In this document: positions 1 to 64,000 of the stretch, piece after piece | How the letters are laid out: every line of letters begins with the position of its first letter | How positions within the stretch are numbered: the first letter of the stretch is position 1 | Assembly (NCBI GenBank): GCA_003971905.1 | Contig: RSEE01000013.1 | Coordinates: forward strand, 124,001-188,000 | DNA: 64,000 nucleotides | Direction of reading: 5' to 3' | Source of the DNA: Moniliella sp. 'wahieum' | Taxonomy: Eukaryota | The notes under the pieces: model-generated | What the model was told of the DNA's origin: nothing | Seen by the model: only the letters and a program-made list of their open reading frames with translations | The model's database searches: none | Program-made: the position numbers and the translations under genes

Positions 1-227
1 AAAAGAAAGTGAACATTTGAAAGTTGCTCGGAGGTTACTTTAACTTCCACTGGTGGCCTGGCGGCGCCAAACGGAGGGCCCTGTGAGTGCAGTACCAAGT
101 ACCGCCCGCCGCGCCAGGGGCTGTCGACAGTCCTTGGACCGCCACCACCTCTCACCACCGCTCTTCTCGCCTCGCACCTACCCCTATCGCCTGCCCCGCT
201 GTGTGCGGTGCTTTCGCGTCCTCTGCC

Positions 228-3147
228 ATGTTCTCCCGCACCCATGCAGCGCGTCCGAGTGCCGCTTCCAGCACAGGCACCAGCGGCAAGCGCGATGCCT
301 GGGCCAGCCGGTATGCCATGTTCCCCCCCACACCTGGACGCAGCTGACCATCTTTTCTTTGTAGATACACTTCAGGCCTTTCCGAGTTTGGCGATGAACG
401 GGAGCGCACCTTGTCCTGGGAAGACGACCGTGCTGCCATTCGCGCACGCCAACAAGCCGTCCAGGCAACCAATTTGGGTCTCCGCCTCGGTCTAGCAGCA
501 TTAGCCGAGATCTGCATTCATCCGTATCGATCCCGCCAGGATTTTCGGGCTCTGCATCTATGGAGAGCCTCCCGGGATCTTTTCGCGGAAGCGACTTCAA
601 TCCCGACGTCAGCGCAGCTGATATCAGTGCGTCCTCGGCGCGCGGCGGCAACATTGGCTTCACCTTCCCGAGCCTACCTTCCAACGAATCAGGGATGACC
701 GCCCAGTGTGATCCTCCAGTTGGCAGCAATCATTTGATTCCAGACCCGGACACGAGCCAATTGTCGAGAGTGGTGGGAAGTGTGATCGAGCCGCGGGAGA
801 AGCGGGAACGCTGGCATTGTACCGACTGTGGTCTTATCTTCCCCCGTGATAGCACCATCTTTGCTCCCCCTACGAGCATCCCAACTGCCACAACTGGCTC
901 TGTACGAGCTCCGGGTACGGGATCGGACCCGGTACGGCCCGACGCTGGCGCTGAGCCCTCGTCTTATTTCTGCCGTCACTGCTATACGAAAAGATTCAGT
1001 CTCGGGCAATGTGCCGAATGCGGGGGCGACATTCTGGGTACTACGCGGCAAGATGGAGCTTTCGTCCGTGCGCCTTCTACGGGGGCTATGTACCATGGAC
1101 GGTGCTATGCGTGTGTCCACTGCGGCATCGCCTCGGCTCCTCCGCCTCTGGGGGATGGAGCAACAATATTGATCGGCATGCACGGTCTTCCATTGTGTGA
1201 GATGTGCTTTGATAACGATCCACAAGCGCCTCGTCAAGACCGCGCGGCCTGGACATACCACTCGAAAAGTTTGGACCCAGGACAAGACCCTGACATGAGC
1301 ACTTCCTCTCCTCGTCGTAAGGATGCCCGATCAAAAGCGATTGACGAGTTGCATGAACGTCTTCACCAACCCCTCAAGGCCGAGAAGCTTAAATCAGACC
1401 CGAAACCAGCGCCCCCTCCCGTTTCTACACCTTGTTCACCATCACTCCTAGAGGCAGAGGCTACCCCGCGTCCGCGTTGGGGATCTTTTCCGGCTTTCCC
1501 CGGACTAAACCCATGAATCCCGACGAATTGAAACCGACTTCACTTCCTTCCGTCAAGCCCCGGGCACTTACACGGTCTAGTCCGAGGGTGAAGGATGTGG
1601 CCGCAGCCTTTGAAGCGGGTGCGCCAGCTCTGAAAGCCCGCCCCGGCTGGGCAGCCAGTTTGCCTGCTTCTCCCGCCAAATCAGTCCTGCGGCCGTCTTC
1701 AGCTGTGGCTTCCACGCCGGCGGCATTCTCGAATGTATCCAAGCCCCGGCCCATTCCTATACGCAAGTGGCATCCTCTTCGGGCCTGCGTACCCCCAGCC
1801 CTCAACGTACTCTACCCGACCAAACTCGTTCCTCGCCCATTCGGCCTTCGTTTGGAAATGATTCTCCCCTGCATACACCCACAAGCCCTTCGACTCATCG
1901 ACTTTTCGAACAGTTGTCCATCAGGCCTACCTCGTCAATCAAACCAAGCATGTCGGCTTTGGAGGATCTACCGGAGGTTAGCCCAAGTCTTTCCAATCCT
2001 CCCAGCTTGATGAAGAGCTACGAAGACGGCAGAGGCCTATGGCACCCCGATGACCCCAGTGTAACCCCCAACATATCGAAAGATGCACCCCCCTTTGCCC
2101 CTCGCCTGCATTCTGACCCTTCTTTGGGTGCCGAGACTCACTCGGTCAGCATTTGTGCCCGCTGTGGACAGCCTCCGTTTGCTGGGCCTCAACAGGGCGC
2201 CGAAGAGTCGGTCATGGTCGCTGTGCCAGGGGACTTGGAGTTACATGTGGAATGCTTTACCTGCTCCGTTTGCACTTTGCCTATTGATGGAACCAAGCCG
2301 TTTGTGCGTGCGCCGCGAGAGGAAGCAACGAACGGGGAATGATGCGGTGCGGTTCTCCCATTCCAAGTGTGCCCCGCGGGTGGTGCCCATTCAACGTCAA
2401 GTTGTTGTCCCCGCCCTACCCCCACGACCGAGCCGGTTGCCCCCAAGATCATGCCACGTTCCAGCGCACTCCCAAGCCGGCACAAGGGGCGTCGCCATCT
2501 CTATTTGCGTCCCAGGACCACAGCACAGTCGAATGCCTACCCAAGAGCTCAGCCCCCACTGGGTTCTCATCAGTGCTGGCCACATCGGCACGATAGGGCG
2601 GGCTTAGTGAGCGCACCGCAGCCGGGTGCCTCCCAGCCGGTGCATCAGTTCCGCTCCACTGCTGGTGCGCCCCTTTGTCTCGGTCCACTCTCTTTGGTTC
2701 ACGTTCAGGAGCTGGGGGGGGATCGGTACGGAACCCAAAAGCAATCCAGCAGCCGGATTCTTTGCTAGAGCATCTGCCCCACACTGGGACCGAGCGACAA
2801 AGGCAATATGGTCTTGCCGTCTCTACCGCGTACGGGGGCTATGGGGGTATGACTCCATGCCCGCTTTGCCAGCGGATGCTTACCTCGATCGAGGGTGTGC
2901 CCGCCCGCGTGGGACGAGGTGGCACAGGCTTGTCTTTTTGTCGCGGCACTCTTCCGTCAGCAAGCCGTGTCGCAAGTCGCTCGACTCGGGTGCCAAGGTC
3001 GATCCGGACGGTCGCGTATTGTGTCGCGAATGCTTTGACTCGGCGGCCCGTGCGTGCGGCCTCCCCCGAGACCAACTACCTAAGACAACGCCTACTTGCC
3101 TCTACACTCATACTCAAGCCGACCGAACGATCTATCGTAACTTGTAA
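228..3147 (+). CDS. Multi-LIM-domain (zinc finger) protein with long Pro/Ser-rich linkers; frameshifted in this assembly
   Basis: ATG 228; intron 311-364 (GTATGC...GCTGAC...TAG). LIM-type motifs across ORF pieces: CTDCG...FCRHCY, CAECG...YHGRCYACVHCG...LCEMCF, CARCG...LHVECFTCSVC...HSKC, CPLCQ...RWHR...CRKSLDSG...LCRECFD. Confidence 0.8.
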
Positions 3148-6100
3148 CTAGCTTAACTCTTCCATCTCTTGATAACCGTATCCCGCCTCTTCCACCAACT
3201 GAAATCACTGTATCTCTCCCTCCTCCAACAGGAAGGAGGACGTGAACAATATATCGACGCCCCCGCACAGTTCGCAATACATCCTTTTCCCAGCCCATCC
3301 ACGATTGGTGTTCAATTCAATGCCAGACAAGAAGGTATCATGGCGGGCCCCGGTAGACGTATCAGTCTGGTAACCACTATTAACCGGCTATGAACCGGAG
3401 ATGAGTGGCTGAGCGGCGCGCGCTGAGGAACTGATGGGACGTGCCGTTTGTGTTCGTGCGCAATATAGACGCGTGTGGCTGTCGCTGGGCCGTCCCAACG
3501 GTTGCCGGCGTGCAACCGCCTACTTGACCTGGGACGGGGGATGGTGGTGGTATGGGTCGGGTGGGATGATGCTACTGATGGTAGAATTTGAAGCGCTGCG
3601 TTGGAGAGGGTGGACATGGGACACAGCAGGAGGCCCATTGAGTTTGAGTCCGCGCTTAGTGTAGTACAAACCTGCGCGGAGCAGCCACTCCATCCGCTTG
3701 GCTCGTGGGCTGACCCAAGGACACTGGGCCCGTGCGGCCCCCGTGGGCGGCGGCCGGAATTGAATTTTGTTGAGGGACTGGTCCAATTGGTTGCAATTCT
3801 AGTCGCGCGGTGGAACTCCGCTGTTCAATCAGCCAGAGCACTCACACATTCATCGATGGCCAGACGCCCCCCAGCACAACCCTAGGATGCAAGCTGGGGC
3901 CTGGGCAGGCCTGGGCGCCTCTGTCCCGCCGGCTGCTGCGCTCGAGATGGTTTTTTTGGTGTTTGAGAGGCGTGAACACGTAAGAGAAGGTTAAACAGAT
4001 AGACTGGGTAGGCTGCCCCCGTTTGGGGGATCGGCGCCCGTCCGAGTGATGCGAGTGATGCCTTTTTGCTTGATCTTATGATAGCCTACTGAATATTGAT
4101 GGGCCCTAGGCAAGCCACTTGGATGAATACGCCAGGCGCAAGGCCAGTCGGAAATGGGTGCACACACCGTTGATTATATGCATCCCACGCATCCTGCGCC
4201 TTGAAACTTTTGAGAGCTGAAGCGCGTACGTGCTTCATTCCCGCACGGAGCAGTGTGGCGGACAGACTTGCACCACTGCCTTCTGGCTTATTGTTAAACC
4301 TTTTCTCCCATTGCCTGCATATATACCCCCGTCGTCCGTGCTCCTCCTCGCGGCCTTGCCCCCATTGCACACCTCTCTCTCAGCCGTCAGATCCCCATTC
4401 ACGGTCCACCCTTTCAATCCACCGCCCATGTCTCTGTTGCGCCCCATGTGCAGCTTTGGGCTGCGAAGCACCTTACCGCTCGTCCATCAGCAGGCCTCAG
4501 CATTGCCCTTCCTCCGGCAGCGTCTTCAGATGCCTGAGGACCACGACGTCGGCTGCAATACCGACCTGCTTGGCGGCCGAGGGCATGCACCCCGCACGAT
4601 TAAGCAAAGTGCTCGGCCCTCGCCCCAACCGCATCCACTGCCTTGCATGTCATGGCATTTCCAAGTGGAAAGCAAGAAGACGAGAAGCGCACGTGGCGCC
4701 TTCACTGAACGGAGAGCCTCTTCCCTTTGACGGACTCATTCTTCCCCCGCTCACTCCGCACTCTGTCGACTCGCTTCCTGCACCCAACCGAACAACCCGG
4801 TTGAGCCAAGCCATGTCCTTCTCCCAACTACTCAGCAGTCGGGTAAGTGCTAGTGCGACAAAAAGAGGCACAAAAGACATACTGCTTCCGTATATAATAC
4901 ACGACCAACAATGGGATGGTCCATAACCTCTCAATGCTTGGCGCGTCCACTTCACAAGGCCTTTATCCACACATGTGCTGCTTTTTCATCGTCTTTGCGT
5001 CTCCACCGCAACACGAAGTCATGTTCATTCTCTGGGAATGATTCCAACGCTGTATACCCCCTCTCAAAGCAAATTTGGGACCAATTGATCATACGCCTGC
5101 TTCTCTTATATCTTTAACTGTTCGAGAAGCACATATTTAGCAATACTATGCTAGTACTATCAGTGTATAGTACTCTGAGGCATCCTATAACCTTCACTCG
5201 AGCTTGTTGACTGTATCCCCCGCTTCCAGTCGGTAGACCAGGTCGTCTCGGTTCCATCGGCTTCCACGCTGGTGTCCCAACGTGTCACTGCCCCTGTGCC
5301 GTGCATTTTCTCCTGTGTGCCTCACTAGCCCTGTGCCTAGTCTGGCCTCCTATATAGATGCCTCTGTACCCAGACCCAACTCTGGCTCCAATCCATCACC
5401 TCTCCTCATCCTCCTGCCCGTCCGGCTCCCTAGGCCAAAAGCTGATCATTAATTACCTCTTGGATCATTGATGTAGGACCCACAACGTGGCCCTTGTCTA
5501 TATCGAAGAAAGATGCTCCCTTTGAGTGAGCGTTTTCGGCCCCAAACTAGTACCTAAACGACTATAAGAATTTTCTCTCTGTGTGAGAGTCGAAACACGT
5601 AGAACCAACAAGCCCCATTAAGGACAAGGCAATGTCTCTTCGTTGGTAGAGCAGAGAAGTACTGGCCATGAATGATTAATCAGAGGTGAAAGAAGGATTA
5701 CCGGATCATACTACCGAACGAGGACTGCGACATGTTGAGCCATCGGGTGGCTCGTGCTTCGGCCAATGACGACACTCTTCTCGAGAGAGTATTGTATGAC
5801 TGGAAGCATTGATCTACATCTATATCGCACACTCCCTTTTTTCATGACAGCAGAAGAGCTTAGAGGGCAACAGTGGTTGAAAGACAGAATTGTGGGGACT
5901 ATAGGCCCCAAAAAGGAAAAAGGTTGAAAGGAACGAATCACAGGGAAAGCGCACTATAGATTGATCAAGTTCCGGGAGGCCTGAGCCAACCTGCGTGGAA
6001 GCACAAACTGTCGGCAGTCACCTCCTAAAGCGTAGGAACAAGCCAAGCAAATCACATGTCTTAAGAAATGATGGCCCTCGACGGTCCTCGTCAAAGTTTC

Positions 6101-7199
6101 AACCAACTATTTGCCTATTTTCTCGGTATATACGTTGAAAATGCGCGGGAGGATTGGCACGACATGATGTGCATGACGGACGTATAAACCACCATGTCCG
6201 TATGACGAGCATACCCGGTATAACCTGTAACCGTAATCCCGGGATATTCACAGAGCCGGTGGTGTCCTGCCGTGCCTGGTAGAAGAGAAAGGGCGTTCGC
6301 TGTGATATGGCGCGCCGAATGGGTTTGCATGACGTTTTTCGCTTGGGTCATACTGACTTGCACACAGCTAACATAACAAGACAGTCCCTCGGCCTAAGGC
6401 CTAATACATCATCTAGTCACGAACTTCGGTTATACGCAACTTGAAGCTTGAAGCTTGACAGACCGTCCATGAAAGTCTATATAGGCGTGTATCTCTCAAG
6501 CAGTGTACAGCCGTGGAAAGCTCAATATGGATGGTGTGGTTGTAGCAGTGTTGTATTCTTCCTCCTTCCGATAAAAAGGCAAAAGAGAGGAACCTGTGGG
6601 TATCATCCGTAGTATATACTATACTCCCCCTGCGGTGGTAAGATCAAGATGCGATGTTTGTGCCTGGCTGGGTCTAGCTCTTTCGGCATGTGCGTAATGT
6701 AACGCCAAGCACTTCCATGCACTTCCATCAGAATAGAAATGTTGACATTGAGGAGCCACAGGAGGCCACAGGTATCGAATTGTCTTGGTTGACCTTTCTG
6801 CAGGAAGATATCATGTTCAACATAAGCTTCCGTTGTTGTACGGCGTTTTGTTTGCGCAACCCCCAAACCCTTTCCCGCACATGGGGATGCATGGCTTGGT
6901 CGGCCAGCCTGTGCCACATATCCACCTTCATTCACACATGTGGGGGTACTTATCATGCTTGGGTTCCTAGTAGGTAGATTCACACAGTGTGCCCTATATA
7001 GTCCCTGATCATGCCCACATAGCCGTTTTATACTGTGACTTTCAAAGCTGTAAGCAACTCATGGGGAGAGTACCAAAACAATAACCGGTTGCTACTACCC
7101 CGGGGGCTCACGATGGAAGCGCCTTTTAAGTTTCATCCGCTCTTTCCGAATTGTTCCCTTACCATCATCGTGCATTTCTGCTGGTAGCCACTGACGAGG

Positions 7200-8946
7200 A
7201 TGAGCAGAGGCATGACAGATCGGGAAGTGACCCTTGGATCACATGAGGCAGAAATTCGAGCCTGGGCAAGTGATGTGGCCCACGATGAACTTCTCAACCC
7301 GGGGACGGATCCCGTTGCTTTCACCATCTCCAGCACTGACGGTGTTGCAGGCGAACAATCGACTGAAGGCGCACTAAACGACGGCCTCCACTATGTGGGC
7401 GCCACCGATGACCGCATGACGGAAGCATCTAGCCAAGAGACGGGAATTTCGTCTGGCTCAATGGTGCGCTACTTCATTCTGAAGTGCCCAAGCCGTTCTC
7501 AAATCCTGAAAGCCATCAAAAATGCCTCACTCTGGCCCATTTCACCCGAACTAGGCGAACGCTTGCTCAAAGCATTGGTGAACGATGATATCGTCATCGT
7601 CTTTTTTGGCGCAACAGACACTCGTCATTTTGTTGCCTGCGCTCATGTCACCGGCATCAAGGCAAGCAAGAGCGATCTGTTGATTCAGGTTGCTTCCCCC
7701 CCGCTGAGTCTATCGGATCTGAGTAGTGCCTTTCCTCGTGCCAATTTGCCGCTGTTAAACGCTTTATCTGACCCACACTCTGATATGATTACACTTCTAT
7801 TAATTCAGTCGCAGCTGGAAAAGTTGATCGTGGCTCTCTGCATTCCATTGAGACCGGTTCCCACCCCTATCGGATGCCGAGGAGGATCTCCAGAACATGT
7901 TGGAGTACAAGGAGCGTGGTTTGGAGGCGTCGATTTGGAACCTCACTAAGGAAGAAATCGTGTTTAAACGGCGGAAAGAACATCTCATGGCAGAGCTAGC
8001 TCTCCTTCGAAAGCAGCCTCAAATGACTGTCTCATCCAAGAAAACATTTACGAAGCGGAACCACGCTTCCAATGAAACACAGCCGACCGATACAGAAGCG
8101 TTACGAAAGGAGTCTTTCTCTCATACCGAGCCAACTACGAGAGATGGGGGGGTTAAAACGACCCAGTCAACGTCCTCCTTAACAGACAAGGGTTCATTAG
8201 ACGAAGGCCTACGTCGCACTGTGCTTACACAAGCATGGCAAGCCTCACAGATCAAGAACGCATCAACAGGCACTGGTACTGACGAGACTCCCAATGGCAA
8301 ATCCCCCTCTACCAAAGACCCCACCAAGGATGGGCAGGGAACGAAGAATCTACCCAGTGTTGGCGATCAAGCCTCAGATTCAGATTCACCACTTCATGTC
8401 CCCTCCACTACCAACAGCAATGTGAGCGATACAGCAGCTTCACAAAGCACACCCGAAACGTCGAATAATGCCGACCCATCGCACGCATTCGCCGGCCTGA
8501 CAATCCGTACCACGGTCAAACACATCGTACCATCTGAATTGGGAAACGAAAGTGAGGCGGCTGAAAACGCTGTCTTTACCCCTGGGGTGAGAACGGGACT
8601 CGGTTCGGATCACACTGTTGAGGTGGAATCAATCATCCGCGAGCCGTTCGTAATTGTCGACGTGTTGCTTACCAACCCTCTTCCTTTTTCGTTGCTGGCG
8701 GAGCGCAAGTGCGCAACAGTTGGCACAGCGCATTCTCTCTCCGAAAGCAACCGGGCCGGTTCGTACACAGAGTACCTGACGGGACAGAGTTGGCTCCTGA
8801 AACAGGCCTCGAACTTCTGTCGTTTTGGGCCGGTCTGGAGGAGACTCCGATCTGCCCACATGTGGACGTCACTGGTCCAAATCCCCATCGACTGTGGGAA
8901 GTACGTTGACCGAATCGGACTATTTCTCGAACAACGACGCCGATGA
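7200..8946 (+). CDS. Divergent YTH-domain-like protein (domain split by a long low-complexity insert); boundaries and introns uncertain
   Basis: RYFILKCPSRSQILKAIKNASLWPISPELGERLLKALVNDDIVIVFFGATDTRHFVACAHVTG aligns by eye with the YTH N-half pattern (RyFiiKS...GvW.....L..Af.....V.LfFSv..S..FqG.A.m.S). FVIVDVLLTNPLPF and QIPIDCG resemble the C-half. Candidate introns at about 7662-7808 (GC-AG) and a GTACGT donor at 8901. Confidence 0.6.
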
Positions 8947-9590
8947 TTCCGAGGACGGTTCATCGTCTCCCTCCGAGTAGTAGTGGGTGCGCTGCGTGCG
9001 CCCTGGGGAAATTAACAGAGCACATGCGCCATCAAGCCCTGTGGCCCCGCGGTCGAGGTACTTCTCCAAGCGTTGCCAGTCTGCGGTTATTTTCTGCTGG
9101 TCATCACCTGTATCACTCTCTGTGGTCTACCTCTTTCCTATACTTATGTACCGGGTGAGATGGATTGTACAGAGAGGAAGAGAGGGGGAATAGGAAACAA
9201 TTCGCATCCAGTACCTGCTCTTATATGCGATCATCGTGATCTCGGGCATATAATAGTCACCAGCATTAATCCCTCTACTGTTACTGTATCTAACCCTATA
9301 TAGTGTCGCTAACAAAAACCCCCTGCTGTGGCCACTGGTCGCTCCTCAGCCAAATGACAGGCCGTATGACAGTGTACCATCTCTCCTTTTGGGGGCACAA
9401 AATTGGTTGCATTTTATGAAAAGGGAATACGATTTCCAAGCACTTTTTGCTCATGCACATCAGGCAGCAGGAGGAATGAATGAAGAGCATGTTTGTTGTC
9501 ATTCAGAAGACCAAAAGAAAAGTTCGTCCGAAAAATTATATAACCATTGCGTGCGGATGAATTGCTGCCAGCGTGGTAAGCCGATATAGG

Positions 9591-12500
9591 TTAGAACACA
9601 CCCCCAACCATTCATTCGCATTCCCATGCCTTGCATAGGCATTCTCGTAAGCTGTGGTACTAATCCCGTTGGAGCAGCGGTGATGAGACGAGGACCCATA
9701 CTGGCGCCGGGACCAAGGATGGGCATATTGCCATCCTCCTCTTCCTTTTGGGCACTCTTGCCTGCAGACCAGCCAACTGCTTGGTCAAGTCCTTGAGCAG
9801 CGTGTTGTGCGTCGCCGTCTTTTGGACCATGTATGGCTGCACAAAGTCTGAAGGAATTCCCTTCCGCCAACGCATTTCCTGAACATAATCATCCTCCAGC
9901 AGCCACTCGCAAGCATAGAGCATAGCCGCCGTTGCCTCCCAATTGCCGAGGGAGACAATGTAGTCGAACAAAGACTTGGCCACCTGGCTGTTGTTTGACT
10001 CGCTCGCCGTCGCGATTGCATCTTTCAGTAGACGGTCCCGCTGTGACAGGGCAATCGATCATCCCACAACTTGAGCCGATTGTAGAGGTAGACGGCGATC
10101 CGACGAAATTCAAGCAGTTCCGACTTCTCTAGGCGGCGTGCGAGTTCAATCATGCCAAACGATTCGACTGTGCTGAGCAGAGAACGGAGCTGGGCATAAT
10201 CTTCCTCCTCAATCAGCAGATCAAACACGGCTTCGTTCACTTCGGGGATGTCGAGTTTGATCCCGGAAAGGAGAAATCCCGAAGCGAGAGGGAACTGATC
10301 CGCCTTTTTCAGCATCCGCACCACACGGCCTTGGTCCAGTCGCTTAGTCGAGCCCAGAGTAATTAGAAGGTCGTTCAGACGAAGAGGATGCTGCCGGAGG
10401 TAGAAATTGATAGCACGATAAAAGATCTCAACGTTGGACACGCGTGTGATCAAGTCTTTGAACCCTTCGTGCGTCAGGTCCTCCCATACCACCACTCGAT
10501 CCATCGCCATCATCGCTGCCTCGTCGTTCTCCGAATCTTTGGTTAAGCAGAAGGCGGCTTCGGGGTAGAGGGCGTACTGCTCACACATACGCGCCACGGG
10601 GGGAAGGTTGATCCGGGACCAATGAAGTTTAAGGTACTCCATCAGCTTAACTGGCTGGTACTTGGCTAGGCTCTGAGCGCATAATGTGAAGAGAGCTTTG
10701 CTAGCGCTCTCTAGGCCCAGCCCCGCCTGGAGGAGGTCGATCAGGTCATCAAACAGTCCCAAGCCTCGTATGCACGAGTTAGAGCGCGCAGCTCCTCTGC
10801 ATGGCCCACGACAGCCAGGCCAGCAATCTGTGCGAGTTTGTATTCGCCCTTCTTGAGGCAAGCAGCGTGCACCTGCTTCCACACGGCCGTATTGCCTGCC
10901 TTGCGTGCCGCTTCGACCGCCGTTGGTAGTCACCAAGGAAAACAAGGGTAGTGGCCAAGCGGGCATAGTTGGACACGCTAGTGAATAGCATCTTTGCTGC
11001 CTCATAGAGAGCATCATTGAAGCACTTCTCCCCCACCGACAGCAGGTCCGCTACATTGGTCATGTTCAAGAACTCTTCCATATCCGAAAGTCGGTTCGAC
11101 TTGGCCAAGCAGTAGGCATATTCTGTGTCGATGAGCGGCTCGCGGGCTTTCTTGCGGGCCATCTGGAGGAACCGAATCAACTCCTCCTCCCTTCCCGCAC
11201 GCTCGGCGACCTCGATCACCTCGCTAAAATGAGACGGTCTTCCGCCCGAATGAACGAGTCAATGGCGTCCTTAACCCGCAGTCCGTCCAGCTGGGCTTTG
11301 GCCAGGCGAGACCAAAGCTCAGGCTGGTCGAGCTTGTGGCAAAGACCGCGCGGTCTATCGACACGATGTGCTCGACCAACACGTTCATAGCGTCCAACGG
11401 CGCTGGGCCTTCTGATAGATCTTGAGAGCCTCTTCGTACAGACCATTGTCGATAGTAATTTTGGCAATTTCATCTTCGTCGTACTCTTGGAGACGCTCGA
11501 TCAGGCTCATGACCTTACCTTGTCTGTCCGTACGGCGGTAAGAAGAAGGAGGTTCTGCAGGGAACGGTTGTCATGAAAGCCGAGGGCTCCAGGATCTTTC
11601 TAGTAGCTCAATCAGCTCATGAGGCAAATCGGCCGCCATAAATGCCTTGACCGTCACTGAAACGTCCTCGGGGTTGGTTGACTCTGGCACGGCCGTCGCA
11701 ACGACCTGGTCGATCAGATGGCGGCGGTGCACGTTCTCCGACGTGAGCACTTGGTCCCAGAGTGCTAGGTTCCGACGGAGTACGAGGTACCGAGCCTGGT
11801 GTTTAACATCCTGTTCTCATTGGTAACGCGAACCAGATCCTCATCGCAAAAGCCCTTGGCATAAGCAATGTAGGCCAAGAATGGGTCTCGCTTCTCAGAG
11901 TAGCTACCGATCAACTTGGGGTCATAGAGGGAGTTCTCTTTCAGGAATTGTTCGGGGTTGTGGTTCGTGTCAATGTAGATCTTGGCCAATGCGTTGTACA
12001 ACGCTTGGTCCGTTTTCCCCGCCGTGACGCGGTTTCGATCCAGGGCAGGATGAGCTTGAGGCGATTGCGCTTCTCCACTTCGCCAACGAGGTCGTCGACG
12101 GAGAAGTGGCCCGTGACAGAGGCCAGCAAGTTCTTGATCACCCCCTCATCAGTCAACGTCTAGAAGAGCCCCAATGACTTCGGGTGTGCGTTCCGAATTA
12201 ACCCGTTGAACATATGTCCCATGAACTGGGGCATCATTTCTGATACAAGTAGAGCACCAGGTCATGAACATAGTCGAACCGGTCGCATACAATAATGAGA
12301 GGCAGTTGGTCTTGGAGCTTGGCCTCTTTGAGGAAATTTTTGACCTTTTCGGGATTGTAGTAGTTGGACTCGCGTACGACGCGCTCCACCTCGCGGATTT
12401 GACCTGTGCGAGTAGCAGCTGAATGTACTTGAAGTGTACCTCTGGATCTGTCGACAAGTTGACCACCGAACCAAGGTAGTAGTACAGCCCCTCGAAGCTC

Positions 12501-14644
12501 TTGAACCTTTCAAACATCTCATGAGCTTGACTGGGCCAAGGAGATCGGAGTACTTGGTTGCAATCTGCACCACGACCGCCAATTCTGGCGAATGTTGACC
12601 TTGAGCATCTCCTCCATACACTCGAAGCTCTGCTCAACTGTGAGACGACCAAAGTATTCGACAAGCCACTCCATGTTGATCTGAGGCGTTTGCACCACAA
12701 CCCGCTTAATATCACGTATGTCATCATAATGTTCAAGCGCGCGCTGAAGCAGACCTGCTTTCTCAGCCAGGTTGGCAATGCGAGGTCCATCGTAGTGGGT
12801 GAACATGTTGTTGCCCAAGATAGCGTCCAACCTGAGGCGCGTTAACTAGGTTCATCTCTAGAAGACGGGTCTGAAGGCGTCCTTGTTCGGGCTTGTTTTC
12901 CTTGAGCACATCAAGAAGGAATGAGGTTGCTTGCTGATCATGTTTTGGCCATGAAGATATCGGTCACCCGCTCCACATCGACCAAGGGGCCAGTCTCATC
13001 CTGCACCAGTCGAGGCAAACTCGGCCCCCTTTTCGGGATCACGACGAACAATGTGCTGAAGAAGCGTAGCATAGTCGGGCGTGTATCCCACTTTGCGCGA
13101 ATATAGAACAATCTTGTCCACTTGACCCAACTCGGCCATGGAGGCAACAACCTTGTTGGGTACGTTGGCCCGCAGGTAAATGCTCAGGCCAAGCTCATAT
13201 CGGCAGGACGAGCGATGTCACCCAGTTCTTCTGAACACTCAACTTTGTTCTCCTTGAGCCACTTCTCCAGCAGATGCTTGCGGCCCTGCTGAAGCACGGG
13301 ATGGGCGAGTTCAAGTGACTCGAACTTGTTCAGACTGCCACGCTCAAGGAGGATGCCAAAGTATAGGAGGATGGGGCTTAGGGTTCCGTGCTGGGTTGGG
13401 ACCTGCTTGAACCTGGCAATCGTTTCGGGTGTGCGAAGAATGCCACGCGGGCTGTTGGCTGCAGTTTTGGCGGCCTCCCCGAATTGGCCGGAGGCGCACA
13501 AATTGTTAAACTGCTGAAGGTAGAGGTCATCTGCTCCAGGGAGGTTGCCCGAGAGGTCAACTTGAATGCGAGCTGGGTATTGTTGAGCATGTTGAGCGTG
13601 TAAGGCACCAGCGTGTTCTCGTCAACCGCGACCGACAACACCTGACCTTGCGATTGACGGCAATTATACCGCTCATCGACTCGTATGGCGTCGAGTGAAG
13701 ATAGTCTCACCAGAGATGCGGTTCATGTAGATGCAGGTGCCTGTTTCGAGGTCGTAGAGGTGTACAAAGCCGTACTTGGTGATCAAGTAGATGATCCCAA
13801 ACCGCTTGCTGATCTGCATGGTTACAGGAAGTCATTGGCCGCCTCGGGGGAAAGAAGACATCGACGGCCCTCTTAGAGAAAGCAGGCTGGCCTTGCTTGT
13901 GGTCGATCTCCACAATATGGAGACGGGCACCCGTGGCAGTTCGAACCGAAAAGGTGAAGAGCTTGTAGGGTGTAGAAGCACATCCGTCGTAAGCTCGGCA
14001 AAGGCGACAGCGTGGCCCTCGATCGGCTGAGAACGTTGAGGCGCTTGTTGTAAGCTGGATGCTACCCTTGATCTTGAAGCCGCCAGGAACGGTGTTGCCT
14101 GAGATCCCAACGAGAGCCATCCATTCGCCATCGGGCGTAGCACGGTAATTGATGATCTGGGAGCCCACGAGTGAGGAATGGCGGTCGAAGACCTTGGTCG
14201 GGTCACCTCAATGTCCATGGGCCAATGGTACACAGCGTGGGCGGTAATGAGGCCGAGGTGGACTCGTTATCCAGATCCAGTACACCACGTCTTCGTTCAT
14301 GGTATGACTCTTGACCTTGGTCTTGGCCTCAAGGCTAAATATCTGAAGCTGACGGCCAGCCTTGAGCGAGGACGCGCTGGGTAGGGTGCATGATGGCTGA
14401 GTCGGCTGAGATGGGTCGGCGGAGGCTGCGAAGCAACAGGAAGGAGATTAGCTCGTGAAGGGGAAGAAAGGAGCTACGCACACATTGCTCACGTTGTTGA
14501 GGTCCACAATGACGACGTGACCATCTTCGCGGACACATACATAATTCTCGACTCGAGGTGACCGAGCAAATGAGATGGCTGTGGGCGGGATACCCAGGCT
14601 GGTGAGCCGAACGTGCTCCGAAAGACGATGGGCTTGTCGGCCAT
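9591..14644 (-). CDS. CHC1: Clathrin heavy chain (heavily frameshifted in assembly)
   Basis: Starts [17 protein letters not shown]. Hallmarks: [106 protein letters not shown]. One intron near the 5' end; about 5 kb. Confidence 0.97.
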
Positions 14645-15165
14645 GGAGCGGGGGGGCGGGGGTTATAAGAGAGCAAGGGGTGGGGGGGGGGGGTGGGGGT
14701 GGGGTGGACGCGGGACGGGGGACGGAGGTAACAGAAAGCGCTGCTGGTGGTGGCTCCCTCATCGATTATCTGCCTCTGGGGCGTTTATTAGCCCTCCTGG
14801 CTCAGCTCCGCACCTCGGCCCAGGCGCCCCATCGGCGTAGCAGCACTGCTCCCGTGCCTGCCCTGCGCCACACGCCTCCCCGACAGGGTTGCTCCCCTGC
14901 TGCCTTTTCCATGTCGCTCCCAATACCGTTGTCTCCTTCCTGATACCCACCGCCAGGCCAATCCGTCACCGTGGTCATTGACCGATCATCAAGACTATCA
15001 TGACAGGACAGCTCGCATACCTCACCCCGCTGGCGTAGACACCGGTGAAGCAGCACCCCAGGTCTCCCTATCCTTCCTGATGATTCGGTTGCCCCATCGC
15101 CAGGACAACCCCCGTATTTTGCATCCATTATCGGCACAGCTCTGCCTCTCCCCCCCCATGAGCAT

Positions 15166-16909
15166 TCAGCGTGCACTGCCCCCAGCATGTCTAGCAGCTG
15201 GTCCCACTTGTGCACCGACTCGGCATAGAGCTGCACCTTACCCTGGGCCAGTCGCCCAGCACCTGCTGCAACTCGGCGCGCTTCGCATACTCAAACAGCA
15301 GCCACTCTGTCAGCACCTGCTGCGAGAACGCATGCAGCACCTCGTGGCTGTTGACCACGGCGTCCTGCAACTCCTTGATGCGCCCGTCCAGACGCTGCAT
15401 TCGCTGCACCCGCGTCCGCTCCTCGTCCACGCCTCGCCAGGCGTCCAGCTGGTCCCGCAGGTACCCTGTAATGCCAGCACCACGGACACCCCCATGTCCC
15501 ATGCCCAGCCCACGCGGCGATGCAAGCGATGCGAGACGGTCCCGTTCCGTCACTACCGCCGAGAGGTAATCAGTCAGTTCTTCAAAGTCCACTTGTTTGC
15601 CCTCGCGGGTACGCAGCAGGTGTTTAAACGCTTGTCCATATGCCGATAGCGCCTGCAACATTGCCAGTGTCTCGTCGTTTGACCTGCCGAATCAATTCGC
15701 TCGAGACGGCAAACTCCAGGACCGCACCGGCAAATCGACGCAGCACAACGGCCATGCCCGTCTCCAGTTCGCCAAGGGTATCCATTGACGATGCAAGTTC
15801 TTCGTAGTCAATCGCCAAATCTGCGCCACAAAGAGTGAGATTAGTCCATCGGCCATGCAAGTTGTTTTTTTTTACAAGGATCGTTGCATCCACGATTACA
15901 TACCTGCTGATCGGTTCCGTCCTCGGATCACAGCGCGCTCGATCGCGTTCATACCTTCCTCGAATCGGTCCATCTCGCTGCCGAGAGCAGAAAATCGATC
16001 GTCGGGCTTCTTGACCTTAGTGAACACATTGACAAGAGCATCTGACCAATTATCTAGCAACCCGGGAGCTCGGTTGGCATCTCCTGTTGCCGCCAGGTTC
16101 GCCGCCTGGTTGGAGGCAGATATGTGGGCATGCATGTCTACCGCCTAGGTAAGTAGTACAGTAGTCAAGGTCAGTCTGGGACAAGAGCATTGTAGCAGAG
16201 CAAACGTACCCATTCGGTAGATTCAAGAAATGAGCGCAACATGGCATTCGCATCAGTGTAGGATGACGACATACCCGTTCAAGGAAGATCTGCAGGTCTT
16301 GGCATCGGCGCTCAATAAAATCGGGGCTGAAACGATCGCCTGTCACGTACTCTAGTCGATGTTTCTCCGGCAATGGGGGTACAAGGCAAGCGGGTGCTTC
16401 TCGTTGCAGCGCATCGTGAAGGAACTCGAAATCCCGGTACCTCCTCCGTGTCATGCCACGAGCACGATTGAATGGGGCAGGTTTGTCTCGGTCCGGATGC
16501 CGTACGACACATGTACGTCTTTGCCCTGGTTGCCACTCGTCATACCTCCATTTGCAGCTGCAGCCGCAACAGAATACTCGTCCACAACGGTAGTGGATGA
16601 TGCAGCTGTAACAGGGCCGATCGCACCTTCCTTCTGAGGATCGTACACTTGAACCATCAAGTACCTTGCCATTTGGGGTGGAATGTGTTCACCGGCCAAT
16701 GCCGGGCTAGCACCCAGGCAAGCGGGTCCAGCCTTTCTGGTCCATTTTCAGCCTCATGGTTTGTGCGATGGGATGGGGAAGTGCAGGTACGCGGGGAGTA
16801 TCTGGAGGGCCACCGCGTCGCTCAGAGTGGCAGACTGGATCGGATCGCTGGGAGCGTCAGCGTCGTCCTCCCACCGGACTGAAGTGAACTGGTCGTTCAA
16901 ATCGGCCAT
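15166..16909 (-). CDS. SNX4: Sorting nexin-4 / Atg24 (PX-BAR)
   Basis: MADLNDQFTSVRWE start; PX domain HVSYGIRTETNL..RRRYRDFEFLHDAL..VPPLPEKHRLEYVTGDRFSPDFIERR..FLERVCRHPTL; BAR region KQVDFEELTDYL, DEERTRVQRMQRLDGRIKEL. Intron near 16150-16210; 3' end approximate. Confidence 0.9.
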
Positions 16910-17636
16910 GGCAGAAGTGGGGAGAGTGGGGCTGTAAAACAAGGGTGGAAATGAGCAACGGCGACGAGAGAGACGGTGAGGGCAGACTGGAATATGCCAC
17001 AGAGTCGAGAGGAAGCGATAGATGGTAGTAGCGAATTGCCACGAGGCCCAGGTAGCCCAAGCGTTCCTGCGCCCAAGCCAGATCCGACTATCTAAAAGCC
17101 GGTTGCGGCCCAGCCAGCCCCTGACGTAATGTGAAACTATTTCAACATTGCATGTGGCACTGGCCGAATGGGCCGCACGTGCGTGAAGCAAGTGCGATAT
17201 ACGATAGCCGACCGGTGATCAGTCACGCAAATTTCTATTCAACGTTCAACGGCTCGTTGGATTGGTGCGCCAGACGTGGTGCACAAGTGCTTTGCTACCA
17301 GCACTTCATTGCTTCGTGTCCACGATACCACAACCCATCAATCCTCATCCTTCGGCGTCTTCAGTCCCATAATGAAGGCAGTACTTACCTCTCATACTTA
17401 TCTACACCAGCTCACGACACTTTCTTGGGTATCGCAATACCAAAGACCAAGCCACCACCTAGGTAGAATCTATATGACTGAAGCGAGCAAAAACAAACCG
17501 GATGAGAGAGGAACAGCGCAGCGTCCATTAATCAGCGGAGCCCTCGAGGCCAGTCTGAAGGGAAGCCAAGAGCGCCATGACCGCCCACGGCTGCACACTT
17601 CCCCTAGAGGCCAATGGTAGGAAACGGGCATGCCAT

Positions 17637-19345
17637 TTACTCAGAAGGACGATCCACGGTATCGACGACCCAATTCAACAAGATCTTGAGGGTTAAAGGA
17701 CATAGCGACAAGCACGAGTCCAAGTCTGGTCGCTCTCAGTACCACCAGCCAATCCATTGCGACCCAACAGTGCGGTAGGAAGACGCAACGACGTCTCGCC
17801 AATTTTATCGCGATTGATTTGGTGGGGGAATCGAACGTCCGGGTCGGTCTTAGATGCATAATTCATCAGTTGTCGTAGCACTCTAGAAATGCTTCCATCC
17901 CCTTGTCGTACCGCTTGGCCGTCTTACCCCACAGTAACTCGACTGACCACGAGTTAAGATAGTAGAGTTCATATTGCTCGGCATCTTTCTCTTTTGTTGC
18001 ATTCCGCTCGATAGCCGAGAAAGAGCCCTTGGGGTGAAGAGTGTACCTTGCAACCACCTGTCGTCAGCCACCTGACAAATCTCAGAGAAGGAAGAGAGAC
18101 ATACCCAGCAAACGTGACATCACATTTCATCGCCAGTGTGTCCAACAGTAGCACCGTTTGCCCCAGGCAGCATTGATCTCGTCCCATTCAACAGTCTTGT
18201 CCTTCTCGTGCGCCCCTGGAAGGGTGCCTTTTCCGAGCCGAAGGCCGTTGATCGTCATATACCCATGATCGTGACCAATCGAAATAATCGTGCAACACAT
18301 TGCTAGCTTGGAGTCGTTGTAGCAGAGCAGTATCCAACGCAATGGTCTGTTTGAGTTGCGCACTCTCAGCTTTGAGAGAAGCCAAAGCGGAGGTTGATGT
18401 GGTGAAGGCAGTCCAAAACCTACATTGAGACGACAGTCAGTTTTTCCGGAGAGAGGGGAAAGGGGGAAAAGGAAGAAAAGACGTACATCTTCTCTTGTGT
18501 TAACTGTGCATCTTGCTCATCCAGGTCGCGCAGTTCGGCCCCAGGGCCTGCTTTTCGCGTTCGGACTGAACCAACTCATCATGTGCTTGCTTTTCTTGGG
18601 ACAAAAGGCCAGAGAGCAAGGTAGGGGTATGAGGGGGGGATCTGGGTTATATGCTGGTGGTCTGTTCGAGACGAAGTTTGCTCGGCAGAAGTGAGAACGG
18701 AGGCGACATGGCCCAGTGCTCGCGTACGGTACGAAGCGAACTGAGCTCACTTCCATGAGGCCAAGCATGTCGTTGGTACATTGGCTGCACAGGGGTGGTG
18801 AATCGTACCCTCGCTTCCCCTCACGTCGCCCGAAGCGGAAGAATGGGAACTGGATCGGGAGCTGATCGGGCAGGAGGTTATGGGCATTGAGCAAGTCCAT
18901 CAACGCGTGCGCACAAGAACCCTGTTATTCGAATGGGATTATCACCGCTGGAAGCATCCATCGTTTGGGGTGCTGAGCGATCCGCGTCGACTGAGTGACC
19001 GGCAGCGGAAGCCAAGTCAGCGGGAGGCATGCCAGGGATGCCACCGGCGGGATGAGTCGTAGGTGGAAAGTCCCAGGAGGCCTGTGATACCGGTAGAGGC
19101 CAACACATTGCTGGGATCGAGCATGCTGCTGTCCGACATATCGTCGAAGCCATGTGCAGGCTGCAGGGCTTGGCGAGTGAGGCAGAGAGGGTAAGGTGGG
19201 CCTTACAGCGGGAACACGTGTCATCTGCATCGCCGGCGGCATCCCACTCGGCGCGCCTCCGCGGGTCGCCTTTCCGAACACGTGTGCTAGTGTTGATGGC
19301 AGCTGGGGGAGATGTTGTGCCTGCCCGGCCCAGAGGAGGTGGCAT
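17637..19345 (-). CDS. ATG6: Beclin-1 / Atg6 / Vps30
   Basis: N-terminal CSRCK..L.LS.SL; DSPPLCSQCT; BARA domain TINGLRLG..VEWDEINAAWGQTVLLLDTLA, YDKGMEAFLEC, FPHQINRDKIG, WTRACRYVL. At least two introns (donors near 18105 and 18486). Confidence 0.92.
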
Positions 19346-20022
19346 GGTGTGGTGGTGGGATGGCTGTCACGTATTCCTCTACCTCCGCCTCAGGCTGATG
19401 CCTCTATCGTCTAGCCCTCTCCGTATCGCATCAGCGCCACTTTAACGAGCGGGCGGAATCGCATCTATAATTCCGCTCGCCACTCTTTTGCGCGCCGGGC
19501 TCGACCATAACACAGGACTGCAGGTCAAACTGCGCCGGAAGGCATAACCACGGCGCCCAGCTGCGCCCACCGCACACCACACACCTTCCAGGCCAGGCAC
19601 ACCCTGCGACCACCATCAACGTCACAAGGGCTGAGCGCGCTGACCCCGCCTAACCACAACCTTCCAATCCATCCGGCCATGCAAAGGCGCGAGCATGGAA
19701 CAAAAACATATACCACCTCTCTCTCTCCGCCCAGTGTCCGCCGGGCCGTACCTAGCCTACTGATAGTCGGCACACTGCCACTCCACACTAGCTGTAGCAC
19801 TGCCGCCGGTCTTTACAAATGGGGTCACATGAATGGCAAGAGGCGCCAATTTTTGAGCAGGCCAAAACCATCGGCATGAGCAGGCTCGATCGCCCCCCCT
19901 CCAGTATAGGCAGGGTGAAGGCGTCTCCCCGTGCAGCAGGAATATGCAGTAGGGCATCGTCCCAACCTGAGGCACAGGGAGAGGCACAGTACCCCCGCAA
20001 GGGGTAGTGAGATGAGCGCCCC

Positions 20023-20332
20023 TTACATCTTGCGGCGGAAGGAGCAGCCCTCGGTCAGACGGGCCTTGCCACCAGTGGGCGTGGCCAGGACCTGGGTGCA
20101 AGAGCCGCAGACAACAACCGTCTGGGCGTGAGAGAAGACGGTGGTCAGGCAAAGCACCCAGGGCACTTGATGTCCTGGAAGTACGAGCGAGGCTGCTGGA
20201 CGAGCAGCTTCAGCTTGTGGGTACGGGCCTGCTGCTCGGCGCTGGGGTTGAGGAGGTCGACGGCCAGAGTCTGTGGAGTCGAGCGTTAGTGCGACTGGCG
20301 CAGGGTGCGTGCGGAGGAGCCAAACGTACCAT
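20023..20332 (-). CDS. RPS27: 40S ribosomal protein S27 (eS27)
   Basis: ATG-only first exon, intron 20271-20329, then [73 protein letters not shown] at 20023-20025. Confidence 0.96.
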
Positions 20333-20414
20333 CTTGGGCAGCTAGGCGAGAGTGGGCGTGGTGGGGGTCGATGCGGCTGGGTGGCACCGGGGCTAGTGCG
20401 GTTGGCCTGGAAAG

Positions 20415-20558
20415 TAGGGTTGCTGCGACGAGGCTTGGAGGGTTGAGCACAGCACGTCAGAATTTAGTGCAGCACTGGCAGTGTAGAAAATCTTTATTAC
20501 GCCTCCAGGACAAAACGAGCGGCATGAGACCAGCGGTGCCGCAGCCGCGCTAACCCTA
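20415..20558. promoter_or_regulatory. Bidirectional RPS27/RPL19 promoter with TAGGGTT/AACCCTA motifs
   Basis: TAGGGTT 20415-20421, GAGGGTT 20438-20444 and AACCCTA 20552-20558 lie in the about 315 bp between the head-to-head ribosomal protein genes. The same heptamer occurs twice upstream of RPP1. Confidence 0.6.
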
Positions 20559-20648
20559 TCGCACCGCCTGGGCAATCGGGCCCGCCAGAGCAGGACGCTC
20601 ACAGCGTGGTTCAGCGACACCTCCCCACACCAGCAAGAGTCTTTCCCA

Positions 20649-21236
20649 ATGGCTGGCAGCAACCTTCGGATCCAAAAGCGCCTTGCGGCCAGCGTGCTGG
20701 GCGTCGGCAAGCGCAAGGTCTGGCTCGACCCGGCCGAGCAGAGCGAAATTGCGAACGCCAACAGCCGTGCCAACATCCGCAAGCTTGTTGCCGAGGGCCA
20801 GATCCTCAAGCAGCCCGATGGGCCAGTCCAAGGGCCGTGCCCGTGCTCTGCACGCTGCCAAGCGTCTTGGTCGCCACACTGGCCACGGTAAGCGCTTGGT
20901 ACTGCCGAGGCTCGCATGCCCACCAAGATCCTTTGGATGCGGCGTCAGCGTGTCCTCCGCCGCCTGCTGCGCAAGTACCGTGAGGCTGGCAAGATTGACA
21001 AGCACCTCTACCACGAGCTCTACCTCAAGAGCAAGGGTAACGTTTTCAAGAACAAGCGTGTGCTGATTGAGCACATCCACAAGGCCAAGGCCGAGAAGGC
21101 CCGTTCCAAGCACCTGGCGGACCAGATGGAGGCCCGTCGTGCCCGCAACAAGGCTATGCGCGAGCGGAGGGCGCAGCGCATTGCCGAGAAGCGTGCCGCG
21201 ATCATTGCTGTCGAGCAAGAGGAGAACCAGAACTAG
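20649..21236 (+). CDS. RPL19: 60S ribosomal protein L19 (eL19), intronless
   Basis: [92 protein letters not shown]; indels near 20820 and 20900. Confidence 0.97.
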
Positions 21237-21629
21237 ATTTTTCATCCAACTTTGGTGTCGCTTTCGCTGGGTACGACAGCTTTGGTGGCCAAGCCGATTG
21301 TCGAGATTTACTCTCGCCTCTCGTCCTCGTCGTTGTGCTACTGTGCCTGGCGGCTCTAGACGCTGTTATGCCTCATGCCTACCTTTCTCGGGAGGATGCG
21401 CGGCTTATATGGATCACTCCATGCATCCCGTTTCCCTCAAAAAAGCCTGGGTTTCTCTCTGGGAGGAAGCCAGGGTGGAATGCCATCACTCCAGCACCCA
21501 TGTCACTTTGTGTGCCCAGGTAGCATCTGTGGTTTTTATAGCTGTAACATGTAACACGACAGGCGACTTGTGCGTATGAAGCTTGAGCAGGGTCATAGTA
21601 ATTACCGGAGAAGATGCACCCACCGCAGC

Positions 21630-22675
21630 CTAGTAATCCCGTTTTGTGCTGGTGCCGTCGGTCCAGTCAATCTCAAAGTCTTGAAGGACAGACTTGTGCA
21701 CCTCCTGCCTAGCCTGAGCCAATCGCTCTTGTGCCAACTTAACTGGGTCCGACATGGCCAGTTCGCCTCAACAGCAGCTTGGCGCCGCTGTGCACAAGAT
21801 TGGCACGAGCTGCTAACTCGGGATCCAAGTTGGCCTTGAGTTCGTCCGAGAGACCAACCACATGCTCCGTAGACTGAAGGCGCCGCATACGATGGTGGCG
21901 GGGCAGGTGATGTGCGTGAGGGAGCATGTCCACCCTTGACGGGCGAGCCAGCGGCGCTGGCCGCTCCGATAGCTGTAGTGTTGCTTGCCCCAACCTTGAC
22001 CACCTCGGGGGCTACCCCGCTATCGGGGACACCTTCGGCGGTCACTTCCGATGTTGGCACCCGCTGCAACAATGCGACGTCGGCCACGCTTAGGCGCGTC
22101 TGTCGCGGCAGGAGCAGGAGCGGGGGTGGTAGGAACAGCGAGTTTCTGGGCTTGCTCAGCTTCGATTGCAGCGGCATGGGCAGCATCACGCGCCTCGGTC
22201 TCGGCTTGCAATTCCATGGCACGTTTGAGTTCCAATACGCGTGCATTGTGCCGCGTAATGCGGATCCGCTCCACGTCTTTTCTAAGTTCCTGATAAGGAT
22301 GTAGAAAGGCGAGAAGACAAAAGTCAGCCAAACGACGGCGGTTGAGAATCGTTACGATCCACGTACCTCGAGTGTCGGGGCATCCTTGCGTGTGTGGCGC
22401 AGCCATAATACCCATTGAACGGGGATCAACTTTTCATCGCGCATCGCATGGTCGTGGTACGTGCCAGCCCGGTTGTATTCCACAAACCGGCGGGTGGCCC
22501 AGGAGCGCGAGTCGCCTAGTTGGCCCGGCAGCTCGTAGTACCTATTGTTGGCCAGGTCCGAGCCCATGAACCGCGCACCACGAGCTTCCTTGGCCAGTGC
22601 ACCGCCGCGTGCAAAGGTCGACAATCCGAGGAGTCTCCGAAGGTGGCCGATGAGGCCCAGCTTCGGCTGCGACAT
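21630..22675 (-). CDS. NDUFA12 / NDUFAF2 (mimitin)-family complex I protein, probably the assembly-factor type
   Basis: FMGSDLANNRYYE..RRFVEY..IPVQWVLWLRHTRKDAPTLE|ELRKDVERI; intron 22290-22366; long low-complexity C-terminus, end approximate. Confidence 0.8.
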
Positions 22676-22977
22676 GGCGTCGCCGTCAACGGGTGGGTGT
22701 GGCGAAACGGCGCTGTGGGCTGCAAGAAGGCGGCAGCACGAGGCTGGTGGCTATATGGGTACTGATGGCGACGACGTACGCAGCATTTGCACCGAGGTTT
22801 GCAACAATGCAATTGAGGCGCGTGCACCCAATTCGCGTCGCGCACGCGTACCCGCCTCGGCGTGTCGGATCGTGTCCTCTGGTTGGGGTTGCGGCATTGG
22901 CTAGAAAAAGGGGTTGACGGGTCCGGGCACACCTTCCTCTTCTCTTCACCAACCGCTCCTACTAGTGCCTATTCGCA

Positions 22978-23658
22978 ATGCCCGCTCTTGCCACCATTTC
23001 CTCGCCATCCAAGCCCGCCGATGCGAGTTCGGAACCGCCCCAGAAGGTGACGGGTGGCGGAGCCGCTGGGCACGCTGCAGGTCCAGCTTGACCCGGCTCA
23101 CCCGAACGCCAAGCTGCCAACCGAGGCAGTGCTCTGGCGCTGGTCTCGACCTCTATGCTTCGGACAAGACGGTCATTGCTCCCTGGTCCCGTGCCGTGGT
23201 GCCAAGGCATCCGCATTGCCATTCCGGCCGGCTGCTACGGCCGTGTTGCACCGCGTTCGGGCCTGGCCGTCAAGCATGGCATCGACACTGGTGCCGGGGT
23301 GATCGATGCCGACTACCGCGGTCTGGTGGGCGTCGTGCTTTTCAACCTGAGTCCCGACGCGTTTGAGAGTACGTATCCTGCCACCACTCCCTGTTGTGCG
23401 CATCAAGCGGCCTACTAACATCGCATCGCATCTCATCGCCAGTCAATGTCGGTGACCGGATCGCCCAACTGGTTTTGGAGCGGATCCACTTGGCTGAGGT
23501 GACGCAGGTTGAGGTAAGTCTCGCCTGATGCAAAACACACATACGGAAACTGACTTTTCTTTCTTTCTTTCTTTCTTTCTGCGTCACGTTTAGTCTCTCG
23601 ACGAGACGGTTCGGGCGCTGGCGGGTTTGGTTCGACAGGTGGCTTCAACGGCAAGTAA
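22978..23658 (+). CDS. DUT1: dUTP pyrophosphatase
   Basis: [58 protein letters not shown] (the five dUTPase motifs); two introns at about 23369-23441 and 23513-23593. Confidence 0.96.
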
Positions 23659-23774
23659 GAGCCTTCTTGGTCGATTCTTCTTGAACAATAATGGTACCTC
23701 GCTAATTCTACATAGCTGCTGATGTTGAGGATGCATTTGAATTGGGGACTGGGCCGTGGAAGGAAAGAACATGC

Positions 23775-25410
23775 TTAGGCGGGGGGATAAAACCCAGCAT
23801 AGAGAACGATGCTGATCAGGTTCCATACTACCAGGTAGCCCACCACCGCCTTGCTCATCCACATCGTGTCGTTGCGCCCACCCTGGGTCAGCATTGTTGC
23901 TAAGGACCACCACAGGGCAACCATGACGGGCGAGGCGAAGCGAAGGGCAATTTGGACATGAGCATCAAGCAACAGAAGCCAGCCGGTGACCCAGAGCAGA
24001 AGAAGGAACGGTACGACTGCAGGGCTAGCCAGCGAACAATGGGACTGCGGTAGGTTGGGAACCGGCGTGACACCTAATACCGACAGGGGGGCCAGTAAGG
24101 TCGATCGAAACATGGACACGGCGCTGCTTCCCGTGGGCGCCGACGACCACCATAGTCGCACGGATTTGTAGATGAGAATGTAGAGCACCGGAGCAGCGAG
24201 GATGAAATTGGGAACTTGGGCCAGCGTCCAGTAGCGCATAAAGCCCACTTCCCAGTAGGTTCGTTGATGTACGAGTAGATACTTTTGGAAGCGAGGTGGG
24301 GAAGCCATTCGAACCATTCCACCTCACTTAAAGGACGACCGCACCACATACCTTGTCGATCGGGACCGCAAAATCGTCCAAAAGCCCAGACTTGGGACAT
24401 AATGAAGGGTGTTACGCATATCCCGGCACCGACAATCCAGCGAGAATCAGGATAAAGTATAGCTGAGGACGGTGGGAAGGGGTATGAAGTGTGGGCCACC
24501 ATATGCTGTACCATAGGAAAAACCCGGAAGAAAGGATGCCATTGGCACGGAACAAAGTCGCCAATGCAAACAAGGGGCGCTAATGAGCAAGATAAGAGCA
24601 TACCTCAGTGCACGAACGGGTGTGCTAGGGACAAATGCAGGCAAATGCAAGTGGCTCAGGCCCCAGAGCCCAGCCAAGGTGAAAAGGCGAAGAAGGGCTC
24701 CGGTGTGGGCGAGATAAGAGTTGCTGGCGAAGGGGACCAGATCGACAAGAGTGCGGTGAGCAAGGCAAAGCGAGGTCGATTCCAAACGTTGTTGGTTATC
24801 CTATCCAGATAAAGGGCCCAAGTCAGTTGCGCTCTGCCCAAAAACAGGGAGTTGGACATACAAAAAAAGCAGCACAGGCGCTAGCGCGCCAGCCAAGGTG
24901 GCGAGTGCAGTCGAGAGAACAAGCGACTGTTCGATCTGCCATGTATCTGGGTCTCCGGGCGTACCCAAGCGTCCCGCCCAGCGTAGGACAGCAGGAATGC
25001 CGGCCTGGAATGCCAGGGTATGCTCGTAGCATACCCCCCTTCCCACCATGGCGGCAGCACCGCAGAGGGCGTCGGGATAGGGCGCGGGGCAGCAGCGCCG
25101 AGGAAATGAAGAGTGTCCCAGCGCACGAGGGAGGTAAGGAGCGGGCGTATAGAGCGTGCAAGGGGCTGCAGTGGTGTGCCGGCAGGACGCACCAACGAGG
25201 GCAGGAGGGTGAGCTGCTCGCCCGAGGTGTCAAAGGAAGCCTGGGCAAGGCTGGCCGTGGGGAGGAGGGCGAGGGCAAAGAGGGGAGGGCGGCGGGGGGG
25301 GCGGTGGGGGGGGGGGGGTGGCGTGGGGCGGGGGCGGTGCGCGCCATGGGGGTGGGGAGGGGCCGCGGGGTTGGTTCGGCGTGGGCTGGGAGCGGTGCGT
25401 GGGCCGCCAT
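23775..25410 (-). CDS. GPI18: GPI mannosyltransferase II (PIG-V/Gpi18)
   Basis: FDTS..LVRWDTLHF..YEHTLAF, SP..ATL.SP.PEPFFA, YWEVGFMRYWTLAQVPNFILAAP, HVQIALRFAS, terminal VLYAGFYPPA*. Start (25410 or about 25347) uncertain. Confidence 0.9.
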
Positions 25411-25728
25411 CGATGGCAGCGGCCCGAGGGGGTGGGGGGAGGCGTGCGGAGGCGTAGGCCGGGAGGCGGGTGCTGCGTTTCAAAGTTGAATGGCAGGCAA
25501 CGGCCAGCCAGCGAATACGGGGTTACCAGTTACTAGTTACCGATGCACGTGCGCTTGCGCCACCTGAGCGCCCTGAGCGCCCTGAGCGCTAAGCACCGCC
25601 CGCCAGGACCTGCCAATAGCAGAAGAACCCCCCACCTGCCTAACAACCAGCCCCAGACACCTCGGCCAGCCCAGCCCCGCCTGCTCCCCTTCCCCTCTCG
25701 TGCCCTCTGGCACACCCCGTCGCACACC

Positions 25729-27570
25729 ATGCCCCCGCCGCCCTCCCAGCGCCCCACAAGCATCCCCACACTGCCCGCCTCGTGTCCCTCGCCGGCGGCG
25801 CCGTCGTTGCGCTCAGCGCCGGCAGCAACTATGCCTTCTCCTCCTTTGCGCCCCAGCTGCAGGAGTCGCTCCACCTCACCTCGACCCAGATCAACATCAT
25901 TGGCCTCGCAGGCAACATGGGCGTCTATCTCTCTGGCCCCCTCTGGGGCACCTGGGTCGACCAACATGGCCCACGCCTCGCTCTCTTGTGTGCCGCTACC
26001 CTCGTAGCCCTCGGCTACGGCGGCCTGTCTTTCTTTGCTCCCAATGGCCCACACCAGGACACGGGTCTGCCTGCGTTGCATGAACCCCCCAGCATGGCAT
26101 CGCCCACCGTCCTTGCCCCCCTCTTCTTTTCCCTGGCGACTGGAGTGGCCAACTCTGGCGCCCTGGCCGCAAGTATGAATGCCCAGGCCAAGTCATGGGG
26201 CGGCAACCGTCGGGGAACAGCTACCGGCATTGTCCTGGCTGGATTTGGACTGAGTGCGGCCTTCTACTCCACCTTAAGCTCCACCTTCTTTGCGGACAAT
26301 CCACGCAACTATCTCCGATCTATTGCCGTCATCTCCTTCTTCGCCTTTATCGCGGGCACATTTGTTATTCGCATTCTGCCCCCCGCCCATCACCATGCAC
26401 ACCACCATGCCCACTCAGCTCAAGCGCATCACGGCTCGCAAGCAGACGAACAGGCCGCAGTCCTTCCTACTCGTGTGCGTACCTTATCGTCCGCCCAATC
26501 GCGCTCTCGTTCCCGGTCTCTGTCGAGGCCGTATGGACGTCGTCGTACCACGTCAGAAGTCAGCGCGTTGCCCTGGTCTGGTATCTCGGCTGCGGCCGGT
26601 GCTAGTTCTTCGTCCGATTCAGGCGCGGAGGATGTGACTACACTCGCGGCCGATGTGGAGGCGGTGGGGGGCTACGGCGCGGTTGGCGACGGAACTCGCG
26701 ACCGTACTCATTCCGTTGGCCAGCTGGTCCACAGCCTTCCCGAGGGAGAGCCGCTGCCCGATCCACATGAGTTGAATATCACTGGCTGGAAGCTGCTGAG
26801 TGACTATGACTTTTGGCTGCTGTTTACCCTTATGGCCATAGTTTCAGGCGCAGGGCTGCTGTTGATCAACAATGTCGGGACCATCACTCGCACTCTCTAT
26901 CGCTCGGGCCTGAAGTACCCAAAATCACTCTTGGACGAGACCGAATGGGCTGTGCCCCTCGCCCAGGATGCGGTGGCTGTTATGACTGGTGCATGTCCCG
27001 CTGAAGGGGGGCAAGAAAAAGCGAGCTGAACGGGCGGCCGAAGTGCACCGGTTGCAAGCTCAGCAAGTCAGTGCCATCTCGCTTGGCAATGCAGTTGGGC
27101 GTATTGCAATTGGTGTTCTGGCTGATTTGGCTGTCAGCTTGGTGAATGGACAAGAAGAAATTCGGGTCTGGCTCCTGGTGCCTGTTTGCGCCATGGCAGT
27201 GGCCTCGCAAATGTTTGCAGCTTACCCAGGAGCAGTCGGTACCGTTCCTGCACTCTTGATTCTGAGTAGCTCCACTGGGATCATGTACGGCACTCTGTTT
27301 GGAATTTGCCCCTCCCTCAATCTGGAATTCTTTGGCTTGGCCAACTTCAGTGCCAATTGGGGCATCCTCTCCCTTGCTCCCGTCGTGGCCGGTAATACGT
27401 TTAACCTCATCTTTGGTTATGTGTATGATTCTCACGTGCTCCAAACCCCGGGTGCCCACGAGTGTCTGCAGGGGGAGGAATGCTACCGTTCAACGTTTGT
27501 CATCACGGCCTATTGTGCTGTGGCGCATGCGGCCTGGCTGCCGCCCTCGTGTGGCGCCGAGGACGCTTGA
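25729..27570 (+). CDS. MFS transporter, Mch1/nodulin-like family
   Basis: VVALSAGSNYAFSSFAPQL..INIIGLAGNMGVYLSGPLWGTWVD, RGTATGIVLAGFGLSAAFYS, GAGLLLINNVGTI, GNAVGRIAIG, EFFGLANFSANWG, NLIFGYVYDSH..CLQGEECY. Confidence 0.85.
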
Positions 27571-27793
27571 CGTGGTTCTCATGAACAGGAAGGCAAAAGG
27601 ATCCTGCTCGCCTACGTCCCACTGCTGCCATCGCTTTCTTTCTCGATATTTTTCTCATTAATCCCGCCCCTTCTCGCACAGCGTTTGGAATATTTGTATC
27701 CTTTGCACCTTTCTCTAGATCTCTTCAATGGTCCCCACAGGCTAATCCTATGACCCTCTTCTCGTCTCTCTCTCACTCCTTATCTCTGTCTTG

Positions 27794-27932
27794 CAGTGAC
27801 AATAGGTAAAGTGTGGGGGCTTTGGTGTGGATAATGGCATTATGGGGTCGAAACATTGTGACCCCGTTTGTAAGTAAGGCCCAGATCACCCATGCATACG
27901 GCCTCCCGCACTTCTCACATATAATGTCACAG
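27794..27932. repeat. About 140-bp imperfect inverted repeat (MITE-like or fold-back relic)
   Basis: Left arm CAGTGACAATAGGTAAAGTGTGGGGGC versus reverse complement of right arm CTGTGACATTATATGTGAGAAGTGCGGGAGGC; inner GGGGTC (27844-49)/GACCCC (27860-65). No clear target-site duplication. Confidence 0.35.
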
Positions 27933-28199
27933 TGGCATGGCATGCTAACCTACTTCTCGCGATCAGTGTGCTAAACACTTCCGTATACACGTGCGCAGAG
28001 AATACATATCACGGCGCAAATGGGTCCGTTCGCGACCCGCAGGAGAGTTGAAAAAAGGGTTCGTTGCCAATCAAGTCGTACAGGGGTCAAATGATGCTAT
28101 TTAGTTGTCGGCACACACTCAGGAGGGAGAGCGAGATTAGACTTCAGGATCTCTTGCGGAAGACATTTCGGCGCAGGTGGGAGGGCTGGTGTTATAACG

Positions 28200-29913
28200 C
28201 TAGACACTGTACCGGAACTCAGGGTTGAACCGGTCGGTCAAGTTGAGGAACTCGTGGTTCTTAGTTGGTGGCTTGTATGTGCCGTTGGCAATCGCTTTCT
28301 CCTTGGCCCGGTCGCGTTTGCGGTTCTCCCGGGCAAAGAGGTACCAGATCAGAGCAAAGTCCAGAGCACAGAAGAAATAGATGATGGCCATGGCAATCTT
28401 GGCAGGCAGGTAACGGGGAGCCGTATTGTGTGTCAAAATCTGAGGCGAGACGATGTTCTGGATTGATGTGTAGAGATGCAAATTAAGATGGGAGATGAAA
28501 AGTTAGTCGATCGTTCTACAGAGTAACAAAAGAGAAGCCCACACGTACGCCGATGGTGTAGGCCACAGACTGAACGGCTGAAACCGTAATTTTCTTACTC
28601 GCCCCTCCAACGTTGGATGAGGCAAGTGCCAAGAGGATGACCCATCCCACAGTCATTCCACCCGTTAGGAAATATCCAATCAGTGCCGGCACCTTCTCCG
28701 TCGTGGCCATCAGGACCGCCCCCACAAAGCCAGGAATGTGACCCACAATGCCCCAGAAAATCCGCTTGTTTGTCCTTGACGCGAGCCAGCTGAGCACAAT
28801 CGGCACCACCACTTGTACTGCGCCCAGCGGTGTCACCAGAATCAACGACTGGTTCGCCGTGTATCCAAGGCCCATGACAAGCATGGTGCCAAACGAGGTG
28901 ACAAAAGCGTTGGGAATACCAGCGGCCATCAGCCAAAAAAGCAGGCCCACGTGAATGGTTCCAGCGGCGCTTCGCGGCACTGAGCCCAGTCAAAGTGTCG
29001 TGATCCAATGCCTTGTTCGTTGCCGCGTAGGCGCTCAATGTGAATCGCCTTCTCCCGGTTGGTGAGGAACCAAGCATCGGCGGGCGAGTTGGGCAGCAGC
29101 ATGTAAAATATAACCCCAAACAAGACTGCCATCATGCCAAACACGATAAAGCAAATCTGCCAACCGCGAAGGGTTGATTGCGGGTCCGAGCCCACATGCG
29201 TCGCAATCCCATATGCAATCGCACCCCCAAGATCTGGGCTAGACCACAGCTAGCGAACCAAAGGCCAACACGGAGAGCTTGTTCACGGCGAGTGTACCAT
29301 TGGCTGGTATACACCACCCATGCAGGCACGACCGTAGCTTCCGTGAGGCCAAGGAAGAAACGTGTGGCAAGCAAGCCACCATAGGACTTAATCCCGCTTG
29401 TGCCGCCACAATCACACCCCAAAGGATCACATTGATGGAGACGTACGGCCGAAGCGGAAAGTATTGCAACAGGCGGATGGTGGGGAACTCACCCACAGCT
29501 AGTCCAACAAAGAAGAGTGTGGCCACCGCGTTAAAGTGCTCTCCCACCGCCAAAGTGGGAATGGACTGTTTGATCCCCAGCGCAGCGGAGTACGAGATGG
29601 AGGTCTTATCCATGTACTGGGTAAAGTAGATGGCCAGCAACATGGGAAGCACGTGTAAATCCACCTTGCGCACAAGCCGGCGCTTTTCTTCGGCCGTCGC
29701 CTCCCCCATCTCACCGACGCGGGCGAGGACTTGGAGCGCGTCATCTGCATGAGAGTTGATAGACTCTTCGGATGCGGCAGGAGCGCCGGCGGCGTATTTC
29801 AAGTCATTACCTCTTCGCCTTGTTGTCAACCGAGCTGCGCGGCGATTCTGGCCCCCGGCGGCTGCATCTTCAACGTCAACTTTCTCCTTTCCTGAGGCAG
29901 GCGAAGCGACCAT
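28200..29913 (-). CDS. MFS anion:cation symporter, Dal5/allantoate permease family
   Basis: RRLVRKVDLHVLPML..YFTQYMDKTSISYSA, RFFLGLTEA..SQWYTRREQALRVGLWF, LPNSPADAWFLTNREK, SNVGGASKK, NIVSPQ..APRY, RENRKRD..FLNLTDRFNPEFRY; intron near 28460-28547. Confidence 0.9.
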
Positions 29914-30053
29914 TTTTTTGGGAATGACGGCGGGGAGGTGAGATATGGTGGTCGAGGGAGAAGTGGTATACAAGCAGTAGTATATATACTCACAGGACCT
30001 GTTCAAATGATGTGCAGATGTGACATGCGCGAATGTTCGATTGCCGTGCTGGC

Positions 30054-30250
30054 CAGAGAGGAAGCAGGAGTGTAAGGAGTCGAGGTGGCACGAAGCCAGG
30101 TAGGAGTTGGGGGCATGGGAAAGGACCGTCGTACTCTGGCACCTATGGCAAGAGAGAGAAGCACCGGGCAATCAAGGAAGCGAGGCAGAGAGGGAAGCAG
30201 GGAGTGTAAGGAGTCGAGATGGCACGAAGCCGGGTAGGTGTCAGGGGGCA
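30054..30250. repeat. Two-copy, about 55-bp imperfect direct repeat upstream of the Dal5-like gene
   Basis: CAGAGAGGAAGCAGGAGTGTAAGGAGTCGAGGTGGCACGAAGCCAGGTAGG (30054-30104) and CAGAGAGGGAAGCAGGGAGTGTAAGGAGTCGAGATGGCACGAAGCCGGGTAGG (30186-30238), each followed shortly by GGGGGCA. Confidence 0.85.
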
Positions 30251-31557
30251 ATTGAAGCCAAAAGGTGGTGGAAAGGAGACAAGCAAGGGATGCCGTTGAG
30301 CTCGTCAAATCCCATCAAAACCCCAAGCTTCAACCCCCCTAATGCGCCCACCGCGGGAATCGGCCGCCCAAATACAGCCTGCTACTAATACTCCCCAACC
30401 CCCCGGCCGGTGATCCCGGTAACACAAAAATAACCAGGGATCTAATCGGCCTAATAATCCAAGATGTAAGACCGGAGGAACTCAAGGGGTTGGGTGATGA
30501 ACCTCTGGTGATCAAGAGCAAAGCAATCGCGATGGTGGTGGCTAAGGTCTAATATGGTCTAAGCTCTAAGCCTTATGCCACATGCCACACCTTCAAGGAG
30601 ACAGGGGGTTCAAACAAGCCTGAGTATATACCTGGAGGCTTCGGAGGTCAAACCGGTCAAATAAGCCGCAAAGGGTGACCGGTGACAAGGCGCCTTGATC
30701 TACGTACGGGACCGCAGGTCCCAACGCAAGATCCTCGATTCGCATCCTTCCATGCCCTGCAAACTGAGACGCCACTGCTTTCCTGTACCTCGCACGGTCC
30801 AGATGCTGGCTGATCCGGTCTTGAGGGCTGCGACTCAGTATTCAATGGCAGAGGGAGGACTCCCAGATGTTGACCCCAGGGGACAAGCAGGCTACTATCA
30901 ACTTGAATGGCATGCTGACGCACTCAGTCTTCGAGACTTGTGTGTTGGGCGCTGGTGCGTCAGGGGTCACTAGTAGTCACTGGTCATGCGAGCTGTCCGA
31001 GCTGGTCTCTCTCAGATGCCCCCAGCCTCAGCGACTACTAAAGAGGCCTGAGGCCTGAGGCACGCAATGGGATGAAGGATGAAGCTTTTGAAGAGAGAGG
31101 GAGATTGGTCTCTGAACCTATCGCTCATCGATCATCATCGCGTCTCTCAGTGCTCTCCGTATGATCAGTCAGTCACTCGGCTTTCGCGCGCTTGCTTCTC
31201 TTATCCTACTCCGCGCAGTAAGGTATTGGCCGTGCATGCCATTTGAATCGCTCCTAGCCCCGGATGCAAGGAAGCGCGTGCTGCGACTCCCTCCCCGCAG
31301 CTGGTTACGCTACCGCGCGTGCCCGCCAGTCTGACAAAACATGATGGACCTTCACGAATGACGAAGCGATGAAAGATGATCGATGAAGCTTGAAGTGGGG
31401 TCAAGATGCTAGCCTACCTGTCGAGATGCGACAATGAACCCGCCAGGCAACAGCCGTCCTGGTTTACCGACAAGCGCACCCACCCGGACGCTAGAGTACA
31501 GGGCAAGAAAATACATTCCTCGGTTTCCAACGTGGATAACCAAGACCGTTGGATCCA

Positions 31558-33311
31558 TCATGCATCATGGAGACGTTTCGATAGCACCCGTTGGTGAGCG
31601 TGACCGCTGAGGGTGCAAAGCAGCAAGACAGGGGGTGCTGGCCCGCCCTCGGCCTCGTCCGCCAGCGGATCCGAGGGAGCCCTGGGCGTCGTTGTCACCT
31701 GGCTGGAATAGTGGACCGGACGCACTTCGAACCCCTCGGAACCACGGCGCATGCGCACATGGCCCACCTCCGGTGCTTCCATCACGGCATGTGCTGGCAT
31801 AGGCGAGGACACAGCCGCGGTTTCTTGACTATGCCAGCTCGTTCCGTTGGCCCGGGCTGGTGCAGGGCCCGGGGTGATCGAGGCGGCAGGCTTGCGGTGA
31901 CGAAGAGAAAACTCCCCCTTGCGCAGGTAAGCAAGCGGGACATTTTCGTCCTCATTTTCTTCCTCCTCTTCCTCTTCCTCTTCCTCTTCATCGGCATCGA
32001 CATCGGTGGCGTCGGACAAGAGTGCTGCTGCGGAGGAAACGGACGAAGCAGAGGAGCGCCTAGCCCCGCGTGAGCGCGAATTCTCGGCTTGAGCTTCCCG
32101 TGCCAAGTGTTCTTGACGATACTGTCGTTCCATAACGCGTAAAGGATCACGAGGGGGCCAACGGTATTGCGAGAGGATCCGAAACAGTGGGATAGGACCA
32201 GCCCGACAAGTTGGCCGCCGTGGCGGCAGTAGCTTGCGCTTGGGTATGGGGCAAGACCGCCCGCAGCGCATGAGGGACATGGGTAGGGGGAGCTGGTGGT
32301 ACAGGCATGGTAGCCGGGTAGGTGGTCAATGTAGGTACGAACCAGAGCCAGGGACGAGAGCCCAGTGTGGCAAGCAAATTGGCAACCGTACCCACAGAGA
32401 AGGGATACTGTGCCTCGGAGCTGGAGATGCGACCCCGGCGGGCCAAGGTGGCCGCACGACTGGTTTCGGAGGACTCGAGGATGTTTGGTTGGCCATGGTG
32501 AGAAAAAACATGTACAGTGAAAAGCCCCCGACGAGCAGCAGGATCAAGCAGGAAAAGACCATGTTGGTCAGTAGCACCCCCATCACGAACGACGTGGGGG
32601 CCCCGCGGCGAATGCGCCACGCGTCGAGAGCGACTTGGGCCAATAGATAGAGATTAAATGACAGGCAGACATCCACCGCCAAGAGGAACCGAAGAAAGTC
32701 GCCGTAATTGCGCGCGCCAATACAATTGCCCAGCCAAGGGCAGTGATGGTCCATTCGCGCAATGCACACCCGCGCAGACACGGCAGTGGTGGGCGCGCGG
32801 CGGCTGGAACCAGCGACAACGAGTACACCATCGTGCCCCCCTGCTCGCAAAAGGCGGTACTACAACTGCCGGCGCTGGGCCAGGGCAAGTGCTTCGGACG
32901 AAGGCGGGGTGGCTGAGCTGCTGGCGCTCGACGTGTCCGACTCTTCACCCGCCTCCTCATCCGCATCAAGTTGCGACACTTGGGATGTGCTCGCGAGGCC
33001 ATTGAGGGCAGCGACAACGTCGGGGAAGGCGGTGACAGGCGGCGTCCATCCGTGCGCATCAATGCGCCCGGGATCACTGAAAACAGAGCTGAGGTAGCTC
33101 GCGTACAGGGCGCCAATGCCAACGGTGAGGGGGCCAATGGAATGCGCCAGGGCGCGGCGGAAGGGGGGGTAGAGCCCCTCGAGGTGGGCCGTGTAGAAGT
33201 AGTGGACCAGGAGCGCCTCGGCGCTGATGCAGAGCGAGCTGATGAGCAGCAGACGCCACACCACCCAGATGCGCTGCGTGAAGGTCAGGCGGGGACGCTG
33301 GCCGGGCACAT
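31558..33311 (-). CDS. DHHC palmitoyltransferase, Pfa4-like
   Basis: [81 protein letters not shown]; four TM-like segments. Ends approximate. Confidence 0.88.
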
Positions 33312-33884
33312 GGCGGGGCGGGTGGGCGGAGGATGGGTGCTGGTAAACGCAGCGGACGGGGCCAGGAGACACTCAGCACCAGGCACATCGAGGCTGTCGT
33401 CCGACGGACTATCGGCGCTGGGCGCGGGAGAGAGGACGGAGGGGGCGTGTGGGGTCAAGTGCGGGCATCATCGTGGGGTGGTGGGTTCTCCCGCTGCGCT
33501 GGGCTGGAGTGCATGCGCGCCACCTGGAGCGCCTCGCTCGCACCGCACACGCGACGCTGGGGCTGCTGACGTGGTGGTTGAATATTTCAAGTGCCATGAC
33601 GCCAGCCGGAGGCTACTGCGTGCGTACGCTGTGGGGCCTGAGGGAGAGCGGGCATTGCAATGCATAAGGGCCGTGCGCCTTATGGGCGTTGGGTGGGGCT
33701 TGCCTTGGCTAACGCTGACCGGTCGTTGCTTCCCGTTTGAACCGGCTCGGCCATCGGTTGAGGCTCCAGCACGTCCCCACACCAGCGTACCCCGGCTTAT
33801 GTCCGGCGGGGGCCAGACCAACCAGAAGCCCACCCGCCGACTGCAGTCACCTACCACCACTCCCCCCCTAACCCCCCATTCACC

Positions 33885-35011
33885 ATGCACCCAGCCACGC
33901 AAGAAAGCGCTCCAGCTGACGCGTGCCCCACCGGATCCGCCAAGGGCACGCCCCACACCGTCGCTCTGGCCACCGTCCCCGTCCCCACCCCTGGCCCGGG
34001 CAAGTGCTGGTCCGCATCCTCGCCTCGGGCTTCAACCGACGCGACGAGTGGGCGCGCCACGGAATGTACCCTGGCTTGGTCTACACCAACTCCACCTTGG
34101 GCTGCGACGCGGCCGGGTCGTGGTTGCCCCTCGGAGGCCGCCAAGGCAGGCCTGGTGTTACTCGCGCCCCAGCGCGGCTGGGTCTCTGACCCCGCTGGCC
34201 CGGGACGCAGCGCGGAAGATGCAGGACCCAACGAGTTTGGCGGTCGCGGCTTTGGCATCCTCGGCGCCACCAAAGCGACCAATGGGGTGGGCACGTTTTG
34301 CGAGTACATCGTGGTGAACCAGGACCAATTGGTGCCTGTGCCGGCGCACTTGGATGCGGTCCATGCCGCCGCGCTGCCCTGTGCGGCGACAACAGCGTAC
34401 CGTGCCTGTTTACCAAAGGCCAGCTAGAGGCGGGACAAATCGTGTTGATCACTGGCATTGGCGGCGGAGTGGCCCAGCTGGCAGCCCAATTGGCCGTGCG
34501 GCCGGGGCCCGCGTCTTTGTCACGGCCGGGAGCGAAAGTAAGTTGGCGCACGCGACCGACGTGCTGGGCGTGGAGGGCGGTGCGCTGTACAAAGATGCGC
34601 AGTGGCCTCACCAGATCAAGAAGTTGATCAGCTCGGATGGCCAGGGCAAGGCACTGGACCTGGTCATCGATTCGGCGGAGGCGATATCATGACCCAGTCA
34701 GCTCTCGCTGGCTTACGGAACGGGGGCAAAGTGGTCTGTTACGGCATGACTGCCGCGCCGCAGATTAGCTTTGATATGCGCGCCGTCTTGCGCAACATTG
34801 ACCTGCTGGCTCCACCATGGGTTCCACCCGCGAATTTCGCGAGGCAATCGAGTTTATCGGCAAACACCGCATTTGCCCAGTCATCGATACGTCCTACCCT
34901 CCCTGGAGCATGCGACTGAAGGGCTCGCTTTGTTGGCGACTCGTCCAAGCGGCAGGGCGGCAAGATTGTGGTCCAAATTACGCCTACTTCTGGGACAGTT
35001 TCGAGCCTTGA
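33885..35011 (+). CDS. Medium-chain dehydrogenase/reductase (zinc-independent quinone oxidoreductase-like)
   Basis: VPTPGPGQVLVRILASGFNRRDEW..GMYP..LGCDAAG, GTFCEYIVV..VPAHLD..AAALPCA..TAYRA, VLITGIGGGVA, GGKVVCYGMTA, MGSTREF. Confidence 0.87.
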
Positions 35012-35837
35012 GAGCCTAGGCCTCTTTCGTTCCACTATCAGCTCCAACATCTACCGTGTGAACTACCCTGATTTCTCCTTTTTTCCCGAGAAAAACGCGA
35101 TAAAAAAGAATATGCAATCCAGCGAGCTTAACACACGCCCAAAAGGATTGTGAGGGTGGGTGGGGGGGAGGGATATGACGGCATGAAACAGTTAGGTGCC
35201 TGAAGACTTTTGAAGAGAAACTGCCAGGACTGGTGGTGAGCCAGAGCTGAAGGAGCAAGAAAGCATAAAGCCGATATTGCTTTCATGAGGCAGTGCCTGC
35301 GCGGGACTTGTCGGGACTTTGGCTCAGCCGTCTCGGGTGGAGGTAGGACCCCGCTGAAAAACACGGTGGCAGTAGGCAATGCTGTTTCTTTGGCAAGTAT
35401 ACCCAGAGTATAGGCCATCGTAACTACTGCGCCCATGTCGACGAGACAGCGGAGGTTTGTGTCCCCTGCAGTGATGGTACGGCTGTGGTTCTTTCTCTTC
35501 CTAGGCGGGCACGGAGACTCGGACCTGATTCGAAACGGAGCTTTTTGTGTAGCGTCCATCTGGTCCCGATAATGCGGATAATGTCAATTCGGTAAGAGTA
35601 GGAGTGTAATTCGGCTGCGTTATAAGCTGGCAGCATCCCAGAGCTCCACAAATCGATTACGACCGAGCCACTGGGAGAGGGGTGAACGTTGAACCACCGT
35701 TGACGTTGAGCAGGGCTGAGCCTCAGCTCGGTTGTGCAGGGGAAGTATGCTTACCAGATGGCACTGGTTGATGTACGAGGGAACCTTGAGAATGAAGAGT
35801 TCGACTAACATTTGTGAGCGAGGTGGCTACGCCACTG

Positions 35838-36793
35838 CTAAAAGCCCTCTTGAGCCAGGTCAGAGCAGATTTGCTGGTAAAACTGCGCAGCTTGGAACGG
35901 GGGCGGCCCGGCATGAGGCTGACGACGGTACGAGGGCAAGGTGGCTGCCCAGCCAATGATCTGCATGTGATGCACGTCATGGAGTGTGTGGTACTGCCCC
36001 CACTGCGAACTAGGGACCGAGACAAGACCATCGTTCGGATCCGGGAGGAGAATGCGATAAAAGGGATAGAGGTAGTGCCAGCGCGGAGGCTTAAACGAAG
36101 CCCCAACTGAACATCTTGCACCTCGTACCGGGCACAAGGTGCGACTGAGGATCCGGCGCGTCGTCCAGCGTTGATTGAAAATCGAAGAAAGCGCAGGGTG
36201 AGCTGCTCAAATGCCTCTCCCCCACCTGGAACACCAAGACGGTGCAGCGCACGGAGCAGGGTGGGGATCCGCTGGCGGCCCAGCACGTGGTCCAACAGTA
36301 CATCTGCCACTCTCGAACCGCGATGAGGCGTGGTGATGGTCGTTGTGCTGGCCACCTCGAATCGCGGGGGACGAGAAGAACTGCATTTCTGCACTACCGT
36401 CCAAGCCAGACTCTCCGGATCCTCCGTTCGAGCTGACGGGCTGAGGGGGGACGGGGCCCAAGCGCGGCGCTGGCGCGCAACTAGGAACCGTGCGTCCCCC
36501 ATGGAATGGCCGACGAGGTTGACCACCCGCTCCGAGGGCAGGATGCCCTGGCGGTCCAGCCAGGCATCGATTTGCTGTTCGAGCGCTTCGGCGCGAACGG
36601 GCATGCTGCCAGTAAGCGGGACACGGGTTGCATGGGCGTGCACGCCGCGAGCCTCCAGCTGGTCCAGCACACCACGCCAGTAGTGGATGGGATGGAGGGG
36701 CGGCAGATAGATCGTGTCCCACCCGAACAGGCCGTGGGCAAAAAACACAGGGTACTGCGGCGCCCGTCTACCCACTGCGCCCGTTGCCGCCAT
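35838..36793 (-). CDS. Tgl2-like triacylglycerol lipase (alpha/beta hydrolase), short form
   Basis: YPVFFAHGLFG..HYWRGV, VNLVGHSMG(G)DAR nucleophile motif, TTITTPHRGS, PNDGLVSVPSSQWG..HHMQIIGW, LAQEGF*. Confidence 0.88.
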
Positions 36794-36946
36794 GGTGGTG
36801 GCACTTGCCGGTGACGATGATGTCGATGATGGTTGCACATAGGTGTGAGGTCATGCGGGCCAAATGGTCACATGGTCACTAGGTCACACTGGAGGGACGG
36901 CATCCATTGCTTTACACTTGGACTGGATGGGCACGTCGTCAAGTAA

Positions 36947-37033
36947 GGTGCTATGGTGTAGTGGTCATCACGTCTCCTTTACAGTCTGACTGAGAAACGG
37001 AGAAGGTCCGCGGTTCGAACCCGCGTCGCGCCA
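36947..37033 (+). tRNA. tRNA-Val(TAC) with 14-nt intron
   Basis: GGTGCTA acceptor (one mismatch), TGGTGTAGTGGT A-box, anticodon stem TCTCC/GGAGA with TT-TAC-A, intron 36984-36997, GGTTCGAACCC B-box, TTTTTT Pol III terminator at about 37035. Confidence 0.92.
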
Positions 37034-37709
37034 GTTTTTTGGCTTTTCGTTTTGGAAACAGTGCATTCGACGTGGCAGTGGCGTTGCGGAGGCGCTCACT
37101 CTCGCGGCTGCCCTGGCGCTTCAAATCCAACCCCAAGGGGGGCTAGTCAGTTGTGTACGTCAACGTTGAAAGTTGAACACGTTTATCGGTGAACACGTCT
37201 CCAACACGCCACTACACGCAACACGGCGCGTGCTTGGATGGCTGGATGGCACGGTGTGTTGCTCAAGAGTGGGGTTAGGCAGGCCGGGCACGCTGGAACA
37301 GCTGGAATGGTGGAACGGCATGGCAGCCAGCTGGGGCGCAAGCCACCTGGCCCATGCCAAGAGCCCTATATCCTCGATCATCGATCATCCACCAGATAGC
37401 AGCGCACCCTCATGCTCCAGGCCGCAGCTGCCCGGCCGATCAGGCGGAGCATCCGCGTCTGAGATCTAAGATCTGACGTCTGACATCCGCTCAGTGCCCC
37501 CGCGCGGGGCGCTGCGAGTGGCTGCCTTGGCCTGCCTTGGCCGCCTTGGCCCCTACACTGCGCTCCTGCGTCCCAGCACGGCCAAATGGGCGCAAGCAGG
37601 CGCACTGCCCCTCGCTTCGCCTCTCGTTGCACAGCCAACCGGGCACGAGAGCACTGTGTCCTTCTCACCTATAGCCCCCTTGCCTCTTTCGACCCCACCC
37701 CTCTACCCA

Positions 37710-37786
37710 TCTCCCCGTCTCCCCGTCTCCCCGTCTCCCGTCTCCCGTCTCCCCGTCTCCCCGTCTCCCCGTCTCCCGTCTCTCCG
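37710..37786 (+). repeat. (TCTCCC[C]G)n tandem repeat, about 10 units
   Basis: Directly visible 7/8-bp units upstream of the paxillin-like gene. Confidence 0.9.
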
Positions 37787-37888
37787 GGCCAAGCTCCTCT
37801 GTTTCCTATCCCACCTACACCTCTTGTCTTTCGTTCTTTCGTTTGAACTCTGTGCCTCGCGCCCTTTTCCGTACCCCCGCCCACTTCC

Positions 37889-38419
37889 ATGTACCAGCTC
37901 CGCCCCTCTGCACCTGACGGACCCAGCATCGCCGACGCCCCTGGCCCTCCACCATCACGCTCCCTCTGCATCGGCAGCTTGCTCCCTTCCTCTGTGCCAC
38001 CCGAACCATTCATGCCTCTTGCCCCGCCTTCGCCTCACTTGGAGTTTACCCAGCTGTCCCATCAGGACGTCAACATGGCTGGTTTTGGAGCTCGCAAGTT
38101 TGCTCACCAGCAACATCTCCTCCGTCAGCACAGCGCCGCTGCATCCCGACCTGCTCCTGCGCCTTATACCCTGCCCTGGCGCCCCAAACACCTTCCCCCC
38201 GCGCGCCCCGACCCAGACTCTTCCCTACTCCCCCCGTCAAGCTCAAGAGCATCGAGCCAAATGTGCCGACTGCGGCGGTTGATCACCCTGGATCAGCTCG
38301 AGACCCACAGCTGTAGCAGCGGGGACGAGGATAACACGTCTCCCTTGTTTGAGTCCCCGATCGAAGTTTCCCCGGCTGGGCGGCCGCCTTGGCTTCTCAG
38401 CCCGAACCCTATTCCGATT

Positions 38420-38451
<32 letters not shown>

Positions 38452-39439
38452 TAGTCCGACTTCTAACAAGCAACGCCCATATCCTGCCCTCCACGATTCT
38501 ACCCACCCCCCGCTCCCCTCGCTCGATCCCGCCTCCCTCACGTCAGCTCACCATCGGCCTTCTCTCTCCCGATCTCCCACCTCTCCAGTCCCTTCCCCAC
38601 CGCACGATGCGATTGCAGCGTTGCGTCGAGCGCGGATCGAGGAGCAGCGTCGCGCTGCTCGCCTCGCCTCCGGGCCCCGAGAGGAGGAGCAAGACACCAT
38701 AGTGTTTGGTCCTGGTCCGGGCGCATGGACCTCCCGCCACCGCCGCGGGACCGAGCCTACGTTTCCCTCGCCGAAGCACCCGGGCGATCTGGCGCGGGCG
38801 CAGACGGTGCCCAAGGGGAAAGCGTGTGGGGGCTGTGGAACGGTGTTGGACGCGAAAGGCAAGTGTGCCCATTGCACTCCTCGGTGCCAAGCGTGTGGTC
38901 AAGGGTTGGAGCGGGGGGTGAGGAGCAAAGACGGGCTTGCCAGGGATCTGGCACCGCGCTTGCTTTACCTGTTCCTCGCCTGGGTGTCGGGTGAGCCTGG
39001 TGGATTCCCCGCACTGTGTGTTCGATGGCAAGGTGTGTGCGGCACTACCATCGTCTGGCTGGAACGGTGTGTGGGGTCTGCGGCGAGGGCATCGAAGGTC
39101 CCGCTCGCTCCGTTGCCGATGGCTCGCTCTTCCACCCTACTTGTTTTACCTGCCAGTTTCCGCGATGCAGAGGGGTACGTTGTGATTCGCGCTACTGCCA
39201 TAGAGCACGCACGTGATGGGCAAAAAGTACGACGTACTGACTGTACTGACGCCACGACTTTGTTTTGCCAGGCCATGGATACTTATTACGAAGTCCAGGG
39301 GAAGCGTCTGTGTCCGGCCCATTGGGCCGCCTGGTCCCACACACACGGCACCTCGGCCGGCACAAAACGGTATCGGCAATGCTTCCTTGAAGGAGACAAA
39401 GGCGAAGGGGAATGCGGAAACAAGAACAAGTCGGTTTGA
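37889..39439 (+). CDS. LIM-domain protein, paxillin/Pxl1-like (Pro-rich N-terminus, C-terminal LIMs)
   Basis: CQACG..WHRACFTCSSPGC..HYHRLAGTVCGVCGEGIEGP..FHPTCFTCQ..YYEVQGKRLCPAH; intron with GTACGT donor near 39175; (CCGAGC)n encodes a PS repeat. Confidence 0.8.
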
Positions 39440-40148
39440 TCGTTCCCTCGTCTCTGCCTCCCTGTCTCTTCGTCTTCGTCTTTCGCATAGCACCCTTATG
39501 GGTTGACGTGTGGGGTTTCGCCCCCTCTCTGTTACGACGACCAATGCGGCAGACTTGCCACACGATCACGATCACGATCACTGTGATGTGTCCCTTTTTG
39601 GCAGCAGTTCTGTGCGTGTCAATAAAACCGTGTACTTCTGATGCCCATGCGGACCCGAGTCGTTGCCTGTTCTCTATTCGCTCCTTTGCTCTCTGTCGTC
39701 CTCGTCCCCCATCTTGTTGCTTACTACTTTATCGTGCTATATATAGGCCGTTCAGCAGGGGCACACTCCGGGCGGGAGCAGTCCGACCCTTGTCCCCGAT
39801 AGCATCAGATCGAGACGTGCATGTGGTGCGCACTTCCTTTTGCCCTTCGCACACATCCCTCGTCACGCGTCACGTGGCCTCCGATCCCATCAGCGCAGCG
39901 ACCATCATGCATCAACGTCATTGGCAGATCATGCATCGCCCATCGCTGCGCGGGGGAGCGGGAGGGGCAGGCACAGGCACAGCAGGCTGCCGCTGCAGCT
40001 GCAAGGGGCAGAATTCTTGAGCACGCCTTCTCGGCCCAGTCTCTTGTACGCGGAGCACAGGCGAAGCAAGCAGCCTGCCTGCCTGCCTGCGCCACCCCCC
40101 CGCCGCGCCGCCGCCCGCCACCACCGCCTTCCCTCCGCCGTGCCCGGC

Positions 40149-42311
40149 ATGCCGCCCCACCTGGGCCGCCGCCCATTCGTGCGTGCTGGCCGGGCTGCCC
40201 GCGCTGTGTGGGCTACTACGGCACCCTCTTCCTCGTGCCCCCCCCCCCACCCCCACCCCTCCTCCCCTCCTCCCCGCCCCCAGCCCCCGCGCCGTCCCCC
40301 GCGACACCCCGCGCGCTCTGGACCGCCTCCTTTCCCAGCATCGACAGCTGGCCCAAGCTCCCCCCGCCCCCGCCCGAGCCACCGACCCCGCGGGTGGCCC
40401 GCATCCGCTCCATCACCCAGCTCATGAGCCTCCCCGACCTCCTCACCCCTCCTCGCTTGCCCCGCGATCCCATTGTGCTCTGCCACGGCTTGTACGGGTA
40501 CGACGTGCGCGCCATCTTTGGTGTCGAGATGCACTACTGGGCCGGCATTATGGATGTGCTTCGCGAGCGTCTGGGTGTCGAGGTCATCATGAAGGGCGTC
40601 CCGCCCATGGGCTCGATCCAAGAGCGGGCCGAGGCGTTGCATGCGTACCTCTGTTCCCCGCAAGCCGGTATCCGCGGACGCAGGGTTCACTTTGTCGGTC
40701 ATTCCATGGCGGTCTGGACGCTCGCTACCTCATTACCCGCATCCGCCCTACCCCCGACCAGTACACGCCCCTCACCCTGACGACGATCAGCACCCCCCAC
40801 CGCGGCTCGCCCTTTATGGACTGGTGCAATGCCAACATTGGCATCGGTCGCGACCTGGTCGAGTCGGAGATTGCCACCGCACGCAACCAGGGCATCATCC
40901 CACCCGCTCACACTCGTTCTCGTCACCGCCATCCACACCATGACCCCGATTGGTCCGTGGGTCCGCTTGAGGATCCAATGCCCAGTCCGCCCTACTCCCT
41001 CAAAGCGCCCCTTTTTGTCAGGAGACCGAGCGGGGACCACGGTGAGAACAAGTCTTCTCCTTCTCAACCACCACCACCACCAAACCAGCCTCTCCAGCTT
41101 CCACACGTACCCCGCCTCGCTCGACGGAATCCATGGAGGATGGTGGCACGGACAAGAAGAATGCACCACGTCCTGCTAAACGTGGATGGGACACCTCGCT
41201 CTTTACCCGTGCTCTCGACTCGCTCGGAGGCGGGTTTAGCAACTTGATGCTAGGCTTTCTGGACCAACCAGCCTACGCCATGTTGTCCACCCGCTATATG
41301 ACTCTCCTCTTTAACCCCACGGTGCCCAACGTGCGAGGGGTGGACTACTTCAGTGTAGCGGCACGGATTGATCGGCTGCCTATATGGCACCCACTATGGC
41401 TGCCCAAGCTGGTGCTGGACGCATCGACGGCAAGTGGGTCGGCTGCCAGTGTGCGGGACGGTTCAGCGCAGGCAGAACAAGCAGAACGGGGCAACGACGG
41501 CATTGTTGCCGTTCACTCTGCCGTCTGGGGCCACTTTCTCGGGGTGGTGGAGCAAGCAGATCATTGGGATCTGCGTGGGGGGGAGCCCCGCGCTTTCGCG
41601 CCCCGAGGAGAGACCCAATCACAGGACGTCCCATCTCGATCTTCCCAAGGACAAAGACAAGGCCAAACCCAAACCCAAACCCAAACCCAAATCCGCTCCT
41701 GCTTCTGCCAAACCCCAAGTGAGTGAATCTGAGGAGAACCACGGATGGATGGGCATCAACCGCATCTTGAGCACTCTGCGCCGCTCTGCCTCCTCAAATT
41801 CAAGCAACGCCAAGACTAGGCCAGCAAGCCAGTCATCTTTCTTCCTCCCTACGTCTTCTCCTACATCCCCAACCGCATCCCCACCATCATCATCTTCTCC
41901 GCTCTCGGACTCGTCTCCCCTGCACCGTCAGTGCTGCACCCTCCATCCTCTGCTCCTGGTGCTCACCAGGTCGCAACCTGGATCTCAGCCCGCCTGCCCG
42001 ACACGCCCTTGCCACCCGCTGCACCTACGTCCTCTGCCTTCGTTCCTTTGCTCCCCGCGCCCGCGCCAACGCGCCAAGAAAACGAACAAACGTCGGCTGC
42101 CGTGCACACTGTCCTTTCTTCCGCACCGACTTGGGGCACAGGTTCGTCAGCTACGTCATCGCCCACGGCTGAGATGCCATCCCCCTTTGCGCCTCTGGAC
42201 GTTGGGAGCGGACACCAGGCGGATGTGCCCTTGGCTACATTGAGTGAGGAGGAGCGCCTCGAGCGGTTTTGGGCGGCCATCTGTCGTCACTTGTGGGAAC
42301 GCGGGTACTGA
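40149..42311 (+). CDS. Tgl2-like triacylglycerol lipase, long form with inserts
   Basis: PRDPIVLCHGLYGYD..HYWAGI, HFVGHSM(G)GLDARYLI, LTTISTPHRGSPFMDWC, FNPTVPN..YFSVAA, NDGIVAVHSAVWG..DHWDLRG, LERFWAAICRHLWERGY*. Start uncertain. Confidence 0.88.
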
Positions 42312-42549
42312 GTAATGATCATCGATCAGTACTCAGTCTCGCTTCGCCTCTCCCACACCCTACATTGTTTGCTGTGTAGCGTATACTTTGCCTCATATAT
42401 TCCTGTAATACCATTGATCATCCGCGGTGCTGTTAGAAGCGTGCGAGAGGCGGTCTTTTTGCAGTCAGTCAGCAGAGTACGATAGCTGGCTGCGACTAGG
42501 AGAAAATGATAACTTGGCGCGAATTATATAGTGCTAGGGGAGTGGAACG

Positions 42550-42930
42550 CCACATCTCCTGTCGAAGGGCTGAGTCAGTGCAGCGATTATATTCGCTTGA
42601 AGCTTAGGATTACAACTGGGGCAGATGACTTTACGCCGAAATCACGGGCCAGCCGATCTGCCCTTTGGGTGCTGGTCGGCACGGTCTTGATCGCCTTCGG
42701 GTTTTATCGTTCTTCCTCGCCACCAAATCAGATTCGCGAGGATGTGTACCAGCAAGAGAGGGAGTCGGGAAACCGGCTGCCTGCCTCTGTGAACAGATGC
42801 TTTAATGTTACCTCCTTTCACTCACTAACCCCACGGAGCTGATGTTATTACTAGAAGCATACTTCCATCCTCGCAGCAATCCGCCAGACCCAAGTGCGTT
42901 GACACCCTTGACAGCCTTGGGTCTGCATCC
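42550..42930 (+). ncRNA. Candidate structured non-coding RNA, family unassigned
   Basis: TATATA at 42525-30. Series of hairpins whose G-U pairs work only on the + strand: 42641-42691, C(UUCG)G at 42695-700, TCCTCGC/GCGAGGA, AGTCGG-GAAA-CCGGCT (42763-78), and perfect 10-bp CAGACCCAAG/CTTGGGTCTG (42885-42925). No convincing ORF. Confidence 0.5.
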
Positions 42931-42964
42931 GTTTGTATCGGTTGTTCGCTAATCTTGCAAAAAG

Positions 42965-43061
42965 TGACGAGAGTGGGATTCGAACCCACGCCCCGGAGGA
43001 CTGCGGTTAGACCACCATAGGTGCCTTAACACAGCGCGTTAGACCACTTCGCTATCTCGCC
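42965..43061 (-). tRNA. tRNA-Leu(AAG) with about 17-nt intron
   Basis: Reverse complement GGCGAGA TA GCGAAGTGGTCTAACGC G CTGTG TT-AAG-G [CACCTATGGTGGTCTAA] C CGCAG, extended variable arm, GTGGG TTCGAAT CCCAC TCTCGTC A, then TTTTT terminator. Confidence 0.92.
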
Positions 43062-43115
43062 ATGGACGCACCATTCAGCGCTCTACGATACGTCATACTC
43101 CCTCATGATACTGTC

Positions 43116-43225
43116 AACTGGTAACCTGGAAACTGGTAACCTGGATTAGAATTAATTACGCCGACGCAGCACAGACTCCGTGCGGGCTGTAGTGACCGCT
43201 TTAATAGGGTTGCCTCGGTAGGGTT
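43116..43225. promoter_or_regulatory. RPP1 upstream region: 15-bp tandem duplication and two TAGGGTT motifs
   Basis: AACTGGTAACCTGGA x2 (43116-43145); TAGGGTT at 43205-11 and 43219-25, about 75-95 bp before the ATG. Confidence 0.6.
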
Positions 43226-43300
43226 CTGTGCTGCGCCTCGTGCTTCAGCGTGGCGGCCACCTCAACGCGAACCACCTACCTGTCAAGTCAACTCACCAAG

Positions 43301-43730
43301 ATGGCCTCTACTGAGCTTGCTGCCACCTACGCCGCCCTCATCCTCGCCGACGAGTCGGTCGAGATCACTGTACGTTCTATCCATCAGCAACACCACCAAC
43401 AGTGATGCGAGTCACGAGTGCCGTTGTTTCACCTGACCGCTGACTTGGCCATATTTCTTCTTGCAGGGCGAGAAGATCCACACCCTCACTTCGGCTGCTC
43501 ACGTCGACCTCGAGCCCATCTGGGCCAACCTTTTGGCCAAGGCTCTTGCGGGCAAGGACGTCCAGGACCTCCTGACCTCGGTTGGTGGTGGCGCCGCCGC
43601 TGGTGCCGTTGCTGCCGCTGGCCCCGCCGCCGGCGGCGACGCCCCCGCTGAGGAGAAGAAGGAGGAGAAGAAGGAAGAGAAGGTTGAGGAGGAGTCGGAC
43701 GACGACATGGGCTTCGGTCTCTTCGACTAA
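43301..43730 (+). CDS. RPP1: 60S acidic ribosomal protein P1
   Basis: [64 protein letters not shown]; intron 43370-43466. Confidence 0.97.
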
Positions 43731-44427
43731 ATCGTCAAAAGAGCATACGATTCTCCATCCCCCTTTGCATTTCCTTACCTGGAGGCTAGGGCATCTAATC
43801 CTTCCCCCTCATGATTCTCCCCGGAGTCGACCTCGATTTGGCCGTGTACCGGCCCCTGCATTCTGCAGTTATGGCCACCCCTGCTGCACCCAGCACAAAA
43901 CCACCTGCTTTGTGGCCTGACTCGGTGGGTGTTCCACTCAGTATGGTCCGGCTTGGTGAGCGCCTCGCCCATGCCCCCTGTACGTTGTGTGATGAGGCGT
44001 TGTAATTCGAATCGCTGTTGCGACGAGCCCTGGTTCCGCTCTAGAACAAATAGTCCAGTCCGGATTCGCCTTTAAGCTTGACGAGCAGGCAAGACATATG
44101 AGACTAAGCCGAACGTACTGAGCCCTCTTGCCCTTGTACGCTCTTGGGAAAATGTCCTACACTCGCTGGCGCCAAGCAGATGAGGATGAGAGATGGATGA
44201 GACAGGAACGCCTATCCGTTTTCCCAAGCAAAGGCACGGTGGCGCGGTCACGTGCGGGGATGGGCGTGGGGTTAGTGGCGCAGTGCCAGGATGCGCCACC
44301 TGCTCGCCCGCGCACGGCCGCCTACTTTTTAAGCCCCTGCTAGCCCCTGCTTTTGCCCGGCCGTTTTGCTGGCCCCACCACACGCCTTCTCCCCCCCTCT
44401 CCCACCCTTCGCTGCCTCCACCACACC

Positions 44428-45940
44428 ATGGGCCGCGAGATTATTACCTTCAGTGTTGGCCAGGCCGGCACCCAAGTCGGCACCGAATTCTGGCAAACCC
44501 TTCTTGCCGAGCACGGACTGGATATTGAGGGCCACTATGGGGCCACTCGGACCACGAGCTGAGCAAGGTGGGCGTTTTTTGAGTCGGCGTCTGACAACAG
44601 TACGTTCCCGCTCCATCACGGTTGATTTGGAGCCGGGCACAATCGATGTGGTGCGGGCGGGCCGTCTGGGCCATCTGTTCCGCCCCGACTCTTTGCTGTC
44701 GGGCAGTTCGGGCGCCGGGAACAGCTTTGCCAAGGGCTATTATACCGAAGGTACGTTGTCCCCTTTCTTGGGACCAATTCCAAAATACTGACTCGAATTC
44801 ACCGCAGGGCCGAACTGATCGATTCCATCATGGATGTTGCCCGTAAGGAGGCTGAGAAGACGGATGTGTTGCAAGGCTTCCAGCTCCTCCACAGTCTCGG
44901 GGGAGGAACGGGGTCGGGGTTGGGAACCAACTTACTCACAAAATTACGGAAGAGTACCGGATCGCACTCTTTCGTCCTGGTCGGTGCTGCCGAGTCCCAA
45001 AGTGAGCGATGTGGTGGTGGAACCGTACAATGCGACGTTGAGTTTCCATCAACTTGTGGAGAATGCCGACTTGACGTTCTGTTTGGACAACGAAGCGTTG
45101 TTTGACATCTGCATGAAGACCCTTCGCATCCGCGACCCCACCACCAGCGAACTGAACAAGTGATTGCCAAGGCCATGTCAGGTGTGTCAACAACGCTGCG
45201 CTTTCCTGGACAACTCAACTCGGATCTGCGCAAGCTTGGGGTCAACATGGTGCCTTTCCCTCGTCTTCACTTCTTCACCGTTGGCTATGCGCCTCTGGTC
45301 TCGATGGGATCTAAGGCCTATACCAATCTCAAAGTCGCTGAGCTGGTGCAGCAGGGCCTTGCTCAAGGCAACACTATGGCAGCGGTTGATGCTCGCTGTA
45401 CGTTCCTCTCTCCCTCCCTCTTCCTTTGTCGTGTTTTGCTCCTCCGTGCTCATCACTGACTCCTGTGGTATTTCCTTCCCCATTTCAGTGGGTAAATATC
45501 TCACGATTGGAGCCAACTTCCGTGGCAAGACGATCACGAGCAAAGATGTGGAGGATGAAATGTTCCAAGTCCAGCAAAAGAACGGGGCCGGGTTTGTCGA
45601 TTGGATCCCTCAAAACATTACCTCCTCCCTTTGCGATGTGCCCCCCGTCGACTCCCCTGTCAGCGCCACCTTTATCTCCAACACGACGGCAGTACAGGAA
45701 CTGTTTAAGCGAACCCAAGTCCAGTTTGCCGCCATGTTCCGTCGTCGGGCCTTCCTTCACTGGTACACGGCCGAGGGCATGGACGAGATGGAGTTCACCG
45801 AGGCCGAGTCGAACCTGATGGACCTGGTCTCAGAGTACCAGCAGTACCAAGAAGCTGGTGTTGACGAGGATGAGGTGTTGGAGGAGGGATACGAGGAGGA
45901 CTACCCCGACCACGATGCTGAGTATGATCATGCAGAGTGA
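44428..45940 (+). CDS. Beta-tubulin, divergent paralog
   Basis: [91 protein letters not shown] (beta-specific); introns 44751-44807 and 45398-45488. Confidence 0.93.
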
Positions 45941-46357
45941 CCAGTGCCAATACCCACCTACGTTTCTTCGCCCGGTGTGCTGCCGCCCCTTGTAACCTGC
46001 CTCAACGTTTCATACCCTCTTGTCTGCTCTTCCGTCAGCAAGCTTCTGCTTTTCCTACCCCCCTTTTCTTTCTTTCTTCAACTCGAGCTGGATCGACGTC
46101 GTCCAGCGGCTACGACAGCTCTCTTGCGACACTGCCTCCCATTTCCTTCCTTCCCCCCTCCCTTTCTCCCTTTGCCATTGATTTTGGGTTCCTGTCTCTC
46201 AAGGTGTGTTCCCGAAGCAAAATGATCCATTCCCTCTACCTCCACATGCCTATCACACCCTATTAGCTCGGCTCTTCACCAACCGTAAATTCCACAGAAC
46301 CGCACTTGTTTTTCCTCCGCCTCGTTCGATGAGGCAAAGAAGCCCAGCTCAGCCACC

Positions 46358-46890
46358 TTACCAGCATTTCCATTGTGGGACGGGCACAGAAGCACAGCGT
46401 AATGGACGCAAATCTAATTCTGCCCCCACGTGAGGAAGCACCAGCCCGCCCCGAACGATCCGGATGACGAAGCCAGTGGGCACGAAATGTGCCGAGCCAA
46501 CAAACAAAACATCCCATTGCCTTGTCTGACAGGCAGTGTGCCCACCAGCGCAGCGTGACGCACATTGGCTGTCAGCATCAACGGCAAAGGCGACCCAGGC
46601 CGATGGGGATAGGGGGATTCGGCCGTTCCCCCCGGCCAATTGCTTCACGCACGCTCATCCGCATCGGCGTCAATTCTTTCAGCAGGGCCGATGGTCACGG
46701 CGTAGCTCAATATGACCAGCTTTTGTTCCCGGCCTAGGTTAGAGAAGAACTGGCGAGCCGAGGCCATCGTATGCTTATCCAGCCCTGTTATCTGAGCCTG
46801 AATACGCTGGGCCATGATGTCAATGGCCCGGGACCCTTTTGGTACGCTGAAACTACCAACAAGTAATTTTGTGACAGGTTCCCTTTCCAC
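46358..46890 (-). CDS. Possible hypothetical protein or gene fragment
   Basis: Two abutting ORFs with protein-like composition (EREPVTKLLVGSF..ERIDADADER / KQLAGGNGRIPLSPSAWVAF). No recognised motif and no clear ATG. Confidence 0.2.
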
Positions 46891-47139
46891 TGAGGTTCCA
46901 GCTTCCTACCTACCCACCGCCCGCCCCGCGCCTCTTCTCCCCCTCCATTGTACATATTCTTCAGTGACGATAGAGAGCACCCTCAACCATAGTGGCACAA
47001 AGGAGACAGTTTATGAGCAGAACATGGAATGTAATAAGGATATTGATAACCCTGGAGAATAGCATGTTTGTGTAGGGCATGGAAGGGGGGAGGGGGGAAG
47101 GAAGGGGGGCGCAGATAGTTGAGCATTAATGGGACCCGC

Positions 47140-48603
47140 TTAGTGAATCCCCTTGACCGGAATCAGTTTGGTGCCGGTGGGTAAGGGCAGCTTAGAGTGG
47201 TACGGCCGCAGGGAATTAAAGTGTTCCCCGAGGCCGTACGCAGCGCGGTAGTAAGCCAGATGAGCCGCCGCTGTGGGCGCAAACTCCTCGCCAAATTTGA
47301 GGGGGGAGGTGCCAGCCTGGACAACGACGATGGGAGTGTGGTAGGCGCGGGAGAGAGCCAAGATTTCAGGCTGGCCACCCCACACGGACGTTTGTTCCAC
47401 AGCGTCGCAATACGACAGGAAAAACTGGCGCTGATCGCCCCCGCCGTGGAGCCAGCAAGATGGTTCGTGATGCCTGCCATCTTTTCGTCCGAGTCCGATA
47501 TGAAGGGCATGTACGTCTCAGGATCGGCACGCATAGTGTCTGCAGCTGCTTTGCGCGTTTCCTTGTACGACAAGCCGCCTTCGGTCCCGGTCACGCGATT
47601 GGCTGCCGCGGCTAGGACATTAAGGGTCGGCCACTGCCGCATAAAGGCAGTGACCGTTGGCACTCATCTCTACCACCTCGAGGCGCAGATCCTTGCACGC
47701 CTGGTCAATCTCCCGTCGCTCCTGCGCGACTTGTTCGTGACGCGTCCGACTACTTGGCCGACTGCGGGACCGCGACTTTTCTCCCGAGGGACGGGCCGAG
47801 GACGCGCGCGTGGGGGGCTTGCCATCCCGTCGCTTGGATCGCGGCTTGCGCTGTTTCCAATCCGTCGTGCCGCTCGCACGATCTGGGTCGGACGTAGCAG
47901 AGGCATCTTGGTCCTTCTCTGGAATCTTCTCAACTGGGTGAAAGGGGGAGGCCCGGCGGCTAGGAGATAAGGTGTCCAGTGGGGGTGGGGAACGCAGAGA
48001 TAAGCGGCGCAGAGGAGAACGTGCGTTTCGTCCAAGACTGGAAGACACGCTGGGGTCCCAGGAGTTGCGGGAACTGGTCCTATCTTGAGGCTTGGCGGTT
48101 ACTGGAGGAGCAGCTGGAGGAGCAGCCGCCCTGCCGGCTGGTGCGGTGTCGGCGGATACCCTGGGCGTGGCTGAAGCCGGGGTCCAAGGGTCCGAGATGG
48201 GGAGGCCGGAAGAGACGTTGGTGGCCGCAGGGGTGCTTTGCGGGCGGAGTGGGTGGGGGATATGGAGATGGCGGAGAGCCAAACAGATGGGAGATGCGGT
48301 GCGGGGCAGCATGACGGGAAGAGCGAGGGGGGGTCGATGCGGGGTATGGGCTCGGGCTCGGGCTCGGGCTCGGGGTTGTGCAGGTGGACGGCGGGGGCGT
48401 GGGAAGGACTCGGGAACTGGAGAAGTAGAGGTCGTCGTCCAGGAAAAAGGGAGAACTGGAGTCATCGCTGGGTCGGCCGGTGGGGGTGGAGACAGAGACG
48501 GCGGGGCAGTAGAGCCTCTCCTCGGGGCTCAGGAAGGGGTTGGTGTTGGCGGGGGCGCGGGGGCGGGGGGCCGCGAGGTTGGGCGTGGTGGAGCGGGGAG
48601 CAT
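47140..48603 (-). CDS. OTU-domain deubiquitinase (Otu2/OTUD6-like) with long Pro/Ser-rich N-terminus
   Basis: LEVVEMSANGHCLYAAVAD, YKETRKAAAD.MR, FISDSDE, VWGGQPEILALSRAY, LAYYR..YGLGEHFNSLRP (Cys/His/Asn triad). Start at ATG 48603 is tentative. Confidence 0.85.
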
Positions 48604-49453
48604 GCTGGGAGAGGACGCGAGGGTGGAGGGACAAAGGAGAGGGCGAGGGCGGTGCTGGCCCGCGAGGACAGACGGACGGCGGGACGAAGCCGGGGCAAAT
48701 GCAGCGAGGACTGAGTTCAGTCTGGATGCTGATGGGCAAGCGGGCGCGGGCCAGCGCAGAAACAGCATTCGATGGCACTCGCCGTGCTCAGCCAGGGCGG
48801 TGAGTGTGCGCGCTGGACGAACTGGACGCCGATGCTCATCGGAGGGGATGTCACATGTGACATGTGATGGCACATGTCGCTCCCAGCGCCTCTGTCCTCC
48901 GCGGAGACACCCAAAATGGGCGGACACCCGCGCATCACCGCCCGACAGGACACACCGGCGCTGGGCCCATTCCGGCGCTGCGCCCCGTGCCTGGGCCCGC
49001 CAGCGGCCATCGCGCCACAATCCCTCCTGTCCCTTGTCCCCGACAACCCCTGGTAAACTCCAGCAAAGCTCCGTGCTCTGGGCCGCCCAGATGCGCGCTG
49101 ATGCGCCCTTGTCCAAGTACGTATTGATTATTGACCGGTGACCACGCGCCGAAGCCTGCCGAAGCCATGCCTGACAGATTGCTTCCATATTCAGGCCCCC
49201 CGCCTATTCTTCTCTGATGCATGATGCACCTGAAGCACTGAGTACGTGTACTGAGTACTGATGCACTGATGCATGATGCGATCTCTCTGAGCCTGAGCCT
49301 CTGAACGCGTTCACGTTAATCAATTGCTGAATTGCCCCAAAGTCCCATAGGGCACCAAATCGGAGACGAAAGCACTCCATCATTTCTCGCAACGTATTTT
49401 ATTCCTGGAGGCGACGAACAACACAATGGAGACGGGACGCAGCAAAAAGGAAT

Positions 49454-49550
49454 TGACCCCTACCCGATTTGAACGGATGACCTTGAGGATACCCCGTGGT
49501 TGAACAACCATTAGCTGGAATCTCACGCGCTACCGCTGCGCCAAGAGGCC
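49454..49550 (-). tRNA. tRNA-Trp(CCA) with intron
   Basis: Reverse complement GGCCTCT TG GCGCAGCGGTAGCGC G TGAGA TT-CCA-G [intron about 24 nt] ..CTCA AGGTC ATCCG TTCAAAT CGGGT AGGGGTC A; T-run shortly downstream. Confidence 0.88.
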
Positions 49551-50463
49551 ATTGACGGCTCTGCGGCATGGTCGCTGTTCTGCCTTATATCGAGTTGCTT
49601 CCATGGTCTTCAGGCAGAGAAGGAGAATCAAGGCCATGAGAGTCGCTGCTCCCCCTGGAAACACGGAGTTTGGTTTCTTCTGCGCCAACGTGCCGGAGTA
49701 CAAATGTATACAGTAGGCGGTATGTTCTTGTAACGATGGTTGGTCTAAAGAGAGAAGGTATATTGTTTTGGGGCCTCTTGTGGGTTGGATATGGCTTACC
49801 GCCATTTGCCAACTTCATACCAAACCACCTCCCCCAGGGTTTATCACCAGCAGCAGTTGCTCCTCATTTCCCGGCTGTGAGAATGCCAAGCAATCAATGC
49901 ACATGAACATTCTAGTATTAGGACCCGCATCTGAGCACCGAAAGAGCTATGCCACCACCCTCTAAAACGCTACACCGTACGCCGTAGGGCGAAATAGTAC
50001 GTCCTTGTCCATGCCATGCATGATTCACGAATACACACGGACAGAAGGTCAGTATCAGGGATAGCTCCCAATTCGCATTAGTATGTGGATGAGAAAAGCT
50101 CACTAGAATTGTCCGCCTATAACGCGATGATAACGCATAACGGCCGACCACAGCGCAGTGTGACCTACTTTATTTTCCCTTGCTGGCTTCCTCCGCTTTC
50201 GTTTGGACCTTGTCTCGGTCGCGCTGAAGTTGGTTGCGGTGCGAGATGCCTGCGGGCGTTGCGACCAGGGCCGATGAGGCAGCAAAGGGGAGGAAACAAG
50301 CAATACACCAATCAACCCGGGCGGGTGACACTCCTTATCGTTCCGCCCGCGGAATTTGTACTGGCAATTAAAACCCACGCCACCACTTACATTCGCCGAC
50401 AGGTCACGCACGGGAGGTTGCTTGTCTCGCCCCCACCATCTTCTCCACCGCACTCTTCCCACC

Positions 50464-50858
50464 ATGTCCAAGTACGTCGTCTCCGTTCTACTTCCTGGGT
50501 ACGGTATACTTACACCTTTCTTGTCAGACACAACCCCGACTTGGTCATGTGCCGCAAGATGGCCGGCGTATCAATTGGACGACTGTGCGAGAAATGCGAT
50601 GGCAAATGCCCCGTGTGCGATTCGCTGGTTCGGCCCTCGGTTGCCGCGCACGTCTGTGACGAATGCAGTTTTGGCACATACGCTGACAAGTGCCTGATTT
50701 GTGGTTCGGCGGCCGTGTCCGACGCCTATTACTGCGCCGAATGCGTCCGGCTGGAAAAGGATCGCGATGGTTGTCCCAAGATTGTCAACTTGGGCACCTC
50801 CCGCGTTGACCAGTTTTACCAACGCAAAGCACAAAAGACCAGTTTCCATCGTGGGTGA
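50464..50858 (+). CDS. RDS3: SF3b subunit Rds3/PHF5A
   Basis: [77 protein letters not shown]; intron 50472-50527; no frameshift. Confidence 0.97.
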
Positions 50859-51348
50859 CCTCGGGGACCGACCGACTATGGCAATGGTACGTTGCTTTGT
50901 CGAATGGTTACGACGTTCACTTTGTACACCCCCTCCTCTCACTCTCCCAACAACCTGTTCTGTCCTCTACCTTAAATATACCGCGTCGCCTGCATCAGCC
51001 TCAATCTGCTTCCCGACCCTTCGTTACCGGCCAATAAGCAGCCCATCGTAGATGGCCTGATCAGGCTAGGCTGTTCTGCGGCAGGCGAAAAAGGATCATT
51101 CACACGAGCATCCAAGAAGTTCAGTCCCCACACAAGTGGTGACCGGTGGACAAAAGGGGGCGAGAAGCAACATCTCCGAGGCGGTAATTCTTATAGTGAG
51201 GCAGAGGAAGCGGCGGAACAATGAGTGAAACGCTGAGAATCCCAGAAGGCGTCGAGACTGAAGAACGCGAGTCAAAAGTCACATAAAAGAGAAGAGGGGA
51301 GACATGGGGGGGGAGAAAACCCTCTTTCCCCTTACGGGGGGAAACTAA

Positions 51349-53570
51349 TTAGTGCCAGGTCCGCGACTCCTGCAGTGCCGAACCACTCAGCTGGACCCAA
51401 CTCTGGTCCAAGCTCGGGCCCTCAGACCCAGCCGAGGCCGATCCCCAGTCTGCGAAGCAGCCGGGGTTGAACCTTGGGAGGTCACCTCGTGCTCAGTCGT
51501 AGGACCGGCGCTGGAGCTTGCTGCCAGTGAGGACACCAAGGGCGACTCGCCAGCATGGGCGCGGCACTACTTCCGAGCCAGGCGAGTTGCCGACGTGGTC
51601 CTCCTCCTCGTCGAACGCTGAGGAAGGGGCAAGCGAAGCACATCATCATCATCTGCACTGCTCCCTGTCTCAAGGGAAGAAGGAACATCCAGTTCAGCGA
51701 TGCCAGTGCTCGAACCTCCAGGGGTTGGACGAGGCGTCGACCCATGGAGCGTGCGGCCCAGATCGTAGTTCCCACTGCGCTCCGACTGGGGTTTCCCGAT
51801 CCCGCTTGACCACCACAGTGTTGGCCGAACTTCGGCGGCGAGAGGACACCGACGGGCGATGGATCCCAGTCTTGAGAGTGCGCGAGATGCTCGACGCAGT
51901 ACCATACAACCTCTCGAGCCATTCTTTTGCTGCCGGAGGCAGAAGGATAAAGAGAGTACGGTGAAGCTGAGCTAAAGCCAGCTGCAAAGGAGCAAAAATG
52001 AACCCCATCGCTGGCCGGGAAGCGGCACTTGCGTCATGGTGGGAGTGGACGGCTAGCGTCGGCGGCCAGAATCAAATCGGCCACAGTGCTTGCAGCGCGG
52101 GAACAGTGGCATCCTTATGGCCCAAGGTGCCTTGGCAGGAATGGAGGGGATGGAAGATGCTAAACTTTAGCGTCCGATTGCCTGCAGCTGCTCCTTGTCC
52201 ATCGATCGCTGACTTGCACAACGCTGTAGCGGCAGTGGCCACTATCAGTCACCAGCGAAGCCACGGAGCTCGTGTCGACCTTGGCGGAGTCACCGTCAAT
52301 AAGGGTGAGCACAGTGAGCGGTGCCAGCTGCTCGGGGTTTTGGCTCGTCAAACGTTGGGGACCTGATCGCACCTCGGGAAGAAGTGTCAAAATGGCCGAG
52401 ATGGGCCGTGACATGAGCGCTAAGCACCCGCTGGAAATTGGCGCCCACATGAGCCGGGTTGGTATCGGCACCAGGGAAATCCGCCGCGGACACATACGAC
52501 AAGGCATTGATGATCCCAATTAATGTCGCACCATCGCCAGGACGGGCAAAGGGGTCCCCTGTTGCACCCAGGGGAAATCGCAACGACAGGGCTGACTTAA
52601 CCTGCCCAACAAAACTGTCAATCGAGCGGGGGAGCGACGAAAGATCAAAGTGCCGCACCGCAACGTACCCGCGGCTGGAGGGCAAGATGTGGGCATCAAA
52701 CGTCTTGAGACTGGTACTGGAGCTTACACCAGCAATGACGATTAAGCCTTGCGACGTCAGATCGAGCACCAGTGCCCGTCCCAGAGGCGTGTCGGCACCC
52801 AAAATGACAACTGCCTCCCGACGGATTCCGTTGCGTACACGGGCAGGACGGCGTAAGGAGCTTTGCTGGCCCGTAGCCTTGGCGACTAACGCCTGAGCTT
52901 GGGTGGGATGCATATGCATGTAGGCCAATCCAAGGCCCCCGAGGCAGCTGAAATGCCAGCTACAAAGGCAATGGGATGGTCTTGGACCCAGCCCACAGTG
53001 GAACGAACCACCCCTGACGCCACCTGAGATGAAGACGGAGTTGGCGTGGGGATTTGGGGTGGGGGAGACGATGAGTTCTTGGATCGGCTCTTGGATCTCG
53101 GCGAGGTTAGGGCCCTGCATCTCGGGCGGACCGTATCGCGCAAGCTCCTGGTAAAGGGCAGAGTAGTACTCGTGCAGCTTATCAGTTATCTGCTGCGGCA
53201 TCTCCCGCTGCGGGCCCGGAAAGGCAGCAGCCAGAGTCAGTGTTCAGAACGAGAGGAGAAGGGCAAGATGGGATACGCACCAAGCCCTGGGGCCACTGAT
53301 TCTCGATCCAGTCCTCAACATCGGCCAAGCTAGGCATAGTGGAGGGGACAGATGTGGGTAGGGGAGCAGGTGAAGGGGGGTGGCGTTAGGTGGATCCGGG
53401 AGCGAAGATGCTTTTGACGGTGAGGGCCTAGGCTGCCAGGGAGGGGTGGACGGAGCGGAAGCAATGGGCAAGGGCGATGGGCGCACAGATGGAGGCTTAG
53501 AGGCGGTGGCACGAGGCAGAGGTGGCGGCAGGGGTGGCGGTGGCGGTGGCGGGAGCACATCATCCATCAT
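51349..53570 (-). CDS. Fungal DUF1776-like protein (SDR/Rossmann-like)
   Basis: RREAVVILGADTPLGRALVLDLTSQGLIVIAGVS, LSLRFPL..GDP, C-terminal SLDQSWVQL; Pro-rich N-terminus; frameshifted. Confidence 0.65.
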
Positions 53571-53914
53571 CGGCCTGGGGCCCGCACTTATATGGCGGCC
53601 CCGACCCGACTGATAGCAGCATGCCATACTAGGGCCCTTGCGCAGATAAGCAGCCGCCGCCATCATTGCAATCTTGCAACACCCTTGCCGCCCGTGGTGG
53701 GTGGCTCGGCGTCAGTGTCGGCGAAAGACGTGCTTACCCAATGCGCATGTGAATGCCTTTGCGGCGGACGGCTGGCGGCTGGGTTGCCGCAAACGGCAGG
53801 AAACGCATATAACGCGTAAAAGATGTGTGTTTCATCACCGTGTTGTGCTGGCCTGGCTCCACCTCCGTATCCCCTCCAAGCTTCACCCTTCGCCTTCAGC
53901 GCACCCACCCCACC

Positions 53915-54580
53915 ATGTCCCGGCCATCCTCCGAGCACAGATCTCAGCCCGCCTTATGCTGCCTGATTCAGTTTCTTTCCACACCACTGTGCGCATGCCA
54001 TCAAGTGGCAGTACAGCTCCTTGTTCTGAGACTCACCTTGTCAGCATAGAAAACTGCCGCTTTGTTGTGATGAGCATTAAGGAAACGAAGACGCCCAGCT
54101 CTGTGCTCGATGCAACCGTTCCAAAAAACCGGCAACCCCGAAATTTGCCACTAACCCAACGTTTGCGGCCAAGCAGGAGGACACGGAGCGACCTCATGCT
54201 GCTGCTGCTGCTTCTGTTAGAGAAAGTATTGAAGAAGAAACCAAAGAAGGAAGAACAGGCAGCTGCGGCAGCTGCAGCCAAAGCAGCGGCGCCAAAGTCC
54301 AACTTGATGTCAAACCCTGGGAACCACAGAGTATGGGCCGAACGACGTGCATGCCCTTGGCTGCCCGTCTCCGGTTGACGGCAATTGTGTGTCGCACTTG
54401 CACCATCTGCTCCAGTACCACACCTTCAACGCGAATGCGCTTTGTGGTCCAGCAACAAGCATAGCCACTTCATCCGCCTGATTGGAGGGCCAAATAGAGT
54501 GGGCATAGTTGAAAGGCCATTGATCTGTCCAGGTCAAGGCAAGGAACGTCAATCACAAATGGTCGTCCCTCATTCGTAGG
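53915..54580 (+). CDS. Hypothetical protein, possible mitochondrial-targeting-like N-terminus; boundaries uncertain
   Basis: ATG in C-rich context (CACCATG) followed, across a probable indel, by AILRAQISARL; Ala/Lys-rich segment KKKPKKEEQAAAAAAAKAAAPK. No recognised domain. Confidence 0.3.
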
Positions 54581-54768
54581 TCTGAGCGCTACCAGTGGTA
54601 TGCTGAGGAGCTACCAATTACAATTTTCTATCCTTTCACTCTCGCATGCACTCTCCCTCCTGCTCCTGCGCGTACAAACCTTTCTGTATTACCTCCCTAG
54701 TCAACTACCGCACCATTGATCTGGTAGTATGCAAGATGTGCCCCAATGTTATGGAAGGCAAATGCAAG

Positions 54769-56553
54769 TTACTCTTCGTCTTCTTCCTCGTCCACCCCTT
54801 CGTCAGCAACCTTGATAATCTCGCCTTGGGCCCCACCTTGCTCGAGACGTTGACGCTGCTGGGGCGTGAGCACCTTTTGTAGTCGATCGCCAAAGGTCTT
54901 GCGCACACCAACGTTGGAGAGCGCGTCCCAAATCCGCAAGACACCCTTGGACCCGGCACAGGCGATCGTCATGGGGTCATTGGGAGAGAAGGACGCTGAA
55001 AAGACGCGACCGGCATCCAGATCGCGATTGGTGACGAGGCTGATACTTTGAGGTGTAGCATTGCCGGTACCTACAGCGTCCGACAAGGACCAGATCTTGG
55101 TCTGCCGATCAGCACCTCCCGTCAACAAGCACCCAGGCACGAGCGGGTTGATCTGGATCGAAGTGCAGGCCGACTCATGCGCAGACAACGTCCACAGTGC
55201 TTCAGCCCCAGCTCCCGGTGCAAGTGCTTTGGCCTCGGCGGCTGAGCCGCTGCGGAGCTTGCGCTTGTCAAACGCCTGCACCAAGCCATTCTCCATCGAA
55301 GCCAAAAACTGGTTGGAGTGCCAGGGGTCCCACTGCACGCTTTCCACGTCCGAGGCCACCTTGGCAAACACTCCCGCATCCGGCGAGCGCGTGTCAAACA
55401 CCCGCAAGGACCCATCAAAGGACCCCGTTAGTAGCGTTGCCGCTGCATCCGCCCCCATGGATCCCACTGAGGAGCCTGAAGTGTCCCAGGCCACGGCCTG
55501 GATCTTGTCCGAATGGACATTGTCGTATGACCGCAGAGCCGATCCGTGCTTTCCACTTGTAGGACGAGTCAAGTCCCAAAGCTTGACTGTCTTATCCGCA
55601 CTGACCGAGGCAAGGATCGACCTTGCCACCCGGTTCCACGACAGACCTAGCACAGCGTCCACGTGATGGGTTGGGTTGGCGACCCGTTGCGCCTTTTGGC
55701 GACGCTTTTTCTTCCCTGTACCGAGGGGCATGTCCAGGTTTTTGGTCAGGTCCCTCCTTCCCAGAATCGCATCAGGAAAGGCAGCCTCAACCACATCCAT
55801 CGACCAGATCTCAATCTCTGGGTCCATTGTTCCCACCGCCATGTAGCTACCCCGTGCACCCGGCTGACCATTTGGCAACAGTTGCGGCTGCTCCCCATCG
55901 TCCGAGAAGATGGCCGGCTTAAAATCGAGCCACTCAAGACAGAGTGGGAACGACGGAAGCATCAGGTCATGGTGAACATATAGGTTGGCGTCCTCGGGAG
56001 CGTAGACATACGCATCCAACTGCGGCACCTCGTCCTCGGCCTTGGCAACAACAATGAGGTTGTCCGAGGGTAGATCTCCAATTCCTCTCGTGAGGCTTCC
56101 GAGTTCGCATCCTCGTCGTCCTTGAGAGTAACGTAGGGGTCCTCATCATTGTTGCGGTAGAAGGTAAGCCCCTTAATGTTACCCAGTGCACCTAAGGTGC
56201 CCTGGGGCTGCTCGTCGTCGTACGTGTCGAGATTGTAGCGTGCCAGGTCATCGGGTCATCCATCTTAACTCAGCCCCATCTGATGGCTTAGCTTCTGCCT
56301 CGGAAGCCGATTCGTCGTCACTCATCGCCTCCTCGCCGCTGCCGTCGGCATCCTCCCAACCGTCATCGTCTTGGCCCATGCCCTCAGCAGCCTTCTTCAT
56401 CTGCTCAACCTGGGCCTGCGCGTCTTGGAAGTGCATGCCGGTTAGGGCGGAGATGCGGGCAATCTCATCATCGTCGGTGAGGTTGGTCCGGTGTGGGTGC
56501 TGCGCCGACTTGCCCTGGGCGATCCAGGCGACAGACGAGATGATACTCGTCAT
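54769..56553 (-). CDS. PWP1: Periodic tryptophan protein 1 (WD40; ribosome biogenesis)
   Basis: MTSIISSVAWIAQG, NLYVHHDLMLPSFPLCLEWLDF, YMAVGTMDPEIEIWSMD..PDAILG, HVDAVLGLSWN..LASVSADKTVKLWDL, RDLDAGRVFSASFSP. Confidence 0.93.
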
Positions 56554-56699
56554 GACGATGTCAAGAGACAACAGGAACCAACCACAGTTCCCTGCAGAAC
56601 CGTACTCGAGCAAAAAAAAAGAGGAGACAGAGTATTGACTGAATTGCACCGACGGTCCTTGAAATGTTCGTATTTCCATATCGCCGCTGTTTTCTCCTC

Positions 56700-56763
56700 G
56701 TCACGCGTCACTGATCACCGGTCACACGTCACACGTCACGCGTCACTAGCGTCACTAGTCACT
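56700..56763. promoter_or_regulatory. Array of nine (G)TCAC motifs upstream of PWP1
   Basis: GTCACGCGTCACTGATCACCGGTCACACGTCACACGTCACGCGTCACTAGCGTCACTAGTCAC, spacing about 7 bp; TATATA at about 56805. Confidence 0.5.
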
Positions 56764-57061
56764 GTCCCTTTTGTGTGCCAGCGGGGAGGCTTGGGGGCCG
56801 TGATTATATATAATTCGCGAGGATTGACACGATATCGATGACAAGCCGTTCTCGCGCCTGCGCCTGAGTTCGCTTCTCCTTTCTACACTCCACGACCACC
56901 ACTGCTTGCATCTGGTACTGGTTTACTAAACATCCGCGCTCATGATTAGCCGCCTAACGTGCTCCTAAGCAAAAGCGGGGCCATGCAAATGTGGGCCGTC
57001 CCGTCAGATCTGTGACCACGTCACCAGATAAGTTTAGGTCCAAAAGGATCAATCTCCCAAT

Positions 57062-58019
57062 CTAGGTGGGCATGCCACCTCTGACACCCTTGACCTGACG
57101 ATCGGTTCCAAGCCACAGAAGGTCGGGTCGACTGTAATGGCCACCAATATCAACAAAGGACTTGAAAACGAGGATGAGGTCGAGGTCAATGTCAGCATAG
57201 AGAATGCCTTCCTCGACCTGGCCAAGAGGCTGGGAAAGCTGGCGGCCGTCAGGACCAAAAATCGCTGAGGATCCACCACCGGGGCTACTCATCATCGGCC
57301 CGCCGTTCGTTTCGTTGGCCTCGATCGCATTTTCGGTGAGAACGGCCGTGCTGTGCAGCACAAAGCAGCCAGCTTCGATGGCAAACGTGCGCGCCAAGGT
57401 TTGGCAGCCCTCTGCCGACATGGAGAACAAGTCTTGACCTGCAGGTCCAGAGTGCGGCGTGACCGAGGGCCAAGCGGCAAAGTGAATTTGTGGACGCTGG
57501 ATGGCGACATGATACTTGAGAAGTGGTTGGATATGCTCCCAGCATGATAAGGCCGAATATCGTACGCCATCGACAGCGACCACGTCTGACAACGTCTCGG
57601 CCGTGCCATCCCCAAATATGGTTCTCTCCATATGAGTGGGTTTAAGTTTACGACGATGAGAAAGGATGGCGCCGTTGTTGTCAATGATTGCCTGGGAAAT
57701 ATAGAGTGAGTCCCCAGCCCGTTCGGAGAAGCCCAGCCCAACGACGATGTTGAACCGGCAGCAGCAGCGCAGATCGTGCGCATTTCGGGAGAATCAACCT
57801 TGAGAGAACTGTTGAGGTACTTGATGGTCAAACTGGGATCAATGCACGGGTCCAGACCCACAATGGGTAGCCCGGGATCCACACTTCGGGAAAGGCAATA
57901 ACATGAGCTCCATTCTCGGCTGCCTCTTTCATCAAGGAGATTGTCTTTGCAACACAACCTTGGAGGTCAAACCAGACTGGCTCTTGCTGGGTGCATGCGA
58001 CGCGAAGAGAGGTGGCCAT
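57062..58019 (-). CDS. Nitrilase (arylacetonitrilase-like), intronless
   Basis: Catalytic Glu/Lys/Cys in [43 protein letters not shown]; also [33 protein letters not shown]. Confidence 0.93.
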
Positions 58020-59720
58020 GGCGGGAAAGAGACGAATACATGAATAGATGGGGCGGATGCGACTTCCGATCCAGCATGCGTATCTGCTTCTCAGCGCAGT
58101 AGCTATTTATGAGATTCCGAGAGCATGTTTCTCTGTTGGCAGCAATGTGACTTTTTGTGACTGTCTGTGGACGAAGACAATGAGATTCCGGCGCGTACGC
58201 ATGCGTCCATGATCGATGAGCGATATGGATGTTCGGCACAGATAACGCGAATGACGAGATCGATTAAATGAACAGTGGGATCTACTGAGAACGAATGTAC
58301 AGTAGTAACTCACCGGTCTCACCAAGGAGGGGGAGGGTCGCAGTTAAGTATTATAGCCCTAGATCGCGTTCATTTCATTGACAGAGCTTAAGACTGGGAC
58401 AGGGAAATAATCGATGCTCGATAAGCTCATGTTTTGGTTGTTCCGTTGCCTTTTCAAATATCTCGGGCCCTATTGAGCTTCGATCGTATCCCCCTGCCAC
58501 TTTTCGCGGCGATGACTCAGCCCGTCCACTAACATCGGCACCTATGAAGTACCCACGCCGCTATCCGGCTAACCCTCTCGCCATGTATCAAGCTGTCACA
58601 ATAAGTTCATCATTATCACTGGTTCTCTTCAAGCTTAAATTTTTTGGAAGCAGGCAAAGACTGGGATACGAAACTCATCTCCTTCATATGTGCCACTGCA
58701 CCAAACAAACCCCGAATGTCACAAAGGGTAAAGCGAAGGAGACCAGAGTCGAGGCTAGTAGACCAATAAAAGGAATGTATCAAAATCGTTCATGGGAAGA
58801 AGGAAGAGCAGAGGACATGGCGCGAAGCGGAAGAACAGGGAAGGAGCGAGACGCGCTCGGGACGAAGAAATTGGAAATAGGCGCGAGATCAACCAAACTA
58901 CTGTGACACCGAAGAACTTTTGAAAAAAACAGAACGTCTGCAGAAGGACTCACTGACTCGGCTCCACCACAGGCTAGCACGGCCTGCCTCCGCCACATGG
59001 GCCTTATGGCCAGTCTCAGTCAAATGATTGCCCGCGAATTCTGCTGGTGTTACAAGCATATACTAGCTCCCTACAGGTTCAGACGCAAGGTTACGCAGTC
59101 CTGCATGTGGATGATATCAGTTGGTCCCGAGAAGAGAGAAAAACGGGGAGCCCACGGCATTAGGATACTACTATGTGCCACCATGAGCGCTTCTCAGAGT
59201 GGCGTATTCTTTCTTTCTCTCTACTTGTTTTCTGTCGTTCGGGACTCTGTAGTATGCAAGGAAATGGAGGCAGTCAACTGCAGAAGAGACTAATAATCGT
59301 CACAAGATGATGTTGTTGGGTCGTGAATCGCACCTGAAAATGCAATGCAGCAACAACTAGTAGAACTGAGAGACCGCGCACAGTATGACAGAGAGGGCAA
59401 ATGCAACTCAAGGTTACGAACGATTCAGAGCCAGTGGTATATATAGGTGAGAAATAGGTTGTCGGAGATGATCGATCGATCTTAAAAACCTTTATGGAGA
59501 GAACAGAGCGTTGGGCCCACTTACGGAAACAACAAGCCGCTCAGCTCGAAGCATATCGACAATACGTTATTTTGATGAGAGACCATGGCAATATTGAGGC
59601 GTACAAGAGGGTAGTAGGATGCTGTTGGTATATACCAACACAACGTGATACATGCATGATGGCACCGGGCGCACCCACAGAGAGAGGGAGTGGAGAAAGC
59701 AGATGAAAATCCATCGCATC

Positions 59721-62700
59721 TTAGAGGAAGTGACGGCATCCTTCAGAGCCACAAAGACAAGGGATCGCATCTTCATCATTGGCATTGGCAGCCAATTTAT
59801 AGTCGTACGTGATCTCGTCCCCTGGCTCGATCCAGTCCTTGGCAAACAGAACAATCCGCTTGTCCCCATTGACAGTTAAGATTTTGGCGTTGCAGTTGGG
59901 TGTGCAGCAGTGGTTCACCAGGCGAGCAATGTTACCCTGCGCGTCGCATCAACGACCAGGTCATTGTCGACGCGAAAGAGGTAGGTCGAGAACTGACCGG
60001 ACCGTTCATATGCCTTCTCACGCTCATCGGCCAGTTGGTGGCGCACTAGCTCACCCACATACTCGATCACCATGTCCCCCGGACAGATCGACTCCAGCGC
60101 ATACAGCCCCCAGTCGTGGATGCGAGACCTGGCGAACCGCAGCGCTTTCTTGCGCGTGCGAAGTTGGTTGATCGATAAGAGTTCCGAGTCAATGGTCGAG
60201 TCCCGCTTCTGAAGCTCAAAGTTGGCCACCAACCTGCGGCCGTCCGCACGGGCCTCGCGCGCGCTTGCCAAGACGCCAGCGGCAGTCTTGCCCCCTACAA
60301 GAGAGTCTTCTTGAAGGTCAGGCACGTGGAGAGACTGACTTGTGTCGTGGGTGCACGCGGAACATGCCTTCGGACCTGGTCGAGCCCGATGCCAGACAGG
60401 GCAAGACACCCTCCTCCTCCTCCGTCTCCTTGACTCCCCCCTCCGTCTCGTCCATAGGTTCAGCACTGCCCCATGAGGTCCCTGGGCCAACCGCTCTGAG
60501 CTGCTCTAAGGCCCGCCTGGCATAATACAGGTCCTCCTCGTCCTCGACAATGCCCATGGCGTGCAGATCGGCCGCTGTATCCTCCGTTCGCGGCACGGTC
60601 TGCCGTGCTGCCTTCTTGACAGGCCGCGGTGCAAGCGTAGGAGTGGGAGCATCATCCAAGGTCGGTTCGGGTGACTGCTCGTGGTTGGAAGCATAGGACT
60701 CGCCATTCGGTGGATCTGTGGAACGGATGCGGTCTCCTTTTTCTTTTTAGAAGCGCGCGCCTTCTTACTGGTAGAAGCCACCGCACCGGACTTTGAAGGG
60801 CCCTGGGCGTTCTCCATCTTACCAAGATCTGGTGCTGGTACCTTCGTCTCCTCCATGGTCACATCCTCAGCTGTATTTCCTTTGGCCTCAGCAGCATCCG
60901 GTTCAGCCAACAACATATCCAGCGCAGCGTCCACCGGATCTTCGGCGGCAAAAAGACGCTGAAGCAGCGCCTCATCTGCCACGCTGGTTCTGGATGTTTT
61001 TGCGATACATCCTGGGCTTTGCTCTTAGGCTCCCGGGATTCGGTCTCGGAGTCGGTAAAGTCGGGCAAGGTCCGACGAGAGTGTGACCTTGGGGGAGAAG
61101 AGGACACAGACTGATTCGCTGTCGACTTCCTCTCACGTTCGAGCTTGGGGTCGGACTCAGTAGAGTCGGGCAGGTGGCGACGAAGAGGTTTGGGAACCAA
61201 GTTCTTGGAGCGCTTCTCGTTGAAACGAGATGCACCCTTTCGCCATCGTCCACATCCCCTTTGGAATGAAGGGGGACATCAGCCTTTGCCTTAGAAGGAC
61301 GCGCTCTCTTCCCCGGATGGGAGGTGGAGAGGGGAATGGTTTCTGTCCTGTTGGAGGCCCTGGAAGGCTGCCTTTTACGGAACACAGGCATCTCCTCGTC
61401 CTCGTCCTCGTCCTCCCTTCCTCTTCTGGGACGGCACGCGGCTTTGTTGGGGCGTGCAACGGCTCAGTTTCCGTACTCCTGATACTTGGCCCGCTCGATT
61501 TAGCATTACCACCAGTAACCTCGTTGTCGTGACTGGGGACGACGCCTCACCTTGCTGGGTTGGCAGACGATTCAATGTATCACCGCGCTCGGCGACTGCG
61601 CCTGGAGCTGAGACCTGGAGGACCTTGGGCACCCTCGGGATCGAGGGCAACTTGCGACCAAAGGATGGTAACCCCCCCTTGGATGTTCTAGGGGGCAGAG
61701 TGACTGGGAGGGGGGGTGGGCCTTCAGCTTCAGGGGCATGGGCAGGATCGGATTTCTCCCCATCTCCGAGGGCAGGCATGGTCGGTGTCAAGGAGGCAGT
61801 GGGTGGCGAAGTGCCGGCGGTGGAAATTGTTTCCCCTGCCGGAGAAGGCGCAGTGGGCGAGACCGAAGCAACCCCCGACACAAATGGATGAAGTGCCGAA
61901 TCTCGCCTGGCTTTCAACGCCAAAGCCAGCTCAGGTCGACAGAATCGTACACCCACGTCGGCAAAGAAGCGTTGCTTCAGCTCGGATACCAAGCGTGTGG
62001 AAGCCTCGTTGACTAAATCTGAACGGCTCCAGCTCGTGCTTTTTGGATAGAAAGCAGCACTAGGAGAGGCAGCGAAAGGGGGATGTGGATGATACGAAAA
62101 GCGTGATCCATGTGGCGAGCGCTGTTCGAAACTCGTGATGTTAGAATGACACCTAGGAAGAGCCCAAAGGGAGCTACTCACCGGGAGGGTTTGGGGTCTT
62201 TGACATTGATCGCGGAAGGCATGTCGACACGATCGGTGTAAACGGTCCCGGTAGTTTCCACTGAAGATATTTCTCGAGCCCGAACTGAAGGAGGAGCAGC
62301 CCAGGCTGATGAAGCAGGAATGGATACGGCAGAGGGGGACCCCTCTGCACGAGAGGAAGGCCGTTCAGCGTTCCCATTCAAATAGGTACGGCGCGATGCA
62401 TCGTCTTGGGCATACTGATTGGGTCCGACCACGTCATCAGCGATGCGGGGTCGAGCGTGAGGCGGAGCGCCAGTAGGATCATCGTCAGGAGCAGGCCGCT
62501 TGAGCGAGGCAACTTCTTCTGTTTCCAATTGCGTCCCCAATTCTGACGAATCGGGCCCGTTCTTAAAATGGGACGAACGCCGGTCCCAGTCCGGACCGCG
62601 ATCCCAACCCCGCAATCCCTTGTCTCTGTCCCTTTCCCTGTATCTTTCTCCACTCCCTGGTAGTGAAGAACTGTATCGGGAGTGTCGGGGGAGAGTGGCT

Positions 62701-63400
62701 TGCTCAAGCTTACACCAGATCGCCGATATTGGTGCTCCCTTTCCCGCGTCCTTGCATCATGCCCAAATTCGTCGAGAGAACTGCTGCTCTCCTTGCGTTC
62801 GCGCCTCTCATCTCTGTGGTGCCGGGAGGGAGATACATCGCGGTCCCGGCGCTGTGACCTGCGATATGGGGAACGCGATCGAGAGCGAGAGCGAGAGCGA
62901 GAGTATCGGTCCCGATCGGGGTGATGTCGGTGCTCTCTGGAATCTGTCCGAGCCGAATGCGGGCTTGTGGCCAGCTTCTGTCGAGGAGGCGGTTGGTCAA
63001 ACCGGGACCGGTACGTAGAAGTACGCCGCGTGGGGGGCTGGGGGGGCGGTGGTCTGGAATGGCCGCGGCTTTGGTCGTCACGTTTGTCATCCCGCGAAAA
63101 GCTCGGTCGCGCTTCGTGAAGGGAGGGGGCAGGTGGTCTGCTGTGGCTGCTACGCTCTAGCCTACTGCCGAGTTCAAAGCGCGGAGGGGCACGGGGAAAG
63201 GGCTGCTGCTCGCGCTCAGCGCTCTTGAGAGCGGGACAGGCATCGCGTGAACTGGATGCGCTGGCTCCTGCATGCGCAGAGCTTGGTCGGGAGGACTCGC
63301 GTGGAGGGGGCGGCGGAGAGTCCAGGGAGGCGTCCAAAAAGGCAGAGCTGATGCGAGGTGCTCTGGCCTTGACTTTGGCCTTGATCCGCACGGTGGACAT
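59721..63400 (-). CDS. SET1: Histone H3K4 methyltransferase Set1 (COMPASS)
   Basis: n-SET (EDEEDLYY, GSTRSEG, REARADGRRL), [62 protein letters not shown], post-SET IPCLCGSEGCRHFL*; probable intron 62060-62181. Confidence 0.93.
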
Positions 63401-63615
63401 GGATATGGAGGATGGGGCGCGGATGGGGGGCGGAGGAGCGCGGTGGGCGCAGGGGCAAGGCAGAGGAGGGGGTGGGGGGGGCGATGCGGTGGGCAGCCCA
63501 GTGGCGAGCGACTCAAACCAACAATTTGGATTGGACGCAGCTGGTGATTTGCCTCAAGCCTGAAGCTTCGTTCTCCGCCGCACGCCACGCCAACTAGAAG
63601 TTGAAAGATTCCGAC

Positions 63616-64000
63616 ATGGCCATCACCCACCTGTCTCCCTCCACGTTCCACCCACGCCGCCCCGTGCCCGCGCCTGATAGGCTGCTCCTCGCCCCTTCCT
63701 CTCTCGCCCACACCGCCCTGGGACCCTCCCGCGCCAGCAGTCTGTCAATCGGCAGCATCCTTCGCGACATCCTCCCTCTCCCCGGCGATGGAGGCCGAGG
63801 CGGCCGAGATGTCGACGTAGGTTTTGTTTGTTTTACCTGGTCCCGCTCAAGCACTCTCCCCCCGTCCCCCGTACACCTGCTTCCCGGGCATCTGGCCCGG
63901 CATCTACCCCTCATCCGTTCTGCAATTTGATATGCGTCCGAGTGGTGCCTCTCCGCTCCTGCATCGGTCCACGCTGTGTCTGGCGCAAGCAGGGGGAGGA
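63616..64000 (+). CDS. Possible 5' end of a gene divergent from SET1 (runs off the window)
   Basis: ATG 63616 (MAITHLSPSTFHPRRPVPAP..), C-rich sense strand, possible GTAGGT donor at about 63817. No domain recognised. Confidence 0.3.

Follow-up and report, generated by a model that had tools for sequence, protein, structure and literature searches.

The PHF5A/Rds3 gene of a basidiomycete fungus, found in the 64-kb stretch of DNA that was analysed here (the window), encodes leucine (CTG) at position 36, where this SF3b subunit normally carries tyrosine and where mutation confers resistance to SF3b modulators. We consider it probable that Leu36 is an old and tolerated replacement in a fast-evolving Rds3 and that it plausibly weakens inhibitor binding; its function, age and effect are what we infer from the sequence. 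For the pladienolide, herboxidiene and spliceostatin class of molecules, which are under study as anticancer drugs and as a bioherbicide lead, no resistance site outside SF3B1 is better known than Tyr36 of PHF5A. Natural variants at position 36 reveal which pocket shapes evolution has tolerated without breaking splicing, and they could flag naturally insensitive organisms and so have a bearing on the question of inhibitor-driven evolution raised by Hunter et al. 2024 (PMC10798247). Taken alone, Leu36 of the window is one more example of natural PHF5A variation at position 36, a kind of variation already known, and its value lies in the Y36L allele itself and in the pointer it gives to variation at residues 26, 36 and 38.

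A PHF5A/Rds3 gene with an intact reading frame

The gene lies on the forward strand in two exons. Its features, and the codons discussed below, are the following.

50464-50858, + strand: PHF5A/Rds3 gene, two exons, 339 nt (112 codons plus TGA), intact frame
50464-50471, + strand: exon 1, 8 nt (ATG plus 5 nt), holding codons 1-2 and two bases of codon 3
50472-50527, + strand: intron of 56 nt, GTACGT...CAG, predicted from the sequence
50528-50858, + strand: exon 2, starting with the third base of codon 3, ending with the TGA at 50856-50858 and holding the entire PHF5 domain
50595-50597, + strand: codon 26, TGC (Cys), the zinc-finger cysteine alkylated by spliceostatin-type epoxides, kept here (homologs Cys 236 of 254, Asp 16, His 2)
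50625-50627, + strand: codon 36, CTG (Leu), usually Tyr, aligned without gaps under human Tyr36
50631-50633, + strand: codon 38, CGG (Arg), a pocket residue, kept here (Arg in 249 of 254 homologs)
50640-50651, + strand: codons 41-44, encoding V-A-A-H in place of the T-L-V-R of homologs; rare residues are densest here, just past the pocket loop (Ala42 in 0 of 254 homologs)

The intron is predicted because its excision restores the frame and the conserved MSKH start: joining exon 1 to exon 2 gives M-S-K-H-N-P, the conserved N-terminus of fungal homologs. The intron also lies at a conserved position. The translation of exon 2 (P0001, 109 amino acids) matches the Pfam PHF5 family (PF03660) with 155.9 bits against a cut-off of 26.7 and covers profile positions 4-103 of 104. 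It aligns with solved human PHF5A chains over 100-101 residues without a gap (E 1.3e-47 to 2e-42) and with the yeast Rds3 chain at E 1.9e-37.

Cysteine is present at all twelve conserved columns (11, 23, 26, 30, 33, 46, 49, 58, 61, 72, 75 and 85), each of which is cysteine in 93-100% of 254 homologs. We take these twelve columns to be the zinc ligands of the PHF5A zinc knots. For Cys26 this role comes from Cretu et al. 2021. The pocket residues Lys25, Cys26, Lys29, Val37 and Arg38 are all retained. By family match the gene is PHF5A/Rds3/Ini1, the SF3b subunit of the U2 snRNP, and the name given to it in the original prediction stands on the PF03660 score and on matches to human PHF5A chains at the level of E 1e-47. 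The further claim that CTG occupies residue 36 of a gene free of frameshifts agrees with the intact 112-codon frame and the ungapped human alignment. A structure prediction of the protein made with a 40-row alignment was too poor for use (mean pLDDT 53.6, pTM 0.41).

Position 36 among PHF5 homologs

Leu36 sits in the motif C-D-S-x-V-R-P, and the residues around it (D34, S35, V37, R38 and P39) are exactly conserved and in frame. We tabulated position 36 in three samples, none selected by the residue found there: 254 other PHF5 proteins, for which the best 120 of 1153 homologs were supplemented from the best 150 of 1211 representatives; the 80 highest-ranking of 528 confirmed metagenome loci; and 45 further proteins from a search seeded with the Acaromyces ingoldii protein. 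The 254 proteins have Tyr in 239 cases (94%), Leu in 9, Phe in 5 and Trp in 1, and the metagenome loci have Tyr in 79 and Phe in 1. Among the 45 there are 40 with Tyr and one each with Phe, His and Met, together with one two-domain protein that has Leu in both domains and one protein missed by the search pattern, whose printed stretch has Tyr.

Tyr36 had been described as conserved at the outset. The column is indeed normally Tyr, and its conservation is strong enough that Leu is not a chance state, but it is not invariant, and Leu is the commonest replacement in the 254-protein sample. The spread of residues in that sample also means that membership of PF03660 is independent of Tyr36, the usual family feature that is replaced by Leu (CTG) in the window protein.

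An alignment of Rds3 across fungi had been suggested with the original prediction as a way to map Leu36; it and the accompanying searches found this residue in Acaromyces ingoldii, in plant copies (Theobroma, Cinchona, Oxalis, Punica, Salix/Populus and Gossypium) and in protist-like sequences. Phe36 is held by three Cutaneotrichosporon species, Thalassiosirales diatoms and Prasinoderma; His36 by C. elegans, C. briggsae, C. brenneri, C. tropicalis and one further Caenorhabditis, by Vanrija pseudolonga and by a Gossypium raimondii copy; and Met36 by a Fragaria copy. His, Met and Val at this position came only from later or variant-directed sequence fetches and lie outside the 254-protein sample. 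Phe, His and Leu can be reached from Tyr by single-base steps (TAY-TTY-CTY and TAY-CAY-CTY), and these paths fit the observed spectrum of replacements.

The PHF5 domain at the end of a 158-residue protein labelled as from the fern Adiantum nelumboides (P0452) matches that of Acaromyces ingoldii exactly, also at Leu36; the protein is probably from a fungal contig inside the plant assembly.

Leu36 as a probable tolerated replacement

The yeast Bact structure shows Tyr36 in direct contact with the branch adenosine, the Tyr hydroxyl bonded to SF3B1 Lys1071 and the residue packed on Arg1075 (Teng et al. 2017, PMC5458519). The diene tail that is common to all three natural-product classes lies against Tyr36 (Finci et al. 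2018, PMC5859971). Resistance to E7107 is 100- to 5000-fold for Y36C/S/A/E/R and 5- to 10-fold for Y36F/W (PMC5458519, PMC5859971), and Cretu et al. 2021 found Y36A protective against spliceostatin A and sudemycin D6 as well. The accounts of Teng et al. and Finci et al. thus agree with the original prediction that Tyr36 lines the branch-adenosine pocket and that Y36C is resistant. In human cells Y36C is reported to leave basal splicing unharmed (Teng et al. 2017, PMC5458519), and rice carrying it is reported to look normal and to have more splicing changes than wild type. One further source that came up for Tyr36, PMC5435868, concerns Tyr363 of another protein and is irrelevant.

The human laboratory alleles Y36C/S/A/E/R resemble the window allele in affecting the same residue and losing its aromatic side chain. 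They differ in having been selected or engineered and measured, in a series without Leu, whereas Leu36 of the window is natural, apparently old and known from sequence alone. Leu falls outside the tested series of Teng et al. 2017 (PMC5458519), whose main text has 0 occurrences of Y36L. In the literature searched, Y36L appears with PHF5A only in a study that docked spliceostatin C to an Arabidopsis homology model. Its Supplementary Table 5 gives -63.12 kcal/mol for wild type, -60.14 for Y36L, -65.44 for Y36W, -59.18 for Y36R, -55.46 for Y36C, -53.01 for Y36A and -44.78 for Y36E. The predicted loss for Y36L would be small and close to that for Y36R, which is weak evidence either way.

Our preferred reading is that Tyr36 changed to Leu long ago in a fast-evolving basidiomycete lineage, as an exchange of one hydrophobic residue for another and one of about 15 rare changes in the protein. 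Leu36 would retain a bulky apolar wall for the branch adenosine, and it would lose both the hydroxyl that bonds SF3B1 Lys1071 and the aromatic ring on which pladienolide, herboxidiene and spliceostatin-type molecules stack with their diene. Since bulk and hydrophobicity are kept while ring and hydroxyl are lost, splicing should work and modulator binding should be somewhat weakened. Basic splicing would then continue with Leu36, binding of the bacterial inhibitors would probably be reduced, possibly only slightly, and for the resistance of the organism its SF3B1 pocket would matter no less than Leu36. The distance of CTG from TAY, three base steps, fits an old change. The recurrence of Leu36 in proteins that are otherwise canonical, such as that of Acaromyces ingoldii, appears to support a tolerated replacement, and by analogy so would the compatibility of Tyr36 loss with splicing. 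The long branch of the window protein counts against this reading in so far as it could also be that of a relaxed or redundant copy.

Resistance to SF3b inhibitors

The original prediction was that this fungus may be naturally resistant to bacterial toxins that target SF3b. By analogy such resistance is plausible, because laboratory work indicates that the aromatic ring is needed for strong modulator binding. SF3b-binding polyketides are made by soil and plant-surface bacteria (Streptomyces, Burkholderia, Pseudomonas), and Leu36 could have been fixed as protection from them, perhaps together with changes in the SF3B1 pocket. We hold such adaptive target-site resistance to be possible though unlikely. 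In its favour, the change falls at the strongest PHF5A resistance site, where non-aromatic residues give 100- to 5000-fold effects, but Leu itself lies outside the residues tested, and its docking loss of about 3 kcal/mol is less than that of Cys or Ala. The pocket residues Cys26, Lys29 and Arg38 are unchanged in the window protein. With 14 further rare changes in the protein, residue 36 need not have been under special selection. Residues 26, 36 and 38 do vary among eukaryotes in lineage-specific blocks, a pattern that looks to be beyond random drift at near-invariant columns, and a role for bacterial splicing inhibitors in shaping fungal spliceosomes is explicitly proposed by Hunter et al. 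2024 (PMC10798247).

In Caenorhabditis PHF-5, position 36 is naturally something other than Tyr across the lineage, and the organism is uninhibited by SF3b drugs; the difference is that His36 retains a ring and Leu36 of the window does not. His36 of C. elegans is already published, and these worms are reported to become sensitive once SF3B1 (SFTB-1) alone is humanized (Serrat et al. 2019, PMC6830814), which counts against a strong claim of resistance through residue 36. S. cerevisiae, a fungus with a pocket unlike the human one and against which bacterial SF3b inhibitors are ineffective, is described as pladienolide-resistant through Hsh155, with an Rds3 pocket face the same as in human (Hunter et al. 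2024, PMC10798247). It follows that the SF3B1 half of the pocket can determine whether an organism is sensitive. In S. cerevisiae the differences lie in 14 Hsh155 residues, whereas in the window fungus the difference is on the Rds3 face. A Pfam scan of 40 large ORFs in the window gave no match to SF3B1, the partner whose HEAT repeats 15-17 adjoin PHF5A in SF3b and whose human pocket residues include K1071, R1074, R1075 and V1078.

A wider version of the same idea is that Leu36 is one case of lineage-wide swaps at Cys26, Tyr36 and Arg38 that give natural target-site resistance in many eukaryote lineages, and this we regard as rather unlikely. If it were true, Leu36 and the rebuilt patch at 41-44 would point to a spliceosome that is hard to poison, with matching changes in the SF3B1 pocket. 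As a lead, the broader variation at residues 26, 36 and 38 seems more interesting than Leu36 itself, and from the sequences compared it appears to fit the idea of Hunter et al. 2024 (PMC10798247).

Residues 26, 36 and 38 in other eukaryotes

The epoxides of spliceostatin and sudemycin alkylate the zinc-finger residue Cys26, and human cells with C26H are insensitive to spliceostatin A (Cretu et al. 2021). Cys26 is naturally replaced in 18 of the 254 homologs (Asp in 16, His in 2). Asp26 occurs in all 17 sequences inspected of the Ustilago/Sporisorium/Moesziomyces/Pseudozyma type (smuts; P0408-P0410, P0515-P0528) and also in the oomycetes Phytophthora, Peronospora, Aphanomyces and Nothophytophthora (P0429, P0434, P0437, P0499). 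Such replacements may make their bearers naturally immune to SF3b inhibitors of the covalent kind; Cretu et al. 2021 do not mention them in the passages on conservation, on species and on C26H.

Several rosid plants have PHF5 copies with drug-contact residues changed together (P0315, P0321, P0322, P0376-P0378, P0407, P0440, P0470, P0472-P0478, P0480, P0481). Salix combines Asp26, Leu36 and His38; Populus copies have Asp26 and Leu36 with either Arg38 or His38; Gossypium has His26 with Leu36 or His36 and His38; and Fragaria has Met36, Malus His38 and Punica Leu36. Phe36 is lineage-wide in some groups. Diatoms of the Thalassiosirales type (P0254, P0393-P0406) have it with Asn38, in 10 of 10 pattern-matched cluster members, and it is also present in three Cutaneotrichosporon species (P0078, P0456, P0462, P0465) and in Prasinoderma (P0496, P0501, P0502).

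Divergence and placement of the window protein

The window PHF5A/Rds3 evolves fast. The best identity of its exon-2 translation is 73% among the best 120 of 1153 homologs, 72% among the 150 representatives and 73% among the 80 metagenome loci, and its end branch in the Rds3 tree is 0.53 against a median of 0.067. Fifteen of its residues are rare at columns that are at least 85% conserved in the 254 homologs (N5, M14, V17, L36, V41, A42, A43, H44, S63, A65, V66, V76, T93, V96 and Q98). We considered a compensated frameshift as the source of the patch at 41-44; the other two frames of 50640-50651, read by eye, lack the usual motif, and so there is no hidden frameshift here.

The organism is clearly a basidiomycete, at phylum level only, as the neighbours of its clathrin and its Rds3 differ in subphylum. 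In a quick 27-row tree a close relative of its clathrin heavy chain (P0122), used as a proxy, falls inside Basidiomycota beside Malassezia with support 100. The Rds3 tree excludes the window protein from the Ascomycota clade (99/99) and joins it to P0004 (82/86), whose cluster includes Mixia osmundae.

Acaromyces ingoldii, whose Rds3/Ini1 (XP_025377273.1; P0015) shares Leu36 and the same local C-D-S-L-V-R-P, is the only named fungus with Leu36 among the matches listed in the searches seeded with P0001 and with the Acaromyces protein. The Acaromyces protein is otherwise canonical, with 88-93% identity to its Tyr36 relatives; for the window protein, identity to the same group is 64-69%. In an AU test with column 36 left out, holding the window protein and Acaromyces together was 7.7 log-likelihood units worse (p-AU 0.019), in a comparison where the group was named after the first tree had been seen, the alignment had about 109 columns and the window row was long-branched. 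A position of the window protein inside the Ustilaginomycotina rows was not rejected (p 0.14). The p-AU of 0.019 is suggestive of separate origins of Leu36 in the window fungus and in Acaromyces.

The long end branch and the 15 rare residues would also suit a divergent second copy or decaying paralog, with a canonical Tyr36 gene elsewhere doing the work, as plants seem to have; plant Leu36 appears to reside in extra "PHF5B-like" copies. We find this quite improbable for the window gene. Its frame is fully open despite the roughly two assembly breaks expected by chance, it keeps all of the cysteine ligand columns and most of the invariant columns, and its intron is at the conserved position and restores the MSKH start. 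A tblastn search with P0001 across the 64-kb window found only the gene itself, with no second PHF5 copy. The clathrin fragment from this genome, too, reaches only about 50% identity with the named fungi in the list, so that fast evolution is genome-wide and not particular to PHF5A/Rds3.

Assembly errors and the call of codon 36

The clathrin heavy-chain gene at about 9619-14391 (- strand) has 28 frame breaks relative to P0122, to which it is 91% identical, and lines up with it as 29 collinear pieces of high identity. The length differences at the 28 breaks are never a multiple of three: they are -1 or -2 nt in 24 cases and -4 or -5 nt in four, and there are no intron-sized gaps among the breaks against P0122. 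At the junctions inspected by eye, a homopolymer run in the window typically lacks one base, as judged by the residues of the relative. A beta-tubulin-like gene at about 44344-45940 (+ strand) is a second example of frame breaks, being spread over at least five overlapping frames; its C-terminal piece was identified by Pfam Tubulin_C and the other pieces were recognised by eye among the ORFs.

The assembly is unpolished and has run-length errors, a signature that affects every gene call in the window. At 28 breaks per 4.8 kb about 2 would be expected in 339 nt, with a probability of about 0.14 for an intact frame, and the intact Rds3 frame is unremarkable. Errors of the run-length type cannot make CTG from TAY, and the clathrin comparison is one that cannot detect substitution errors. 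Single substitutions of CTG yield L, M, V, P, Q or R, and never Y, F or W. CTG differs from TAC and TAT at all three bases, and the earlier judgement that a single sequencing error is unlikely holds good.

Reassignment of CTG, as in the CTG clade, was ruled out: the same gene uses CTG for Leu22, in a column that is 95% Leu, and for Leu59 and Leu78, and the use at the conserved Leu22 means that the standard code applies.

The observation of Leu36 is confirmed as real, its codon being known from one error-rich assembly. A sequencing or assembly artefact hiding a Tyr codon would draw on the unpolished state of the assembly, with its 28 clathrin frame breaks and split beta-tubulin-like gene, but it is very improbable indeed, as none of the 28 breaks is a clean gain or loss of a codon, those examined closely are one base short in a run, CTG is three bases from TAC or TAT with no single change leading to Tyr, Phe or Trp, and the codons for D34, S35, V37, R38 and P39 are conserved and in frame.

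Branch-point choice and RNA genes in the window

The original prediction had also raised altered branch-point selection, which the data do not support. The intron of the PHF5A/Rds3 gene has an ordinary candidate branch site of the yUnAy type, and Y36C is harmless to basal human splicing.

50509-50513, + strand: candidate branch site CTTAC, a yUnAy-type motif match; the candidate branch A, at 50512, precedes the intron end by 15 nt

Branch sites in the window were surveyed by a crude scan for candidates of the form GTRNGT...CTNAY...YAG. The share of motif copies inside such candidates was 0.13 for CTGAC, 0.13 for CTAAT and 0.11 for CTAAC, and 0.04-0.08 for the other five, a weak preference. An Rfam search over the window returned two tRNA matches only and nothing for U2 snRNA. 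These tRNA genes, at 36947-37033 (+ strand) and 42965-43061 (- strand), are 87 and 97 nt long against a model of 71 positions and are therefore probably intron-bearing; one of the two is tRNA-Lys (TTT), and the second was detected by Rfam alone.
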